DNA from: Pirellulales bacterium
GTDB lineage: Bacteria > Planctomycetota > Planctomycetia > Pirellulales > PALSA-1355
DNA length: 64,000 bases
Reading direction: 5' to 3'
NCBI GenBank assembly: GCA_963733035.1
Contig: CAVTBU010000008.1
Coordinates: 1-64,000 of the forward strand
Under the pieces are notes generated by a model that saw nothing but the letters and a program-made list of their open reading frames with translations, was not told the origin of the DNA and made no database searches. The first letter of the stretch is position 1, and every line of letters starts with the position of its first letter. Below, in pieces: positions 1-64,000 of the stretch. The position numbers and the translations under genes are program-made.

Positions 1-1587
1 GGGGATCATGGCGACGCGAAAGCCGACCCAAGGCTTCATAAGTGTCGGGTAGGCGAAGTCGATGAACCGCGCCGAGGACGCCAAATCGAGAACGGAGCTG
101 GTGTTGAACGAACCGCCCCGCAAACCCCGTACCACACCGTTAATCAACGTGTCGTTCCATTCTTCGATGTTGCCTCCCTGGTCGAGCGTGCCGTACGGGC
201 TAGCCGACGACGCGAAATGCCCCACCTCGGTCAAATATGAGCTGGCGAAATTAGCGTTGTTGCCTGCATCAACGTAGGCATTCGACGGATAGGTGTCGCT
301 AGAGGTTGGAAACGTAAAATACGAGCTTGTGCTCGGGTCATAGTAGGCTGCCTTGTACCACTCGTCCTCGCTGGGAATAACGATTCTCGCGTCGGAATTA
401 CGCGTCACCGCGAGAAGCGCGGCGTCCGTGATCGCTCCGTTGAGCGTATACGCGCCGTCTTCTGTTGAGGCTGCGTTTTGCGGCACGGCGGGACCACCCA
501 GCCCAGGCTGTCCGTTTTGCAACCAGTTGGCAAAACGGGCCGCGTCGCCCAAAGTAACCCAATTCTCCGGCAGGTTGTCATAGCCCGCCTTCGCGGCATA
601 ACTGTAGCTGCCCGGAATGCCGCTTCGCGTGATGCCACCGTCAAGTGGGTATAAGCCGTAGGTATCGGTCGCCGCCACAGAATTCAAGAACTCGACATAT
701 TGGCTAGTCGTGACTTCAAACTTGTCGATGCTGTAATTGTAAGCCACCGACCCATAGCCAGTCGTCCCATCGTTCATGATCGTTGTGTCTGCCGGATTGC
801 CCGGATTGCCAATTGGCACCCAATCAATCGTAACGGCAGAGGCCGACGACACTACGCAAAACAAAAGCACAAGTGATATTCCAAGCGAGCGCATCACATT
901 CCGCCATCGCTTTCGCTGAACGAATCCTAAAGGAATCAGTGCAAGCGCGGCGAGGGCATACGTTGAGGGCTCGGGGACGAGCGCCAATGTCTCGATCCCG
1001 AAGGCAATGGAAGTCGGCGTTTCAATTCTCAGTGCCCCACCAGGATAGTTCAACAGACCAGTGTAAATTGAAAGAAAAAAATACGGTTCAAATATCGGTG
1101 ACACAATGAAAGTAGGCAGTTGGCTCAAGTCACTTGGCAGGTCGCCGAGAAAGTAGTTTTCAAGTGTAACCGAAAGATCGCCGGAACCGGAATCGGGTTC
1201 GTACGACCACCCGCCGCCACCCAGGTCAGTTGACAAGAATGTCTCGTCGAATTTTACCGTGCCTGGTAACTGTCCTGGTGCCTGCGTCGACAAGACGATT
1301 ATTCCCGGGAGTGTCGATTGTAGGATCAGACCGTTGGCCTCAACCGTCAAGTTGCTCGGCGGAAGGCTTTGCTGAAACTCGGTCACGGTTGGAGACAATG
1401 GGTCCGCAACCGCCGACGTGTCGATTGAGAATGTACCGCTAAACGGCATTCCAATCGGTATCGGTTCGACCGACGACGCTGTGACCGTCCCCGAGAACGC
1501 GTATGTGATGGTGCCTGCCCAAGCCGCATCGTGCGACGTTATGGCGATTCCAAATCCAATCACCGCTAGCGCCAGTATCGGACGCAT
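1..1587 (-). CDS. Secreted two-module protein: N-terminal PEP-CTERM module, internal sorting signal, then SUMF1/FGE-sulfatase-family domain; runs off the left edge
   Basis: Manual translation from ATG 1587 (GAGGA RBS just upstream) is open to base 1. Signal peptide MRPILALAVIGFGIAITSHDAAWAG, then internal VPEPSTYALAALALIPLGFVQRKRWR, then VTIDWVPIGNPGN..FEVT..YVEFLN..IPSEDEWYKAAYY..DQGGNIEEW..RGGSF..GFRVAMIP. Absent from the ORF track because there is no stop in the window. Confidence 0.85.
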   Translation of the reverse strand, partial: MRPILALAVIGFGIAITSHDAAWAGTITYAFSGTVTASSVEPIPIGMPFSGTFSIDTSAVADPLSPTVTEFQQSLPPSNLTVEANGLILQSTLPGIIVLSTQAPGQLPGTVKFDETFLSTDLGGGGWSYEPDSGSGDLSVTLENYFLGDLPSDLSQLPTFIVSPIFEPYFFLSIYTGLLNYPGGALRIETPTSIAFGIETLALVPEPSTYALAALALIPLGFVQRKRWRNVMRSLGISLVLLFCVVSSASAVTIDWVPIGNPGNPADTTIMNDGTTGYGSVAYNYSIDKFEVTTSQYVEFLNSVAATDTYGLYPLDGGITRSGIPGSYSYAAKAGYDNLPENWVTLGDAARFANWLQNGQPGLGGPAVPQNAASTEDGAYTLNGAITDAALLAVTRNSDARIVIPSEDEWYKAAYYDPSTSSYFTFPTSSDTYPSNAYVDAGNNANFASSYLTEVGHFASSASPYGTLDQGGNIEEWNDTLINGVVRGLRGGSFNTSSVLDLASSARFIDFAYPTLMKPWVGFRVAMIP

Positions 1588-1729
1588 TAGGGTCCTCACA
1601 TAGTTACAACTGAACCAGAACGCCGAGAGAAAGCAGCCCAGGTTGCGGGCGGCTTAAGGTTGAGAGGCTAGGACGTTAGCTGTTCTCTGGTTCAATGGCC
1701 GGCCAAGCGCGGCCGTGGCGGTAGCCGCG

Positions 1730-1758
1730 ATTATAGTCAGCCCACGAGTGGGGTGCAA
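1730..1758 (-). promoter_or_regulatory. Sigma70-type promoter for the PEP-CTERM ORF
   Basis: Minus strand TTGCAC-17 nt-TATAAT, about 140 nt upstream of ATG 1587. Confidence 0.6.
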
Positions 1759-1800
1759 GCGAATGCGCCCCGTGGCTTACGGGCGGACCATCATCCAACG

Positions 1801-2073
1801 CTAAGACGTAGAGGTGTCGTCGCCGGATGCTGCCGAAGATTCACTCGGCCGTGAACGCGGAATGACAGTGGACATAGCCGATGCAATTACGGACCCGGCA
1901 ATTGCAAGCAGAATCGCAATGCCAAGAATCCAGTCTCGTGCAAGGATGGCACGAGCGATCGCTAAGAGCAGACCAACAGCAATCAGCGCCCCCGCGCCCG
2001 CCATTGCTAAGCTGGGCCTTTGCTTTAATTTCAAAACGGCTTTAGGAGCTTCGTACGGGTTGTCGGCGCTCAT
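1801..2073 (-). CDS. Small two-TM membrane protein with N-terminal NPY motif
   Basis: MSADNPYEAP followed by two hydrophobic helices; the start could be 2094. Confidence 0.65.
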   Translation of the reverse strand: MSADNPYEAPKAVLKLKQRPSLAMAGAGALIAVGLLLAIARAILARDWILGIAILLAIAGSVIASAMSTVIPRSRPSESSAASGDDTSTS

Positions 2074-2539
2074 TTGCGACGGCTCTGGGCTCATGTGACC
2101 ATTCTATCAGGTCCTCCCCACGGGTCCTTCCTGGCGACTTGAATCCTCGACGCCACCGGGAACACCCGCGATATGAGACTCTCTTTCTTTAGTTGACAAA
2201 TTGCCCGATTTGCTCCACTAACCGCTTCCCTGTAACCTGTGAAGAATTCCACATCGCCCTACGAGAGCCTTTTTGATGACAGTCTGCATTGCGGCGATCT
2301 GTGAAAACGGTAAGTCCATTGTCATGGCGGCCGACCGTTTTCGATGGCACCCCACCGCCAACATTGAAGCCGAAGTTGACGAGTCGAAGTATCGTTTCCT
2401 CAGCGATCAAATGGCGCTAATGGGGTCCGGGAACAGTCACAGCGTTGAAGCAGTCCTCCGGCGAGCGAGGACTGCGGTCGCAGGGCTTTCGGCGGTCGAC
2501 GCGGCCGCGAGAATTCTTGACGCATGTCAAGCTGTGCGA

Positions 2540-3943
2540 GATTGAGCAACCGTTTTTCTGTAAAAGCTTCGGGAGCTTGTTTGGGGTGGGCTAGTTGGTT
2601 TCCAGGTTGAGGTAGATTTTTCCGGTTTCCCAGTCTTCGCTGGTTTCTTGGAGGATGGCGGTGACGAGCCGCAGGAGCGAGGCCTCGTTGGGGAACAGCG
2701 TGGCGACGCGGGTGCGGCGTTTGATTTCTTCGTTGAGGCGCTCCAGCGGATTGCTCGTGCGCAGCCGGCGGCGATGTTCGGCCGGCAAGGCGAACACGGT
2801 CAGTCCTTCGGGCACGTTGGCTTCCAGCCAGGTGGCCAGCTTCGGCGCGGTGGTCTGGTACTTCTGAACCAGCACGCCCAGTTGCCGCTCGGCCTCGCCG
2901 CGATCGGGCGCGTCCCACACGCCGCGCAGATCGCGAGCCACCTCGCGCCGCATCGGCAGTTTCGGCACGTAGTGCAGCGCGTTTTGCATCAGGTGGAACT
3001 GGCAGCGTTGCCAAGGGACGCTGGGGAAGCAAGCCCGGCGTGCCTGGCCCAGCCCGGCGTGATCGTCGCTGGTGATCAGCCGCACGCCGTGCAGACCGCG
3101 GTCGATGAGCGAGGAGAGGAACGAACGCCAGTGCACCTCGGCCTCGGAGAGCGAGACGCTGACTCCCAGGATCGAACGCCGGCCATCGGGCGTGACACCG
3201 ATCGCGATCAGCACCGCGCAATCGACGACGCTGCCGCCGTGGCGAACTTTTTCGTAACGGGCATCGAGGATCAGGTACGGCGTCGCGCCCAGCGGCCGCT
3301 TGCGCCAAATCTCCAGCTCGGCATCGAGCTGCTCGGCCGCCCGGCTGACCTGCATGCTGGAGACCTCACAGCCGCACAACTCGCGGGTGATCTCGGCCAC
3401 CTTGCGCGTCGAGACGCCTTGCACGTACATCTCGGCCAGGGCCAGCTTCAAGGCCCGTTCGCTGCGTTCGCCGCGTTCGAGCGCCGACGGGTAGAACTCG
3501 ACGCCACGGGTTTGGGGCACCTGCAAGTGTAACTTGCCGAGACGGCTGGTGATGGTCTTGGGCTTGAAGCCGTTGGCATAACCGAGTCGCGTTTCGGTGC
3601 GTTCATAAGGGGAGGCGCCCAGCACCGCGGAGCGTTCGAGCTTCATCGCTTCGTTGAACAGGGTTTCGAGTGCCTGAGCCATGCCTTCGAATCCGTGCTC
3701 GGCCAGGAGGTGGACAACTTCGTCGCGGGCGTTAGATTGATCGTGGTGGGCCATGGGGGCGAACTCCTTTCGTTTTGCGTAGAGAACAAAATCAAAAGGA
3801 AACCACCTTGGCCCACCCCTTTCAAGCTCGTCGCCGCGTGTGAGGCCTGGCTCCGCTTCGGCTCGCTGACGCTCGCCTTCGCTCCGCCAAGCCTCACACG
3901 CGAATTCCTTGAGTGCTGTTTACAGAAGAAACGTTACACCAAC
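2540..3943 (-). mobile_element. Complete IS256-family insertion sequence, 1404 bp
   Basis: 8-bp direct repeat CTGTGCGA at 2532-2539 and 3944-3951; imperfect 25-bp terminal inverted repeats GATTGAGCAACCGTTTTTCTGTAAA vs GTTGGTGTAACGTTTCTTCTGTAAA (reverse complement of the right end). Confidence 0.93.
2591..3754 (-). CDS. IS256-family (Mutator-type DDE) transposase
   Basis: 387 aa; MYVQGVSTRKV, LILDARYEK, ITSDDHAGL, WQRCQFH, RTSNPLERLNEEIKRR motifs. Confidence 0.96.
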   Translation of the reverse strand: MAHHDQSNARDEVVHLLAEHGFEGMAQALETLFNEAMKLERSAVLGASPYERTETRLGYANGFKPKTITSRLGKLHLQVPQTRGVEFYPSALERGERSERALKLALAEMYVQGVSTRKVAEITRELCGCEVSSMQVSRAAEQLDAELEIWRKRPLGATPYLILDARYEKVRHGGSVVDCAVLIAIGVTPDGRRSILGVSVSLSEAEVHWRSFLSSLIDRGLHGVRLITSDDHAGLGQARRACFPSVPWQRCQFHLMQNALHYVPKLPMRREVARDLRGVWDAPDRGEAERQLGVLVQKYQTTAPKLATWLEANVPEGLTVFALPAEHRRRLRTSNPLERLNEEIKRRTRVATLFPNEASLLRLVTAILQETSEDWETGKIYLNLETN

Positions 3944-4524
3944 CTGTGCGACAAAGCCAAGCCGAAAACTTGATTTCAAAACGTATTCTAGGAGTGCGCG
4001 TCGACGAATTAAAGGCAATGTTGCCGAGTATTAACCCCGGCTCAATCGCCTTCGAACTCTACACACGAATTAGTAATTTCAATTTCGAGACCATCTTCAT
4101 ACTTTCAGCGATTGACCATGAAGGCGCACATCTTCATGTTGTAGACGATTGTTTGGATATTAGTCATACCGAGACGGCGTATACGGCTATTGGAAGCGGC
4201 GGGGTACTGGCCAGCGTGTCGATTGCCAGGAGAGGCCATCAGAAAACATGCGGACTGGCGGAAACAGTTTACAAAGTCTACGAGGCGAAAAAGACGGCAG
4301 AGCTCGCCAAATGCGTCGGAAATACAACCGATCTGAGCATTATGCGGCAGGGACAGACGCCGGTGAATGTTGGTGCCGACGTCATTGCAATTCTACGGGC
4401 GACTTATGACCGTTTGGCGCCGCCAAGTCTGTCCGAATCAGACATACAATCCATTGCGGCGGCGGTGACAAAACCGCCCGAGGGTTAGACGCGCCTGATG
4501 GAGCGAGCTCTAGGAGCCCCACCC

Positions 4525-4785
4525 ATGCCAACTTTCACCCTCACCCCCGACGAGCGCGACCAAATCCACGCCGCGCTTGCCGGCCTTACCGGCCAAGAGC
4601 GGCAACGCGCACGCCTACGTAGCCGGCTGCTACGCCTGCGCCCGGAGTTTCGCCAAATGGACAACGAGCGCAACGCGGCGCAGGGGCGGGCGCGGCATCA
4701 CGCGGATATCGAGGCCGAGCGCCGCAAGGGCTTGGAGAAGTGGAGAAGGCGAGCGGGGCGGGAGCGGGCAAAACGGTTGACTTGA
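4525..4785 (+). CDS. Hypothetical Arg-rich small protein
   Basis: ORF MPTFTLTPDER.. preceded by an AGGAG RBS; no recognisable family. Confidence 0.45.
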   Translation: MPTFTLTPDERDQIHAALAGLTGQERQRARLRSRLLRLRPEFRQMDNERNAAQGRARHHADIEAERRKGLEKWRRRAGRERAKRLT

Positions 4786-4790
4786 GGTCC

Positions 4791-5414
4791 TTACTTTCCG
4801 GGGAGTTCGCCTCCGGATGCTGTGGCGGGTTCGCTGGGCGCTTTCTCTGCGGCGCGCTGTTCCACCGATTTTGGAAGATCGTCAAGCAGCGCCTCAGGAC
4901 CGTTCCATTTGAATACCAACTCATCCATAGAGTTATCGAGAATCGCCCGCGCAAGCTGCTCAGGCGTTTTCACGTTTACAAAGACCCGAGCTAGACGTTC
5001 ACGTTCGCGCTTGATACATCCTGCGGTATACCGCATGGCCCCCGACGACATCGCCACTCCGTCCCGATGGCCCAAGTCTTTCCTCTTTGCGTCGTCTAAG
5101 ACGAATGGCTCACGCCTAAGATTTTCGATTCCGCCATACATTTCGGCAAGCTCCGCCTTCGCTTCCGCTACCTGCTGCTTAACCTCTCTGATCTCTCCGA
5201 GAGTTAGCTTGAGGTCTCTAAGGCTGAATTCTTTTAGTCGCGCGAAGCCAGCGATGCCAAGCACCGCGACAATGATTGCCAGAGTCAGCGTGACAAATGC
5301 CGTTTCACCAATATGCCCGGCGGTCAGTAGCCAGACGCACGTTGCGCCCGCAGTGAGGCCGAATGCAACAGCAGCGATTGACGGGCCGCGATTGGGATTA
5401 GCCATAACGTCCAT
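4791..5414 (-). CDS. Hypothetical protein with two N-terminal TM helices and a coiled coil
   Basis: 207-aa ORF with a hydrophobic N-terminus, then a helical/charged domain. Confidence 0.7.
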   Translation of the reverse strand: MDVMANPNRGPSIAAVAFGLTAGATCVWLLTAGHIGETAFVTLTLAIIVAVLGIAGFARLKEFSLRDLKLTLGEIREVKQQVAEAKAELAEMYGGIENLRREPFVLDDAKRKDLGHRDGVAMSSGAMRYTAGCIKRERERLARVFVNVKTPEQLARAILDNSMDELVFKWNGPEALLDDLPKSVEQRAAEKAPSEPATASGGELPGK

Positions 5415-5494
5415 CGTATCACTCTTCAGGCTCGATGCGTGCTCTTGTCGAGCTAATTTGCGCCATCTTACCCGTCACACGCGAGACGGCCTAG

Positions 5495-5728
5495 ATGCTT
5501 AGATATTTCACGGAGACAACGAAGATTGTCGTACCTTCCACGACAAGCCCCGAACCGCTCTTACTCACCGCGCCCGAGGCCGCGAAGGCCCTCGCGCTCT
5601 CGCCCCGCAAACTCTGGTCACTCACCGCCGGGGGCGATATCCCCTCGGTGCGAATCGGCCGCGCCGTCCGCGATGCGCCCGAGGATCCTGCGCGATTCGT
5701 TCGCGGCGCAAAAGTGTCGCAGAGGTAG
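5495..5728 (+). CDS. Excisionase-like helix-turn-helix DNA-binding protein, possibly degenerate
   Basis: LLLTAPEAAKALALSPRKLWSLTAGGDIPSVRIGRAVR resembles the HTH_17/Xis pattern; lies next to a tRNA. Confidence 0.7.
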   Translation: MLRYFTETTKIVVPSTTSPEPLLLTAPEAAKALALSPRKLWSLTAGGDIPSVRIGRAVRDAPEDPARFVRGAKVSQR

Positions 5729-5737
5729 AATTTCCTC

Positions 5738-5866
5738 ATGAGCGAAATTTTCATTCATCACACGCACTTCACCATCAACTGGCCGGCAGTCATTGTTGTG
5801 GGCGTCGTTGGGTTGACGATTGCCGGTGGCTTTGCGTGGATCATCGTGGCGCGGCGCGACCGATAG
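5738..5866 (+). CDS. Putative 42-aa single-TM small protein
   Basis: MSEIFIHHTHFTINWPAVIVVGVVGLTIAGGFAWIIVARRDR*, GAGG upstream; below the ORF-track cutoff. Confidence 0.45.
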   Translation: MSEIFIHHTHFTINWPAVIVVGVVGLTIAGGFAWIIVARRDR

Positions 5867-6018
5867 GCCGGCCTTGGCGGAAACCCCCAGCGCCACCCGG
5901 CTGAGGTATTCCCAGCGTTGGCGTGCCGTGAGAAGACGGCAAGAGAACCTCACCCCACGTTTCGCAAATGGAAGCGCCAGGCGAAGCCTTACAAGCTGAT
6001 GCCAGCTAGCATTATAAG

Positions 6019-6090
6019 AGGCGCCGGTGGGAGTCGAACCCACGATGGCGGATTTGCAATCCGCTGCCTTAGCCTCTTGGCGACGGCGCC
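6019..6090 (-). tRNA. tRNA-Cys (GCA)
   Basis: GGCGCCGTCGCCAAGAGGCTAAGGCAGCGGATTGCAAATCCGCCATCGTGGGTTCGACTCCCACCGGCGCCT folds as a cloverleaf; anticodon GCA, U discriminator, CCA not encoded. Confidence 0.97.
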
Positions 6091-6102
6091 TTCGACGGTC
6101 GT

Positions 6103-6131
6103 AAACTAAAAAATCGTTGGGTTTAGGTCAA
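6103..6131 (-). promoter_or_regulatory. Putative tRNA promoter
   Basis: Minus strand TTGACC-17 nt-TAGTTT immediately upstream of the tRNA. Confidence 0.45.
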
Positions 6132-6319
6132 GGTCATCCTTCTGGGGCTTTGGGCGATTCGGGTCGACCAGCCCCGGCGGCTCCCCGCCCACTGAAGACT
6201 ATCGGCTCTTCGGCTCGATGCTCTACATAAGTCGTCGCCTGTTGGCCAAGCCGGCCGACGCAAGCAACGCCTTCATTCTTCGCTGAGATACGAGCAAAGG
6301 CAAAAAGGAGTTTGCCAAC

Positions 6320-6658
6320 ATGGGCATCTGGAGTTTCTTCGAGCGGCGGCGGACAGCCCGCATAGCGGCCATGATTGCGAGCGAAGTTGCCCAGCGGAGC
6401 GTCGGCCCCGTGCTCGGCCGTGTGCGCAGGCGCGCGGCCTCGATGCGCAACGCCGAAGCCCGCGGTTACGTGCGGGCTCGTTCGCTGGAAATCGTGCACC
6501 GCGAGCTGGCTGCGTTGCAAAAAGGGCGCGAAAAGCTCGCCCCGGCGGTCACCACCGAAATCGTCAGCCTGGCGACCGAAGCGGTGATCGTTCGCGTGCT
6601 GGCCGAACTCCGCAGCGCCCCAGCCGAAAGCCGCGGTTCCGAGCGCCGCGCCGCCTAG
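6320..6658 (+). CDS. Hypothetical protein
   Basis: 112-aa ORF with an AAGGAG RBS and host-like codon use. Confidence 0.65.
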   Translation: MGIWSFFERRRTARIAAMIASEVAQRSVGPVLGRVRRRAASMRNAEARGYVRARSLEIVHRELAALQKGREKLAPAVTTEIVSLATEAVIVRVLAELRSAPAESRGSERRAA

Positions 6659-6764
6659 CAGCCCGGCGAAGAGTCGGACCGCTTGCCATCCGGGGCTGGG
6701 CGCGGTTTAGTGGAGCGGTCGTCCTCGCCGTTTCCGCAGCCGCGCCTTGCCCCACAGGTTTCCG

Positions 6765-7684
6765 ATGCCCCCGCCCGCTCCGCAGCGCAATCTCGCAGGT
6801 GTGCTGTGCGTGTTTCAAACGCCGTACTCGCCTGACGAGTCGATCGACTACGACACGCTGCAAGCCGAGATCGAATGGCTTTACGATCGCGGCGCCGACG
6901 GCATCGTGCTGGCCATGGTGTCGGAAGTGCTGCGACTGTCGAGCTCTGAGCGCCTGCAGCTCGCCGAAGCCGCCTGCCGATTCGGCGGCCAGCGCGGCGT
7001 GGTGATTGTCAGCGTGGGCGCCGAAAGCAGCCACACGGCCGAAGCATTTGCACGGCATGCCCAGCAAATTGGCGCCGACGCGGTGATGGCCGTGCCGCCA
7101 GTCGCGGTCACCCTGACCGAGGAGCAACTGCTGGATTACTATCGGCGGATCTTGCGCCGATCGAGATTCCCGTCATCGTGCAGGACGCCAGCGGTTATGT
7201 GGGCCGCCCGCTCCCCATTTCACTGCTGGCCCGACTGCTCGACGAGTATGGCGAGCGCGTGCTCTTTAAACCCGAAGCCACTCCCATCGGGCCCCGGCTT
7301 TCGGAGTTGCTCGCCGCAACAGGGGGCCGGGCTCGCGTTTTTGAAGGAACCGGCGGAATCGCGCTGGTCGACAGCTTCAAGCGCGGCATCGTCGGCACCA
7401 TGCCCGGGGCCGACCTGGTCGACGGCATCGTCGCGCTCTGGCGGGCCCTCATCGCCGGCGACGAAGCCAGGGCCTATCGCGTTTGGCTACCGCTTGCCGC
7501 GTTGGTCTCGCTACAGCACAGCCTCGATGCATTTCTGGCCATCGAAAAGTATCTGCTCGTCAAGCAAGGGATCTTCAAAAACGCCGTCGTGCGCGGGCCC
7601 GTGGGTTACACGCTCGACGAGCCGACCCGTCTGCAAGTCGATCGCCTGTTCGAGCTGCTCACAAGCGAGGTCGCCCAGCAGTAA
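6765..7684 (+). pseudogene. Dihydrodipicolinate synthase (DapA)-family aldolase, frameshifted near 7155-7160
   Basis: N-half (TPYSPDESIDY, VSVGAES, GADAVMAVPP) is in frame 6747 and C-half (IPVIVQDASGY, LFKPEA, GTMPG) in frame 7178; single-base offset, possibly a sequencing error. Confidence 0.8.
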
Positions 7685-7711
7685 TCGCGCCACGTGGTTT
7701 GCACGGCGCGT

Positions 7712-7757
7712 AAAAAGAAACCGGGCCGGCGACGCCTGGCCGCCGACCCGGACTTTC
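7712..7757. terminator. Probable bidirectional intrinsic terminator
   Basis: GC-rich hairpin CCGGGCCGGCG..CGCCGACCCGG with an A-run on the left and TTT on the right, between convergent genes. Confidence 0.6.
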
Positions 7758-7794
7758 CGTTCACTAACTGCCTGCTTGCAAATTGCCGCGTCGG

Positions 7795-8352
7795 CTATTT
7801 GGCCGCCGTGGCGGTCTTCGTTTCGGCCAGACCGATCACGCCCAGGCCCACGCGCGGACCGGCGTCGCCAGCCGGTTGACTCTTCAGGTCGTCGACGCCG
7901 CCATGGACGACAATCGAGCGGCCCAGGAGGTGATGCAAGTTGGTCTTTTCGGCTTTCACGTTCACCTTGGCCACGCCGTTGGCGTCGGCTTCGATGTTGC
8001 CCAAGTCGCCGACGTGATGTTCCTTCGACGCAGGGCCGCCGTGCGGGTGACCGTCCGGATTGTAATGGCCACCGGCGCTGGTGCCGTCCGCGGCGCGGAG
8101 ATCGCCATACATATGAATGTGGAAACCGTGCTTGCCCGGTTTCAAGCCAGTGACTTCACCGGTAACAAGCACGTAACCGTGCTCCTGCGTCAACGTGATC
8201 ACGCCGCCCGTGTCGCTCTTGCTGGCCTTGGTCGGCACGATGACCGCCACGGCTTCCTTAATGGCATCGGCCTTGTGATGATCGTCAGCCTGTACGTTGG
8301 CGACCAGCAGGCTCGCCAACACGGCTGAGGCAGTCAATAGAGTCGTCTTCAT
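7795..8352 (-). CDS. sodC: Cu/Zn superoxide dismutase, exported
   Basis: Signal peptide; GFHIH, SAGGHYNP, HVGDLGNI, SIVVH, GPR..GVI motifs. Confidence 0.95.
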   Translation of the reverse strand: MKTTLLTASAVLASLLVANVQADDHHKADAIKEAVAVIVPTKASKSDTGGVITLTQEHGYVLVTGEVTGLKPGKHGFHIHMYGDLRAADGTSAGGHYNPDGHPHGGPASKEHHVGDLGNIEADANGVAKVNVKAEKTNLHHLLGRSIVVHGGVDDLKSQPAGDAGPRVGLGVIGLAETKTATAAK

Positions 8353-8540
8353 AGCTCGTTCCTTTCAGGTCGTGGAATTAAATTCTGGGTGGAACCGCGG
8401 GGCCAAGGTTCGTGGGCCCCGACGGGCGAGGCATATCATAGCGAATTGTTTTCACTCTGCCCAATTTGGCGCGCTTTTGCGCGATGGCGGCTTCTGCTAG
8501 CCTAGTGCAAACCTAGCACGGCATTTCGGCGCAAATTCCC

Positions 8541-9614
8541 ATGGATCCGTTGAACCTCGAAGAGTACGAGCAGCAGGCTCGCGAGCGACTTCCCCAGCTT
8601 GTATACGATTACTATGCCGGCGGGGCAGGGGACGAGGTAACGGTTCGCGACAATCGCGCCGGCTGGCAGCGAATTCGATTGCGGCCCCGCGTTTTGGTCG
8701 ACGTGGCCACGCGCCGTCTGGCGACCACCGTGCTCGGTGTTCCCACCAGCCTGCCGGTAATGACGGCACCGTGCGCGTTCAATTCGCTGGCCCATCCCGA
8801 CGGCGAATTGGCAGTCGCGCGGGCGACGGCCGCTACGGGTGTGATTCAAGTCGTCAGCACCGCTGGAACGAACTCGCTCGAAGATGTGGCTGCCGCTGCT
8901 CCCGGTGGGCACCGCTGGTTTCAGCTCTACTGCTACCGCGACCGTGAAGTTACCAAGTGGCTCGTCGAGCGGGCTGTTGCCGCCGGTTATCGCGCGCTCT
9001 GCCTGACGGTCGACGCGCCGCTGGTCGGGCGCCGCGAGCGCGACACCCGCAATCGCTTTGCGCTGCCGCACGGCATGTCGTGGAAGAACCTCGAAGGCGT
9101 GGGGCTCGATCAAATGGAGGCGGTGCCAGACGGCTCGGCCCTGGTGCATTACATTTCGTCCATCTGGGATTCGTCGCTTACCTGGGACGCCGTCGAGTGG
9201 CTGCGCGGGCTGTCCGATTTGCCGCTGGTGCTCAAAGGCATTCTCACGGCCGACGACGCGGTGCGCGCTGTCGAACACGGCGCGGCCGGCATCGTAGTAT
9301 CTAACCACGGTGGCCGCCAACTCGATGGCACCCTGTCGACCAGCGACGCGCTGGCCGAAGTCGTCGACGCGGTCGGTGATCGCACCGAGATATTCGTCGA
9401 CGGAGGCATTCGCCGCGGCAGCGACGTGCTGAAGGCCTTGGCCATCGGCGCCAGAGCCGTGCTCATCGGACGGCCGTACTTGTGGGGCCTGGCCGTTGGT
9501 GGCGAAGCAGGTGTGACGCACGTGCTCGACATTCTGCGCGACGAGTTGGACCTCGACATGGCACTCGCCGGGAGACCGACGATTGCAAGCATCGATCGCT
9601 CGCTGGTTGGCTAA
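8541..9614 (+). CDS. FMN-dependent alpha-hydroxy acid oxidase/dehydrogenase
   Basis: YDYYAGGA, WFQLY, LTVDAP..GRRERD, VVSNHGGRQLD, DGGIRRGSD. Confidence 0.95.
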   Translation: MDPLNLEEYEQQARERLPQLVYDYYAGGAGDEVTVRDNRAGWQRIRLRPRVLVDVATRRLATTVLGVPTSLPVMTAPCAFNSLAHPDGELAVARATAATGVIQVVSTAGTNSLEDVAAAAPGGHRWFQLYCYRDREVTKWLVERAVAAGYRALCLTVDAPLVGRRERDTRNRFALPHGMSWKNLEGVGLDQMEAVPDGSALVHYISSIWDSSLTWDAVEWLRGLSDLPLVLKGILTADDAVRAVEHGAAGIVVSNHGGRQLDGTLSTSDALAEVVDAVGDRTEIFVDGGIRRGSDVLKALAIGARAVLIGRPYLWGLAVGGEAGVTHVLDILRDELDLDMALAGRPTIASIDRSLVG

Positions 9615-9665
9615 CGATTTCACGACACGAACTTAGCGCGATAGACATTGCAATCCGCGGCTGTT

Positions 9666-9694
9666 TTGCACTTCCCGCGTTGAGCTAGTACACT
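9666..9694 (+). promoter_or_regulatory. Sigma70-type promoter
   Basis: TTGCAC-17 nt-TACACT upstream of the Gfo/Idh/MocA gene. Confidence 0.55.
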
Positions 9695-9781
9695 AAAGGC
9701 TTACCCCGTCGGGCAATGCAGCGACTGGGTGCCCGCCCGATATCTCCATCCTCCGAATTCCTACTCCAAAGGTGTGTTTCG

Positions 9782-11074
9782 ATGAGCAACTCCTCGCAGA
9801 GTCGTCGTACGTTTTTGGCCCAGTCGTCTGCCGCTGCCGCGGCTGGTTTGACGGTTCCCTATTGGTTCACCGGCCGCACAGCCCGCGCCGCCGAGAGCAA
9901 GAACGATCGACCGATCGTCGGCTGTATCGGCACCGGCGACCGCTGGAAAGGGGGACTCGCCGACCCGATTCGCAAGCACGGCGATATCGTGGCCGTGTGC
10001 GACGTCGATCGCAAGCATGCCGAGGAGGGGCGCGAGAAGGCAGGTGGCAAGGCCGACATTTACGGCGACTATCGCAAGCTGCTCGACCGCGACGACATCG
10101 AAGTGGTGTCGATCGTCACGCCCGACCACTGGCACTCGAAGATCGCCATCGAAGCGATGAAGGCCGGCAAGGATATTTACTGCGAGAAGCCGCTCACGCT
10201 CACCATCGACGAAGGCAAGCTGATCTGCAAAGTGCTCAAAGACACCGGCCGCGTCTTCCAGGTCGGCACGCAGCAGCGGACCGAAATGCACCAGCGGTTC
10301 CTCACGGCCATCGCCATGATCCGCGACGGCCGCATTGGCAAAGTCAAGAAAGTCACCTGCGCGATCGGCGGCGCGCCAACCGGCGGCCCGTTCGAGCCGA
10401 TGCCGGTGCCCCCGGAACTCAACTGGGAGATGTGGCTTGGCCAGGCTCCGCTGGTCGACTACACCAAGAACCGTTGCCACTACGAATTTCGCTGGTGGTA
10501 TGAATACTCCGGCGGCAAGATGACCGACTGGGGTGCCCACCACGTCGACATCGCCAGTTGGGCCATCGGCGCCGACGACACGGGTCCGATCACCGTCGAA
10601 GGCACGGCCGTGCATCCGCACATTCCCAACGGTTACAACACGGCCACCGAATTCCTGGTGAATTGCAAGTACGCCGACGGCGTGGACCTGGTCATTCGCC
10701 ACGACACCGAGAACGGCATCACGTTCGAAGGCACCGAAGGCACGTTCTTCGTCAGCCGTGGCGACCTCAATGGTAAGCCGGTCGACGACCTCACGAGCAA
10801 CCCGCTCCCCGAAGATGCCATCATCAAGCTTTACCGCGGTAAGCCGACCACGCACATGGCCAATTTCTTCGACTGCGTGAAGAGCCGCAAGCTGCCGATC
10901 TCCGACGTCTACACGCATCACCGCGCAATGACCACCTGCCACCTGGCCAACATCGCCATCCGCCTCGGCCGCAAGATCAACTGGAACCCCGAGACCGAGC
11001 AGATCGAAGGCGACAGTGAAGCCCAGGCCATGCAAAGCCGGGCCCAACGCAAGGGCTACGAAGTCGTGGCGTAA
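9782..11074 (+). CDS. Tat-exported Gfo/Idh/MocA oxidoreductase
   Basis: SRRTFL twin-arginine signal; [26 protein letters not shown]. Confidence 0.93.
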
Positions 11075-11096
11075 GCCGACGTTCTTTTTAAAGACC

Positions 11097-11135
11097 CAAC
11101 GCCCTGGCGAGAGGCAAACTCTCGTCAGGGCGTTG
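11097..11135 (+). terminator. Hairpin terminator after the Gfo/Idh/MocA gene
   Basis: CAACGCCCTGGCGAGAG-loop-CTCTCGTCAGGGCGTTG, a 17-bp stem. Confidence 0.65.
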
Positions 11136-11282
11136 TTGTCTGTGTCGGTCAACGCGTCGTCGCGGCATGGGGAAGTACTGACGCGGATACGATGACTGAA
11201 TCGTCGCACCTGGATTACCAACGTGCAGTTTCGTGAGTCTTTGTCGGTGCTGTGCTTTTGTGAATGCGGTTGCAATTTGCCT

Positions 11283-11373
11283 GGGCCAACGGCCCAGCCT
11301 GCAGCAGCCAGGGGCAACGCCCCTGGAATTGGAAGCGCATCCACACGATTTCCATCTTGAGCCCCAACGGGGC
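11283..11373. repeat. REP-like palindrome cluster, left of tnpA
   Basis: GGGCCAACGGCCC, CCAGGGGCAACGCCCCTGG and GCCCCAACGGGGC hairpins. Confidence 0.75.
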
Positions 11374-11392
11374 GATCTTCCCGCGAACGCTT

Positions 11393-11845
11393 TCAATCCC
11401 AGACGTATCGTTCGTCGAATTCTATTTCGTTGCGCTCTAGCAACATTCGAAACTCGTCCTGAAAACTGCGCGATTGGTGGTGCTCCTTTTGTTGGCGAAT
11501 GTAGTCAATCACTTGCTGTGCGTTCGACTGACTCACGGAAAATGCACCATATCCGCTTTGCCAATGAAACCCCGAAAACAACGCGTTCTTTGTCTTGATC
11601 CACTTGGAGGTGGACGTTTTCAGCTCCTCCACGACCGCGGCAATCGTCGTCACACGCGAAAGCGCGAATAGCGTGTGCAGATGATCCGCCATGCCGTTCA
11701 TGGCCAGGCACGGACAGCCCATGTTTTGCAGGACCGTTGTGCCGTAGGCGTGTAGTTCGGATTCAACATTACGGCGAATCCAGGGATCTCTGTTCTTCGT
11801 GCTGAACACCAGATGGACGAGCACCGAAGAAAGGGATTGAGGCAT
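11393..11845 (-). CDS. tnpA: HUH Y1 transposase (IS200/IS605 TnpA superfamily, REP-associated type)
   Basis: HLVFSTKNR, DHLH (HUH), FHWQSGYGAFSVS, YIRQQKEHH (catalytic Tyr); no tnpB nearby. Confidence 0.93.
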   Translation of the reverse strand: MPQSLSSVLVHLVFSTKNRDPWIRRNVESELHAYGTTVLQNMGCPCLAMNGMADHLHTLFALSRVTTIAAVVEELKTSTSKWIKTKNALFSGFHWQSGYGAFSVSQSNAQQVIDYIRQQKEHHQSRSFQDEFRMLLERNEIEFDERYVWD

Positions 11846-11875
11846 GGATGGCACTCACGAATACAACAATTCGGC

Positions 11876-11968
11876 GCGGGCCTTCAGCCCGCACGGCAAA
11901 CGAGTTTCGATTGTATCTCGATTCCAGGGGCAATGCCCCTGGCTATTGCATCAGGGGCCGTTGGCCCC
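11876..11968. repeat. REP-like palindrome cluster, right of tnpA; inverted copy of the left cluster
   Basis: GCGGGCCTTCAGCCCGC, CCAGGGGCAATGCCCCTGG, GGGGCCGTTGGCCCC. Confidence 0.75.
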
Positions 11969-12770
11969 GCAATATTCGATACCTGCGCGTGACGCGGAAA
12001 CTCGAAAGTCTCCGCTTGAAATCGGGCCAGCACCTGCGGCATACTCACCCGCGGTCGGATGGCCTGCGACGTGTGGACGAGCAACAAGCCTGGGACCTTG
12101 GTTGTCTTGTCTTTGGAACCTGCCCATCCCCGCCGACACGTTTCGGCGGCACGAGGATTACGGGGTTCGCTTGCGTCCACATGTTCGCCGCTTGCCGCAA
12201 AACGACGGCGCCGGGGTACCACGGCGCTGCTCTTGCGCGGCAGGTCTGGCTGTCTTTGCCGCACGAAGGTTTTTTAGCCTGGCTTGGCGGTGGCGGAAGC
12301 CGCCGTCACTTGACGTACTGGTAAAACGAGTGCTTCGTGCTGCATGCCGCGTGTCGCGCCGCTCGGTCGATGGCCGAGGAGTGACCAACCATTAACCACT
12401 TTCAAAGTCCAATCCCGGCTCAACCGAGCACGACACGCTTCTGTTTTTAAAAAGCGTCCAACCAAACGCCGTGCGCACCCTTGCGCTGGCGTTTGGTTTT
12501 TTTGTTTTCAATTCGTCCTTTGTGCCCTTGGTGGTTTTTTATCAACATCCTGTTTTTAATTGCTTACAGTTGCCCCTTCGCAGCCTTGGGTTCATTCGGA
12601 AGAATCGCGATTCGCGTCCACAGGACCAGGGGCCGACGCCCGCTGGCCATTCGGGGTCGCCGCTGTGTGGCTGTTGCGCAGGCCCGCGTTGTCGGTCGGG
12701 CCTGAGTGACACGCAAAGTCACAAAGAAGTGTCTGCCAGGCCAGGGCCTGACCTACTAGAAATGCGCCCC

Positions 12771-14078
12771 TTACCCATTGAACTTGCTGGCGACGAGGGC
12801 GATGTTTTGGCCGCCGAAGCCGAAGCTGTTGCTGAGGGTGTGTTCGCACTTCGACGGGCGGGCCTGGTTGGGGATGTAGTCCAGGTCGCACGCCGGGTCC
12901 GGGGTGTGGTAGTTGATCGTCGGCGGCAGCACCCCGTCGCGGATCGCCATCAGGCACACGATCAATTCCGTCGCCCCGGCCGCCGCGATCAAATGACCCA
13001 TCATGCTCTTGGTGCTCGACACGGGCGTCTGGTACGCCGCGTTCTCCCCCAACGCCTTCTTGATCGCCAGCGTCTCCACCCGATCGTTCACGCTCGTGCT
13101 CGTCCCGTGCGCGTTGATGTAGTGCAGGTCCGTCGGGTTCAGCTCCGCATCCTGCAGGGCCAGCTGAATGCACCTGGCCGCCCCACGTCCTTCCGGATGC
13201 GTGTCGGTGATCCGGTACGCGTCGGCCGTGCTCCCATAGCCGGTCAATTCTCCATAAATCTGCGCACCACGCCGCTTGGCGTGCTCCAATTCCTCCAGCA
13301 CCACCATCGACGCCCCTTCCCCCAGCACAAACCCGTCCCGGTCCTTGTCGAACGGACGCGAAGCTTCCTGCGGATGGTCGTTGTTGGTGCTCAAGGCCGT
13401 CAGCAGGTTAAATCCCGTCACGCCGAACGGGTGAATCATGCTGTGCGTCCCGCCCGACAGCATCACGTCCGCGTCCCCCCGCCGGATCAGCTCCGACGCC
13501 TCGCCGATCGCCTGGCTGCTAGCGGCACAAGCCGTCAGGCAGTTGGCATTCGGGCCCTGCGCGTTGAACATCGCCGCCAGGTGGCCGGCCGGCATGTTCG
13601 GCTCCTGCTCCAACTCCACCGTCGGGTGCAGCCACTCCAGGCCCGCCTTGGTGAACAACGCCAAATCGAACGCCTCGCCACGCAGGGCACTGGCCATCAT
13701 CCGCGCAAAGCACTGGAAGTCCTGCTGTCCCTCGCCGCTCCCCAGGTACACGCCAAACCGGGTCGGATCCAGGCTCGTATCCAAGATCCCCGCGTCGCCA
13801 ACCGCCTTCTTGGCCGCCCCGGCCGCGAACTTCGTGTGCCGGCCACGCAGCTGCCACACCGCCGGGTCTTCCCCCACCTGGCCCACGTCCCAGTCGCGCA
13901 CCTCGGCCGAGATCTTCGTCGGGAACCGGCTGGCGTCGAAGATCGACGTGTAGCCCACCCCCGACTGACCTTGCTTCAGCCCTTCCCACAGCTGGTGCAC
14001 GTCGGTCCCCATCGGCGTGATCACGCCCACGCCCGTCACGACCACCCGTCGACGCTGCTGCGCCCGATCGATCATCAT
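12771..14078 (-). CDS. fabF: Beta-ketoacyl-ACP synthase, FabF-like (copy 1)
   Basis: RVVVTGVG, TACAAS (Cys), DGFVLGEG, NAHGTST, KSMMGHL, SNSFGFGG. Confidence 0.93.
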   Translation of the reverse strand: MMIDRAQQRRRVVVTGVGVITPMGTDVHQLWEGLKQGQSGVGYTSIFDASRFPTKISAEVRDWDVGQVGEDPAVWQLRGRHTKFAAGAAKKAVGDAGILDTSLDPTRFGVYLGSGEGQQDFQCFARMMASALRGEAFDLALFTKAGLEWLHPTVELEQEPNMPAGHLAAMFNAQGPNANCLTACAASSQAIGEASELIRRGDADVMLSGGTHSMIHPFGVTGFNLLTALSTNNDHPQEASRPFDKDRDGFVLGEGASMVVLEELEHAKRRGAQIYGELTGYGSTADAYRITDTHPEGRGAARCIQLALQDAELNPTDLHYINAHGTSTSVNDRVETLAIKKALGENAAYQTPVSSTKSMMGHLIAAAGATELIVCLMAIRDGVLPPTINYHTPDPACDLDYIPNQARPSKCEHTLSNSFGFGGQNIALVASKFNG

Positions 14079-14135
14079 GGTTCGTCCCCTCGCCCCTGTG
14101 GTGGGTATTGCCCCTTCTGGGTATTCCTGTGCGTA

Positions 14136-14663
14136 TTACGTGCCGCTCGCCTGCGCCTGCAAGCTGGCCGGTATCGACAGCGGCTCCCCCGCGGCGTCGC
14201 GACCCACGTCGAACACCCCCAGCAGCTTCAACATCGCCAGCAGGCTCGGCGGATCGAACAGCGACTTGCTCCCCGCCACCGTCTCGCTCAGGTGCGCAAA
14301 GAACAACTGCACCTCCGCCTGCAAACGAGGGCCCACGTGGCTCGTCCCGCTCACGATCGCCCCGTCCTTATGGATATCGTCTATCGTCACCTGATAGACC
14401 AGCGTGTCACCCGGACTCGCCGAGAAGTGGAACCGCGCCTTGGCCACCTTCGCCAGCACCACCCGCTCCTCGAAGTCCCCATGCTCGGCCACCAGCAGAC
14501 CGCCCGTCTGCGCCAAACCCTCGATCACCAACGCATTGGGCATCAGCGGCGCGCCGGGGAAGTGATCGTGCAGGTGGCCCTCGGCCAGCGACACGTTCTT
14601 CAACGCCGTCGCCGTCCGACCACTCTCAAACTGCGTGAATCGATCAATCCAAAACCAACGCAT
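14136..14663 (-). CDS. FabZ-like hotdog dehydratase (copy 1)
   Basis: WIDR, ALKNVS, DHFPGAPLMPNALVIEGLAQ with His and Glu retained. Confidence 0.9.
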   Translation of the reverse strand: MRWFWIDRFTQFESGRTATALKNVSLAEGHLHDHFPGAPLMPNALVIEGLAQTGGLLVAEHGDFEERVVLAKVAKARFHFSASPGDTLVYQVTIDDIHKDGAIVSGTSHVGPRLQAEVQLFFAHLSETVAGSKSLFDPPSLLAMLKLLGVFDVGRDAAGEPLSIPASLQAQASGT

Positions 14664-14777
14664 GATGCTTAGGCCTGAGGCTCAAGACTCGAGGCTTGTG
14701 GAACCGAAAGGCGGAACTCAGCAGGATCCACGATGAGCAGGACCCGGCTTCATCCCCCCAAATGCATCCGGCCCCCC

Positions 14778-15167
14778 TCACGCTCCCACTTTGCTCTCCA
14801 CGTAGCGGCACATGTCCTGCACCGTCAGCAGGTTCCCAAAATCCTGCACCACCGGGTTGGCAGAAAACGCCGACAGGTCCGCAAACGGCATCCGGGCCTC
14901 CAACTGCTTCAGCCCCTCGGCCGTCACCTTCCCGTTCTGCACAAACTGCGCGTTCGTCAAAATATCCTCCGGAAACAACTCCCCACGAGGAATCTTGATG
15001 TCAAACGACTTCTCCAGACGGAACACAATGTCCAAAAAGTCTATCGACTCCGCTCCCAAGTCTCCCACCAATCGCGCTCCCGGCGTCACCTCCTCCTCGT
15101 CCACTCCCAACGCATCCACCAACGACTCCTGAACCTTCGAAAATACCTCCTCCTTCGTCACCACCAT
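14778..15167 (-). CDS. Extended acyl carrier protein (copy 1)
   Basis: DLGAESIDFLDIVFRLEKSFDI carries the phosphopantetheine Ser; 129 aa with a long insertion before the last helix. Confidence 0.92.
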   Translation of the reverse strand: MVVTKEEVFSKVQESLVDALGVDEEEVTPGARLVGDLGAESIDFLDIVFRLEKSFDIKIPRGELFPEDILTNAQFVQNGKVTAEGLKQLEARMPFADLSAFSANPVVQDFGNLLTVQDMCRYVESKVGA

Positions 15168-15303
15168 CGCTCACATCCTCCGTTTAACAAAATTGTGTCT
15201 CGTCGCGCTGGTGCATCGACGATTAGTCGTGGCCCCGCATGCGAGCGGAAATTCCGTCGCAGATACGCCCGAAATCGCCCGGCGACATTCGCCAGACATG
15301 CGA

Positions 15304-16056
15304 TCAAGCGCCGCCCAAACTGATTCCTCCGTCAACGCGCAGCACCTGGCCGGTGATGTAACTGGCCTGGTCGCTGGCGAGAAATGCGACGGCCGTGGCA
15401 ATTTCCTCGGGCTGACCGACGCGGCGCAGCGGGATGGCGTCCTTGATGCGGTCGCCGGCAATACCACGAACGGCTTCGCTCATTTCGGTCTCGATCATGC
15501 CCGGGGCCACGGCGTTGACGCGCACCTTGCGGCTAGCCAGTTCCTTGGCCAGGCAGCGAGTGAGCCCGTCGATGCCCCCTTTGCTGGCGGCATAGTTGAC
15601 TTGCCCGCGCGAACCAAACTCGGCCGCCACACTCGAAATGTTCACGATGCTCCCCTTGCGGCGCGAAAGCATCGGTCGCGTGACGGCATGGCAATAATGA
15701 TACGTGCCACCCAAATTCGTATCGATCACCCCGCGCCATTGCTCGGCACTCATCGTGGCGAACAGTCCGTCGTGAATTACCCCGGCCGAGTTGACCAGAA
15801 TGTCGATCTGGCCCCAAGACTCGAGCAACTCTTCCACGATCTGTTCGGCGCGCGCGCCATCGGTAACGTCGGCTTGAATCGGCAGCGCCTCGCGGCCGGC
15901 CTGCCGCAACTCGGCGACGAGCACGTCGGCGGCGTCGCGCCTTTTGTGATAGAGGAATGCGACCCGGGCGCCATCGGCGGCAAGCTGCTGGACGCAGGCT
16001 CGTCCAATACCGCGGCTACCGCCGGTAATGAGAGCTGTTTTGCCTTCTAGACGCAT
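15304..16056 (-). CDS. fabG: 3-oxoacyl-ACP reductase (FabG-like SDR)
   Basis: TGGSRGIG, NISSV, NYAASKGG, VAPGMIET. Confidence 0.9.
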   Translation of the reverse strand: MRLEGKTALITGGSRGIGRACVQQLAADGARVAFLYHKRRDAADVLVAELRQAGREALPIQADVTDGARAEQIVEELLESWGQIDILVNSAGVIHDGLFATMSAEQWRGVIDTNLGGTYHYCHAVTRPMLSRRKGSIVNISSVAAEFGSRGQVNYAASKGGIDGLTRCLAKELASRKVRVNAVAPGMIETEMSEAVRGIAGDRIKDAIPLRRVGQPEEIATAVAFLASDQASYITGQVLRVDGGISLGGA

Positions 16057-16059
16057 CAG

Positions 16060-16605
16060 TCACACCTTGCCCCGGCTGGTTTCGGAGGGGGCGGCAACAA
16101 GCGAGTCGTCGGCTTCGGTATCGGTGAGCGTTTCCACCGGGTGATAGAGTAGCGTCAGACGCGAACGTTGCAGTTCTCGCAAGTGCTTGTCGGTATCCGC
16201 CAAGAGAGGGCGAGTGTCGGCCAGATTGTACCGTTCCAGGACCAACCGACCGCTAACCGCCGAGTGTCCCTCCAGACTTCCCTGGGCCTTAAATTCGACT
16301 TCGCGATCGCCAAGCTTGTGAATTTCGGCCGTCACAGTGAGCACGCGACCGGGCTGCACGAAGTCGGCAAAACGGATGTTGCGAGCCTCCTTGAGCGTAA
16401 TGATGCTGTACGCGAAGTCCTCGGTGGCGCCAATCAGCATCGCCGCCGCGTCGGTCAGCGACTGCAGCATCAACACACCCGGCATGACCGGAAACCGGGG
16501 AAAGTGGTCGGCCAGATATTCCTCCCCCATCGAGAGGCATTTGAGGGTCGTGATTCTCACGCCCGGCTCAAGGTGGAGTACTCGATCGACAAACGTAAAC
16601 TGCAT
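16060..16605 (-). CDS. FabZ-like hotdog protein with catalytic Glu replaced by Gln
   Basis: MQFTFVDRV..DHFPRFPVMPGVLMLQSL. Confidence 0.88.
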   Translation of the reverse strand: MQFTFVDRVLHLEPGVRITTLKCLSMGEEYLADHFPRFPVMPGVLMLQSLTDAAAMLIGATEDFAYSIITLKEARNIRFADFVQPGRVLTVTAEIHKLGDREVEFKAQGSLEGHSAVSGRLVLERYNLADTRPLLADTDKHLRELQRSRLTLLYHPVETLTDTEADDSLVAAPSETSRGKV

Positions 16606-16646
16606 AGGGCGATCGGGAAAAACCGGGGGGGCTTTGAAAACGTCGT

Positions 16647-16675
16647 AGTATATCGCGACGTTGAAATCGCCACAA
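16647..16675 (-). promoter_or_regulatory. Putative promoter of the fab-like operon
   Basis: Minus strand TTGTGG-17 nt-TATACT, about 40 nt above ATG 16605. Confidence 0.45.
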
Positions 16676-16818
16676 CCGCCAAAGCGCATCGCAGGCCGCC
16701 CGGCTTGCCGGAATTAACAGCGACTGACCACCTCGCATCTGGTCGCCTATAATTGGAACAGGCCGGAGCCGTGGGCGACGGTTGTTGTTTAGCCAAGCCA
16801 CACTGCTGAAATTTGGCC

Positions 16819-18576
16819 ATGCGAAGAGGGATCGGGGTCTCGCCGGGAGTAGCAATCGGGACGGCGTACTGTATCCACGAAATCTACGTCAATCCCGAAA
16901 CTCGGCGGCTTGAGCAGGCCGAGATTCTGGCCGAACTGGAACGCTATGATCGGGCCTGCGACAAGACGGCCGCCGACCTGAACGCCTTGCATCACAAAGT
17001 GACAAGTCAGGTGGGGCCCGACGAGGCCGCTATCTTTCAGGCGCACGCGGCCATTCTTCACGATCCTTCGTTTCGAGCCAAGGTCCGCCATTGGATCGTC
17101 AATGAGCGTCAGAGCGCGCCAGGCGCGTTGCATCGGCTGCTGGACGAGTACACGGCCCTCTTCGAAAGTACGCGTGACGAGTACATCAAAGAACGGCTGT
17201 CAGACGTTCGCGACGTCGTCATCCGGCTCAGCGGCCACCTGACCGACGTCCTACAGCCGCAGTTGGCGGCCTTGCCCGAACCGCTGATCCTCGTCGCCGG
17301 CGAACTGTTGCCCTCGCAGGTCGTCACGCTGGGAGATCGCGAAGTCGCGGGAATTGTCACCGAGGCGGGCGGGCGGACGAGTCACGCGGCGATTCTCGCG
17401 CGCAGCAGGGGGATTCCCGCGGTTTCCGGCGTCAGCGGGATTCACCGTCACGTGAAAACGGGTGACACCCTCGTGGTCGACGGTCGTGAAGGCCACGTGA
17501 TCGTCAATCCAGATCCGGAAATTACAAGCGCCTACTTCAAGCTGCAGCGCGAGTTCTTCGATCTGAAGGATGCGCTGGCCGAGAATCGCGACCAGCCGGC
17601 CGTCACCGCCGATGGCGAACATGTCGAGCTGCTGGCCAATATCAATAACGTCAGCGACGCCCGAGCCGCGATGGCCATGGGCGCCTCGGGCGTGGGACTG
17701 TTTCGCACCGAGTACATCTTTCTTACGCACCACGACGTACCAGACGAGGAAGAGCAGCTCGCCGCCTACCAGGAAATCATCGCTGCCAGTCCGAACCGCT
17801 ACGTAACCATCCGAACGCTCGACTTGGGTGGCGATAAGACCATTCCCTACCTGGGACATGCTCGCGAGGCGAATCCGTTCTTAGGCTGGCGTTCGATTCG
17901 GTTGTCATTTGAGCATCCCGAGTTTTTCGCCACGCAGATTCGGGCCATTCTGCGTGCGGCCGCCGCGGCCGGGGCGAACTCGCAAGTGCGGATGATGTTT
18001 CCCATGATCACTACGCTCGAAGAGATTCGCCGCGTGCGGAAAATTGTTCGCAAAGCGCGTGAGTCGCTCGAGGCCGCCGGAAAAGCCTTTGGCGACGTAC
18101 CGGTGGGTTTCATGCTTGAAGTCCCAGCAGCCGCTGTCACCATCGAAACCCTGCTGGATGAGGTGGATTTCGTCTCGATCGGCTCGAACGATTTAGTGCA
18201 GTACTTGATGGCTGCCGACCGCGACAATCCCAAGGTGAATCACCTCTGCCAGCCGCTCAGTCCGCCGGTCTTGAAAATCCTCCATCGCGTGATCTCCGCC
18301 TGTCGTACCGCGGGGAAACCGGTTACCGTGTGCGGTGAGATGGCGGGCGCCCCGCGTGCCTTCGTATTGCTGTTCGGCATGGGCTTGCGGAGTTTCAGCA
18401 TGAGCCCGGCGTTCGTGCCGATGCTGAAGGATCTGACGCGACACTTGACAAGGGAAACGGCCGAGCGGATCCTCAATCGGGCGTTGGAAATCAAAACAAC
18501 GACGGGCGTCCAACGCTACATGGCGAGGCAAATCGCCGAAATTGCACCGAACCTGAAACTACTCGACTCGGCCTGA
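16819..18576 (+). CDS. ptsI: Phosphoenolpyruvate-protein phosphotransferase (PTS enzyme I)
   Basis: GVSPGVAIG, TSHAAILARS (phospho-His), GLFRTE, RTLDLGGDK, NPFLGWR, SIGSNDL, VCGEMAG; no GAF domain. Confidence 0.95.
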   Translation: MRRGIGVSPGVAIGTAYCIHEIYVNPETRRLEQAEILAELERYDRACDKTAADLNALHHKVTSQVGPDEAAIFQAHAAILHDPSFRAKVRHWIVNERQSAPGALHRLLDEYTALFESTRDEYIKERLSDVRDVVIRLSGHLTDVLQPQLAALPEPLILVAGELLPSQVVTLGDREVAGIVTEAGGRTSHAAILARSRGIPAVSGVSGIHRHVKTGDTLVVDGREGHVIVNPDPEITSAYFKLQREFFDLKDALAENRDQPAVTADGEHVELLANINNVSDARAAMAMGASGVGLFRTEYIFLTHHDVPDEEEQLAAYQEIIAASPNRYVTIRTLDLGGDKTIPYLGHAREANPFLGWRSIRLSFEHPEFFATQIRAILRAAAAAGANSQVRMMFPMITTLEEIRRVRKIVRKARESLEAAGKAFGDVPVGFMLEVPAAAVTIETLLDEVDFVSIGSNDLVQYLMAADRDNPKVNHLCQPLSPPVLKILHRVISACRTAGKPVTVCGEMAGAPRAFVLLFGMGLRSFSMSPAFVPMLKDLTRHLTRETAERILNRALEIKTTTGVQRYMARQIAEIAPNLKLLDSA

Positions 18577-18625
18577 ATTCGCCTTCTAACAGCGATTTTC
18601 GGCTGCCCGCGAAAGGCCTGAACCC

Positions 18626-19703
18626 ATGCTTCGCATATTCGCGTGTGCGGCGGTCACGATTTCGCTCGCACTGCTTTCGCCGCGTGCGGCATCTCGGGCC
18701 GCGGAGCCCGGTGAAACGATTGAGCAGAAGTGTGTCGTCAGCATCGAAAGGATTTGGGACCGCCCAGACCATTCGGCGTTCACCGACGTGATTTTGCACA
18801 ATGGTTCGCTGTATTGCACGTTTCGTGAGGGTTCCGGACACATTCCCGGTCTGAACGGCGTCGTGCGCAGTGCTGCGCTCGCACGACCGAATGAACTGGG
18901 AGTCCGCGGCGCTCATTGACGAGCCACACGTCGACCTGCGCGATCCGAAAATCTCCGTTACCCCCGATGGCCGGTTGATGGTCAACATGGGAGCGTCGTA
19001 CTATCACGGTTCCCAGCGATACAAGATCGAATCACGCGTGGCGTTCTCAGACAGCGATGGCACGAACTTCGGCCCGCCGCAAAAGATCGAATTGCCCCAG
19101 GCGATGGTCACGGGCTTCGATTGGCTGTGGCGTGTTACTTGGCACCGGGGAGTCGCCTGGGCTTGCGTGCAACAGGTGGCAAGCGGCGATCGAGACGAGC
19201 GGGCGCTTCGGCTGGTGCGCAGCGACGACGGTGTTCACTACCAAGAGGTGACCCGCATCAATGCGTCCAATCCCAGCGAAACCACGCTACGTTTCTTGTC
19301 CGACAACACGATGGTCGCCATGATTCGCTGCGAAGGCAAGCCGGCGATCGGCCGCATCGGCACGGCCCAGGCGCCCTATACGGATTGGAAGATTGTCGAC
19401 TCGAACAAGCGATTCGGTGGCCCCAATTTCTTCCAGCTACCAGGTGGGACCTGGCTGGCCGGCAGTCGAGTTTACGACAACGGTCCCTCCAAGACAGCCC
19501 TCTGGTGGCTCGATATTCCCTCTGGGCAATGCGATCCGTTACTCACGTTTCCCAGTGGCGGCGACACGAGCTATCCCGGTTTTGCAATCGACCGCGATCG
19601 AGGGCTCGTCTACGTCTCGTACTATTCAAGCCATCAGGGCAAAACGTCGATTTACATGGCCACGTTGCGACTTGAGGCACTCGAACAGGCCCGTAAGCAG
19701 TAA
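18626..19703 (+). pseudogene. Secreted sialidase/BNR-like beta-propeller protein, frameshifted near 18869
   Basis: Signal peptide and HSAFTD..CTFREGSGH in frame 18626; LRS.D...W, DLRDPK, GDTSYPG, VSYYSSH in frame 18870; one extra base between GVVR and VLRS. Confidence 0.75.
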
Positions 19704-19704
19704 T

Positions 19705-20619
19705 CTATTGCTTGACGATGGTAGGCCGTTCGCGCTCGCGTGCGCTGCGTCGCCGGGCGATCCAATACACAGGCGCGAGAACGACCAGTCCCACCGGCAA
19801 CCAGGGTGTGATTCCCACGGCCGCTAGCAGGGCCGCTTCACCGGCCATCCGCAACGCCGAGATCGAGGCAAGAAATGTGCGACGAATCCGCGTTGCCAAT
19901 GTCGGCGCTTGCGGCGGTTCGTAGTCGCGGATTTCCACGATCGTCAGTTCGACTGTCGTCAGTGAGGTCAGGTCCTGTAAGACACGCATCCGGCCCTGCA
20001 TGCGTTCGAGTTCCTCTCGGACGCGTGAAAGCTCACGCTCGATGGCGATCACATCTTCGAGTTTTCCTGGTCGCTCCTCGAGCAACTTGAGCAGCCGCTC
20101 GTCTTCCTTCGTCTTATTGCGAATGCGGGCATCGACGTCGTAGTATTCCTCGCTCACGTCGCGCGAACTCGTGGCGACCTTCACCAATTCGCCCAGCCCT
20201 TTGGCTGCGTTCACAAAATCCTCGAAGCGGGCGACCGGCACGCGAATCGTCCAAATGCCACGGCGATTTTCGCCGGTTGAACCACTCAGGGTCGAATCGG
20301 CCACGTAGGCGTCATACTCTTTGACCAAGGAGATCACCCGGTCGGGGACGCCCGAGAAATCCTCGACGGCCAGCTCGATATTCGCTGAGTAGATAATCTT
20401 GCGGTCGAGGCTGGTCGCGGTGGAAACGAACCTTAGGCCGCCAGTCACGCCTCGTTTGCCCGAGTCAGCCTGAAGCCCGTCAGCCACGACGGCCTCGGCG
20501 GGCACGCTGGCCGGACTATCGTAGCGGCCCGCTTCGCGTGCGGATTTTACGCCACAACCCTGCGAGACGAGCAAGCCCGCGATTCCGACCACCACGAGAG
20601 AAGCCACGTTGCGCCACAT
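19705..20619 (-). CDS. DUF4349-type lipoprotein with C-terminal TM
   Basis: Lipobox-like SQGC; RKIIYSANIEL, TIRVP..RF, DVSEEYYDVDARI, IERELSRVREELE. Confidence 0.85.
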   Translation of the reverse strand: MWRNVASLVVVGIAGLLVSQGCGVKSAREAGRYDSPASVPAEAVVADGLQADSGKRGVTGGLRFVSTATSLDRKIIYSANIELAVEDFSGVPDRVISLVKEYDAYVADSTLSGSTGENRRGIWTIRVPVARFEDFVNAAKGLGELVKVATSSRDVSEEYYDVDARIRNKTKEDERLLKLLEERPGKLEDVIAIERELSRVREELERMQGRMRVLQDLTSLTTVELTIVEIRDYEPPQAPTLATRIRRTFLASISALRMAGEAALLAAVGITPWLPVGLVVLAPVYWIARRRSARERERPTIVKQ

Positions 20620-21060
20620 GTCGAGTCACCTGCAGAATCAGTCAGAAGGAGGAATTGGAATCCAATCGATAACTCCCTCTTGACGCGCAACACCCACCGA
20701 AAAGTTCCTCGAACGGCACGACCGAAAGCTCCCTGGCAAAACGGCCCCTTGTCTTCCGCAATGAACGAGTGCCGATCAGGAGCAAATATTCCTCGAATTT
20801 CATCGCGCTGGGCGTCGTTTGCCGGCCGAACGGGCTTCTTTTCCCCAAATTGAGTGGGGCAAACGATCGAACCGTCGCGTGGGTCATCCGTACGGTGCAG
20901 TAGGACTCTGGCGTCTTTGCGGATGAAAATCCGCGCATAACCTATGGTTTCAAGGCGGAACCCGAGGCGTATAATCGGGCGTTCACGTTCTGATATCTTC
21001 GGCCGTCGAAGTGAAATGGGCCGAATTCTGCATATTTCTCGGATTTTTCACGAGGGAGCG

Positions 21061-23910
21061 ATGACGATGGTGGGTACTCGATACGCAGCACTTCTGGCGG
21101 TTTTGGCAATATTCACGGCGGCCGTTTTGCCCGCAGGGGCGGATGCCCCATCCGCCCCGTCCACTCCGGCTGCAACCAGCGCTGCACCAGCTGATTCGAA
21201 TGCCGCTCTGGCCCCGGCGACCAAAGTCCGCACGCTCGAGGGAATCACGGAATACTGCCTTTCAAACGGCCTGACTGTCCTTTTGTATCCAGATGCCTCC
21301 AAACCAACAGTGACCGTCAACCTGACCGTACTGGTCGGCTCGCGACATGAGGGCTACGGCGAAACCGGCATGGCGCATCTCCTGGAGCACATGGTATTCA
21401 AAGGAACGCCCACGCATCCGCACATTCCCAAGGCCCTTCAGGAACGGGGTGCCCGCTTCAACGGTACGACGTGGGTTGACCGCACGAACTACTACGAAAC
21501 TTTGCCAGCCAGCGAAGACAATTTGAACTTCGCCCTGGAACTCGAAGCCGATCGCCTCGTGAACAGCTTCATCAAACAGGAAGACCTGTTCTCCGAGATG
21601 ACCGTCGTGCGAAGCGAATTTGAGCGCGGTGAGAATTCGCCGAGCAACCTGCTCAATCAACGTGTTATGTCCGCCGCATTCGATTGGCACAACTACGGCA
21701 AATCGACCATCGGTAACCGCACCGACATCGAACGCGTGCCTATCAAGAATCTCCACGCCTTCTATAAGAAGTACTATCAGCCTGACAACTGCATGCTGGT
21801 AATCGCCGGCAAGTTCGACGAGGCCAAGGCGATGCAGTTGGTCGAGAAACATTTCGGTGGCCTGCCGAAGCCCACGCGATCGCTCCCGAAAACTTACACG
21901 GAAGAGCCGCCTCAGGACGGCGAGCGTACCGTGATCCTTCGGCGGGTGGGAGACGTGGGAATCGTGGCGGCGGCATATCACATTCCGTCTGGTGGTCATG
22001 AGGACGTGGCCCCGCTCGACGTGCTGGCCAACATTCTCAGTTCGGCTCCCTCTGGCCGTTTATACAAGGCGCTGGTCGAAACCAAGAAAGCGACCAGCGT
22101 TTCGGCCGGGGCCACGAGTTGGCACGACCCGGGCGTGTTTGAAGTTGACGCCGAAGTGCGCAAGGGGGATTCGCTCGAAGAGGCTAAGGACGTGATGCTG
22201 AAAGTGGTCGAGAGCGCCGCCGATAAACCGTTTACCGAAGCGGAAGTGGAGCGGGCCAAACAGAAACTCCTCAAACAACGCGAACTGAATGCCGCGGATA
22301 CCGGCCGCATTGCCGTAGAACTGAGCGACTGGGCCGCCCAAGGCGACTGGCGGTTATACCTGCTGCATCGCGACCGGATTGAAAACGTCACACCGCAGCA
22401 AGTCGAGGACGTCGCCCGTCGCTACCTCCGCCGCGAGAACCGCACGCTCGGTTTGTTTATTCCATCGGAAAAGTCTGAGAAGACCGAAATTCCAGCGAAC
22501 CCCGATCTGGCCGCGCTGTTTGACGGCTATAAGGGACGCGAGGATGTCGCAGGCGGCGAAGCGTTTGATCCGACGCCCGCAAATCTTGACGCCCGCAGCC
22601 AGCGCGTCACGCTCGCCGAAGGCGTCAAGGGCATCTTGCTGCCGAAAAAAACCCGGGGAGAGTCGGTCAATCTGCGACTGGTATTGCGCTATGGCGATCT
22701 CGAATCGCTCAAGGGCTATGAGGCGGCCTCCGAAATGCTCCCCGCCATGATGATTCGCGGCACGAGGAATCTCACGCGGCAGCAGATCCAGGACGAATTG
22801 GACAAGAACCGCGCGACGCTCGCCGCCTACGGAACCGCCGGCGAAGCGGTCTTCTCGATTCAGACCAAGCGGTCGAATCTGCCGGCGGTGCTCACCTTGT
22901 TGAAGCAGATCCTACGTGAGCCGTCGATTCCGGCCGACGAGTTTGAAGTCTTGCAGCGGCAGCAGCTTTCGAGTCTTGAAGAACAGCTTACGGATCCGGC
23001 CAGCCTGGCGATTACCAAGGTACGGCGCACGGTCTCGCCTTATCCGAAGGGTGACATTCGCTATGTCCCAACGTTGGATGAGGAACTTGAGCGATTCACC
23101 AGCGTTAGCCGCGACCAGGTCCAAAAACTGTACCACGAGTTCCTCAGCTCTCAGGCAGGCGAACTGGCGATCGTGGGTGACTTCGATCCGGACGAAAACA
23201 CCAAAGTGTTGGCCGATGCACTTGCCGGTTGGACTAGTCAGATGTCTTACTCGCGGATTCCGAAGCAATACTTTCCGGACGTGCCGGGCGGCATGTCGGA
23301 GATTGAGACACCGGATAAGGCCAACGCCGTTTACATGGCTGGCATGGCGTTTCCGCTGAAGGAGTCGGACGCCGATTACGCGCCCTTGCTGATGGGCAAC
23401 TATGTCTTCGGCGGCGGCACGCTCTCCTCGCGTCTCGGCGATCGCGTGCGTCAGAAGGAGGGCCTGTCGTATGGGGTCGGTTCGTTCGTCTCGTCCGACC
23501 CGCTCGACGCGCGTTCAAGTCTGACGATCAATGCCATCTGCAATCCGTCTAACATGCGAAAGGTCGATAACGCCATCAATGAGGAGTTGACCAAGCTGTT
23601 GGCCGACGGCGTGACCGCGGCCGAGCTAGCCCGGGCCAAGCAAGGTTATCTCCAGCAGCAGCAGGTCTCGCGGACCAACGACGGCGTGCTCACGGCCATG
23701 TTCACCGAGAACTTATATGTCGACCGCACGATGGAATTCTATTCGGAACTGGAAAAACGGATCACGGCACTTTCGCCCGAGCAGGTCCTCGAAGTATTGC
23801 GGAAGTATATCGATCCGAAGAAGCTCGTCATCGTCGATGCGGGCGATTTCGCCAACGCTGAGAAGCCCAAGGAAAACGAAGCGGCGGCACCACAAGCGCC
23901 GGCTAAATGA
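21061..23910 (+). CDS. M16 (pitrilysin-family) zinc peptidase, exported
   Basis: GSRHE..GMAHLLEHMVFKGT (HxxEH), NGTTWVDRTNYYE, SRL..RVRQKEGLSY; the start is uncertain. Confidence 0.94.
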   Translation: MTMVGTRYAALLAVLAIFTAAVLPAGADAPSAPSTPAATSAAPADSNAALAPATKVRTLEGITEYCLSNGLTVLLYPDASKPTVTVNLTVLVGSRHEGYGETGMAHLLEHMVFKGTPTHPHIPKALQERGARFNGTTWVDRTNYYETLPASEDNLNFALELEADRLVNSFIKQEDLFSEMTVVRSEFERGENSPSNLLNQRVMSAAFDWHNYGKSTIGNRTDIERVPIKNLHAFYKKYYQPDNCMLVIAGKFDEAKAMQLVEKHFGGLPKPTRSLPKTYTEEPPQDGERTVILRRVGDVGIVAAAYHIPSGGHEDVAPLDVLANILSSAPSGRLYKALVETKKATSVSAGATSWHDPGVFEVDAEVRKGDSLEEAKDVMLKVVESAADKPFTEAEVERAKQKLLKQRELNAADTGRIAVELSDWAAQGDWRLYLLHRDRIENVTPQQVEDVARRYLRRENRTLGLFIPSEKSEKTEIPANPDLAALFDGYKGREDVAGGEAFDPTPANLDARSQRVTLAEGVKGILLPKKTRGESVNLRLVLRYGDLESLKGYEAASEMLPAMMIRGTRNLTRQQIQDELDKNRATLAAYGTAGEAVFSIQTKRSNLPAVLTLLKQILREPSIPADEFEVLQRQQLSSLEEQLTDPASLAITKVRRTVSPYPKGDIRYVPTLDEELERFTSVSRDQVQKLYHEFLSSQAGELAIVGDFDPDENTKVLADALAGWTSQMSYSRIPKQYFPDVPGGMSEIETPDKANAVYMAGMAFPLKESDADYAPLLMGNYVFGGGTLSSRLGDRVRQKEGLSYGVGSFVSSDPLDARSSLTINAICNPSNMRKVDNAINEELTKLLADGVTAAELARAKQGYLQQQQVSRTNDGVLTAMFTENLYVDRTMEFYSELEKRITALSPEQVLEVLRKYIDPKKLVIVDAGDFANAEKPKENEAAAPQAPAK

Positions 23911-23928
23911 CTCCCGCTCCGTTTCCGC

Positions 23929-24396
23929 TTACCGTTTCCATTGCCGTAGTGCCTCGTATGTGGCGATGCCCACGGCATTGGAGAGATTCAGGCTTCTTAC
24001 TTGGGGACGAATCGGGATTTGTAGCAGCCGCTCGCGGTTTGCGGCCAGCATCGACGGTGGCAGGCCTTCCGATTCCGCGCCGAAGACGAGTACGTCGCCC
24101 TGCTCGAATTGCACGTCGGTGTAGATCCGCTCGGCGGTCTTGCTGAAGTACCAAAACGGGCGCGGACCAAGTCGCTCGACGAGCCTATTCCAATCGTCGA
24201 CGGCTTCCCATTCCAGGTACTGCCAGTAGTCGAGCCCGGCGCGGCGGAGGTAGTAGTCGTCGATTCGAAATCCAAGCGGCCGCACGAGCCACAACTTGGC
24301 CCCCGCCGCCACGCAAGTTCGCCCGACGCTTCCGGTGTTGTGCGGAATCTCCGGGTGAAACAACACGACGTGCAAAACGGGCGTATACTGCGACAT
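23929..24396 (-). CDS. trmL: tRNA (cytidine/uridine-34 2'-O)-methyltransferase
   Basis: VLFHPEIPHNTG, LRRAGLDYW, VFGAESEGLP, RSLNLSN. Confidence 0.93.
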   Translation of the reverse strand: MSQYTPVLHVVLFHPEIPHNTGSVGRTCVAAGAKLWLVRPLGFRIDDYYLRRAGLDYWQYLEWEAVDDWNRLVERLGPRPFWYFSKTAERIYTDVQFEQGDVLVFGAESEGLPPSMLAANRERLLQIPIRPQVRSLNLSNAVGIATYEALRQWKR

Positions 24397-24474
24397 TCCC
24401 AGACCGACCTTCAGATCAATCGACAGCGACCAATTCACTAGGGCCCAGGCAACGACGGGCTTGGCAATCGAGTT

Positions 24475-26007
24475 CTATTTAACCACTCCGCGGCTCTGCG
24501 CGTTATTGTCATCTGCTTTTGCTTTCTCAATTGCGCTCAGCTGCTCTGGCGTGTAGTAACCGGTCGTCAACTGCCGGCGACGCTTCCCCTTAGCAACTTG
24601 CTCAAGCAGCCCCAGCATTTTCGCCACGATCTTTGGCTCCGCCTCCGTTTCCAGCCCAGCGGTGCGGGCGGGCCAAGTCGTGTATCCGCCCAAATAGTGT
24701 TGCTCAGGAGGCGGAATGTAGCCTTCGGCTCCATTGGCCAATTCGAGGTTCATCGTCAGTGGCAGAGGAGATTGTGCCTTGAGCTTCAGGCCGGTAATGC
24801 CATAAACCTCATTGGGAATTGCCGTCAGCCCCAGATCGCCGATTCGCACGGCCTGTAGCACAAGTGTCGCAGTTGGATGAACGCGCAACCACTGGGCCTG
24901 CTCAGCATACACTTCCGGCTGATTGGCAGGTCGAGATCCCATCTGTTTCTCGCGAACGTCTTTGGCCCATTGCAAGCGTTCGGCTGAGGGAAGTCGGCGG
25001 TCAAGCGTGATTTCCGATTGCGCCATTGCCAGATCAACGTCCCGGCGGTAGTCGATGTTCCGCAGTGCGTTTAATGCCAGATCGCCGAGTTCCCGTGCGT
25101 ACTGCTCGCGCGGGTAGTTCGAGCGTTGCGGTTTTGAATAGTCCATCCAATGCAGATCGCCGCTGGTCCCTTGCGACATGATCGCGACCAGCGGCGGATC
25201 GGCGTCTTCAGTCGCGCCAATCTGCGTCTCCACGTAGCCGGCGTAGTCACCGAAGTAGTCGGCCGAGAAGCCAGCGCCACCACCAAAATAGTGCATCGAA
25301 TAGTTGCTCAAAATCGCAATCGGCCTGCCCGCGGTCGTTCGCAGGCTCAACAGCGTCAGTTTAGAGTCGACCGGTCCTGCCGGTGCCACGTACGCGGGAT
25401 TCAGGTATCCCGGGTGCATCATCGCGCGTACGGTTTTCTGGCCGAATGGATCGATACCAAACGCATCGGCCCGGTGGATCCAGCGTCGGCAATGGGTATG
25501 TTCGGGAGCATCCACGGCGGCCCAACCCGCTTCGGCCGGGGTCAATTGGGCGTGGGCTTGCGCGATACCGGCGGCCACTTGCGGAATGAAGAAATCTGCG
25601 TAGGCTGGATCCTTTCGCGAACCCAAACAGTAGTCCATCAGACTTGGCGCCGAGTGCGTGTGAGTCGCGGCGATCAAAACGCAATCGGCGGGAATTCTCA
25701 CGTCGCGCTGGACACGCTGCTTGATCGCATCGCATACGTCTCGCGGCACCATGCATGAGTCGACAATGGCAATCGCCAGCGTCGTGGTCCCGTCCGAAAG
25801 CACCAGGCAACGGGCATGAAGAGGATCATCCAGGCGGCTGCTAGTGGCTTCCAAGAATCCGCCGTTGCGGATCGCCGGCAACACTCGCGGAGAGATATCA
25901 ATCGCGACACAGCCGGCCCGAAATTCTCCGGCAGCGAGCGGTAAACCGGCGGCGACTGATGCAACACACAGAGCCAGCCACGTAAGCAATTGACCAGGTC
26001 TAAGCAT
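24475..26007 (-). CDS. Secreted neutral/alkaline ceramidase-like amidohydrolase
   Basis: Signal peptide; DPLHARCLVL, AATHTHSAP, NYSMH, SADYFG, ELANG..GYIP. Confidence 0.8.
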   Translation of the reverse strand: MLRPGQLLTWLALCVASVAAGLPLAAGEFRAGCVAIDISPRVLPAIRNGGFLEATSSRLDDPLHARCLVLSDGTTTLAIAIVDSCMVPRDVCDAIKQRVQRDVRIPADCVLIAATHTHSAPSLMDYCLGSRKDPAYADFFIPQVAAGIAQAHAQLTPAEAGWAAVDAPEHTHCRRWIHRADAFGIDPFGQKTVRAMMHPGYLNPAYVAPAGPVDSKLTLLSLRTTAGRPIAILSNYSMHYFGGGAGFSADYFGDYAGYVETQIGATEDADPPLVAIMSQGTSGDLHWMDYSKPQRSNYPREQYARELGDLALNALRNIDYRRDVDLAMAQSEITLDRRLPSAERLQWAKDVREKQMGSRPANQPEVYAEQAQWLRVHPTATLVLQAVRIGDLGLTAIPNEVYGITGLKLKAQSPLPLTMNLELANGAEGYIPPPEQHYLGGYTTWPARTAGLETEAEPKIVAKMLGLLEQVAKGKRRRQLTTGYYTPEQLSAIEKAKADDNNAQSRGVVK

Positions 26008-26098
26008 CTCGTCCCTTCCGGCGCAGTATCGAATCACTTCGTGCCACCTCGGCTATACTAAACCGAATTGAAGACAAAGACGAGTCAGGAGGATCGCC

Positions 26099-26425
26099 AT
26101 GCCTGCGGAAACCGAATACGGCCACATCGACCTCACGCGCGAGGAAGTCGATGCTTGGCCCGGCGCGGCGGTTGTACAGTTCGGCACGAATTGGTGCGGT
26201 TATTGCCAAGCGGCGCAGCCCCTGGTGCAACAAGCCTTCGACGATTTTCCCGCCGTACGACACGCGGCGGTGGAAGATGGACCAGGCCGGCCACTCGGTC
26301 GATCTTATCGCGTCAAACTCTGGCCGACGCTGATCTTTCTCAAAAACGGAGTGGAACTTTCGCGACTCGTTCGTCCCGATTCCGCTGAGGCGATTCGCGC
26401 GGAGTTAGGGGAAATAAGCGTGTGA
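26099..26425 (+). CDS. Thioredoxin-family protein
   Basis: WCGYC active site, VKLWPTLIFLKNG. Confidence 0.9.
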   Translation: MPAETEYGHIDLTREEVDAWPGAAVVQFGTNWCGYCQAAQPLVQQAFDDFPAVRHAAVEDGPGRPLGRSYRVKLWPTLIFLKNGVELSRLVRPDSAEAIRAELGEISV

Positions 26426-26494
26426 AACGGATGGCCAACTGAGGTTCGCCGGAGTTTGGGCGTGCGCGAACGCGGAGCTCGCTTCGGCGGCCCC

Positions 26495-27802
26495 TTACCG
26501 TTTGAACTTGCTGGCGACGAGGGCGATGTTTTGGCCGCCGAAGCCGAAGCTGTTGCTGAGGGTGTGTTCGCACTTTGACGGGCGGGCCTGGTTGGGGATG
26601 TAGTCCAGGTCGCACGCCGGGTCCGGCGTGTGGTAGTTGATCGTCGGCGGCAGCACCCCGTCGCGGATCGCCATCAGGCACACGATCAATTCCGTCGCCC
26701 CGGCCGCCGCGATCAAATGACCCATCATGCTCTTGGTGCTCGACACGGGCGTCCGGTACGCCGCCTCTTCCCCCAACGCCTTCTTGATCGCCAGCGTCTC
26801 CACCCGATCGTTCACGCTCGTGCTCGTCCCGTGCGCGTTGATGTAGTGCAGGTCCGTCGGGTTCAGCTCCGCATCCTGCAGGGCCAGCTGAATGCACCTG
26901 GCCGCCCCACGTCCTTCCGGATGCGTGTCGGTGATCCGGTACGCGTCGGCCGTGCTCCCATAGCCGGTCAATTCTCCATAAATCTGCGCACCACGCCGCT
27001 TGGCGTGCTCCAATTCCTCCAGCACCACCATCGACGCCCCTTCCCCCAGCACAAACCCGTCCCGGTCCTTGTCGAACGGACGCGAAGCTTCCTGCGGATG
27101 GTCGTTGTTGGTGCTCAAGGCCGTCAGCAGGTTAAATCCCGTCACGCCGAACGGGTGAATCATGCTGTGCGTCCCGCCCGACAGCATCACGTCCGCGTCC
27201 CCCCGCCGGATCAGCTCCGACGCCTCGCCGATCGCCTGGCTGCTAGCGGCACAAGCCGTCAGGCAGTTGGCATTCGGGCCCTGCGCGTTGAACATCGCCG
27301 CCAGGTGGCCGGCCGGCATGTTCGGCTCCTGCTCCAACTCCACCGTCGGGTGCAGCCACTCCAGGCCCGCCTTGGTGAACAACGCCAAATCGAACGCCTC
27401 GCCACGCAGGGCACTGGCCATCATCCGCGCAAAGCACTGGAAGTCCTGCTGTCCCTCGCCGCTCCCCAGGTACACGCCAAACCGGGTCGGATCCAGGCTC
27501 GTATCCAAGATCCCCGCGTCGCCAACCGCCTTCTTGGCCGCCCCGGCCGCGAACTTCGTGTGCCGGCCACGCAGCTGCCACACCGCCGGGTCTTCCCCCA
27601 CCTGGCCCACGTCCCAGTCGCGCACCTCGGCCGAGATCTTCGTCGGGAACCGGCTGGCGTCGAAGATCGACGTGTAGCCCACCCCCGACTGACCTTGCTT
27701 CAGCCCTTCCCACAGCTGGTGCACGTCGGTCCCCATCGGCGTGATCACGCCCACGCCCGTCACGACCACCCGTCGACGCTGCTGCGCCCGATCGATCATC
27801 AT
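26495..27802 (-). CDS. fabF: Beta-ketoacyl-ACP synthase, FabF-like (copy 2)
   Basis: Identical to copy 1 except EEAAYR vs ENAAYQ and terminal KR vs NG. Confidence 0.93.
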   Translation of the reverse strand: MMIDRAQQRRRVVVTGVGVITPMGTDVHQLWEGLKQGQSGVGYTSIFDASRFPTKISAEVRDWDVGQVGEDPAVWQLRGRHTKFAAGAAKKAVGDAGILDTSLDPTRFGVYLGSGEGQQDFQCFARMMASALRGEAFDLALFTKAGLEWLHPTVELEQEPNMPAGHLAAMFNAQGPNANCLTACAASSQAIGEASELIRRGDADVMLSGGTHSMIHPFGVTGFNLLTALSTNNDHPQEASRPFDKDRDGFVLGEGASMVVLEELEHAKRRGAQIYGELTGYGSTADAYRITDTHPEGRGAARCIQLALQDAELNPTDLHYINAHGTSTSVNDRVETLAIKKALGEEAAYRTPVSSTKSMMGHLIAAAGATELIVCLMAIRDGVLPPTINYHTPDPACDLDYIPNQARPSKCEHTLSNSFGFGGQNIALVASKFKR

Positions 27803-27859
27803 GGTTCGTCCCCTCGCCCCTGTGGTGGGTATTGCCCCTTCTGGGTATTCCTGTGCGTA

Positions 27860-28387
27860 TTACGTGCCGCTCGCCTGCGCCTGCAAGCTGGCCGGTATCG
27901 ACAGCGGCTCCCCCGCGGCGTCGCGACCCACGTCGAACACCCCCAGCAGCTTCAACATCGCCAGCAGGCTCGGCGGATCGAACAGCGACTTGCTCCCCGC
28001 CACCGTCTCGCTCAGGTGCGCAAAGAACAACTGCACCTCCGCCTGCAAACGAGGGCCCACGTGGCTCGTCCCGCTCACGATCGCCCCGTCCTTATGGATA
28101 TCGTCTATCGTCACCTGATAGACCAGCGTGTCACCCGGACTCGCCGAGAAGTGGAACCGCGCCTTGGCCACCTTCGCCAGCACCACCCGCTCCTCGAAGT
28201 CCCCATGCTCGGCCACCAGCAGACCGCCCGTCTGCGCCAAACCCTCGATCACCAACGCATTGGGCATCAGCGGCGCGCCGGGGAAGTGATCGTGCAGGTG
28301 GCCCTCGGCCAGCGACACGTTCTTCAACGCCGTCGCCGTCCGACCACTCTCAAACTGCGTGAATCGATCAATCCAAAACCAACGCAT
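27860..28387 (-). CDS. FabZ-like hotdog dehydratase (copy 2)
   Basis: Protein identical to 14136-14663. Confidence 0.9.
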   Translation of the reverse strand: MRWFWIDRFTQFESGRTATALKNVSLAEGHLHDHFPGAPLMPNALVIEGLAQTGGLLVAEHGDFEERVVLAKVAKARFHFSASPGDTLVYQVTIDDIHKDGAIVSGTSHVGPRLQAEVQLFFAHLSETVAGSKSLFDPPSLLAMLKLLGVFDVGRDAAGEPLSIPASLQAQASGT

Positions 28388-28501
28388 GATGCTTAGGCCT
28401 GAGGCTCAAGACTCGAGGCTTGTGGAACCGAAAGGCGGAACTCAGCAGGATCCACGATGAGCAGGACCCGGCTTCATCCCCCCAAATGCATCCGGCCCCC
28501 C

Positions 28502-28891
28502 TCACGCTCCCACTTTGCTCTCCACGTAGCGGCACATGTCCTGCACCGTCAGCAGGTTCCCAAAATCCTGCACCACCGGGTTGGCAGAAAACGCCGACAG
28601 GTCCGCAAACGGCATCCGGGCCTCCAACTGCTTCAGCCCCTCGGCCGTCACCTTCCCGTTCTGCACAAACTGCGCGTTCGTCAAAATATCCTCCGGAAAC
28701 AACTCCCCACGAGGAATCTTGATGTCAAACGACTTCTCCAGACGGAACACAATGTCCAAAAAGTCTATCGACTCCGCTCCCAAGTCTCCCACCAATCGCG
28801 CTCCCGGCGTCACCTCCTCCTCGTCCACTCCCAACGCATCCACCAACGACTCCTGAACCTTCGAAAATACCTCCTCCTTCGTCACCACCAT
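28502..28891 (-). CDS. Extended acyl carrier protein (copy 2)
   Basis: Protein identical to 14778-15167. Confidence 0.92.
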   Translation of the reverse strand: MVVTKEEVFSKVQESLVDALGVDEEEVTPGARLVGDLGAESIDFLDIVFRLEKSFDIKIPRGELFPEDILTNAQFVQNGKVTAEGLKQLEARMPFADLSAFSANPVVQDFGNLLTVQDMCRYVESKVGA

Positions 28892-29291
28892 CGCTCACAT
28901 CCTCCGTTTAACGTATCGAATTGAAATCCTTGGAATGCTCGATGTTCACCACGGCATCGTCCTCGAAGCTGGACATCAACCCGAAGGGCAATGACCGGAG
29001 TGGCCCGCCGCACGCGCGTACCGGCTCGTCGAGAGCGCGAACTGCGGCGGAAGGACCGGTGGCGACTTCGACCCGTATGTATATCGGCCGCACAATCGTT
29101 ATTCGTCCACTAACTCGCAACGAGCAGCATACCGTGTCAACCTAGGGCACTCAAGCAGCCTGGAAGGTCCAGCCGACTGGGGCCGGCTGGCGGCTAAAAT
29201 CACATTAGTGAACCCCTGCGGATCAGCTGGCACCATAGTGCCGATGGCCTAGTTTATAATGAAATGGTCGTGAGGGGAGGACAAAAGCGCC

Positions 29292-29906
29292 ATGTCGCTG
29301 GTTGGATTGCTACTACTAATGCCGTTGCTCGCCGCCCAAGCTCCGGCCGCCGGCCCGGTTCCACCGAAGATCGTAGTCTTCCTGGAGAAATGCGAGGATA
29401 CACGGCGAGGTGCAATCCTGCAGATCGAACATCAACTGCGCGGACTTCGACGCGAGACCCCCGCAAGCAAGCAAACCATTCGTCAGATCAATCTGCTGGA
29501 AGAGCAGTTACGTACGCTGCATACCAACAAGACGCTTCTCGTTCCGCCGCTTTCCTTTCCACCGCAGACCGGCTCCATTGGCCGCCTGGATGGCCTCGCA
29601 TGCCATGTCGATCAGGTTGTCGACCGCCAGGAACTGCTGGTCAACTGCTTCTTTCGGGTTCCCATTACGACGGTACGTAACTTCCAGCGTTATCGAGAAA
29701 CGGTCACCCAGAGCGTCCCATTCTTGATTCGCGGACTGGACACCAGAAGCTTCAAGGAGGGTCAGGATGCTGAAATTCCGGGGGTTTTTGAGGTCTCGAG
29801 TACCGAACGCTACCGAACCCAAAGCGGCGGCTACAGGCAGGTAATCGTGCTAACCCCGTTTGATTTGCAAGTGGTGGACCAGTATCGAAACGCCACTCCG
29901 GACTGA
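29292..29906 (+). CDS. Hypothetical exported protein
   Basis: GGAGG RBS, signal peptide MSLVGLLLLMPLLAAQA, 204 aa. Confidence 0.7.
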   Translation: MSLVGLLLLMPLLAAQAPAAGPVPPKIVVFLEKCEDTRRGAILQIEHQLRGLRRETPASKQTIRQINLLEEQLRTLHTNKTLLVPPLSFPPQTGSIGRLDGLACHVDQVVDRQELLVNCFFRVPITTVRNFQRYRETVTQSVPFLIRGLDTRSFKEGQDAEIPGVFEVSSTERYRTQSGGYRQVIVLTPFDLQVVDQYRNATPD

Positions 29907-30182
29907 CATCCGGTGTCCACAACTCGCGAATACCGCTACTGGGCGGAATTTTAACCCTTCCTTAGACCCGGTATTGGCCCATAATTCGCTACCGCCAAGC
30001 TGGGGTTTACCGTCCCCATGCTGGACGCAGCGAACCTTACGAGCTGACTCCCTTTGATGTGGGGGTCCGACGCGAGGATTCTATTGGTATGATAATTCCA
30101 AACGGTGTGACTGCACTTTCGCTGCGCAGGCGCGCGCGACTTCGCGTTAGTCTCAGAGCACCTTGGCTTTAGGGGTTGAGTG

Positions 30183-30815
30183 ATGAGCATTAAATTGCTG
30201 ATCGCAGATGATCATGAGGTCGTGCGGGCGGGCCTCCGAAGTTTGCTTGCGGGTACAGACATCAAGATTGTGGCAGAAGCCCCATCTGGGGAACAGGCAG
30301 TGCGTTTGGCGCTCAAACATGAGCCGGATGTCGTTCTAATCGACATCCGTATGCCGGACGGCGATGGCCTGAACGCTCTGGGACGAATCAAACTCGATCG
30401 GCCCAACATGCCGATCCTAATCCTTTCGACCTACGATAATCCAACCTACGTGGCGCGGGCAGTGGCCCTCGGAGCCAATGGCTTCTTGCTCAAGGGTCTC
30501 ACGAAAGACAAGCTGATCGAAGCAATCCGTACCGCCGCGACCGGTCAGAATGTCTGGACTCGCGACGAGTTGCGGCGCGTGACTGGTGCCTTGGCGACGC
30601 CGCGATTGGCAGCGGACGTCGAAGTGCCCCTCACGCAACGCGAGAGCGAAGTGCTTCGCCAATTGGCCTTTGGACTGACAAACAAAGAAATTGCCATGGC
30701 CCTGCACATCAGCTACGAGACGGTAAAAGAGCACGTTCAGCATATTCTGCGTAAGATCGGCGTTTCGGATCGGACTCAGGCAGCCGTCTGGGCCGTCCGA
30801 AAGGGACTGGTGTGA
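30183..30815 (+). CDS. NarL/LuxR-family response regulator; no adjacent kinase
   Basis: LIADDHEVVR, DIRMPDGDG, LTQRESEVL..GLTNKEIA..TVKEHV. Confidence 0.95.
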   Translation: MSIKLLIADDHEVVRAGLRSLLAGTDIKIVAEAPSGEQAVRLALKHEPDVVLIDIRMPDGDGLNALGRIKLDRPNMPILILSTYDNPTYVARAVALGANGFLLKGLTKDKLIEAIRTAATGQNVWTRDELRRVTGALATPRLAADVEVPLTQRESEVLRQLAFGLTNKEIAMALHISYETVKEHVQHILRKIGVSDRTQAAVWAVRKGLV

Positions 30816-30936
30816 GCTTTCAGGGTGACCACCGGACGCCAAATGATCAAACTGATCACACAGCGGCCGGCTTGCCCGTGAGATCTCCGTTTCCTCCCTG
30901 GCAGCGCCCGGACGGAATCTTTGTCACGAGACGCCT

Positions 30937-32289
30937 GTGTCCAAGCCGACCGACATTCGACTTTGCGCGGCGACCGCGTTGACCCAACGCATCGACTATC
31001 GCACGCCGATCAAGTTCGGCGGACGTGTTGTGAATGACGTCACGCTGTTGGATGTAGCCGTTGAAGTGGAGACCAGTTCGGGCGATCGCGCCACGGGGCT
31101 CGGTTCGATGCCGCTGGGAAACGTTTGGGCTTGGCCCACCCAGAAGGTTTCGAGTGACCAAACACTCGATGCCATGTTGACGCTCTCTAAGCGGTTCGTC
31201 AGCGACGCAGACCGAAGTCATCTCACGGGTCACCCGCTAGACATCACCAGCGAGTTGGCCGCCGGTCACACAGCCGCAGTGACCGATGTGTGGCAAGCCC
31301 TTGGCATCGACGAAGCGATTCCCGAGCTGGCGCAGCTCGTTTCGGCCAGCCCGCTCGAAGCGGCAATTCACGACGCCTACGGCAAGGTTCATGGGCAGAA
31401 CTCGTACAATCTGCTCGGGCCGGAGTGGGTTAGCGCCGATCTCGGGCACTACCTATCGTCCGACTTCGCCGGCGAATATCTCGATCGCTACACCCTGCGG
31501 ACGCCGAAACCCCGAATGCCGATCTACCATCTGGTGGGCGCACTCGACCCACTGACCGATTCCGACGTCGACAAACCAATCGGTGACGGGCTGCCCGAAA
31601 CACTTCCGCAGTGGATCGCTGCGGACGGCCTGACGCATTTAAAAATCAAGCTCGCCGGCGACGATCTGGCTTGGGATGTCGAGCGAGTCGTTGCCGTGGA
31701 AGCCGTCGCCGCCCCCGCGCAAAAGGCACGCGGCTGCCAGGCGTGGAACTACTCCCTTGATTTCAACGAAAAGTGCGCCAACGTCGACTACATTCTGGAG
31801 TTCCTCGCCACGTTGGAGGCGAGGTCCGCAGACGCCTTTCGACGCGTGCAATATATCGAACAGCCGACACATCGCGACCTGAAGGCGCATCCCGAGAATC
31901 GCATGCACGCGGCCGCCAAGATCAAACCCGTCGTGATCGACGAGTCGCTGGTCGATTTCGAGAGCTTGCTGCTGTGCCGCGAACTCGGTTACACCGGCGT
32001 TGCGCTCAAGGCGTGCAAGGGACATACCGAGGCACTTTTGATGGGAGCGGCAGCGCAAAAGTACGGCATGTTTCTGTGCGTGCAGGATCTCACTTGTCCG
32101 GGGCGCTCATTCTTGCATTCGGCCAGCCTCTCGGCACGGCTGCCCACGGTGGCTGCCATCGAAGGCAATGCACGACAGTACTGCCCGGCCGGAAATCGCG
32201 GCTGGTCCGATCGCTTCCCCGCGATGTTTCAGGTCACTGACGGCACGCTGGGCACGGCGGTACTCGACGGCGTCGGCCTGGGCTTCTGA
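30937..32289 (+). CDS. Enolase-superfamily (mandelate racemase/muconate lactonizing-like) protein
   Basis: HLKIKL, LDFNE, YIEQP, VIDES, VALKACK. Confidence 0.85.
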   Translation: MSKPTDIRLCAATALTQRIDYRTPIKFGGRVVNDVTLLDVAVEVETSSGDRATGLGSMPLGNVWAWPTQKVSSDQTLDAMLTLSKRFVSDADRSHLTGHPLDITSELAAGHTAAVTDVWQALGIDEAIPELAQLVSASPLEAAIHDAYGKVHGQNSYNLLGPEWVSADLGHYLSSDFAGEYLDRYTLRTPKPRMPIYHLVGALDPLTDSDVDKPIGDGLPETLPQWIAADGLTHLKIKLAGDDLAWDVERVVAVEAVAAPAQKARGCQAWNYSLDFNEKCANVDYILEFLATLEARSADAFRRVQYIEQPTHRDLKAHPENRMHAAAKIKPVVIDESLVDFESLLLCRELGYTGVALKACKGHTEALLMGAAAQKYGMFLCVQDLTCPGRSFLHSASLSARLPTVAAIEGNARQYCPAGNRGWSDRFPAMFQVTDGTLGTAVLDGVGLGF

Positions 32290-32427
32290 TGCGAACCTGT
32301 CGGCGGTAGCCAGGGCAATGAATGAGGTACCATTGTCGCAAGCCCGCGTCAGCTTCCTGTTGAAATGCAGCGAGTGACGATCATCGAGCCGACACTCACC
32401 GGTGTAGTTAGCTTGGCCGTCGATGGC

Positions 32428-33186
32428 TCACGGTAGCATCACCCGCCCGCCGCAGGCCACCAGCGTTTGCCCGACCATAAACCGCGACGCTTCGCTCAAG
32501 AGGAAATGCACGACGTCTGCGATTTCCTCCGGTTGACCGATGCGCTTCATCGGGGTCTGGTCGACGATTCGGTCGAGAACTTCCCGATCGACGTCGTCGA
32601 TGATTTCGGTTTCGATCAGGCCGGGGGCGACGGCGTTCATGCGGATGTTGTGGCGGATCAGCGCTTCGGAGGCGCTTTTGGTAAAGCCGATCACGCCGGC
32701 CTTGCTGGCCGAGTAGGCGATGCCATAGGGCCGGCTGCGGAGACCCGAAATCGACGACATGTTGACGATCCGCCCGAAATTGCGGTCGATCATCTGACCC
32801 TTGACCGCCCAGGTGACGATGTACAAGCCGGTCAGATTGACGTCGATCGTCCGCCGCCAATGATCGAGCGAGGCCTCGTCGTGCGTGACGTACTCAAAGA
32901 TGCCGGCGTTGTTGACCAGCATGTCGATGGGCCCCAACTGGTCGTTGATTCGGGCGACCATCGCCGCAACCGATTTTTCATCGGCGACGTTGGCCTGCAC
33001 GGTCATCGCCTGGCCGCCCGCATCTTTGACCAACCGGGCCGTTTCCAGGGCATCGGATTCCTTCGAGTGGAAGTTCACTGCCACGCGAGCGCCGGCCTGG
33101 CCCAGCCGCACGCAGCAGGCGCGGCCGATTCCGCGCGAGCCGCCAGTCACGAGAATCGTGCGATCTTGAAAGTCGGGTTCGGGCAT
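32428..33186 (-). CDS. SDR-family oxidoreductase (FabG-like)
   Basis: TGGSRGIG, VNNAGI, YSASKAG, VAPGLIET. Confidence 0.92.
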   Translation of the reverse strand: MPEPDFQDRTILVTGGSRGIGRACCVRLGQAGARVAVNFHSKESDALETARLVKDAGGQAMTVQANVADEKSVAAMVARINDQLGPIDMLVNNAGIFEYVTHDEASLDHWRRTIDVNLTGLYIVTWAVKGQMIDRNFGRIVNMSSISGLRSRPYGIAYSASKAGVIGFTKSASEALIRHNIRMNAVAPGLIETEIIDDVDREVLDRIVDQTPMKRIGQPEEIADVVHFLLSEASRFMVGQTLVACGGRVMLP

Positions 33187-33292
33187 GAGTTCCTCGCTGA
33201 GCGCGTTTGATTACCTATTCGAACCGGGTACGAGACTGCCATGGCGCTTGTCGCGCCGCTCAAATCGACCGTTGCGATCCAACAGGCGCCGT

Positions 33293-36094
33293 TCAACCAG
33301 TGTTCTTGAGGCCGGCGGCGATGCCGTTGATCGTAATAAACAGCGTGTGTAACGTCGCGGCCGCGGCTTCTTCGTCGGCGTCACAGTCGCGCAGCTCGCG
33401 AAGCAACCGTACCTGAATGAAGTTTAACGGATCGACGTACGGGTTGCGAAGTCGGATCGAGCGTTGCAGGGTGGGTTCGTTATCGAGAATGGTCTTCTGG
33501 CCGGAGACACGCGTCACCCAGTGCACGGTCTGTTCGAACGCGGACTTGATGGCACAGTAAACCCGCTCGCGAATGACGTCGTCCTTGACCAGATCGGCGT
33601 AAAGCCGTGCGATTCCCATATCCGACTTGCCGAGCGCGAGTTGTACGTTGTCGATCATCGTGCCAAAGAACGGCCAGTGCCGATACATGTCCCGCAGCAT
33701 CGCCAGACGCTCGTCCCGCTGATCGCCAGCCCCAACAAACGACTCCAGGGCCTGTCCCACACCAAACCAGGCCGGCAGGTTGTGCCGGCTTTGCATCCAG
33801 CTAAAGCCCCAGGGAATAGCCCGCAAGCCGGCAAACACGTCGCCTCCCTTGCGCCGCGCGGGTCGCGAGCCAATGCGCATGCCGCTCAGCTCATTGATTG
33901 GTGTTGCCTCCTGCCAATATTCGAGCACGTCGGGCGTTTCATAAATGAACGTGCGGTACGCCTGGAACGCGATGGCTGCCAGCTCGTCCATGGCGGCCGT
34001 CCAAGCCGGCTTGGGAGTGGCGTGCCGCTTGTGCGCCGGCGAGGACGCGACCAGCACGGCACTGACAAGTTGTTCGAGATGGCGCTCGGCAATTTCGGGA
34101 TGAAAGTAAAAGTCGTTGATTACTTCGCCCTGTTCGGTGATGCGGATCCTGCCTTCGACCGAACCAGGCGGCTGGGCCAGGATGGCGCGGTTCGTCGGCC
34201 CGCCGCCACGTGCGATCGTGCCGCCGCGTCCATGGAAAAGCGTCAATCCAACGTTGTGCTTGCGACAGCATTCCGCCAGACGGTCCTGGGCCTGGTATAG
34301 TTCCCAAGTGGCCGTGAGGTAGCCCGCATCCTTGTTGCTGTCGGAGTAGCCGATCATCACAATCTGCTCGCTCGCTTGTGCCGCTAGATGGGCGCGATAA
34401 CTAGGATGAGCGAACAGCGTCTCCATGATTTGAGGCGCATTCAGCAGGTCCTGCCGCGTCTCGAAAAGCGGCGCGATTGCCGGCAGCGAAAGTCCGCTGC
34501 CGTTGCCGCGCAGGCACAATCCGTGCCACTTGGCCAGCAGGAGCACGGCCAGCACGTCGTCGACCCCCTTGGTCATGCTGATGATGTACGGACCAATCAA
34601 CTCCGGACCATACAATTCGACCGCCCGACCGATGACAAGAAACAGCCGCAACGTTTCCGCCGTCGGCTCGGAGTATTCCTTCGGCTGGCCCAAGGCCGGC
34701 GTTCCGGCGGCCAGTTGCGCGGTGAGCAGTTCGGCCCGTTGATCGGAGGACAGGTCCAGATAGTTCGGCGAGATCATCAATCTTTTGAAGATCTCGGCCA
34801 AAGCCTGATCGTGAGCGTCGCTAAGCTGACGGAAGTCGAGCCGGGCCACGTTGACGCCAAATACTCGGGCCTGGATCAGGGCATCCTTCAGATCGGCGTC
34901 GGCGATCAGATCCGTCTCTCCGTTTCGCAAACTCTGATCGATGCGCTCGAGCGGTTTGATCAGGTCGGCCGCCGAACGGATAGGTGCCATCGGAGAATTG
35001 TCGTTTTCAAGCAACCGCGACTTCACCGGATCGCGATTGGTATCATCGAGATCCGCCTTCAGGGCCGCCGCCAGCAGCCGGTAGGGCTCTTGCGGATACT
35101 GTTGAGCCAGGAACTGTACGTGGCGTGAAAAGTCGGCGGCCTCTTCCTGCAACAAGGCCAACATTTCTGGGCTGGGCTTGTGCAACAGCTCGGAGAGGCT
35201 CAGCGAACGATTCAACGACCGGGCCGTTTCGGCGTGCTTCGACAGGGCCAGTCCTCGGTGCAGGCGGAATGTTTCGGCTGTGACGAAGGCAGTCACGTGC
35301 GGATTGCCGTCGCGGTCGCCACCGATCCAACTTCCAAACGTCAAAAATCGATCGGGCAACTCCACGGTCGGGTAGAACTCGGCCAGTGCTGCTTCCATGG
35401 CACGATAAACCCGCGGCACAACGTCCCAGAGCGTCGTTTCAAAATAGTGCAGGCCGGTCTTCACCTCGTCGGTCACAAGAGGTTTTGCCACGCGGCTTTG
35501 AGCCGTGAGCCAGAGGATCGTAATTTCGGCTAGGAGCTCTTGGCGAACCCGGGCGTCTTCCGACGGGAGCAAATTGCCGTTGTCGATTTGATACAAACAT
35601 TGTCCGATGTGCCGCAGCTTGGAGATCAGCGTGCGGCGTTTGGCTTCGGTGGGATGCGCGGTGAAGACCGGTTCGATTTGTAGCCGGTTGACGATCCGCT
35701 GCATTTCGAACTCGTCGACACCGGACCGCCACATTTCTCCGACTGCCGCTTTGATGGATTCGTCAATCGATCGCGGCGATTCAGCCCGAATCCGACCCCT
35801 GAGAACCCTTGCCCGATGCTGGTCCTCGGCCACGTTGATGAGTTGGAAGTAAACCGTAAAGGCCCGGGACACGTCTTGGAGTTCCTGCATACCGAGGCCG
35901 TCGACCAGGTCGCTAATCTTGGCGGTCACCTCGGCGGCCGAGTCCTTGTCACCACGACGCACCTTCGAAAGGGCACGGAAGCGCTCCTCAAGATCGTAGA
36001 CGTCGACACCTGCTTGTCGGCGAATGACTCTTCCGAGAAGATCGCCCAGCAGGTGAATATCGGCCGAAAGAGCCTTTTGAGAGGGTTTGTGCAT
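33293..36094 (-). CDS. ppc: Phosphoenolpyruvate carboxylase
   Basis: VFTAHPTE, SWIGGDRDGNP, VMIGYSDSNKD, FHGRGGTIARGG, LRAIPW, C-terminal AAGLKNTG. Confidence 0.97.
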   Translation of the reverse strand: MHKPSQKALSADIHLLGDLLGRVIRRQAGVDVYDLEERFRALSKVRRGDKDSAAEVTAKISDLVDGLGMQELQDVSRAFTVYFQLINVAEDQHRARVLRGRIRAESPRSIDESIKAAVGEMWRSGVDEFEMQRIVNRLQIEPVFTAHPTEAKRRTLISKLRHIGQCLYQIDNGNLLPSEDARVRQELLAEITILWLTAQSRVAKPLVTDEVKTGLHYFETTLWDVVPRVYRAMEAALAEFYPTVELPDRFLTFGSWIGGDRDGNPHVTAFVTAETFRLHRGLALSKHAETARSLNRSLSLSELLHKPSPEMLALLQEEAADFSRHVQFLAQQYPQEPYRLLAAALKADLDDTNRDPVKSRLLENDNSPMAPIRSAADLIKPLERIDQSLRNGETDLIADADLKDALIQARVFGVNVARLDFRQLSDAHDQALAEIFKRLMISPNYLDLSSDQRAELLTAQLAAGTPALGQPKEYSEPTAETLRLFLVIGRAVELYGPELIGPYIISMTKGVDDVLAVLLLAKWHGLCLRGNGSGLSLPAIAPLFETRQDLLNAPQIMETLFAHPSYRAHLAAQASEQIVMIGYSDSNKDAGYLTATWELYQAQDRLAECCRKHNVGLTLFHGRGGTIARGGGPTNRAILAQPPGSVEGRIRITEQGEVINDFYFHPEIAERHLEQLVSAVLVASSPAHKRHATPKPAWTAAMDELAAIAFQAYRTFIYETPDVLEYWQEATPINELSGMRIGSRPARRKGGDVFAGLRAIPWGFSWMQSRHNLPAWFGVGQALESFVGAGDQRDERLAMLRDMYRHWPFFGTMIDNVQLALGKSDMGIARLYADLVKDDVIRERVYCAIKSAFEQTVHWVTRVSGQKTILDNEPTLQRSIRLRNPYVDPLNFIQVRLLRELRDCDADEEAAAATLHTLFITINGIAAGLKNTG

Positions 36095-36347
36095 GCGAAG
36101 GCTGAGTTCAGGGGGATACGGGAAAGTTCGCGCAGCGCACCGCCGGCCCGCCTGCCTATGAGTTTACCGTGTGGCCCGCTTCCACAGAATGGGGCGTTGC
36201 CGTCTATCAGCACCGGCCCGTGGCTCTACTCTCTTGGCGTTTCAAACCAGGCACGGAATCTCCGCACCCAACTCGATACAATAACTCGCAAAGCACCTGC
36301 TAACTTGTCGGATTCGTACACTCGCGCCTGGCGCCGGAGTTCTGACG

Positions 36348-37394
36348 ATGAACTTGGACCACTTTCCTCGAGTACCGCTCTGTCACAGGCCGACTCCACT
36401 CGAACCGTTGCACAGGCTGACGGCACATTTGGGTGGGCCAAGGCTATTTGTGAAGCGTGATGATTGCACCGGATTGGCCATCGGCGGCAACAAGACCCGT
36501 AAACTCGAATTCCTGATGGCCGACGCAATCCAGCATGGAGCGACCACGGTGGTAACCGTCGGCGGAGTACAGTCGAATCATTGCCGGCAAACAGCGGCTG
36601 CCGCCGCGAAGCTGGGACTGAAGTGCGAACTGGTGTTGCCGCATTTGTCCCACTTCGGCAGCTCGACGTACGACGTTGGTGGAAACGTCCTGCTCGATCG
36701 GCTCTTGGGCGCGACACTTCACATTGTCGACTCGATGGACTCGGCACCCGCCCGAGTCCAACAAGTGCTCGAAACAATTCGTCAACGAGGCGAAACGCCG
36801 TACTTCATTCCGGCCGGAGGCTCAACGCCACTGGGCGCGCTCGGCTATGTCGACGCCGCGCTGGAACTAGCGGCGCAAGCCAAAGAGCTGAATCTGCGCA
36901 TCGATCACATTCTGGTCACCACTGGAAGTACCTCAACCCATGCTGGGCTGGTGGTGGGATTTGCCGCAATCGAACAATCCGGCGAGTTCGATTGCCGGCC
37001 ACGCGTGACAGGAATCTCGGTCTACCAACGCCGCGAAGGTGCCGAGACGACGGTGCGCGGGCGGGCTCGCGAGACTGCAGAGCTGGTCGGTTTGGATTGT
37101 CCAGATCTCGAGGATCGCATTGTGGTTACCGATGATTATCTGGGCGGCGGCTACGGCGAACCAACCAATGGCATGCTTGAAGCAGTGGGCCTTGCCGCGC
37201 GACTCGAAGGCTTGCTCATCGACCCCGTCTACACAGGCAAGACAATGGCGGGACTGATCGATCTGGTGCGCCAAGGACACTTTCAAGAATCCGACAATAT
37301 CGTGTTTTGGCACACCGGCGGCACGCCCGCGCTGTTCGCCTACCGCGAGGCTTTTACACCCACCGTTGACGATGCCGCGGAGCATGACGCATGA
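36348..37394 (+). CDS. D-cysteine desulfhydrase / ACC deaminase family PLP enzyme
   Basis: VKRDD..GGNKTRKLEFL, QSNHCRQTAA, DPVYTGK, FWHTGG. Confidence 0.92.
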   Translation: MNLDHFPRVPLCHRPTPLEPLHRLTAHLGGPRLFVKRDDCTGLAIGGNKTRKLEFLMADAIQHGATTVVTVGGVQSNHCRQTAAAAAKLGLKCELVLPHLSHFGSSTYDVGGNVLLDRLLGATLHIVDSMDSAPARVQQVLETIRQRGETPYFIPAGGSTPLGALGYVDAALELAAQAKELNLRIDHILVTTGSTSTHAGLVVGFAAIEQSGEFDCRPRVTGISVYQRREGAETTVRGRARETAELVGLDCPDLEDRIVVTDDYLGGGYGEPTNGMLEAVGLAARLEGLLIDPVYTGKTMAGLIDLVRQGHFQESDNIVFWHTGGTPALFAYREAFTPTVDDAAEHDA

Positions 37395-38569
37395 GTGAAA
37401 CCTGGAGCAATTGGTCCGGCTCGGTTACTTGCAGGCCCCGGCGCATCGTCCAGCCCGGCAGCGAGGAGGAAATTGCCTCGCTCGTCAACCAGGCGTCGTC
37501 GCGCGGTCAAACCGTGCGGGTTTTTGGCAGCGGCCATTCGTTTGTGCCGTTGTGCGCCAGCAACGGCCTGCTGCTTTCGCTCGACAATCTGAGCGGAATT
37601 GAAAGCGTGGACGCCGAGCAACGCGAAGCCACGATTCGCGCCGGTACGAAACTGTGCGACTTGGGCGCGCCGCTGGCCCAACATGGCCTGGCGCTTGAGA
37701 ATCAAGGCGACATCGACAAGCAATCGCTGGCCGGTGCCATTTCCACCGGAACGCACGGTACGGGTCGCGCGCTGGGAAGTATCTCCACGCAAGCGGTCGG
37801 CATGCGATTGATTACCGCCGCGGGCGAGCGGCTGGAGTGCTCACATGACATCGAAGCGAACGTACTTCAATCGCTCGGTGTCTCGCTGGGAGCTTGCGGC
37901 GTCGTGACAGCCATCACGCTGCGGCTGGTACTCGCCTATCGCCTGCACGAACGAACGTGGCGCGAACCGATCGAAGAGTGCTTGTCGCGGCTGGATGAGC
38001 GGATCGCGGCCACGCGGCATTTCGAATTCTTTTGGTACCCCACGACCGATTTGGCATTTTGCAAGGCGCTTCAGCCAACCGATGCGCCGCCCGATCCGAT
38101 GCCCGAACGGGAAGAAGAGCGTATCGACCATAGCTTTCGCATCTTTCCGACGGAGCGCAACGTACGTTTCAACGAAATGGAATATGCCGTGCCGTATGAA
38201 CAAGGGCCGGCCTGTTTCCGCGCGATTCGCACCCTCATGCAGCAGCATCACCCACACGTGACCTGGCCGGTGGAGTATCGGACAGTCGCCGCCGACACGA
38301 TCGATTTAAGCCCGAATCACGCTCGGCCCACTGTGGCGATTTCCATTCACCAGGCGATCGAACTCGAACATCGCGCATTTTTTGGCGACGCCGAGCCGAT
38401 CTTTCGCGCCCACCAAGGGCGTCCCCACTGGGGAAAGATGCACAGCCTTACAGCCGCCGACTTGGCACCACTATATCCCCGCTGGGACGCGTTCCGTGCG
38501 GTGCGTGCAGCGCTCGATCCCCAGGGCATCTTCCTCAACGAGCACCTGCGGCGGCTATTCGTCGATTAG
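37391..38569 (+). CDS. FAD-linked oxidase, sugar-lactone oxidase (ALO) family
   Basis: WSNWSG, GSGHSF, ISTGTHGTG, FNEMEYAVP, GRPHWGK; ATGA overlap with the upstream gene. Confidence 0.9.
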   Translation: MSETWSNWSGSVTCRPRRIVQPGSEEEIASLVNQASSRGQTVRVFGSGHSFVPLCASNGLLLSLDNLSGIESVDAEQREATIRAGTKLCDLGAPLAQHGLALENQGDIDKQSLAGAISTGTHGTGRALGSISTQAVGMRLITAAGERLECSHDIEANVLQSLGVSLGACGVVTAITLRLVLAYRLHERTWREPIEECLSRLDERIAATRHFEFFWYPTTDLAFCKALQPTDAPPDPMPEREEERIDHSFRIFPTERNVRFNEMEYAVPYEQGPACFRAIRTLMQQHHPHVTWPVEYRTVAADTIDLSPNHARPTVAISIHQAIELEHRAFFGDAEPIFRAHQGRPHWGKMHSLTAADLAPLYPRWDAFRAVRAALDPQGIFLNEHLRRLFVD

Positions 38570-38754
38570 CTGCTCAACGCTAGCACGAGGCGCCCGCCGG
38601 TACAGCACCGCTAGCATTCCATTCGGCAAGAATGCTTGTATGGTTCCGCGCCTCGCGGTCGATGTCGAAAAGAGCCCCGTCCGCAAGTCTACACGTGCTC
38701 TCATCCCACGGCTGGGGCATCTTCACTTGGACCGCCCGCTCAGCTACCGGCCCT

Positions 38755-39688
38755 ATGGACCGTTTCGTCCCCCTATTCATTGCGGAAGCGGTCGTTACCC
38801 GCCGTCGGTGGTGGTTGTCAATTTGCCTCTGGGCCGTTTTGAACCTCAATACCAGTGTCATCCGCGCAGGTACTGAGCCCAATACCGGACCCTGACGTCG
38901 TCGCCCAGCTTGGCCCCCTGCGCCGCTGGTTGGCGACTCACCCGGAGCGGGACGAGACCGTGCCAACGGTCATCCAGACGGATCGCCCCAGTTTCACCGC
39001 CGCGCACACGCTCGTGCCCAAGGGTTGGGCGCAGCTTGAAAGTGGCTATCAGTTCACGCATAACCGCAGCGGAAGCCTGCTAACAAATGCGAACGGCGGT
39101 CCACAATTGAACCTCCGTTTGGGACTGACGGACTGGGTCGAATGGCGGACGCTGTGGTCGGGCGTCACGTCGACGGCGGAACATGACCTAAACAGCAGCA
39201 TACATCGATTTGAAACATCGTCGGCAAACCTGCAAACCGGCGTCAAGCTGCGGGCGACGAACGCCAATGGCTGGGTTCCGCAGTCGGCACTGATTGTGAC
39301 CGCGTTCCTGCCGACCGGATACGGCACGTCGGCCAGTCGTCGAGTGGCCCCGCAAGTCGACTACATTTACTCCTGGGCACTGACCGACGTCTGGAGTTTC
39401 ACGGGCAGCACCGGCACCGTGTTGGCGCGCGACGGCCAGCAGGGGGCCGACGAGTTTTTCCAGTCGTTGGTGCTGGGACAAGAGTGGTCGGATCAAATCA
39501 GCACCTACGGAGAGTGGTATATCATCGACAGCCAAAGCGCCGTCAGCAATTCCACGCCTCAAACGATGGACGCGGGCGTGCTCTGGCGGCCGCTGCCGAA
39601 CATTCAATTCGACTGGCGAGCCGGATTTGGTCTGAATCAGGCCGCCGACAACTTCTTCACCGGCGTCGGCTTTTCAGCCCGGTATTAG
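38755..39688 (+). pseudogene. Outer-membrane beta-barrel 'transporter' (MetA-pathway-of-phenol-degradation-like), apparent frameshift near 38880-38890
   Basis: Barrel part IQTDRPSFT..QLESGY..LRLGL..FTGVGFSARY is in frame 38855; a signal-peptide-like segment (RRRWWLSICLWAVL) lies in another frame from ATG 38755. Confidence 0.6.
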
Positions 39689-39853
39689 GTGTTCGGCGCC
39701 ATCTGCGCCAGATCCGGTGAGGCACTCCACGTCGCTAAATTCCCGCTGAATCACGTCGTCACCATATTTTTGGGATAATCTCCTGGTGGCGGCGTCTTAT
39801 TCGTGTCGGCCGACATGCAGCCGCCCTGGACGTAGACCGGAGCACCGACATCG

Positions 39854-40366
39854 ATGGGGCATGACGACCAGACGCCAGCCTGGCTGGCGGAACTGCTTGC
39901 CGAGCACGGGCGATCGCTTGTGCTGTACGCTCGGCAGTGGTGCGATTGCCCCGAGGATGTTGTGCAGGACGCGCTGGTGGAACTAGTTTCACGGCGAGAG
40001 CGGCCCGAGCGGGTGGCAGCCTGGCTATTTCGCGTGGTACGCAACGGCGCGATTAGCGCGGGCCGCAGCATACGCCGCCGCCGGCACCGCGAGCAACAGT
40101 CGGCGACGAGCGAAGCGTGGTTCGAAAATGCTGCCGCCGCGCTCGACGCGGAAGCCGCCTCGGCGGCGCTTGCGAGCTTGTCGGCGGAACTGCGCGAAGT
40201 CGTGGTGGCAAGAATTTGGGGCGAGCTGACATTTGTAGAAATCGGCGAACTGACCGGAACATCGAGCAGCACGTCACAACGCCGCTATGAAGCGGGCCTC
40301 CGCGTTCTGCAAGCCAAACTGGAGAAGCCATGCGCGACACAGGAACACCCCTCGAACCCGAACTGA
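39854..40366 (+). CDS. ECF RNA polymerase sigma factor
   Basis: LYARQW, EDVVQDA, AWLFRVVRN, REVVVARIWGELTFVEIG. Confidence 0.92.
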   Translation: MGHDDQTPAWLAELLAEHGRSLVLYARQWCDCPEDVVQDALVELVSRRERPERVAAWLFRVVRNGAISAGRSIRRRRHREQQSATSEAWFENAAAALDAEAASAALASLSAELREVVVARIWGELTFVEIGELTGTSSSTSQRRYEAGLRVLQAKLEKPCATQEHPSNPN

Positions 40367-40845
40367 CCCAACTCGAGGCTCAGCTCGCCGGTCTGGCACC
40401 GCGATCTGGTCTCAACCGCGACCGGTTGATGTTTGCGGCTGGACGCAAAGCCGCAGACCAGCGGCTGCGCAAGACGAATCGAGTTCTCACGATGGCGACC
40501 GTCGCATTCGCGGGCCTGGCATGCCTACCGCTACTCTCCGGTCGGTCGCCACGGCAGGACCTCACCTCGCCCACAAACCTGGCGAACAAGCCGATCGAGC
40601 AAGCGATTTTCGTGCAACCTCGCCCATCACCACGTACGCTTACCGTCGGCGATAGCGGAGCACTCTCGATTGCCCTGAGCCAAGGCACCCCTGCGGACAG
40701 GGCCAAGCAGCCGTGGGAGCACCGCGACGAACCGCCCATCGAGCCGTTTGCGGACGGTTCGGCATTGGGCGTCGATTTCAGTCTACCGCCAACGTCACGC
40801 GCGCTGATGCGGCGTTACCTGGAATCGACGAGCGAACGACTCTAA
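40330..40845 (+). CDS. Hypothetical single-TM protein, candidate anti-sigma factor
   Basis: Overlaps the sigma gene; LEAQLAGLAP..NRDRLMFAAGR followed by one TM helix. Confidence 0.65.
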   Translation: MRDTGTPLEPELTQLEAQLAGLAPRSGLNRDRLMFAAGRKAADQRLRKTNRVLTMATVAFAGLACLPLLSGRSPRQDLTSPTNLANKPIEQAIFVQPRPSPRTLTVGDSGALSIALSQGTPADRAKQPWEHRDEPPIEPFADGSALGVDFSLPPTSRALMRRYLESTSERL

Positions 40846-40899
40846 TACTTTACGATCGTGGTTCTAACCGAATTCGGTCTTTGAGGACGGGTCCCAAAC

Positions 40900-42345
40900 A
40901 TGTGCACTTTCCACCGATTTCTATCGACAAGCATTTGCCTGGCCACGTTGGTCGGATCCTTTGCAATCCGCCCAGCGGTCTTCGGAGAAGAACCAGCGCC
41001 GGAAACCTACGAATTGACAGTCAGTCCGGCCGCCGAACCGGTTCCAGCACTCAAGTATCACCTATTGCCGCCGCTGGAGGATCAAGTACCCGGCAACGCG
41101 GTGCCCATTTATCTGCGAATCATTTTTGAGCATGCATCCGGGGAATGGCATCGCCTTTTGCGAGACAAACCTGGGCAGCTACTGGAAATCCCTATCGACG
41201 ACTTGCCGCTGGACGAAGCGTCCAAGGTACTCTCGACATTTGAGGGCGAACTGCGCCAAATGACGGCAGCAGGGAAGCGATCCTACGCCAATTGGGAATA
41301 CGTGCAGGAGGAAGATCCGCTAACCACGCTGCTTCCCGACGCTCAATCGATGCGCAGCTACGCTCGGTTGATCGCATTGCGGGCACGGTACGAAGTTCGC
41401 CAAGGCAATCCGCTAGAGGCCGTGGCCAGCCTGCGCGACGGACTTGCACTCGCGCGGCATGTATCAGACGCTTCGTTCCTGGTAAACCAATTCGTTGGCG
41501 TTGCCGTTGCTAAGATTGTACTCGCAGAAGTCGACCAGGTCGTCTGCCTCGAAAATGCACCGAATCTCTACTGGGCGCTAGCCGAACTACCGAAGCCGTT
41601 AATCCCCTTCAGCAACGGCTTGGCTACCGAAAGCCAAATCATTCAATTGCGGTTTCCCGAGCTGGTTGTGCCCAAGGCTTCAATCAACTGGGGGGAGCTA
41701 TCTGAGCGGATGCGGCGTTGGGCAGTCCAGGTGGTAACGTGGGAAGAGACAGACAATGCTGCCGCTCTAACCGCACAGATATTAAAGACGCCCTCGTCAG
41801 AACAACTCGATACCGCTCGCGATGAGCTTTCTCGAATGACGGATTATTCGCCAGAAGAGGTAGCTGCCATGAGCGACTCCGAGATTGAGGTTCGATATAC
41901 GCTAGCGTTGCATGGCGTTATCTACGATGCCTGGCGCAAATGGTATTCGGTGCCTTATTTCCAGGCCCTACCCAAAATAGAACATGTCACCGAACAATTA
42001 CAGGCCGACGCTCGTCGTCGCGAAATCTACCCGCTCGTCTCGATACTCGCGCCGCTCCGCACTAATCTGAGCAACTTGTTGTCAGGTCCGTTGCAGAATA
42101 CGCGGCAAATAGCCCGCCAGCAGGTGATTGAGGCCCTTCGCATGCATGCCGCGCAGGCTGGCAAGCTTCCGACTACGCTCGACGAAGTGACGGTCGTGCC
42201 CGTGCCGCTCGATCCGGCGACCGGCGGACCCTTTGCTTATAAGCTCGAAGATGGCGTAGCCACGCTCGACGTCACCGATTTGGCAGGTATGCAGCGAGAC
42301 ATCTTGCGAGTTCCTGTTAAGGTTCGGCTACGGCAAGGCGAGTAG
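40900..42345 (+). CDS. Hypothetical exported helical protein
   Basis: Signal peptide; PVPALKYHLLP, PNLYWAL, IEALRMHAA, PLDPATG.PF.Y. Confidence 0.8.
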   Translation: MCTFHRFLSTSICLATLVGSFAIRPAVFGEEPAPETYELTVSPAAEPVPALKYHLLPPLEDQVPGNAVPIYLRIIFEHASGEWHRLLRDKPGQLLEIPIDDLPLDEASKVLSTFEGELRQMTAAGKRSYANWEYVQEEDPLTTLLPDAQSMRSYARLIALRARYEVRQGNPLEAVASLRDGLALARHVSDASFLVNQFVGVAVAKIVLAEVDQVVCLENAPNLYWALAELPKPLIPFSNGLATESQIIQLRFPELVVPKASINWGELSERMRRWAVQVVTWEETDNAAALTAQILKTPSSEQLDTARDELSRMTDYSPEEVAAMSDSEIEVRYTLALHGVIYDAWRKWYSVPYFQALPKIEHVTEQLQADARRREIYPLVSILAPLRTNLSNLLSGPLQNTRQIARQQVIEALRMHAAQAGKLPTTLDEVTVVPVPLDPATGGPFAYKLEDGVATLDVTDLAGMQRDILRVPVKVRLRQGE

Positions 42346-42458
42346 TGCTGGGCAGGCTCTTGGCGATCGACTAGACTTGAAGCCACCGTCGGCCGGCGAG
42401 GAAGTATTCTTGCCCACCGGCTCGCCGACCGATCTTTCGCTCTCCAGGATTTTCCGCC

Positions 42459-43793
42459 ATGCATCGCTTTCGATTCACGTGTCTCGTTCTCATGCCACTG
42501 TTCGCGGGAATTGCACACGCGCACGAAGACCATCCGCCAAAGGTGCTGGACGAAAGCCTGTACCGGGCGACTCCCATGCCCGACCGGATCATCCTCACCT
42601 GGAACGGCGATCCGGCGCACTCGCAGGCGGTCACCTGGCGTACGGACACTTCCATCAAGAAGGGTTTGGCCGAAATCGCTGTTTCCGAGCCCGGCCCGGG
42701 ATTTGCCAAAAAGGCCAAGCAAGTGGAAGCCACGACCACCTTACACGAAAGCGACTTAGGACCCACTCATTATCACAGCGTGGAGTTCAAGGATCTCACG
42801 CCATCGACCAAATACGCCTACCGCGTTGGCGACGGCACAAACTGGAGCGAGTGGATTCAATTCACGACCGCCAGCGACAAGCCCGAGCCGTTCTCGTTCA
42901 TCTACTTCGGCGACGCCCAGAACGACGTCCGGTCACACTGGTCGCGGGTGATTCGAGAGGCCCACAGCGACGCCCCAAAAGCCCGCTTCATGATTCACGC
43001 CGGCGACCTGATCAACAGCGGGAACCGCGATGCCGAATGGGGTGAGTGGTTCGGCGCCGGCGGCTGGCTGAACGCCATGGTCCCAAGCATCGCCACACCT
43101 GGCAATCACGAATACGCGCACGATCCCGAGCGTCCGCTATTGCGAAGGCAACTTTCCCACCATTGGCGCCCACAGTTTACGCTGCCCGAAAACGGACTCT
43201 CCGGCCTCGAAGAAACGGTCTACTGGATCGACTACCAGGGCGTACGGATCGTGTCGCTCAACTCCAACGAACGCGAAAAGGAACAAGTTCCTTGGCTCGA
43301 GGGAGTATTGAAAGACAACCCAAACAAGTGGACGGTGCTAACGTTCCATCATCCCGTCTATTCCACCGCCAAGGGACGCGACAACCCGGATATTCGCGGA
43401 CTCTGGAAGCCCGTGTTTGACAAGTATCGCGTGGATCTGGTGCTGCAAGGCCACGACCACGGCTACGGCCGTTTTGGGCAGGACCTGTCCGAAAACGTCG
43501 GCAGCGGCGCCAACGCCCGCAGTCCGGAAGGCGGCACGATCTATGTCGTTTCGGTAAGCGGCCCAAAGATGTACCGGGTGGAGCGCACCCCGGCCATGCA
43601 CCGGGCGGCGGAAAACACGCAACTCTATCAGATCGTCTCGATTGACGGCGATACGCTCCGCTACCAGGCTCGCACCGCGACGGGCGAACTCTATGACGCG
43701 TTTCGTCTAGTCAAGCAGCCGGGCGAGATCAACAAACTGGTGGATGAAATTCCCAATACCCCTGAGCGGCTTAACCAACTCGAAGGCAAATAA
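42459..43793 (+). CDS. Secreted metallophosphoesterase (purple acid phosphatase-like, N-terminal FN3-like domain)
   Basis: FGDAQ, HAGDL, PGNHE, FHHPVY, LQGHDH. Confidence 0.92.
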   Translation: MHRFRFTCLVLMPLFAGIAHAHEDHPPKVLDESLYRATPMPDRIILTWNGDPAHSQAVTWRTDTSIKKGLAEIAVSEPGPGFAKKAKQVEATTTLHESDLGPTHYHSVEFKDLTPSTKYAYRVGDGTNWSEWIQFTTASDKPEPFSFIYFGDAQNDVRSHWSRVIREAHSDAPKARFMIHAGDLINSGNRDAEWGEWFGAGGWLNAMVPSIATPGNHEYAHDPERPLLRRQLSHHWRPQFTLPENGLSGLEETVYWIDYQGVRIVSLNSNEREKEQVPWLEGVLKDNPNKWTVLTFHHPVYSTAKGRDNPDIRGLWKPVFDKYRVDLVLQGHDHGYGRFGQDLSENVGSGANARSPEGGTIYVVSVSGPKMYRVERTPAMHRAAENTQLYQIVSIDGDTLRYQARTATGELYDAFRLVKQPGEINKLVDEIPNTPERLNQLEGK

Positions 43794-43801
43794 GCCGGCA
43801 G

Positions 43802-44935
43802 TCAGGCCTTGCTCTCGCTCGCCTTCGGTATCACTGCCACGCGGGGCGCCTTGGACGCGAGCGCGTGGGCGAAGGCAGCGTCGGCCTCGAGTAGCGGATA
43901 TCGGCCCTCAACTAGCTGGGCGAACGGAAACTCAGCCTGCCCCACGCGGAGGAACTCAATCGCTCCAATCAAGTCGGCTGGCGTGTAATTGTGCACACCT
44001 TCGATGCGGAGCAACCGCCGCACGAGAAACTCTGGCGAAAGCGGCACGTCGCGCGTCGGAAATACCGTGCCCACAAGGACGTAATGACCACCCATCCGCA
44101 GAAGCTTTATTCCAGCTTCGATCGCGGCCGGAGAGCCCGACAGTTCGAGTGCCACATCGACACCGTGGCCGGCGGTGACACTCGCGACAGCGTCCGTCAG
44201 AGCACGGGCGTCAGGCTCAATGAGTACGGTCTGCGTTGCGCCAAAGCGTTCTGCCCATTTCAGCCGCTCCTCGTCGAGGTCGGCCACGATCACTTCGCGC
44301 GCTTGCTGATGTCGGGCCATTGCCGCGGCCGTCAAGCCCAACATGCCGGCACCTTGCACCAGGACCGTACGATCACGGCAATCGCCGGCCACGCGCATTG
44401 CGGCCGCGACGGTCGCGGTCGCACAATTGGCCGGACAGGCAACCTCGTCGGGAAGGGAATCGGGGACTTTCAAAATCGCCGTCCCCCGAGCAAGATGACA
44501 ATGCTCGGACAACCCGCCGCTTAGCGGATGCCGGGGATCGGTCCGTTCATGACCGTACTTAAACAGGTGCTCGCATTTCTGCGGCAATCCGAGTTCGCAG
44601 TAAAAGCATGAACCACAACTTGCGGCCACGCTCCACGTCACCCGATCACCTATCGCCAATTTGTGGCCGGCCAGGTCAAGCGGCGGATCGCCGGGACGCA
44701 TTTCGGCGACGCGTCCAATAATCTCGTGTCCTAAAATGGTGGGGAAGGGGGTATCGCGACGGCCCCCAAAACTGTGCAAGTCGCTGCCGCAGAGCGTGGT
44801 ACAAGTGACCTCAACCAACAGCTCGCCCGCGCCAAGTGTTGGCCGCGAGAACTCGCGCAACGCGAGTGGCCGTCCCGGCCCTTCGAATACCATGGCGCAC
44901 GACTTTTTGGTCATCGATTTGGTGGCTACGCTCAT
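43802..44935 (-). CDS. Zinc-binding alcohol dehydrogenase
   Basis: LCGSDLH, LGHEIIG, CGSCFYC..C, ANCATATV, GAGMLG; ATGA-coupled to the MFS gene. Confidence 0.92.
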   Translation of the reverse strand: MSVATKSMTKKSCAMVFEGPGRPLALREFSRPTLGAGELLVEVTCTTLCGSDLHSFGGRRDTPFPTILGHEIIGRVAEMRPGDPPLDLAGHKLAIGDRVTWSVAASCGSCFYCELGLPQKCEHLFKYGHERTDPRHPLSGGLSEHCHLARGTAILKVPDSLPDEVACPANCATATVAAAMRVAGDCRDRTVLVQGAGMLGLTAAAMARHQQAREVIVADLDEERLKWAERFGATQTVLIEPDARALTDAVASVTAGHGVDVALELSGSPAAIEAGIKLLRMGGHYVLVGTVFPTRDVPLSPEFLVRRLLRIEGVHNYTPADLIGAIEFLRVGQAEFPFAQLVEGRYPLLEADAAFAHALASKAPRVAVIPKASESKA

Positions 44936-46356
44936 GACGTTCCTCCTGTTGCTGACGAACGCGAACCGGTAGTCCATACGCTCAGCGCCGCCAGCCCGGC
45001 CCCCATACCCGTCACCGACGCGAGCACAAGAAACAAAGCCGGATAGCCATAACCGGCACGGTCGCCGATCAAGTATCCAAGCACAGGGCCCTGCAGGGCG
45101 GCGCCACCGTAGGCTAGCGCATCCATTAGTCCCACGGCCGTACCTGAATTCTCGCGTCCGACGACGTCCGGGCAAATCGCCCACAGCGGACCTTGCGCAC
45201 CATAAACGAAGAAACCCGCCAGAAACAAGAGAGCAATCCCCAGGCGTTGATCGCCGACGGCCGATACCGGATTGGCTCGCATGATCAAGAAGCAAACAGC
45301 GCTAATGACCAGAAAGATGGCTACGACCGCGGCACGACGCCTGAGGAACCAGCGATCGGAACAGTATCCGCCGACCACCGCCCCCAGGCCCATGCCAATG
45401 GGCAAAGCCAGGGTCAATTTCAGCGCATCGTTCACTCCCAGCCCCGAATCGCTGTAGTACGCGGTCGTCCAGGTAAGCAATCCATAGCGTGCAAAGCTTT
45501 GGAAAACAATCACCACGGCAGCCAGCAAGAAGGCGGGGTTGCCCAGCACGGCCCGGTACCGATCGAACCAATGCATGACCTCGGCCGATGACGCAGCCCC
45601 GTCAGATTCTTCGGCCATACAATCGTCGCCGAGTGGTGGCAGGCCCACCTCCTCGGGCTCATCGCGAACCAGCAAATAAAACAACACTCCGGCCGCGCCA
45701 AGCGATAGCACCGGCAAGCGGAATAACCAGCGCCAGCGGCTCGGATCATCGTCCGCGAATTGCGCGAGGACCAAATCGCTCGTACACCACACCATCACGG
45801 TCGCCGCGCCGGCCGAAAGCATGTACAAACCGAACGCCAAGCCACGGCGATCGCGAGGCCACCAGATCGAAATCAGCCGCCCGCCAGGCGCCCAGCCCAT
45901 GCTTTGCACGAAGCCGTTGGCCCCCCAAACCACCAACAGCCAGAAGGCTGTATCGAGGAAACTAAACACCCAGCAGAGAACCATCGAACCGAGCGCTCCG
46001 AGCGTAACCATCCGACGCGCACCGAGCCAATCACCGAGATTGCCGTTGATGGCCTGCCCGACGCCGTAAGTCGCCAGCGCCGCGGCCGCGAGCCATCCGA
46101 GTTGCTGCTTGGAGTACCCCAAATCCCGTTCCATCAGTGGCATGGCGTGGCCGATCGCCAGCCGCCCCGTGTAATAAAACAGGTAGCAGCCCATCAGTGC
46201 GACCAGCACGCGCCATTGCCAGAAGCGAAAACGGGAGTCCAAAGAGGAGACGTCGGCGTTCAAACTGATCCCAGAAGTCGAAGGAGTTATGAGGGATGAC
46301 ACCAATCCCGGGACAATGAAATTGTTCCTTGTGTCAGGATACAGCAGGCCGGGCAT
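44932..46356 (-). CDS. MFS transporter, organophosphate:Pi antiporter (GlpT/UhpT)-like
   Basis: About 12 TM; YLFYYTGR, YGVGQAINGNLGD, NGFVQSMGW, SDRWF, GFFVYG. Confidence 0.88.
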   Translation of the reverse strand: MPGLLYPDTRNNFIVPGLVSSLITPSTSGISLNADVSSLDSRFRFWQWRVLVALMGCYLFYYTGRLAIGHAMPLMERDLGYSKQQLGWLAAAALATYGVGQAINGNLGDWLGARRMVTLGALGSMVLCWVFSFLDTAFWLLVVWGANGFVQSMGWAPGGRLISIWWPRDRRGLAFGLYMLSAGAATVMVWCTSDLVLAQFADDDPSRWRWLFRLPVLSLGAAGVLFYLLVRDEPEEVGLPPLGDDCMAEESDGAASSAEVMHWFDRYRAVLGNPAFLLAAVVIVFQSFARYGLLTWTTAYYSDSGLGVNDALKLTLALPIGMGLGAVVGGYCSDRWFLRRRAAVVAIFLVISAVCFLIMRANPVSAVGDQRLGIALLFLAGFFVYGAQGPLWAICPDVVGRENSGTAVGLMDALAYGGAALQGPVLGYLIGDRAGYGYPALFLVLASVTGMGAGLAALSVWTTGSRSSATGGTS

Positions 46357-46449
46357 GCGTCGCAGGTGAACACGCGTTTCTCACATTTCGTCGTCGCCGC
46401 TACAATAAGCGTCCGACAAAAGGCCTCTGCCCTTGAACAGGAATTGCAA

Positions 46450-47685
46450 GTGAGCAAGACCCACCGACTTCGCCGGCTCTTACACCCACGTCGCGCAGCG
46501 CCAGGCTCCGCACCAGGCACTCTCGTCGCCGATCCACGAGCGCCCAAGCCCGTCGTTCACGTCTTGGCCTATGACGGCCAGAAGTACACGGAGCGCGATT
46601 TACGCACGTCAGCGGAGATCAAACAACTTCCTCAAATCCTTGAACAACATCAGGTCACGTGGGTTAATGTCCATGGCCTGGGCGATACCGAGATCGTCGG
46701 ACGTTTAGGTGAAATCTTTGGACTGCACCCGCTGGCCTTGGAAGATGTGCTCAACAATCATCAGCGATCCAAGGTTGAGCAATACGGCGACAACTTGTTC
46801 ATCGTCGCCCGGATGCTCGAAGGCGGCATGACGATGGCCACCGATCAGCTTGGAATGTTCCTGGGCAAGAACTACGTCGTGACGTTCCAGCACTTGCACG
46901 GAGACTGTTTCGACCCATTGCGCGAGCGTATCCGCCGCGAACGTGGAATCATTCGAACCTCGGGTCCCGACTACCTGGCGTATGCCATTCTCGACGGCGT
47001 GGTGGACTCCTACTTCCCCATTTGCGAAGGCTTTGGCGACCACATCGAATCGCTCGAGGAAGAGATTATTCGCGAAGTCGACGGTGAAGTCGTCTCGCGA
47101 ATCCACAATGTAAAAAGTAAGCTCCTGGTCATCCGCAAGGCAGTCTGGCCACTGCGCGACGCCCTGCATATCCTGGTGCGCGATCCCATTCCGCTGATTA
47201 CCGAGAATACGCGCATTTATTTGCGCAACTGCGCCGACCACACGTTTCAGATCATTGATCTCGTGGAAACATACCGCGAGTTGTCGTCCAACCTGATGGA
47301 TCTGTATCACTCGGTGCTCGCCAACCGCACGAACGAAGTCATGCAAATGCTGACCGTGATTGCCACGATCTTCATCCCCCTCACGTTCATCGTCGGCGTC
47401 TACGGCATGAATTTCACATACATGCCCGAATTGCGCTGGCGTTATGGCTACGCCATGGTCTGGTGCAGCATGGCCTTCGTGGCCGGCAGTCTGCTGTGGT
47501 ATTTCAAAAAGAAGGACTGGCTCCCGCGCCGAGAGCGGCCGCAACTTCCAACCAATAGCGACCAAAACGGCGAACCGCGCGGCTACGCGCGATTTTATCT
47601 GGATCGGTCAAATCTGGTTGATGGCGCTCGAGTGCGGCCCGGCCACTCCGTCAATCGTCGTGGGTCGAGGGGCGAACGCGCTTGA
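46450..47685 (+). CDS. corA: Magnesium/cobalt transporter
   Basis: LHPLALEDV, QRSKVE, NEVMQMLT..IFIPLTFIVGVYGMNF..MPEL. Confidence 0.95.
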   Translation: MSKTHRLRRLLHPRRAAPGSAPGTLVADPRAPKPVVHVLAYDGQKYTERDLRTSAEIKQLPQILEQHQVTWVNVHGLGDTEIVGRLGEIFGLHPLALEDVLNNHQRSKVEQYGDNLFIVARMLEGGMTMATDQLGMFLGKNYVVTFQHLHGDCFDPLRERIRRERGIIRTSGPDYLAYAILDGVVDSYFPICEGFGDHIESLEEEIIREVDGEVVSRIHNVKSKLLVIRKAVWPLRDALHILVRDPIPLITENTRIYLRNCADHTFQIIDLVETYRELSSNLMDLYHSVLANRTNEVMQMLTVIATIFIPLTFIVGVYGMNFTYMPELRWRYGYAMVWCSMAFVAGSLLWYFKKKDWLPRRERPQLPTNSDQNGEPRGYARFYLDRSNLVDGARVRPGHSVNRRGSRGERA

Positions 47686-47724
47686 GTTGCCGGCGCGAAT
47701 TCCGTTCGAGTCGAGCCAAATGCC

Positions 47725-49557
47725 TTACGCGCGACGACGGGCCTGCTTGCGACGTTCGGTTTCGCTCAACACGATCTTGCGCAAGCGAACGCTCGCTGGT
47801 GTCACTTCAACCAATTCGTCTTCCTCGATGTACTCGAGGGCGGCTTCCAGGTTTAAGAGGCGCGGTGGCTTGAGCAGGATATTGCGATCACTGCCGGAAG
47901 CTCGCATGTTCGTGAGTTTTTTCTCCTTGGTCGGATTGACGGCCATGTCATCATTGCGGCTATTCTCACCGACGATCATGCCCTCATAGACCACATCGCC
48001 CGGGCCGACAAACATCTCGGCCCGCTCCTGCAATCCATCCAGACCGAAGGCCACCGCCTTGCCCGACACCATCGACACCAGCACACCGTTGGCGCGGCCG
48101 ACAATTTCGCCCTCCATCGGCCGGTACACCTCGAAACGATGATGCATGATCGCCGTGCCCTGTGTGGCATTGAGCAACCGCGTTCGCAGGCCAATTAATC
48201 CCCGAGCAGGAATCGAAAACGCAACGTGCGCATATTCTCCGCGAGTATTCATTTCAATCATCTGACCGCGGCGCGCTCCGACCAATTCCATTACCGTGCC
48301 CAGCTTATCGTGCGGCACTTCCACGATCAGCGATTCGAACGGCTCCTCGGTAATCCCGTCGCGGTCGCGCAGAATGACCTGTGGTTTGCCGACAGACAGC
48401 TCATAACCTTCGCGGCGCATGGTTTCGATGAGCACGCTCAAGTGCAGCAAGCCTCGGCCACTCACGGCATAGGCATCCGAACCGGCGACGGGCTCGACCC
48501 GCAGTGCCACGTTCCGTTCGAGTTCCTTGTAAAGCCGGTCTCGCAGATGCCGGCTCGTCACGTATTTACCTTCGCGGCCGGCCAGCGGTGAGCTATTGAT
48601 ACTGAAGATCATCTGCAGTGTCGGCTCGTCGACAGCCACGCGCGGCATGGCTTGCCGCAGGTTCACGTCGCTCACGGTGTCACCGATCTCAACGTTTTCC
48701 AACCCTACCAGGGCGACAATGTCGCCGGCCGTTGCTTCGTTGACTTCCGTGCGGCCCAACTTGTCAAACGTATACAGGTTGATCACTTTGCAAACCGACT
48801 GTCGGTCGCCGGACTGCATCAGGGCCACTTGTTGCCCCTTGTTCACCTTGCCCGAAAAAATGCGCCCCACGGCGATGCGTCCCACGTAGTCGGACCAATC
48901 GAGTGTGGTCACCAGCATTTGCAATGGCGATTCGGCGTCGATTTCCGGCCCGGGAATGTGCTCGAGGACCATGTCCAAGAGCGGCCGCATCGACTCGCCC
49001 TTCACGTCGGGGTCAGTGGTGGCGAAACCGTCGCGACCGCTGGCATAGATGTGCGGAAAGTCAGCCAGATGCTCGGCCCCTAATTCCAGGAACAGCTCGA
49101 AAACCTCGTCGAGCACCTCCAGCGGCCGGGCGTCCGGGCGATCGATCTTGTTGATTACGACGAGTGGTTGCAGTCCGACTTCGAGCGCCTTGGTTAGCAC
49201 AAATCGCGTTTGCGGCATCGGGCCTTCCGCCGCGTCCACAAGCACCAGTGCACCGCTGGCCATCCGTAGAACTCGTTCGACCTCACCGCCAAAGTCGGCG
49301 TGCCCGGGCGTGTCGATGACGTTGATCTTCACGCCCCGATAGGGGAGGGCGATGTTCTTGGCGAGGATCGTTATCCCGCGTTCGCGTTCCAGATCGTTCG
49401 AGTCGAGAATGCAGTCGCCCACCAATTGGCTCTCGCGGTACTCTCCGCTCTGGCGCAAAAGGGCGTCGACCAACGTTGTCTTGCCGTGGTCGACGTGGGC
49501 AATGATGGCAATGTTGCGGATGTCTTCGCGTTGCATGACAACGGGTTCAGTTTGCAT
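47725..49557 (-). CDS. typA: Translational GTPase TypA/BipA
   Basis: [58 protein letters not shown]; start 49557 or 49536. Confidence 0.97.
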
Positions 49558-49989
49558 AAGCTTGGAGACCTGGCGGATCCGTTCCGGTGGGGAAGATCGA
49601 GTGCTGGGGGCGTCGTGCCCTGGTTTTAGGTTCGCCGGGGGCGTGACAGCACTCGTGCGAAAAAGCCGGCATCGGCCGGCCTGGCACATTTGGGGGAATC
49701 AAGCTCTCTATTCTATTGCAAAACCCGCGTTTTACATAGAGGCAGTGCTGCTCCAAGTGCGTTTAACACAACTCTCATACTGGCCGTCGGTCGACGCTTT
49801 GGTCGCTTTGTGAAAGCGTTGCGGTCGGTACCTCTTAAAGGAACGCCGCCCAGCCCCCTCATTTCTCGCTTCTTAACCGTGATAGCTGACAATTTCGCCA
49901 AATCCGGAAAACTCCCTCAAATCGGTAGAGTTTTACGGCCGATAACGGGGACGAACGTCGTTCAGAACCCGGTTTCGTGGGGATGTGCC

Positions 49990-52353
49990 ATGTCTGGCCG
50001 TAAAGTAATCGTAACGATTGTCTGCTTGGTGGGAATTCACGTCGCCGTGTCCACCTTTGCACAGGACGAGACCAGATCCGCGCCTCGCCGCCCGTCGCTC
50101 GCCGAGCGGCTGCAGCGATTTCGCCAGGACCTGTTCGGTGGAGACTCGAGCCGGCAGCGTATCGGGGACGAAGTCCCCGGTCCACGTTCTAACGGCTGGG
50201 CATTACCCAACGGGTCAAGCAGTTCGCGTCCCGTAATGGTAGCGCCACCCGGACCGCAACCCCAGCCATCAATGGCCGAAGCGTCACCAACTGCACAGCC
50301 CCAGAATTCTCGCTCGATCACGGTGTCGCCTCGGATGCAACTTCAATCGGCACGCCGCGCCAAGAGCGGTGCCCCACCGGTAACGGTGATCACGCCCAAC
50401 GGCGACAAAACGGCCACCAGACTAAACACCGGTTCACCGCGCCGCCCTCTTCAGGAGACGCGCCGCCGGGCCCTTGGCGAGCCCGCCGCCGAAGAGGCCG
50501 AAGAAATCGAGATCATCGAGGAAGATGTCGTGCAGCGAGTCGACGAGCCGCTCGACAACGACCCGGAAGACGCGCAAGCAATGGAAGTGGTCGAGGAATC
50601 CATCGCCGAAGTTCCGTCCGAACAACCGACGGCGGCGGCCGAAACCAATCCGATCAGAGGCGACGCCCCAACCGACTGGCAGCACTACGGCGAAGAATCG
50701 CCGGAGCCGACTGAGTCTGAGGTTGACATCGAGGAAGCGGCGCCGCGAACCTTCCAGAATGGAAACAAACTACGACCGACTGAGCAGGACGCGTCGGTCG
50801 ACGAGCCGCAGTCAACCGCTACCGCCGAACCCGTCGCTGTTCCGCTCGAGGAATCGACCAGCGACGTGTTATTTACGACACAAAGTCCGGTGCTTGCCGT
50901 GGTCGCGAGCGGACCGCGAACCGTCATGATCGGGGAAGAGGCGGAGTTCGTCGTCAAGGTGACGAACTCAGGCGCCGCGGCCAACAACGTCGCAATCAAG
51001 GTGATCGTTCCGCACTATGCCGACGTGGCTTCGTCCCGCCCGAGCTCGGGCAGCGCCCAGCCGCCGTCGCGCGGCGATTTGAATTCGGGCCTGGAATGGA
51101 CCATCGACCGACTCGAAGCCGGCGACGAGGAATCGCTGACCCTAAAACTCATTCCGCGCAAGAGCTCACCGCTCGATCTGGCCGTGAGTTACACGTTCGC
51201 GCCCGAGACCTCACAGACGATGGTCGAAGTGCAAGAGCCGAAGCTGGCCATGAACATTTCCGGTCCAAGCGAAGTGCTGTTTGGCCAAACCAAAGTGTAC
51301 AAGCTGACTATTTCCAATCCGGGCAACGGTGACACACACAATGTCTCGGTGGGATTGCAGCCCATCGGCCGCAGCGGTGAAACGCAGGGCACCCATCGCC
51401 TGGGCACACTAGCGGCCGGCGAAAGCAAGACGATTGACATCGAACTGACGGCGCGACAGGCCGGGCCTATTGCGATCAAGGCACAAAGCTTTGCCGATGG
51501 CGGACTCCGAGCCGAAGCGGCCCAGGAAGTGCTCGTGCGCCGGGCGGAGTTGCAAGTCAAAGTCGAGGCACCTCACGTCAAGTACGCTGGGACACCGGCC
51601 AGCTACCAGATCATCGTACAAAACACTGGCGACGCTCTGGCCGACGGCGTCGAACTATCGGCTGTGCTGCCGCCCGAAGCCAAGTTTCTGGCCGCCGGCG
51701 GCGGACGTCTCGATCCGCAACAGGGACGTGTCACTTGGATCGTCGGGGCGCTTCCGGCGGGTGGCGAACGACTCTTTGAACTGCAATGCGTCCTCAACAC
51801 TCCCGGCGAGAATCGCCTGCAAGTCTCCGTCGACGGTGGCGGCGAACTTACGGCCGCCGCTACCACGAGCACGCGTGTCGAAGCGATCGCCGATCTCAAA
51901 CTCGAGGTCCGCGACCCCCAAGGCCCAGTCGCGGTGGGTGACGATGCAGCCTATGAGATTCGGATTCGCAACCGCGGCACAAAGGCCGCCCAGGGCGTCG
52001 ACCTGGCAGTGTTCTTTTCCGAGGGGCTTGAGCCGACAACCGCCGACGGCGGACCGAATGACATCGGCACCGGCCAGGTCATATTCCGGCCCATCGCGTC
52101 GATTCCCGCCGGCGACACCGCCGTATTCCAGGTTCGCGCTCGCGCTGCCTCGCCCGGCAACCATGTGTTCCGGGCCGAGGTATTCTGCAAGGCGCTCGAT
52201 ACCAAACTTGCAGCCGAGGAGGCGACGCACTTCTACGGCGACCAGCGAACCGCTGCGCTACCCAAGCGTGAGCCGACGCTGGCCAAGCCTCGCGAAGCCA
52301 GCGACGAACCTCAGGCGCTGGAAGACGCCCCACCGACCAACCCCTACGAGTAG
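49990..52353 (+). CDS. Exported DUF11/OmcB-like repeat protein with a long acidic Pro-rich N-terminal region
   Basis: Signal peptide; four Ig-like repeats of the type Y/F.I.V.N.G...A..V. Confidence 0.8.
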   Translation: MSGRKVIVTIVCLVGIHVAVSTFAQDETRSAPRRPSLAERLQRFRQDLFGGDSSRQRIGDEVPGPRSNGWALPNGSSSSRPVMVAPPGPQPQPSMAEASPTAQPQNSRSITVSPRMQLQSARRAKSGAPPVTVITPNGDKTATRLNTGSPRRPLQETRRRALGEPAAEEAEEIEIIEEDVVQRVDEPLDNDPEDAQAMEVVEESIAEVPSEQPTAAAETNPIRGDAPTDWQHYGEESPEPTESEVDIEEAAPRTFQNGNKLRPTEQDASVDEPQSTATAEPVAVPLEESTSDVLFTTQSPVLAVVASGPRTVMIGEEAEFVVKVTNSGAAANNVAIKVIVPHYADVASSRPSSGSAQPPSRGDLNSGLEWTIDRLEAGDEESLTLKLIPRKSSPLDLAVSYTFAPETSQTMVEVQEPKLAMNISGPSEVLFGQTKVYKLTISNPGNGDTHNVSVGLQPIGRSGETQGTHRLGTLAAGESKTIDIELTARQAGPIAIKAQSFADGGLRAEAAQEVLVRRAELQVKVEAPHVKYAGTPASYQIIVQNTGDALADGVELSAVLPPEAKFLAAGGGRLDPQQGRVTWIVGALPAGGERLFELQCVLNTPGENRLQVSVDGGGELTAAATTSTRVEAIADLKLEVRDPQGPVAVGDDAAYEIRIRNRGTKAAQGVDLAVFFSEGLEPTTADGGPNDIGTGQVIFRPIASIPAGDTAVFQVRARAASPGNHVFRAEVFCKALDTKLAAEEATHFYGDQRTAALPKREPTLAKPREASDEPQALEDAPPTNPYE

Positions 52354-52661
52354 TCCACTCGCAGGTGGTCCGTCTGCGTGCTCAAGTCGCCTCCAGGTCG
52401 GGTGCTACCCCCGCTTTACTTCGGTTGACGGTCAATTCGCCGGCCACGTCAGCGAGCTTCACGCCTCCCCTCCCGACAGCCGACTGGCGACTCAAGCCAT
52501 TTGGCTACAGGGGTTTATACGCGATCACCGGCACGCATAAACCAATGTTTGTCGGTCGGCACGCTTCGGCTATAATTCGCCGCCCTTGAGCCGGGGACCT
52601 TGGCTCTGGAGCCTCGCGCGAGGCGACCATCAATCCACTGCGGGCACGCGAAATAGATTTC

Positions 52662-53720
52662 ATGCGCGGATTGCATTGTTGCGGACTACTGATTGCGGTG
52701 CTGGCCGGCGCCGGTTGCGGAACGACCAAGTGGTCGGATTCGCCACGGACCGCCACGGAACAATTGCTGATTTCCGACGCCGTTGATCGTGCGGTCAGCG
52801 AGATCGACTTTAGCGCGCTCGAAGACCGCAGCGTCTATCTCGACACGCGGTTCATCGCCACCACGCTCGACCAGAATTACGTAACTAGTACGCTTCGGCA
52901 GCACATGTTGGCCAGCGGTTGTGTTATCAAAGACAAACCGGAGGAATCGGACTACGTCGTCGAGGTCCGCACCGGTTCGCTGGGCACCAATCGCAACGAT
53001 GTCTTGATTGGCATTCCGGCCACGCAGCTCCCCAGCGTCGGCTTGCTTCCCACCGGGGCCGCCGCGATCCCTGAAATCGCGCTGTCCAAACGCACTAGCC
53101 AGCAGGCCGTCTGCAAGATTGCTGTTTTCGCGTACGATCGCATGTCCGGGCGTCCCGTGTGGCAATCAGGAAATCGCAAGGTCGCAAGCTCCTCCAAGGA
53201 CATTTGGCTCTTCGGAACCGGACCGTTCCAACGAGGCAACATCTATGACGGCACGGCATTCGCCGGCGAGAAAATCAAAGTCCCCTTGCGAAAAACAGAT
53301 AACGTCCGGAAGAGTGCGACCAGCATGTCTGTCGGACAGGAACGCCGATTCAACCACCGGGCCGAAAATCAACTCGACGACTCTGGCAAGGTGGAAAATG
53401 CCGGCTACTCATCGCCGCTTCCAAAAGTCGAAAACCCTGGTGTAACGCCGGCCGTCGAAACTCCCGCCGGCGTGCCAGCGACGGCCGCCAAACCCGACGC
53501 CAAAGCAGGTGCCAAAGTTGACGCCGACACACCGCGAAAAGCCGCCTACACACCGCCGCCGTCGAAGCCTGCGACCACGGCGCCTGCCGGTAGCGGGCTG
53601 CAGGGAAATCTAAGCGCGCAAAAGATTGCGCCTATCACCAACCCGGCAGTCACGACAGCTGGGGCCGTGCAGACCTTCAACATCGCTCGACAGCTGCTGG
53701 ACAAGAATCAAACGCCGTGA
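52662..53720 (+). CDS. Hypothetical lipoprotein (DUF6655-like)
   Basis: Lipobox GAGC; RTATEQLLISDAVDRAV. Confidence 0.75.
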   Translation: MRGLHCCGLLIAVLAGAGCGTTKWSDSPRTATEQLLISDAVDRAVSEIDFSALEDRSVYLDTRFIATTLDQNYVTSTLRQHMLASGCVIKDKPEESDYVVEVRTGSLGTNRNDVLIGIPATQLPSVGLLPTGAAAIPEIALSKRTSQQAVCKIAVFAYDRMSGRPVWQSGNRKVASSSKDIWLFGTGPFQRGNIYDGTAFAGEKIKVPLRKTDNVRKSATSMSVGQERRFNHRAENQLDDSGKVENAGYSSPLPKVENPGVTPAVETPAGVPATAAKPDAKAGAKVDADTPRKAAYTPPPSKPATTAPAGSGLQGNLSAQKIAPITNPAVTTAGAVQTFNIARQLLDKNQTP

Positions 53721-53764
53721 TGAGCCGTGGCGATCTGCCAGAACTGGCGGTCGTTTCGGCCCGG

Positions 53765-55006
53765 CTATCGCGACGCAATCGGTTCGAACAACAAGGGCTC
53801 AGATGCCAACGGGTCGCCAATTCGAATAGCGACCCGTCCCGCGAGCAAGTCCTCGATCATCCGACCTACGACTTCAGCGCGCCAGCCACAACCAAGCAAC
53901 GGTGGACCGTCGTCGACGTTTGTCAATCCCAGGCGATAGGCCACCAATTCGCGCACGTCACTAGCCGTCCCGACAATGCTCGGGGCCAACTCGGCCGACC
54001 GACAGATACCCGCCAAGGCAGTGGAAAGGAACTGTCCCAACACGTTGAGTTGAGCCGGAACTTCTCGCTGCTGGGGCGCCGGCAGCTCGCTATCGGGAAG
54101 TTCCATGCCCCGTTTGACGGCGGCCGCAAGCTGCGGCAACGCGCACTCCAGGTCGCGACGCTCCATCCCCCTCACGGCTCGAATCTGTTTGAGCTCGCAA
54201 CTCTTCCGCTTGGCCAACTCAATAATCAAGTCGTCGCGCAACACCCGTCGAGTCGGACAGTTTCGCTTCTCGGCCTCGCGCTCGCGCCATCGCCACACCT
54301 CGCGAACGATGGCCAAATTGCGCCGCGAAAGTCCCGACGTGCCCGACACCTTCCACCATCGCTCGCCGCCGCGCGTCGCGGCAACGTCGCTTTGCCAGCT
54401 CTGCATCTCGCCGTCCAGCCACGCCGTGCGGTCGAGTTCCTCCAGCCGCCCTCGCAGCTTCTCCGCCAGGGCGTCCAAATATCGCACGTCGTCCAAGGCA
54501 TAAGACAGCTGGCTGGCGGAAAGTGGCCGACGGCGCCAATCGGTGCGGGTCTCGCCCTTGTGCAGGCGTGTGCCCAGCAGCTTGAACAGCAATGACCCGT
54601 AGCCTGCAGGATACTCATACCCTACTAGCCCGGCCGCGATTTGAATGTCGAACAGGTCGGTTGGCGGCTTGCCCACCGCCGCCAGACAAAACAGCAACTC
54701 CTCGCGGCCGGCGTGCACGATCGTTTGGTGCCCTGGAGCGGCTAGGACTTTCCAAAATGGTGTAACATCGGAAATTGTCTGTGGATCGATGACCGCCATC
54801 CGCCCCGCCGCGGCAACCTGAATCAAGCACAATTCCGGCCGGTATGTGTGCTCGGAAACAAACTCCGTGTCAAATGCGATACTCGGCGCAGTTGCTAACT
54901 CGCGGCAGAGTCGCTGGAGCCCCGCGTCGGAAGTGATGTGGTCGTAGTCCGCATTCGCGTCGATTGAATCGAGCGGTTTCGGACGACCTTGATGCGCGTT
55001 TTTCAT
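53765..55006 (-). CDS. rnd: Ribonuclease D
   Basis: AFDTEF..LCLIQV, HAGREE, TDWRRRPL..YALDDV, HRDC region WREREA. Confidence 0.93.
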   Translation of the reverse strand: MKNAHQGRPKPLDSIDANADYDHITSDAGLQRLCRELATAPSIAFDTEFVSEHTYRPELCLIQVAAAGRMAVIDPQTISDVTPFWKVLAAPGHQTIVHAGREELLFCLAAVGKPPTDLFDIQIAAGLVGYEYPAGYGSLLFKLLGTRLHKGETRTDWRRRPLSASQLSYALDDVRYLDALAEKLRGRLEELDRTAWLDGEMQSWQSDVAATRGGERWWKVSGTSGLSRRNLAIVREVWRWREREAEKRNCPTRRVLRDDLIIELAKRKSCELKQIRAVRGMERRDLECALPQLAAAVKRGMELPDSELPAPQQREVPAQLNVLGQFLSTALAGICRSAELAPSIVGTASDVRELVAYRLGLTNVDDGPPLLGCGWRAEVVGRMIEDLLAGRVAIRIGDPLASEPLLFEPIASR

Positions 55007-55076
55007 CTAGCGCTGAATTGTATCACTCGGCACGAGATTGGGCCACCGAACGTTTCTCCGCCCGTGAGACTCGGTC

Positions 55077-56546
55077 TCACTCAACGAACAGCCAGGTGTT
55101 GATCGCCAGGATCGGCAGCAAGAAGACCACGCTATAAATCACGTAACCAAAGAAGCTCGGCATCCGCACGCCCGACTGTTCCGCTATGGACTTGACCATG
55201 AAATTAGGACCGTTGCCGATGTAAGTCATCGCTCCCATCAGCACCGCTCCCAGCGAAATCGCTTTCAGAAAGTTCTCGGCCACTCCGGCCACCTGTGTCG
55301 CGCTTTCCGTGGGCAGCGTTTGCGCGGTTTTGAAAAAGACCAGGTAGGTGGGAGCGTTGTCGAGGACCGCGGACAGGCCGCCCGTCGCCCAGAAGAACTT
55401 GGAAGCCGAATCGATTCCCAGATTCGAACCCCGAGCATTAAGAATCTCGAGCGCAGGTTGCATCGCCACGAAAATGCCGACGAACAAAGCGGCGACCTCA
55501 ACGATGGCAAAGTAGTCGAAATTATTGTCGTCGCGCACGAGCTGAGGTCCAAACGAGAGCGACAGGGACACCAGACCCAATTGCACCATTTCGCGCAAAT
55601 ACAGCCAGGGGTGCCAATCCGTGCCAGGAAAAACCTTGCCGGGATCGAGCAAGGCCACCGAGAATATCACGCCCATCAGCAACAACACGTTCGGCCATAC
55701 GCCCGAAAACCTCAGTTTGCGCACCAGCAATTCGTCGCGAACCAGGTCGAGCTTGGTCTCGTGCGGGTAATAGTAGAAGTGGTCAACAATGAAATAGACG
55801 GCCAGCAGCGTGCCATTGACGAATAGCCAGCTTTTCCACAGCGAAAGCGTCCACAGAAAATCCACGCCGTTCAGATAGCCCAGAAACAACGGCGGGTCGC
55901 CGATGGGCAACAGCAGTCCGCCGCAGTTGCAAACGACGAAAATAAAGAACACCACACTGTGAGCGACATATTTCCGTTCGCGATTTGTCTCCAGCAGCGG
56001 GCGAATCAGAAGCATCGCCGCGCCGGTGGTGCCAATAAAACTCGCCAGGACTCCACCTGCGGCTATAAACGCCGTGTTGGTTAGCGCGTGGGCCGGTAAA
56101 TCGCCGGTAATGCGGATTCCCCCGCTAATCGTATATAGGCTGAACAACAGCACGATGAACGGAATGTATTCGGAAATCACTACGTGTTGCAGCGTATGAG
56201 CGGCCAGCCCCAAGCTTCCTTCCGGATGCAGAAATGCCAGATAGCCGAGCGTCATCAAAGCCAAGTTGCCAGCGACGTAAAACTTGTGCAGATTATGTTC
56301 CCACCAGTGCGCCGTGTGCTCGACCAACGGCAGCAAGGCAATTGCGCCCAGCAGTATCGTGAAGGGAATCACCGCCCAAATATCGGCGATCTTGGCTGGG
56401 ACTTCATGCTCCCCATGGACCGCCACGGCGTGTGCGGCACGCGTCCAACCCAAGGCCGTCACCACGGCATAGGCCACCAGGATGATCAGAATGACAGATA
56501 CAACAGTCTTATGGGTGTTCCCCTTCCAGAAGCCCGTCGGCGTCAT
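55077..56546 (-). CDS. Putative Na+/H+ antiporter (IT superfamily)
   Basis: Multi-[45 protein letters not shown]. Confidence 0.88.
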
Positions 56547-56740
56547 ATGGCATCCCACTTGTGTCGTTAACTCGGAAGCGTCCTCAAGAGAAACCATTGG
56601 GCCCGGAAAATCAAGGGGGACTGGCAACCGTGATTGACGCGGGGCAACAGACGTGTGTGGACCTGCTGCCCGGACCGCGGACGTTTGCTAGACTGACCGT
56701 CGCTGATCATTCTCGGTTTTTGTTTGGACTGGCTTGGACA

Positions 56741-57274
56741 ATGGAAGTCTGGTTGCGCACCAACTCGCGCGCACTGCTATTCGGCATGATTCCACCCGCG
56801 CTGTTGGCGGGCATGGGACTGTTGCTACTCTTGGGCGTTCCGGGCCGCGAGCCACCGCTTTGGTTGCGCATTGTGGGTGGCCTGCTGCTCTTCGTTTCGC
56901 TGTTGACGATCGCGACGATCGCTTGGCAGGTGCGCAAGCCACGTCTGGCCTACCAACACGGCGAGCTACTTTTATGGTTGCGGTCCGGCAGTCCGATTCG
57001 TTTGCCGGTTGAAGCAGTCGAATGCTTTCTGCTCGGCCAAGCTCCCAGTTTGCTGCCAGGCAATGAAGGGCGCTGCGCGGAGACATCCGCGTTGATCCTC
57101 CGCGTGGCCGATCGCGCGGCCGACTGGCACCATCACGACGTGAAACCACAATTGGGAAAGTGGTGTGAAGGCTACATCACGATTCGCGGCACCTGGTGCG
57201 AGCCGCTCAGTGTTCCGCTGGTCAACCGCCTAAACGCACGGCTGGCGGAAGTCAGTCGCGCAACTTCTCGCTAG
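56741..57274 (+). CDS. Hypothetical two-TM protein
   Basis: ORF with two hydrophobic helices, 24 nt upstream of mfnB. Confidence 0.7.
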   Translation: MEVWLRTNSRALLFGMIPPALLAGMGLLLLLGVPGREPPLWLRIVGGLLLFVSLLTIATIAWQVRKPRLAYQHGELLLWLRSGSPIRLPVEAVECFLLGQAPSLLPGNEGRCAETSALILRVADRAADWHHHDVKPQLGKWCEGYITIRGTWCEPLSVPLVNRLNARLAEVSRATSR

Positions 57275-57298
57275 CATGTCCCCCGGACGTTTGAAACG

Positions 57299-58006
57299 AT
57301 GACGAAACTATTGGTAAGCGTCCGCAACGTCGCCGAAGCCCTCACGGCACTCGACGCTGGTGTCGATCTAATCGATGTCAAGGAACCGGACCGGGGAGCA
57401 CTGGGGGCGGCCGATGCCACGACCATCGCGGCGGTGGTGGCCGCGGTCGACAACCAGAGGCCGACCAGCGCGGCGCTTGGCGAACTGACGCAGCTTGCCG
57501 TCTCGCCCGCGTGGCTGCCTCCGGGGCTGTGCTACGCGAAGCTGGGATTGGCGGGATGTGCCCGGCGACAGACCTGGCATGACAGCTTGCGAGCGGCTAT
57601 CGAAACATTTCCCATCGGCGTCGCGGCGGTCGTCGTGGCCTATGCCGATTGGCAACTTGCGGTTGCTCCTCCGCCGTGGGAGATCTTGTCACAAGCCAAG
57701 GAACTTGGCTGCCGGGGAGTGCTGCTCGACACGTTCGAAAAGCAACGCGGAACGTTGCGAGACTACTTCTCAACTCCTGATTTGCGGCGGTGGCTTGGGT
57801 CAGCTCGAAAGGCGGGCCTGATGTCGGTTGTGGCCGGCGGGTTGGTGCTCGACGACACGGCAACGATCGCCCAATTGGAGCCGGATTACGTCGGCGTCCG
57901 CGGTGCCGCGTGCGACGACGGACGTCGCGGAACGATCGACCGTCGACGCGTCCGTCAGCTGCTGCAAGCGCTTTGCCGAGTGCCCGTCGACGTAACCCAG
58001 TCCTGA
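57299..58006 (+). CDS. mfnB: (5-formylfuran-3-yl)methyl phosphate synthase (methanofuran biosynthesis)
   Basis: LLVSVRN..EA, IDVKEP.RGALG, SAALGE, YAKLGL, VAYAD, LLDTFEK, VGVRGAAC. Confidence 0.88.
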   Translation: MTKLLVSVRNVAEALTALDAGVDLIDVKEPDRGALGAADATTIAAVVAAVDNQRPTSAALGELTQLAVSPAWLPPGLCYAKLGLAGCARRQTWHDSLRAAIETFPIGVAAVVVAYADWQLAVAPPPWEILSQAKELGCRGVLLDTFEKQRGTLRDYFSTPDLRRWLGSARKAGLMSVVAGGLVLDDTATIAQLEPDYVGVRGAACDDGRRGTIDRRRVRQLLQALCRVPVDVTQS

Positions 58007-58271
58007 TTTCCCGACTTTTCAGCGAATCATCGCCCGACGAGCTTGGCCAAACAACTGTTTGCGCGTGTTAACAATTGGTTGTTCATAAAATTGCTTGACA
58101 AACGGCGACAGCGCGGAATACTCAAGGTCCCCAGTGCCGCAGGGTAGCCGCCGCGAGATAAGCGGCGGATGTGGCGCGCAATCTGTCGATCGAAATCCTC
58201 TCAGCCAACCTTTCCGACCGCCTGCGTGCCTCGCGATATCGATGGCCAACCTTTAAGCAAGGAGCTTCACG

Positions 58272-58490
58272 GTGCCACATTCCACTTCGGAACCGCAAAC
58301 GGTTCTGGACGCGATCCGCATGAAATTATGGGACTACGAGCCCAGCGAACTTGAAGCCGAAGACTTCGAAGCCTGCCCGTCGATGCCGGGAACTCCCGAT
58401 AAGCTCTCCATGCTAGCCGAGCGTGTCCGCCGCGGCCTGCCGCTTTGGCATCCATCCGATCGGCAGGACTGCGAAGACTTGATCACTTAG
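58272..58490 (+). CDS. Small hypothetical protein
   Basis: AAGGAG RBS with GTG start; MPGTPDKLSMLAERVRRGLPLWHPSDR. Confidence 0.7.
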   Translation: MPHSTSEPQTVLDAIRMKLWDYEPSELEAEDFEACPSMPGTPDKLSMLAERVRRGLPLWHPSDRQDCEDLIT

Positions 58491-58655
58491 CGCGGGCCTC
58501 CCCCTCACTGGAAGAAAGCGCGTCTCGACGAACCCGGTGCCGGTTTCCATCATCGCGGATTCGCGTTACGATAATACAAGCCGGAAACTGAACTCAAAAG
58601 TCACTCGCGCCGGCGGAATCTACGATCTCATTTCTTTAGTAGGAATTGCTCGATC

Positions 58656-58958
58656 ATGCCCAGCCTATCGATCAAGGTGCCCCATACGCTTTCGGCCGAA
58701 GAAGCCACGTCGCGTTTGAAGACGTTTTTCGAAAAGCTCAAGGAGCGTCACGCGGACAAAATGAGCAACCTCGAGGAAAGCTGGGAGGGCAATCACCTCG
58801 ACTACGCCTTTTCGACATTTGGTTTCAATATCAAGGGCGATATGAACGTCGAACCCAACGAGGTTTGCGTGAACGGCTCGCTCCCGTTCGCAGCCATGAT
58901 GTTCAAGGGCAAGATCGAGCAGTCGGTCCGCGAAGAGTTGGAAAAGGTCTTGGCCTAA
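58656..58958 (+). CDS. Polyhydroxyalkanoic-acid-system family small protein
   Basis: VPHTLSAEEA..RL, FSTFGFNIKG, LPFAAMMFKGKIE; AGGA RBS. Confidence 0.75.
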   Translation: MPSLSIKVPHTLSAEEATSRLKTFFEKLKERHADKMSNLEESWEGNHLDYAFSTFGFNIKGDMNVEPNEVCVNGSLPFAAMMFKGKIEQSVREELEKVLA

Positions 58959-59018
58959 CGCGCACGTTTTGGCCCTGTTCAACCGATCGCGACGTTCTAT
59001 CCGGCGACTTTTGCGCGG

Positions 59019-60161
59019 TTAGTTCCGCGCGCGGACGGCAACCTTGCGCCCTTGCCGACGAATCTCCAGTCCCGTGTTCGCGAAAACTGTTTTGAGCAGC
59101 GTATCCAGATCTGCGTTCTCGACCTTAACGGTCACCAACTGATCGGCGGCGATCCCGGCCGCTTTGGTGGCATCGCGATCCCATTCAAACTGAAGCTCCA
59201 GTCGCCTCGCCAGTTCGTCGACCAGTTTGTCGAGCGCGGCGTTCTCGACGGCAAGTTGATAAACCTCCTCGCCGGCGGTCACCGTGGTCCTATTCGTTGG
59301 CTTACCGCGCATGCGTCGCTCGATCTGTTCATGGTCTTCGACGGATGCCGCCACCTGAATCTTGTTGTCGTCGAGGCGGATCTTAGCTTGGGGCAAGTCC
59401 TGCGCCCAACGGCGAGCCACACCCCGCGCGGTCCGGCCGCCGTCATAACTACGGGTGAGCAAGACCTCTTCCGGAATATCCACCAGTTCGATGCTCCGTC
59501 CCTGATCTTCGATGCGATACGTAAGGCCGAATTGAGCGGTCAGCAGCGTCAAGCGATCGAGCCAACTCAGTGGTGGCAGGTCCGTCTCCGGCCAGAGGTC
59601 ATGGGGAATACGCTCTGGATTCTTGACCTCGACGCCCGCCTCAGCGGCAAGTTCCGCCAGCAGCGTGCGAGGTTCGGCCAGCATGCTCCAATGCCAGCTG
59701 CGCTGCATCAGCAGCTTACGTCTCGCGTCGGCAGGCATTTGACGAACATCCTCCAGCTGCAACGCCGCCAACGTGCGCAATCGCGACGAGACGTGGCGCG
59801 GACCGAAGTAGGCGACGGGACCGAATTGGCTGTAGCCAATCTTCTGCTGCGCAGCGATATGCTGCAGTGCCTCGCGTAGTGGTTGACCGTCAATGACCAT
59901 TTCAATGGTTTCGCCCGGATCCACTCGCCGGTCGCGCAGAATCGCCACGTGCGATGTATCAGACAGGCCGGCCAAAGCGCGGGCGAAGGACGTTCCATGC
60001 CAGGAAACTCGCACTGGCGCTTCGAGTTGCTGCTCGAGCGTCGGCCCCGTCGACCAGCCTGACGTCTCGGCGGAGATGCCACGACGGCAGGGAAGTAAGA
60101 TCGCCACGGCGCAAGCGGCAACCGCGACGAATGCCAGCACAAGTTTTCTCAAACGAAACAC
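59019..60161 (-). CDS. Hypothetical exported protein with STN-like repeats
   Basis: Hydrophobic N-terminus; DRRVDPG..I.M...GQPL..AL and C-terminal VTVKVENADL..LL. Confidence 0.65.
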   Translation of the reverse strand: MFRLRKLVLAFVAVAACAVAILLPCRRGISAETSGWSTGPTLEQQLEAPVRVSWHGTSFARALAGLSDTSHVAILRDRRVDPGETIEMVIDGQPLREALQHIAAQQKIGYSQFGPVAYFGPRHVSSRLRTLAALQLEDVRQMPADARRKLLMQRSWHWSMLAEPRTLLAELAAEAGVEVKNPERIPHDLWPETDLPPLSWLDRLTLLTAQFGLTYRIEDQGRSIELVDIPEEVLLTRSYDGGRTARGVARRWAQDLPQAKIRLDDNKIQVAASVEDHEQIERRMRGKPTNRTTVTAGEEVYQLAVENAALDKLVDELARRLELQFEWDRDATKAAGIAADQLVTVKVENADLDTLLKTVFANTGLEIRRQGRKVAVRARN

Positions 60162-60365
60162 GGCGGCAATTTCCCGACGGAAAGATAACGCTTTAGTTCT
60201 ATTGTTGATCGCGAGTCGCCCCGGAGGAAGCAGAATTCCTCGGCATTGGCAGGGGGGTTTGGTGATTGCGACGGCAGTGATTAGACTGGGTGAATCGGCC
60301 GGGTGCTACCGGCAAACTTTCTGCCAAACAGCGTGCTTCGGGCGGCTTTCGAGGAATTATCGACG

Positions 60366-61028
60366 ATGAACCACAGCACCCGCGGCCCGGTATTACACCG
60401 CATCTACAAGGCGTACCTGGTCGATCAGAACACGCACGCGTTTACTGCGGCGGTAACGAGTCGATATTCGATCGGCACGCTCGAACGCCTGGCTCAATGC
60501 GGCGACCGTATGGCTCGCCGTGCCGCCGTGTTGGCGCTGGGGCTATTCGGGGACTACAGCTCCAATGCGATCCTTGGGCGAGCGCTGCGCGACAACGACC
60601 GTGGCGTCCGGATGTTGGCTGAAAACGGCATCCGCACAATTTGGTGCCGCGTCGGCGATCGCGTGCAGCGCAAAGACCTGCAGGAAATCGTCGAGCTGAA
60701 TGCGGCCCGACGCTTCGACAGCTCCATCCGTCGTGCCACGAAACTGATTACGCAGGCACCTTGGCTGGCCGAAGCCTGGAACCAGCGGGCCCTTGCGCTG
60801 TTCAACCAGCGAAAGTATGCCGAGTCGATTGACGATTGCCATCAAGCGTTGGAAATCAACCCCTACCATTTTGGCGCCGCGACCGGCATGGCCCAGTGTC
60901 ATATGCACCAGGGGAACCGGCCGGCCGCTCTCGATTGCTTCCGGCGGGCGCTCGAACTCAATCCCAACCTGGAAGGCGTGCGGGCTCACGTGCATTACCT
61001 GCAGCGCACGCTCAAGAGCCAAGAGTAG
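60366..61028 (+). CDS. HEAT/TPR repeat protein
   Basis: RRAAVLALG, ALRD.DRGVR..AE, AEAWNQRA, ALEINPYHFGA, ALELNP. Confidence 0.88.
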   Translation: MNHSTRGPVLHRIYKAYLVDQNTHAFTAAVTSRYSIGTLERLAQCGDRMARRAAVLALGLFGDYSSNAILGRALRDNDRGVRMLAENGIRTIWCRVGDRVQRKDLQEIVELNAARRFDSSIRRATKLITQAPWLAEAWNQRALALFNQRKYAESIDDCHQALEINPYHFGAATGMAQCHMHQGNRPAALDCFRRALELNPNLEGVRAHVHYLQRTLKSQE

Positions 61029-61162
61029 TGGCTCTTTCCTAGAGCCGGCCAAGGAATGCCTTGGCGGCGCCGCGCAGCATTCAGCCGTCGTCCAAGCGAG
61101 GAACGGGTATTCTGGCTCGCTTCGTTTCCCGCAAGCGGCTATCCTGCTGCTCAGGTGGGACG

Positions 61163-62837
61163 ATGGACGTTTCTAGCAAAACCGTATTGATTCTTGGCGC
61201 AGGCATCAACGGCTGCGCAATTGCGCGCGAGTTGGCGATCAACGGCATCAATGTGTGGATTGTCGACGCGGCCGATATTGCCTCCGGAGCTACTTCCGGC
61301 TCGTCGCGGCTGATCCATGGAGGACTACGCTATCTCGAATATGGTGAGTTCGACCTGGTCAAAGAGTCTCTCGCCGAACGCACCCGACTACTTCGTCTTG
61401 CGCCTCAATTCGTGCGTCCCTTACGGCTCTGGATTCCGGCGGAAGGTCGTCTGGGCGGCCTGATCCCGGCGGTCGGCCGGTTTTTTGGCTGGAGTTGGTG
61501 GCCGCAACCCAAATCGCCGCGAGGTTCCCTGCTGATCAGTGCGGGGTTGATGTTTTACGACGCATATGCGCATGACGCGACGTTGCCGAAACATACCTGC
61601 GGCCCAGTTAACGCGGCCGACGCACCCAGAGTCGACCAGCGCCAATATCATCAGCTCTGTTCGTACTACGATGGACAAGTGGAGTTTCCCGAGCGCCTCG
61701 TGTGCTCGATGCTGGCCGACGCCAAGCAGTTGTCGACCCAGCAAGGACTTGACTTCCGCTTGTTCAACTATCATCGCGCAAAACTAGTGGAAGACACCGT
61801 CGAGATCACGCCCGTCGAGACGGCTCCACAGTCGAGCCCACCCGTTTCGCTTCGGCCGTCGATCATCGTCAATGCCACCGGTGCCTGGGTCGATGAAACT
61901 CTTGAGCGTCTGCAGATCCCGGCCGACCGACTGATGGGTGGAACGAAAGGCAGTCATCTGTTTTCGTTCAGCCCTCGACTAAAGGACCAGTTGGCAGGGC
62001 AGGGGATCTATGCCGAAGCTCGCGACGGCCGACCCATCTTCATCACTCCGCTTGGGGATACGATTCTGATCGGCACCACGGACATGCCGTTCAGCGGTTC
62101 GCCCCAGACCGCACAAGCCTCCGAGACGGAGATTCAATATCTCCTCGACTCCGCGAATGCTATCCTCCCCGGCGCACAACTGTCGCCAAGCGACGTCAAC
62201 TTTCACTATACGCGCCGTGCGTCCACTACCGTATGTGCATGCCCGCACCACCGGCGCAATCACCCGCCGTCACTTCTTTGTCGAGCACGAGCATCCGTCG
62301 GTGCCAGTGTTTTCGATTGTCGGTGGGAAACTGACGACAATGCGTTCGCTTGCCGAACAGGCGGCGGCGGACGTTCTCAAGCACTTCGGTCGTACGCCAA
62401 CGGCAAACTCACGGGAGCGGCCGTTTCCTGGCGCCGAAAACTTCCCAACATCGGTCGCAGGCGTCGACGCAGCCGTCAACAAGATCGCAACGACCACAGG
62501 TTTCTCCACCGCCAGCGTAGGCGCGGCTTGGACGCTGCTCGGCACGCGGTGCGAATCGGTGCTGGCCGCCGCGACAGATCATGAACTTCTTCCAACGAGC
62601 GACCTGCCGGTCGCGCTTGTTCGCTGGTCCATTCGCGAGGAACAGGTGCACGCGGTTGCTGACCTGGTCGAGCGGCGATTGATGCTCCTTTACGACGAGC
62701 GACTTTCACTGGCCTGCGTTCGGAGACTTGCCGAGCTACTCGCCGAGCAAGGTCGCTTGGTCGCATCGGAGGTCGATGCGGCAACGTCGTCGGAAATCGC
62801 GCGACTGGCGGCTCACTTCGGAAAGTCGGTCGCCTGA
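61163..62837 (+). pseudogene. glpD: FAD-dependent glycerol-3-phosphate dehydrogenase, frameshifted near 62208-62212
   Basis: GAGINGCAIARE, SSRLIHGGLRYLE, VNATGAWVD, KGSH, IGTTD in frame 61061; AVRPLP..ITRRH..GGKLTT in frame 62157; one extra base. Confidence 0.85.
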
Positions 62838-62927
62838 CGAGTCGGGCCTTGAACCCTGTCGGGCTGAGCGTTCCAATAGTCGGAACCTTTCAATACTCGG
62901 TTGGCATTCACAACGGAAGGCGACGTC

Positions 62928-64000
62928 ATGGCAGGCAAATTCATACTCGCGTTGGACCAAGGCACGACGTCAAGCCGGGCGATTATTTTTCGTCACGACG
63001 GCGCAATCGTTTCCGTGGCTCAACAGGAATTCGAACAAATCTTGCCCGCACCCGGACACGTCGAACATGATCCCGAGGCCATCTGGTCGTCGCAGCTCGA
63101 CGTGGCGCGGCAAGCGCTCGCAGGCGCCAAGCTTTCGGCTTCAGACATTGCCGCCCTGGGCATCACGAACCAGCGAGAAACCGCCATTCTATGGGAAAGG
63201 GAAACGGGCCGCCCCGTGGCAAACGCGATTGTCTGGCAAAGTCGCATCACGGCCCCGATCTGCGATCGCCTCAAAGCCGACAACCTGGAAGAAACGTTTC
63301 GAGAAAAAACCGGACTGGTCATCGACGCCTATTTCTCGGCCACGAAGATCAAACACCTGCTCGATACGATTCCAAGACTTCGAACGCGGGCCGAGGCCGG
63401 TGAGATTCTGTTCGGGACCGTCGACAGTTGGCTCATCTGGCGCTTGACCGAGGGCCGACGCCACGTCACCGATTACAGCAACGCGAGCCGGACGCTGATT
63501 TTCAATATTCACAGGCTCGATTGGGACGACGAACTGCTAAAGATCCTGAACATCCCGCGGGTCATGTTACCCGAAGTCGTGCCGTCAAGTGGGGCGCTCG
63601 GCGAAACGGCAACCAAATGGTTTGGCGGCGCGATACCCATCGCTGGATGCGCCGGCGATCAACAGGCCGCGACGTTCGGCCAGGCATGCTTTGAACCGGG
63701 AAGCGCGAAAAACACTTACGGCACCGGTTGCTTTCTGCTGATGAATACCGGGCACGAGCCCGTGGCATCCCAGAACCGGCTACTCACCACCATTGGCTGG
63801 GGACGCGACGGCAAGATCACCTACTGCCTCGAAGGGGGCGTGTTTATCGGAGGTGCCGTCGTGCAGTGGCTCCGAGACGGCCTGCGACTCATCGAAAAAT
63901 CGGTGGATGTCGAAAGGCTTGCCGCACAGGTCGATGATACGCACGGCGTCTTCCTCGTACCCGCATTTGTCGGCCTGGGCGCGCCGTATTGGGACCCCTA
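62928..64000 (+). CDS. glpK: Glycerol kinase, truncated by the window end
   Basis: [71 protein letters not shown]. Confidence 0.97.

Follow-up and report, generated by a model that had tools for sequence, protein, structure and literature searches.

Exosortase-dependent sorting of PEP-CTERM proteins is among the described systems closest to the locus reported here. In the part of Haft 2006 (PMC1569441) on which we draw, the PEP-CTERM/exosortase (EpsH, Xrt) signal is a PEP motif followed by a hydrophobic helix and then a basic cluster, all of which our locus has as well; a signal peptide at the N-terminus, a Ser-, Thr- and Asn-rich passenger and a planctomycete-like lineage are further features in common. 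According to the same part of that paper (PMC1569441), fewer than 10 residues lie behind the signal in 87% of the proteins and motifs distant from the C-terminus are perhaps non-functional, and multi-module precursors are not among the proteins that it describes. By definition PEP-CTERM is a signal of the C-terminus, and copies inside a protein have hitherto been dismissed as probably non-functional; our search of open-access papers and bioRxiv turned up no account of multi-module precursors with PEP-CTERM signals. The window, by which we mean the whole 64 kb stretch of DNA that was analysed, differs from this definition in one open reading frame, where the signal is not C-terminal and is followed by 300 aa that open with a second signal peptide.

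Among bacteria, a polyprotein cut by signal peptidase at an internal signal peptide is known from Bradyrhizobium, where it is the FbcH cytochrome b/c1 precursor. The polyproteins of Flaviviridae and the glycoprotein precursors of bunyaviruses (PMC7601889, PMC5113920) are viral examples. Our locus would work like such precursors, with a stop-transfer helix, then an internal signal and a cut at the outer face that frees the next module. It differs from the viral and FbcH precursors in that the stop-transfer helix would here itself be an exosortase sorting signal and that its modules are surface proteins paralogous to each other. One further family, NF033207, can be likened to our protein by its name only: 'midcut-by-XrtH protein' implies an exosortase cut in the middle of a protein, which suggests that an internal exosortase site may not be unprecedented. 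At 9.7 bits (E 0.84), below the NF033207 cutoff of 45, the window protein is not a member of this family, whose passenger domains are unlike those of our protein.

The frame in question is stop-free on the minus strand from position 1599 to position 1 of the window, encodes 533 aa and is open at its 3' end, at the window edge. Its start may be GTG 1599 or ATG 1587; GAGGA stands 5 nt upstream of ATG 1587, which is the more likely start of the two. Residue numbers of the 533-aa ORF are counted from GTG 1599 throughout. An earlier note on this DNA had described a single frame with two secretory modules of the PEP-CTERM type, and this is confirmed for 1599..1 on the minus strand; it was also right in placing the internal PEP-CTERM signal at 978-901 and the second signal peptide at 894-835, and wrong by one base about an out-of-frame TGA, which it had put at 893-895 and which in fact occupies 896-894. 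As assembled, the ORF is one precursor with two complete secretory PEP-CTERM modules, and its parts are the following.

1..1599, minus strand: ORF of 533 aa, running past the left edge of the window (frame reading)
1516..1587, minus strand: signal peptide of module 1, MRPILALAVIGFGIAITSHDAAWA, followed by GTITY (homologue alignment and AF2)
979..1515, minus strand: module 1, a predicted all-beta domain, aa 29-207 (179 aa; homologues, AF2)
901..978, minus strand: internal PEP-CTERM signal VPEPSTYALAALALIPLGFVQRKRWR, aa 208-233 (HMMs and motif)
894..900, minus strand: junction AATGTGA, with N234 and V235 in frame at 900-895 (sequence)
835..894, minus strand: second, internal signal peptide MRSLGISLVLLFCVVSSASA, aa 236-255, followed by VTIDW (homologue alignment)
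7..834, minus strand: module 2, a domain of the FGE-sulfatase fold, aa 256-531, with zero Cys (PF03781, E 1e-19)
1..6, minus strand: 'IP', with which a second PEP-CTERM motif is expected to open before the window ends (alignment, 13 homologues)

All three parts of the internal signal are present (VPEPS, TYALAALALIPLGFV and QRKRWR), and the curated HMMs give a borderline PEP-CTERM call: PF07589 scores the motif at 16.0-18.7 bits against a cutoff of 20.7, and TIGR02595 at 16.3 against a cutoff of 16 when module 1 is taken alone and at 14.8 in the whole ORF. A custom HMM trained on 85 terminal PEP-CTERM motifs from loci of other genomes gives the window motif 26.4 bits, a value within the interquartile range of terminal and internal motifs alike. 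With 300 residues behind it in the assembled frame the motif is away from the extreme C-terminus, a position that it would hold in module 1 if AATG were one base shorter. An exosortase gene was not found among the 54 window ORFs (64 kb) scanned against Pfam.

Module 1 has an N-terminal signal peptide and, by homologue alignment and AF2 secondary structure, no further transmembrane segment before the PEP-CTERM signal. The signal peptide (aa 5-28) ends in ...HDAAWA before GTITY and can be aligned with those at the N-termini of 16 homologues, and AF2 predicts a helix over aa 6-25. The AF2 model of the module is all-beta, with a pLDDT of 88.5. A Foldseek comparison with the PDB yielded nothing at E<=1e-3, LolA and OmpW coming nearest with TM 0.23-0.27; no Pfam or NCBIfam domain was hit, and the clusters matched in the protein atlas, at 0.87-0.90, were all labelled 'hypothetical protein'. 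An exhaustive search of 1.84 billion representatives yielded 27 proteins at E<=1e-3 to module 1, 22 of which match the domain proper (BLASTP, E<=0.001; best 46% identity); all 22 are single-module proteins of 104-314 aa. The 16 relatives that were aligned run from signal peptide through PEP-CTERM and end 0-22 residues past the basic cluster; P0126 carries a 78-aa tail with no hydrophobic segment in it, and two modules are present in P0147 (475 aa), which matches more weakly. As modelled, module 1 is an all-beta domain of an uncharacterised family of PEP-CTERM proteins. A module-1-like domain is absent from all 120 FGE-containing matches listed, and no second case of its pairing with an FGE-fold module exists among the 1.84 billion representatives.

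Module 2 is matched by PF03781 at 68.9-71.6 bits (cutoff 23.3) over profile positions 35-254 of 255, so that by HMM it has its fold family in common with FGE/SUMF1 (PF03781 superfamily; PDB 1y1e, 2q17, 6muj). Searched as a single sequence against the PDB with phmmer it found no matches; the family profile reaches the CalU17, EgtB, SUMF2, PorK/GldK, PvdO and FGE structures at E 8e-12 to 4e-3, and among solved structures it is CalU17, EgtB, SUMF2 and PorK/GldK, not FGE, that match best. The mature module contains zero cysteines, and the alignment of its family (14 sequences) has no conserved Cys column. Catalysis by FGE requires a conserved Cys pair, after the RGGS motif. Since this pair is absent, module 2 is probably a protein of the FGE fold and not a formylglycine generator.

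The closest kin of module 2 are stand-alone FGE-fold PEP-CTERM proteins of Planctomycetota and Phycisphaerae (for example P0101, P0118 and P0121), which occur in tandem arrays (loci L019 and L045) and are related to it over the full length, from signal peptide through GFRVA-(V/I)PEP. In the full-length alignment of 14 sequences the 13 homologues are 53-66% identical to the window; each stands alone at 322-374 aa with its own signal peptide and AxA site, the same mature N-terminus as in the window (VTIDWVPVGNPGN...) and a C-terminal GFRVA-(V/I)PEP... PEP-CTERM signal. Met236 falls in one alignment column with the first residue (Met or Val) of P0101, P0103, P0118 and P0121, and the ASA of the second signal peptide aligns with the AxA sites of the same four proteins. 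The genes of these stand-alone proteins have their own start and stop, whereas module 2 of the window is read through from an upstream gene. The window ends in ...GFRVAMIP, the 'IP' of which aligns with a nearly invariant (V/I)P in the 13 homologues, and a second PEP-CTERM signal is therefore strongly expected just past the window edge. A predicted complex of modules 1 and 2 scored 0.01 and 0.27, the mark being 0.32, and we use it neither way.

Our main reading, to which we assign a probability of about 0.5, is that two coupled genes have been fused recently in the genome itself and that the product may still be processed into two surface proteins. The first signal peptide would take module 1 across the inner membrane until the PEP-CTERM helix, with some 16 hydrophobic residues, stops the transfer. 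The loop QRKRWRNVMR, with five basic residues, would remain in the cytoplasm, as the positive-inside rule cited in the part of PMC1569441 used here would have it. The former signal peptide of module 2, with a 12-residue h-region LGISLVLLFCVV, would then restart export as the second arm of a hairpin, signal peptidase I could cut after ASA255 (ASA, then V) at the outer face, and exosortase could act at each PEP motif. The outcome would be two separate surface proteins and a discarded hairpin of about 50 aa. A hairpin of this kind had been put forward in the earlier note, and its topology fits the sequence in the 16-residue helix, the basic loop, the 12-residue h-region and the ASA/V site; the two cleavages stay at the level of prediction, and the fixed ratio of products that the note had given as the rationale finds no support here. 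The data show the frame, its motifs, the recurrence and conservation of such junctions in other proteins and the single-module state of the module 1 relatives; how the precursor lies in the membrane, its two cuts and the origin by a single base discussed below are inferred.

To place the window among its relatives we define a class of junctions in which an internal PEP-CTERM signal is followed within about 45 aa by a hydrophobic core like that of a signal peptide with an AxA, and then by a secreted module. The window belongs to this class with a 7-aa linker, a core with a KD9 of 3.2 and ASA followed by V. The protein search covered lengths of 293-933 aa and scored the 8,000 candidates with most query words in common; the best match to the whole protein was 63% identical in the protein collection and 52% identical in the genome contigs (79 loci). 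An internal PEP-CTERM signal is carried by 62 of the 120 best listed matches, with 73 internal junctions in total, a share inflated by the 293-933 aa filter and by the architecture of the query itself. A hydrophobic core stands behind the basic cluster at 70 of the 73 junctions, and an AxA behind the core at 54 of 73, compared with 71 of 98 true N-termini with such a core. In the median, 6 aa separate the basic cluster from the core, and Met is present at 16 of the 73 junctions and missing from 57; the short gap and the scarcity of Met together indicate that the basic cluster doubles as the predicted n-region of the next signal peptide.

A less biased estimate comes from 79 species-representative loci, in which about 6 of 96 modules are fused and 8 of 97 motifs are internal. 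The 97 PEP-CTERM motif matches there divide into 88 C-terminal, 8 internal and 1 spurious, and a hydrophobic segment comes next after all eight internal ones. Among the 96 FGE modules whose N-terminus is seen, 68 open their own ORF, 22 have a longer in-frame upstream stretch without a PEP-CTERM motif, five are fused to a PEP-CTERM signal that precedes them in the same frame and one was left unassigned; inspection adds L074, which brings the fused modules to six in four loci (L004, L039, L074 and L075). Modules of unrelated types are joined in the same way in P0128 (five PEP-CTERM signals in 1659 aa), P0137, P0138 and P0147, and one junction-bearing protein (P0108, 841 aa) comes from the complete isolate genome of Lacipirellula parvula, on a 6.9-Mb contig. 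The earlier note had named a lack of the fused architecture in independent genomes as a refutation of its reading; this refutation fails, as internal PEP-CTERM, signal peptide and module in this order proved to be common among relatives. The junction design recurs widely in Planctomycetota, which suggests that it is tolerated there and that some lineages maintain it.

Conservation of the fused state can be followed in nine two-module proteins, 50-62% identical pairwise, which have an aligned junction in common, so that the architecture is conserved across diverged proteins as well; seven of these nine junctions are short and Met-less and two have longer linkers with Met. In locus L004 two diverged copies of one junction are found in a single ORF. 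Under the custom HMM the internal motifs score no lower than the terminal ones, with medians of 33.1 bits (n=73) and 28.4 (n=65) respectively (p=0.07, Mann-Whitney) for sets that had been preselected with one regular expression, and these scores run against the 2006 suggestion, made in the part of PMC1569441 drawn on here, that misplaced motifs are degenerate. In a minority of junctions the linkers are long and contain Met. Such linkers look like intergenic spacers that are read through, which argues that accidental fusions occur too.

We are almost evenly divided over a wider proposal, made here tentatively, that Planctomycetota and related lineages use a bacterial polyprotein strategy in which two to five secreted modules are joined by dual-purpose hairpins, and that the window's precursor has been caught at birth. 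The hairpin may in that case consist of the PEP-CTERM helix and a cleavable signal helix with a basic loop common to both, with cuts by exosortase and signal peptidase I. The recurrence of the junctions, their conservation on a par with terminal copies and the helix like that of a signal peptide that follows argue against the dismissal of internal copies and together suggest a rule by which secreted genes may be fused with their function preserved, and a possible bacterial counterpart to the viral polyproteins processed by signal peptidase. There is also a consequence for annotation, as planctomycete 'multi-FGE' proteins of 600-1,900 aa may be precursors of several surface proteins. Taken alone, the fusion in the window may be an accident or an error.

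The junction of the window itself looks like the meeting point of two former genes. The out-of-frame TGA at 896-894 overlaps the ATG at 894-892 (TGATG), one base off the frame, so that frame f1 reads 'GGM*' at this place. Removal of any one base of AATG yields ...RKRWR(M/K/N)-TGA, and this stop runs into the ATG of module 2; the junction as assembled is AATGTGATG, and the versions with two genes would be ATGTGATG, AAGTGATG or AATTGATG. Modules 1 and 2 each align to their own family right up to the junction, and an indel that joined two genes would therefore be confined to the four bases AATG. Loss of a stop by point mutation was considered and rejected: the in-frame AAT, GTG and ATG are all more than one substitution away from a stop codon. 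Tandem pairs in which a PEP-CTERM gene precedes a gene with a signal peptide are spaced by -8, -4 or +1 nt in 3 of 24 cases among the relatives, a precedent for genes coupled this closely. The ghost TGATG is modest evidence of fusion, since an out-of-frame TGATG is found by chance in one of ten other fused junctions (L070). A scan of positions 1-2700 for promoters and terminators gave nothing beyond the shuffled expectation.

The fusion looks young, as if one extra AATG base had joined two translationally coupled genes, because the relatives of the module 1 domain are all single-module, the pairing with an FGE module is unique and the second signal peptide is complete, its start Met staying at the homologous position. 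For this pair the fused state is not shared with relatives; maintenance is seen only in other members of the class. The earlier note had cautioned that a recent or artefactual indel at TGATG could have fused two coupled genes, and the stand-alone relatives and the homologous start Met do make the window pair look very young.

Whether the extra base exists in the genome is the question raised by the first alternative, in which an error of assembly or sequencing has put a spurious base into AATG and the organism has two coupled genes. The sole possible site of the indel is 4 nt long and its repair restores a textbook TGATG overlap, the start Met of module 2 is intact and stands where homologues have theirs, and the 22 domain relatives of module 1, without exception, stand alone. 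The site itself offers only an AA dinucleotide and no long homopolymer, and real fused junctions of a like kind occur in many assemblies. The earlier note had referred to other indels in the window; the ORF of the DHDPS family at 6747-8153, in which Pfam covers profile positions 2-125 of 289, is possibly frameshifted. The frameshift in this ORF remains a suspicion, since the plausible alternative frame has no Pfam match, and pervasive indel error is not evident because most conserved genes of the window cover the Pfam profiles over their whole length (PEPcase 1-919/919, FMN_dh 1-348/350). On balance we consider an artefact unlikely, with enough in its favour to be kept in mind.

A second alternative accepts the frameshift as real and takes the product to be non-functional, an uncleaved double-spanning protein or one misprocessed and degraded, so that the fusion would be a step towards decay in a variable region rich in IS elements. 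The surroundings agree with such a picture: an element of the IS256 family lies 1 kb away at 2573-3829, an IS200-like transposase is nearby at 11393-11854, and the G+C content is 0.51 over 800-1400 compared with 0.60 for the window. The pairing of module 1 with an FGE module, unique among 1.84 billion representatives, and the view of far-from-end PEP-CTERM motifs in the part of Haft 2006 (PMC1569441) used here point the same way. Nevertheless, both modules are full length with no more lesions, the junction retains all parts for hairpin insertion and cleavage, internal motifs are undegraded and junctions equivalent to this one have been conserved in other proteins that are 50-62% identical, and we regard decay as a distinctly improbable account of the locus. 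A long-maintained polyprotein selected for a joint function of module 1 and the FGE-fold module at a fixed 1:1 ratio would profit from the guaranteed co-expression of both modules and has parallels in the long-term upkeep of fused junctions in the class, but it is very improbable here, as a module-1-like domain is paired with FGE in no other protein and the start Met and ghost stop have been kept, unlike in most junctions (57/73 without Met).

It also speaks against our main reading that the fusion of neighbours in a tandem array of secreted genes gives the order of PEP-CTERM followed by signal peptide whatever its cause, error included.

Very long database proteins (P0128, of 1659 aa, P0137 and P0138) carry three to five PEP-CTERM motifs each, and behind every internal motif come a signal-peptide-like segment and modules that are not of the FGE fold. 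The concatenation rule, in which an internal PEP-CTERM motif precedes a signal-peptide-like segment and then another secreted module, is therefore not restricted to the FGE fold.

FGE-fold genes in turn also stand alone, forming tandem arrays at two of the reference-genome loci that match the fused protein. At L045 (1527-7583), on a 5.4-Mb MAG chromosome labelled Armatimonadetes, six such genes lie consecutively, and at L019 (414-6061) a fused two-module ORF is directly followed by three consecutive stand-alone FGE-fold genes. The bins that hold close FGE-fold homologues at L043, L050, L056, L008 and L038 are labelled Pacearchaeota, Anaerolineales, Lysobacteraceae, Spirochaetales and Armatimonadota, which could reflect either mis-binning or a wider distribution.

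Within the window, the following features were annotated in addition to the fused ORF:
1801-2094, minus strand: 97-aa ORF just upstream of the fused gene
2573-3829: IS256/Mutator-family insertion sequence, transposase ORF with bounding inverted repeats
6747-8153: DHDPS-family ORF, 468 aa, match confined to the first 138 aa
11393-11854, minus strand: IS200-like Y1 transposase ORF (PF01797, E 3e-24)

The 97-aa ORF contains hydrophobic stretches and gave no match in the Pfam search. Roughly 1 kb separates the fused ORF from the IS256/Mutator-family element upstream of it. The element's transposase ORF (2591-3754, minus strand) matches PF00872 in Pfam (E 9e-108) and is bounded by inverted repeats of 19 nt (2573-2591 and 3811-3829).

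The DHDPS-family ORF covers positions 2-125 of the 289 in the Pfam profile, and beyond its first 138 aa it becomes Arg/Ser/Pro-rich. A plausible continuation is found in the alternative frame 6950-7684 (…IEIPVIVQDASGY…), for which the Pfam search returned no match; a one-base frameshift near 7150 is suspected, though unproven.

The window also contains a direct duplication of 2,423 bp (12766-15188 and 26490-28912, 99.67% identity), both copies of which include a beta-ketoacyl synthase (fabF-like) gene of 435 aa.
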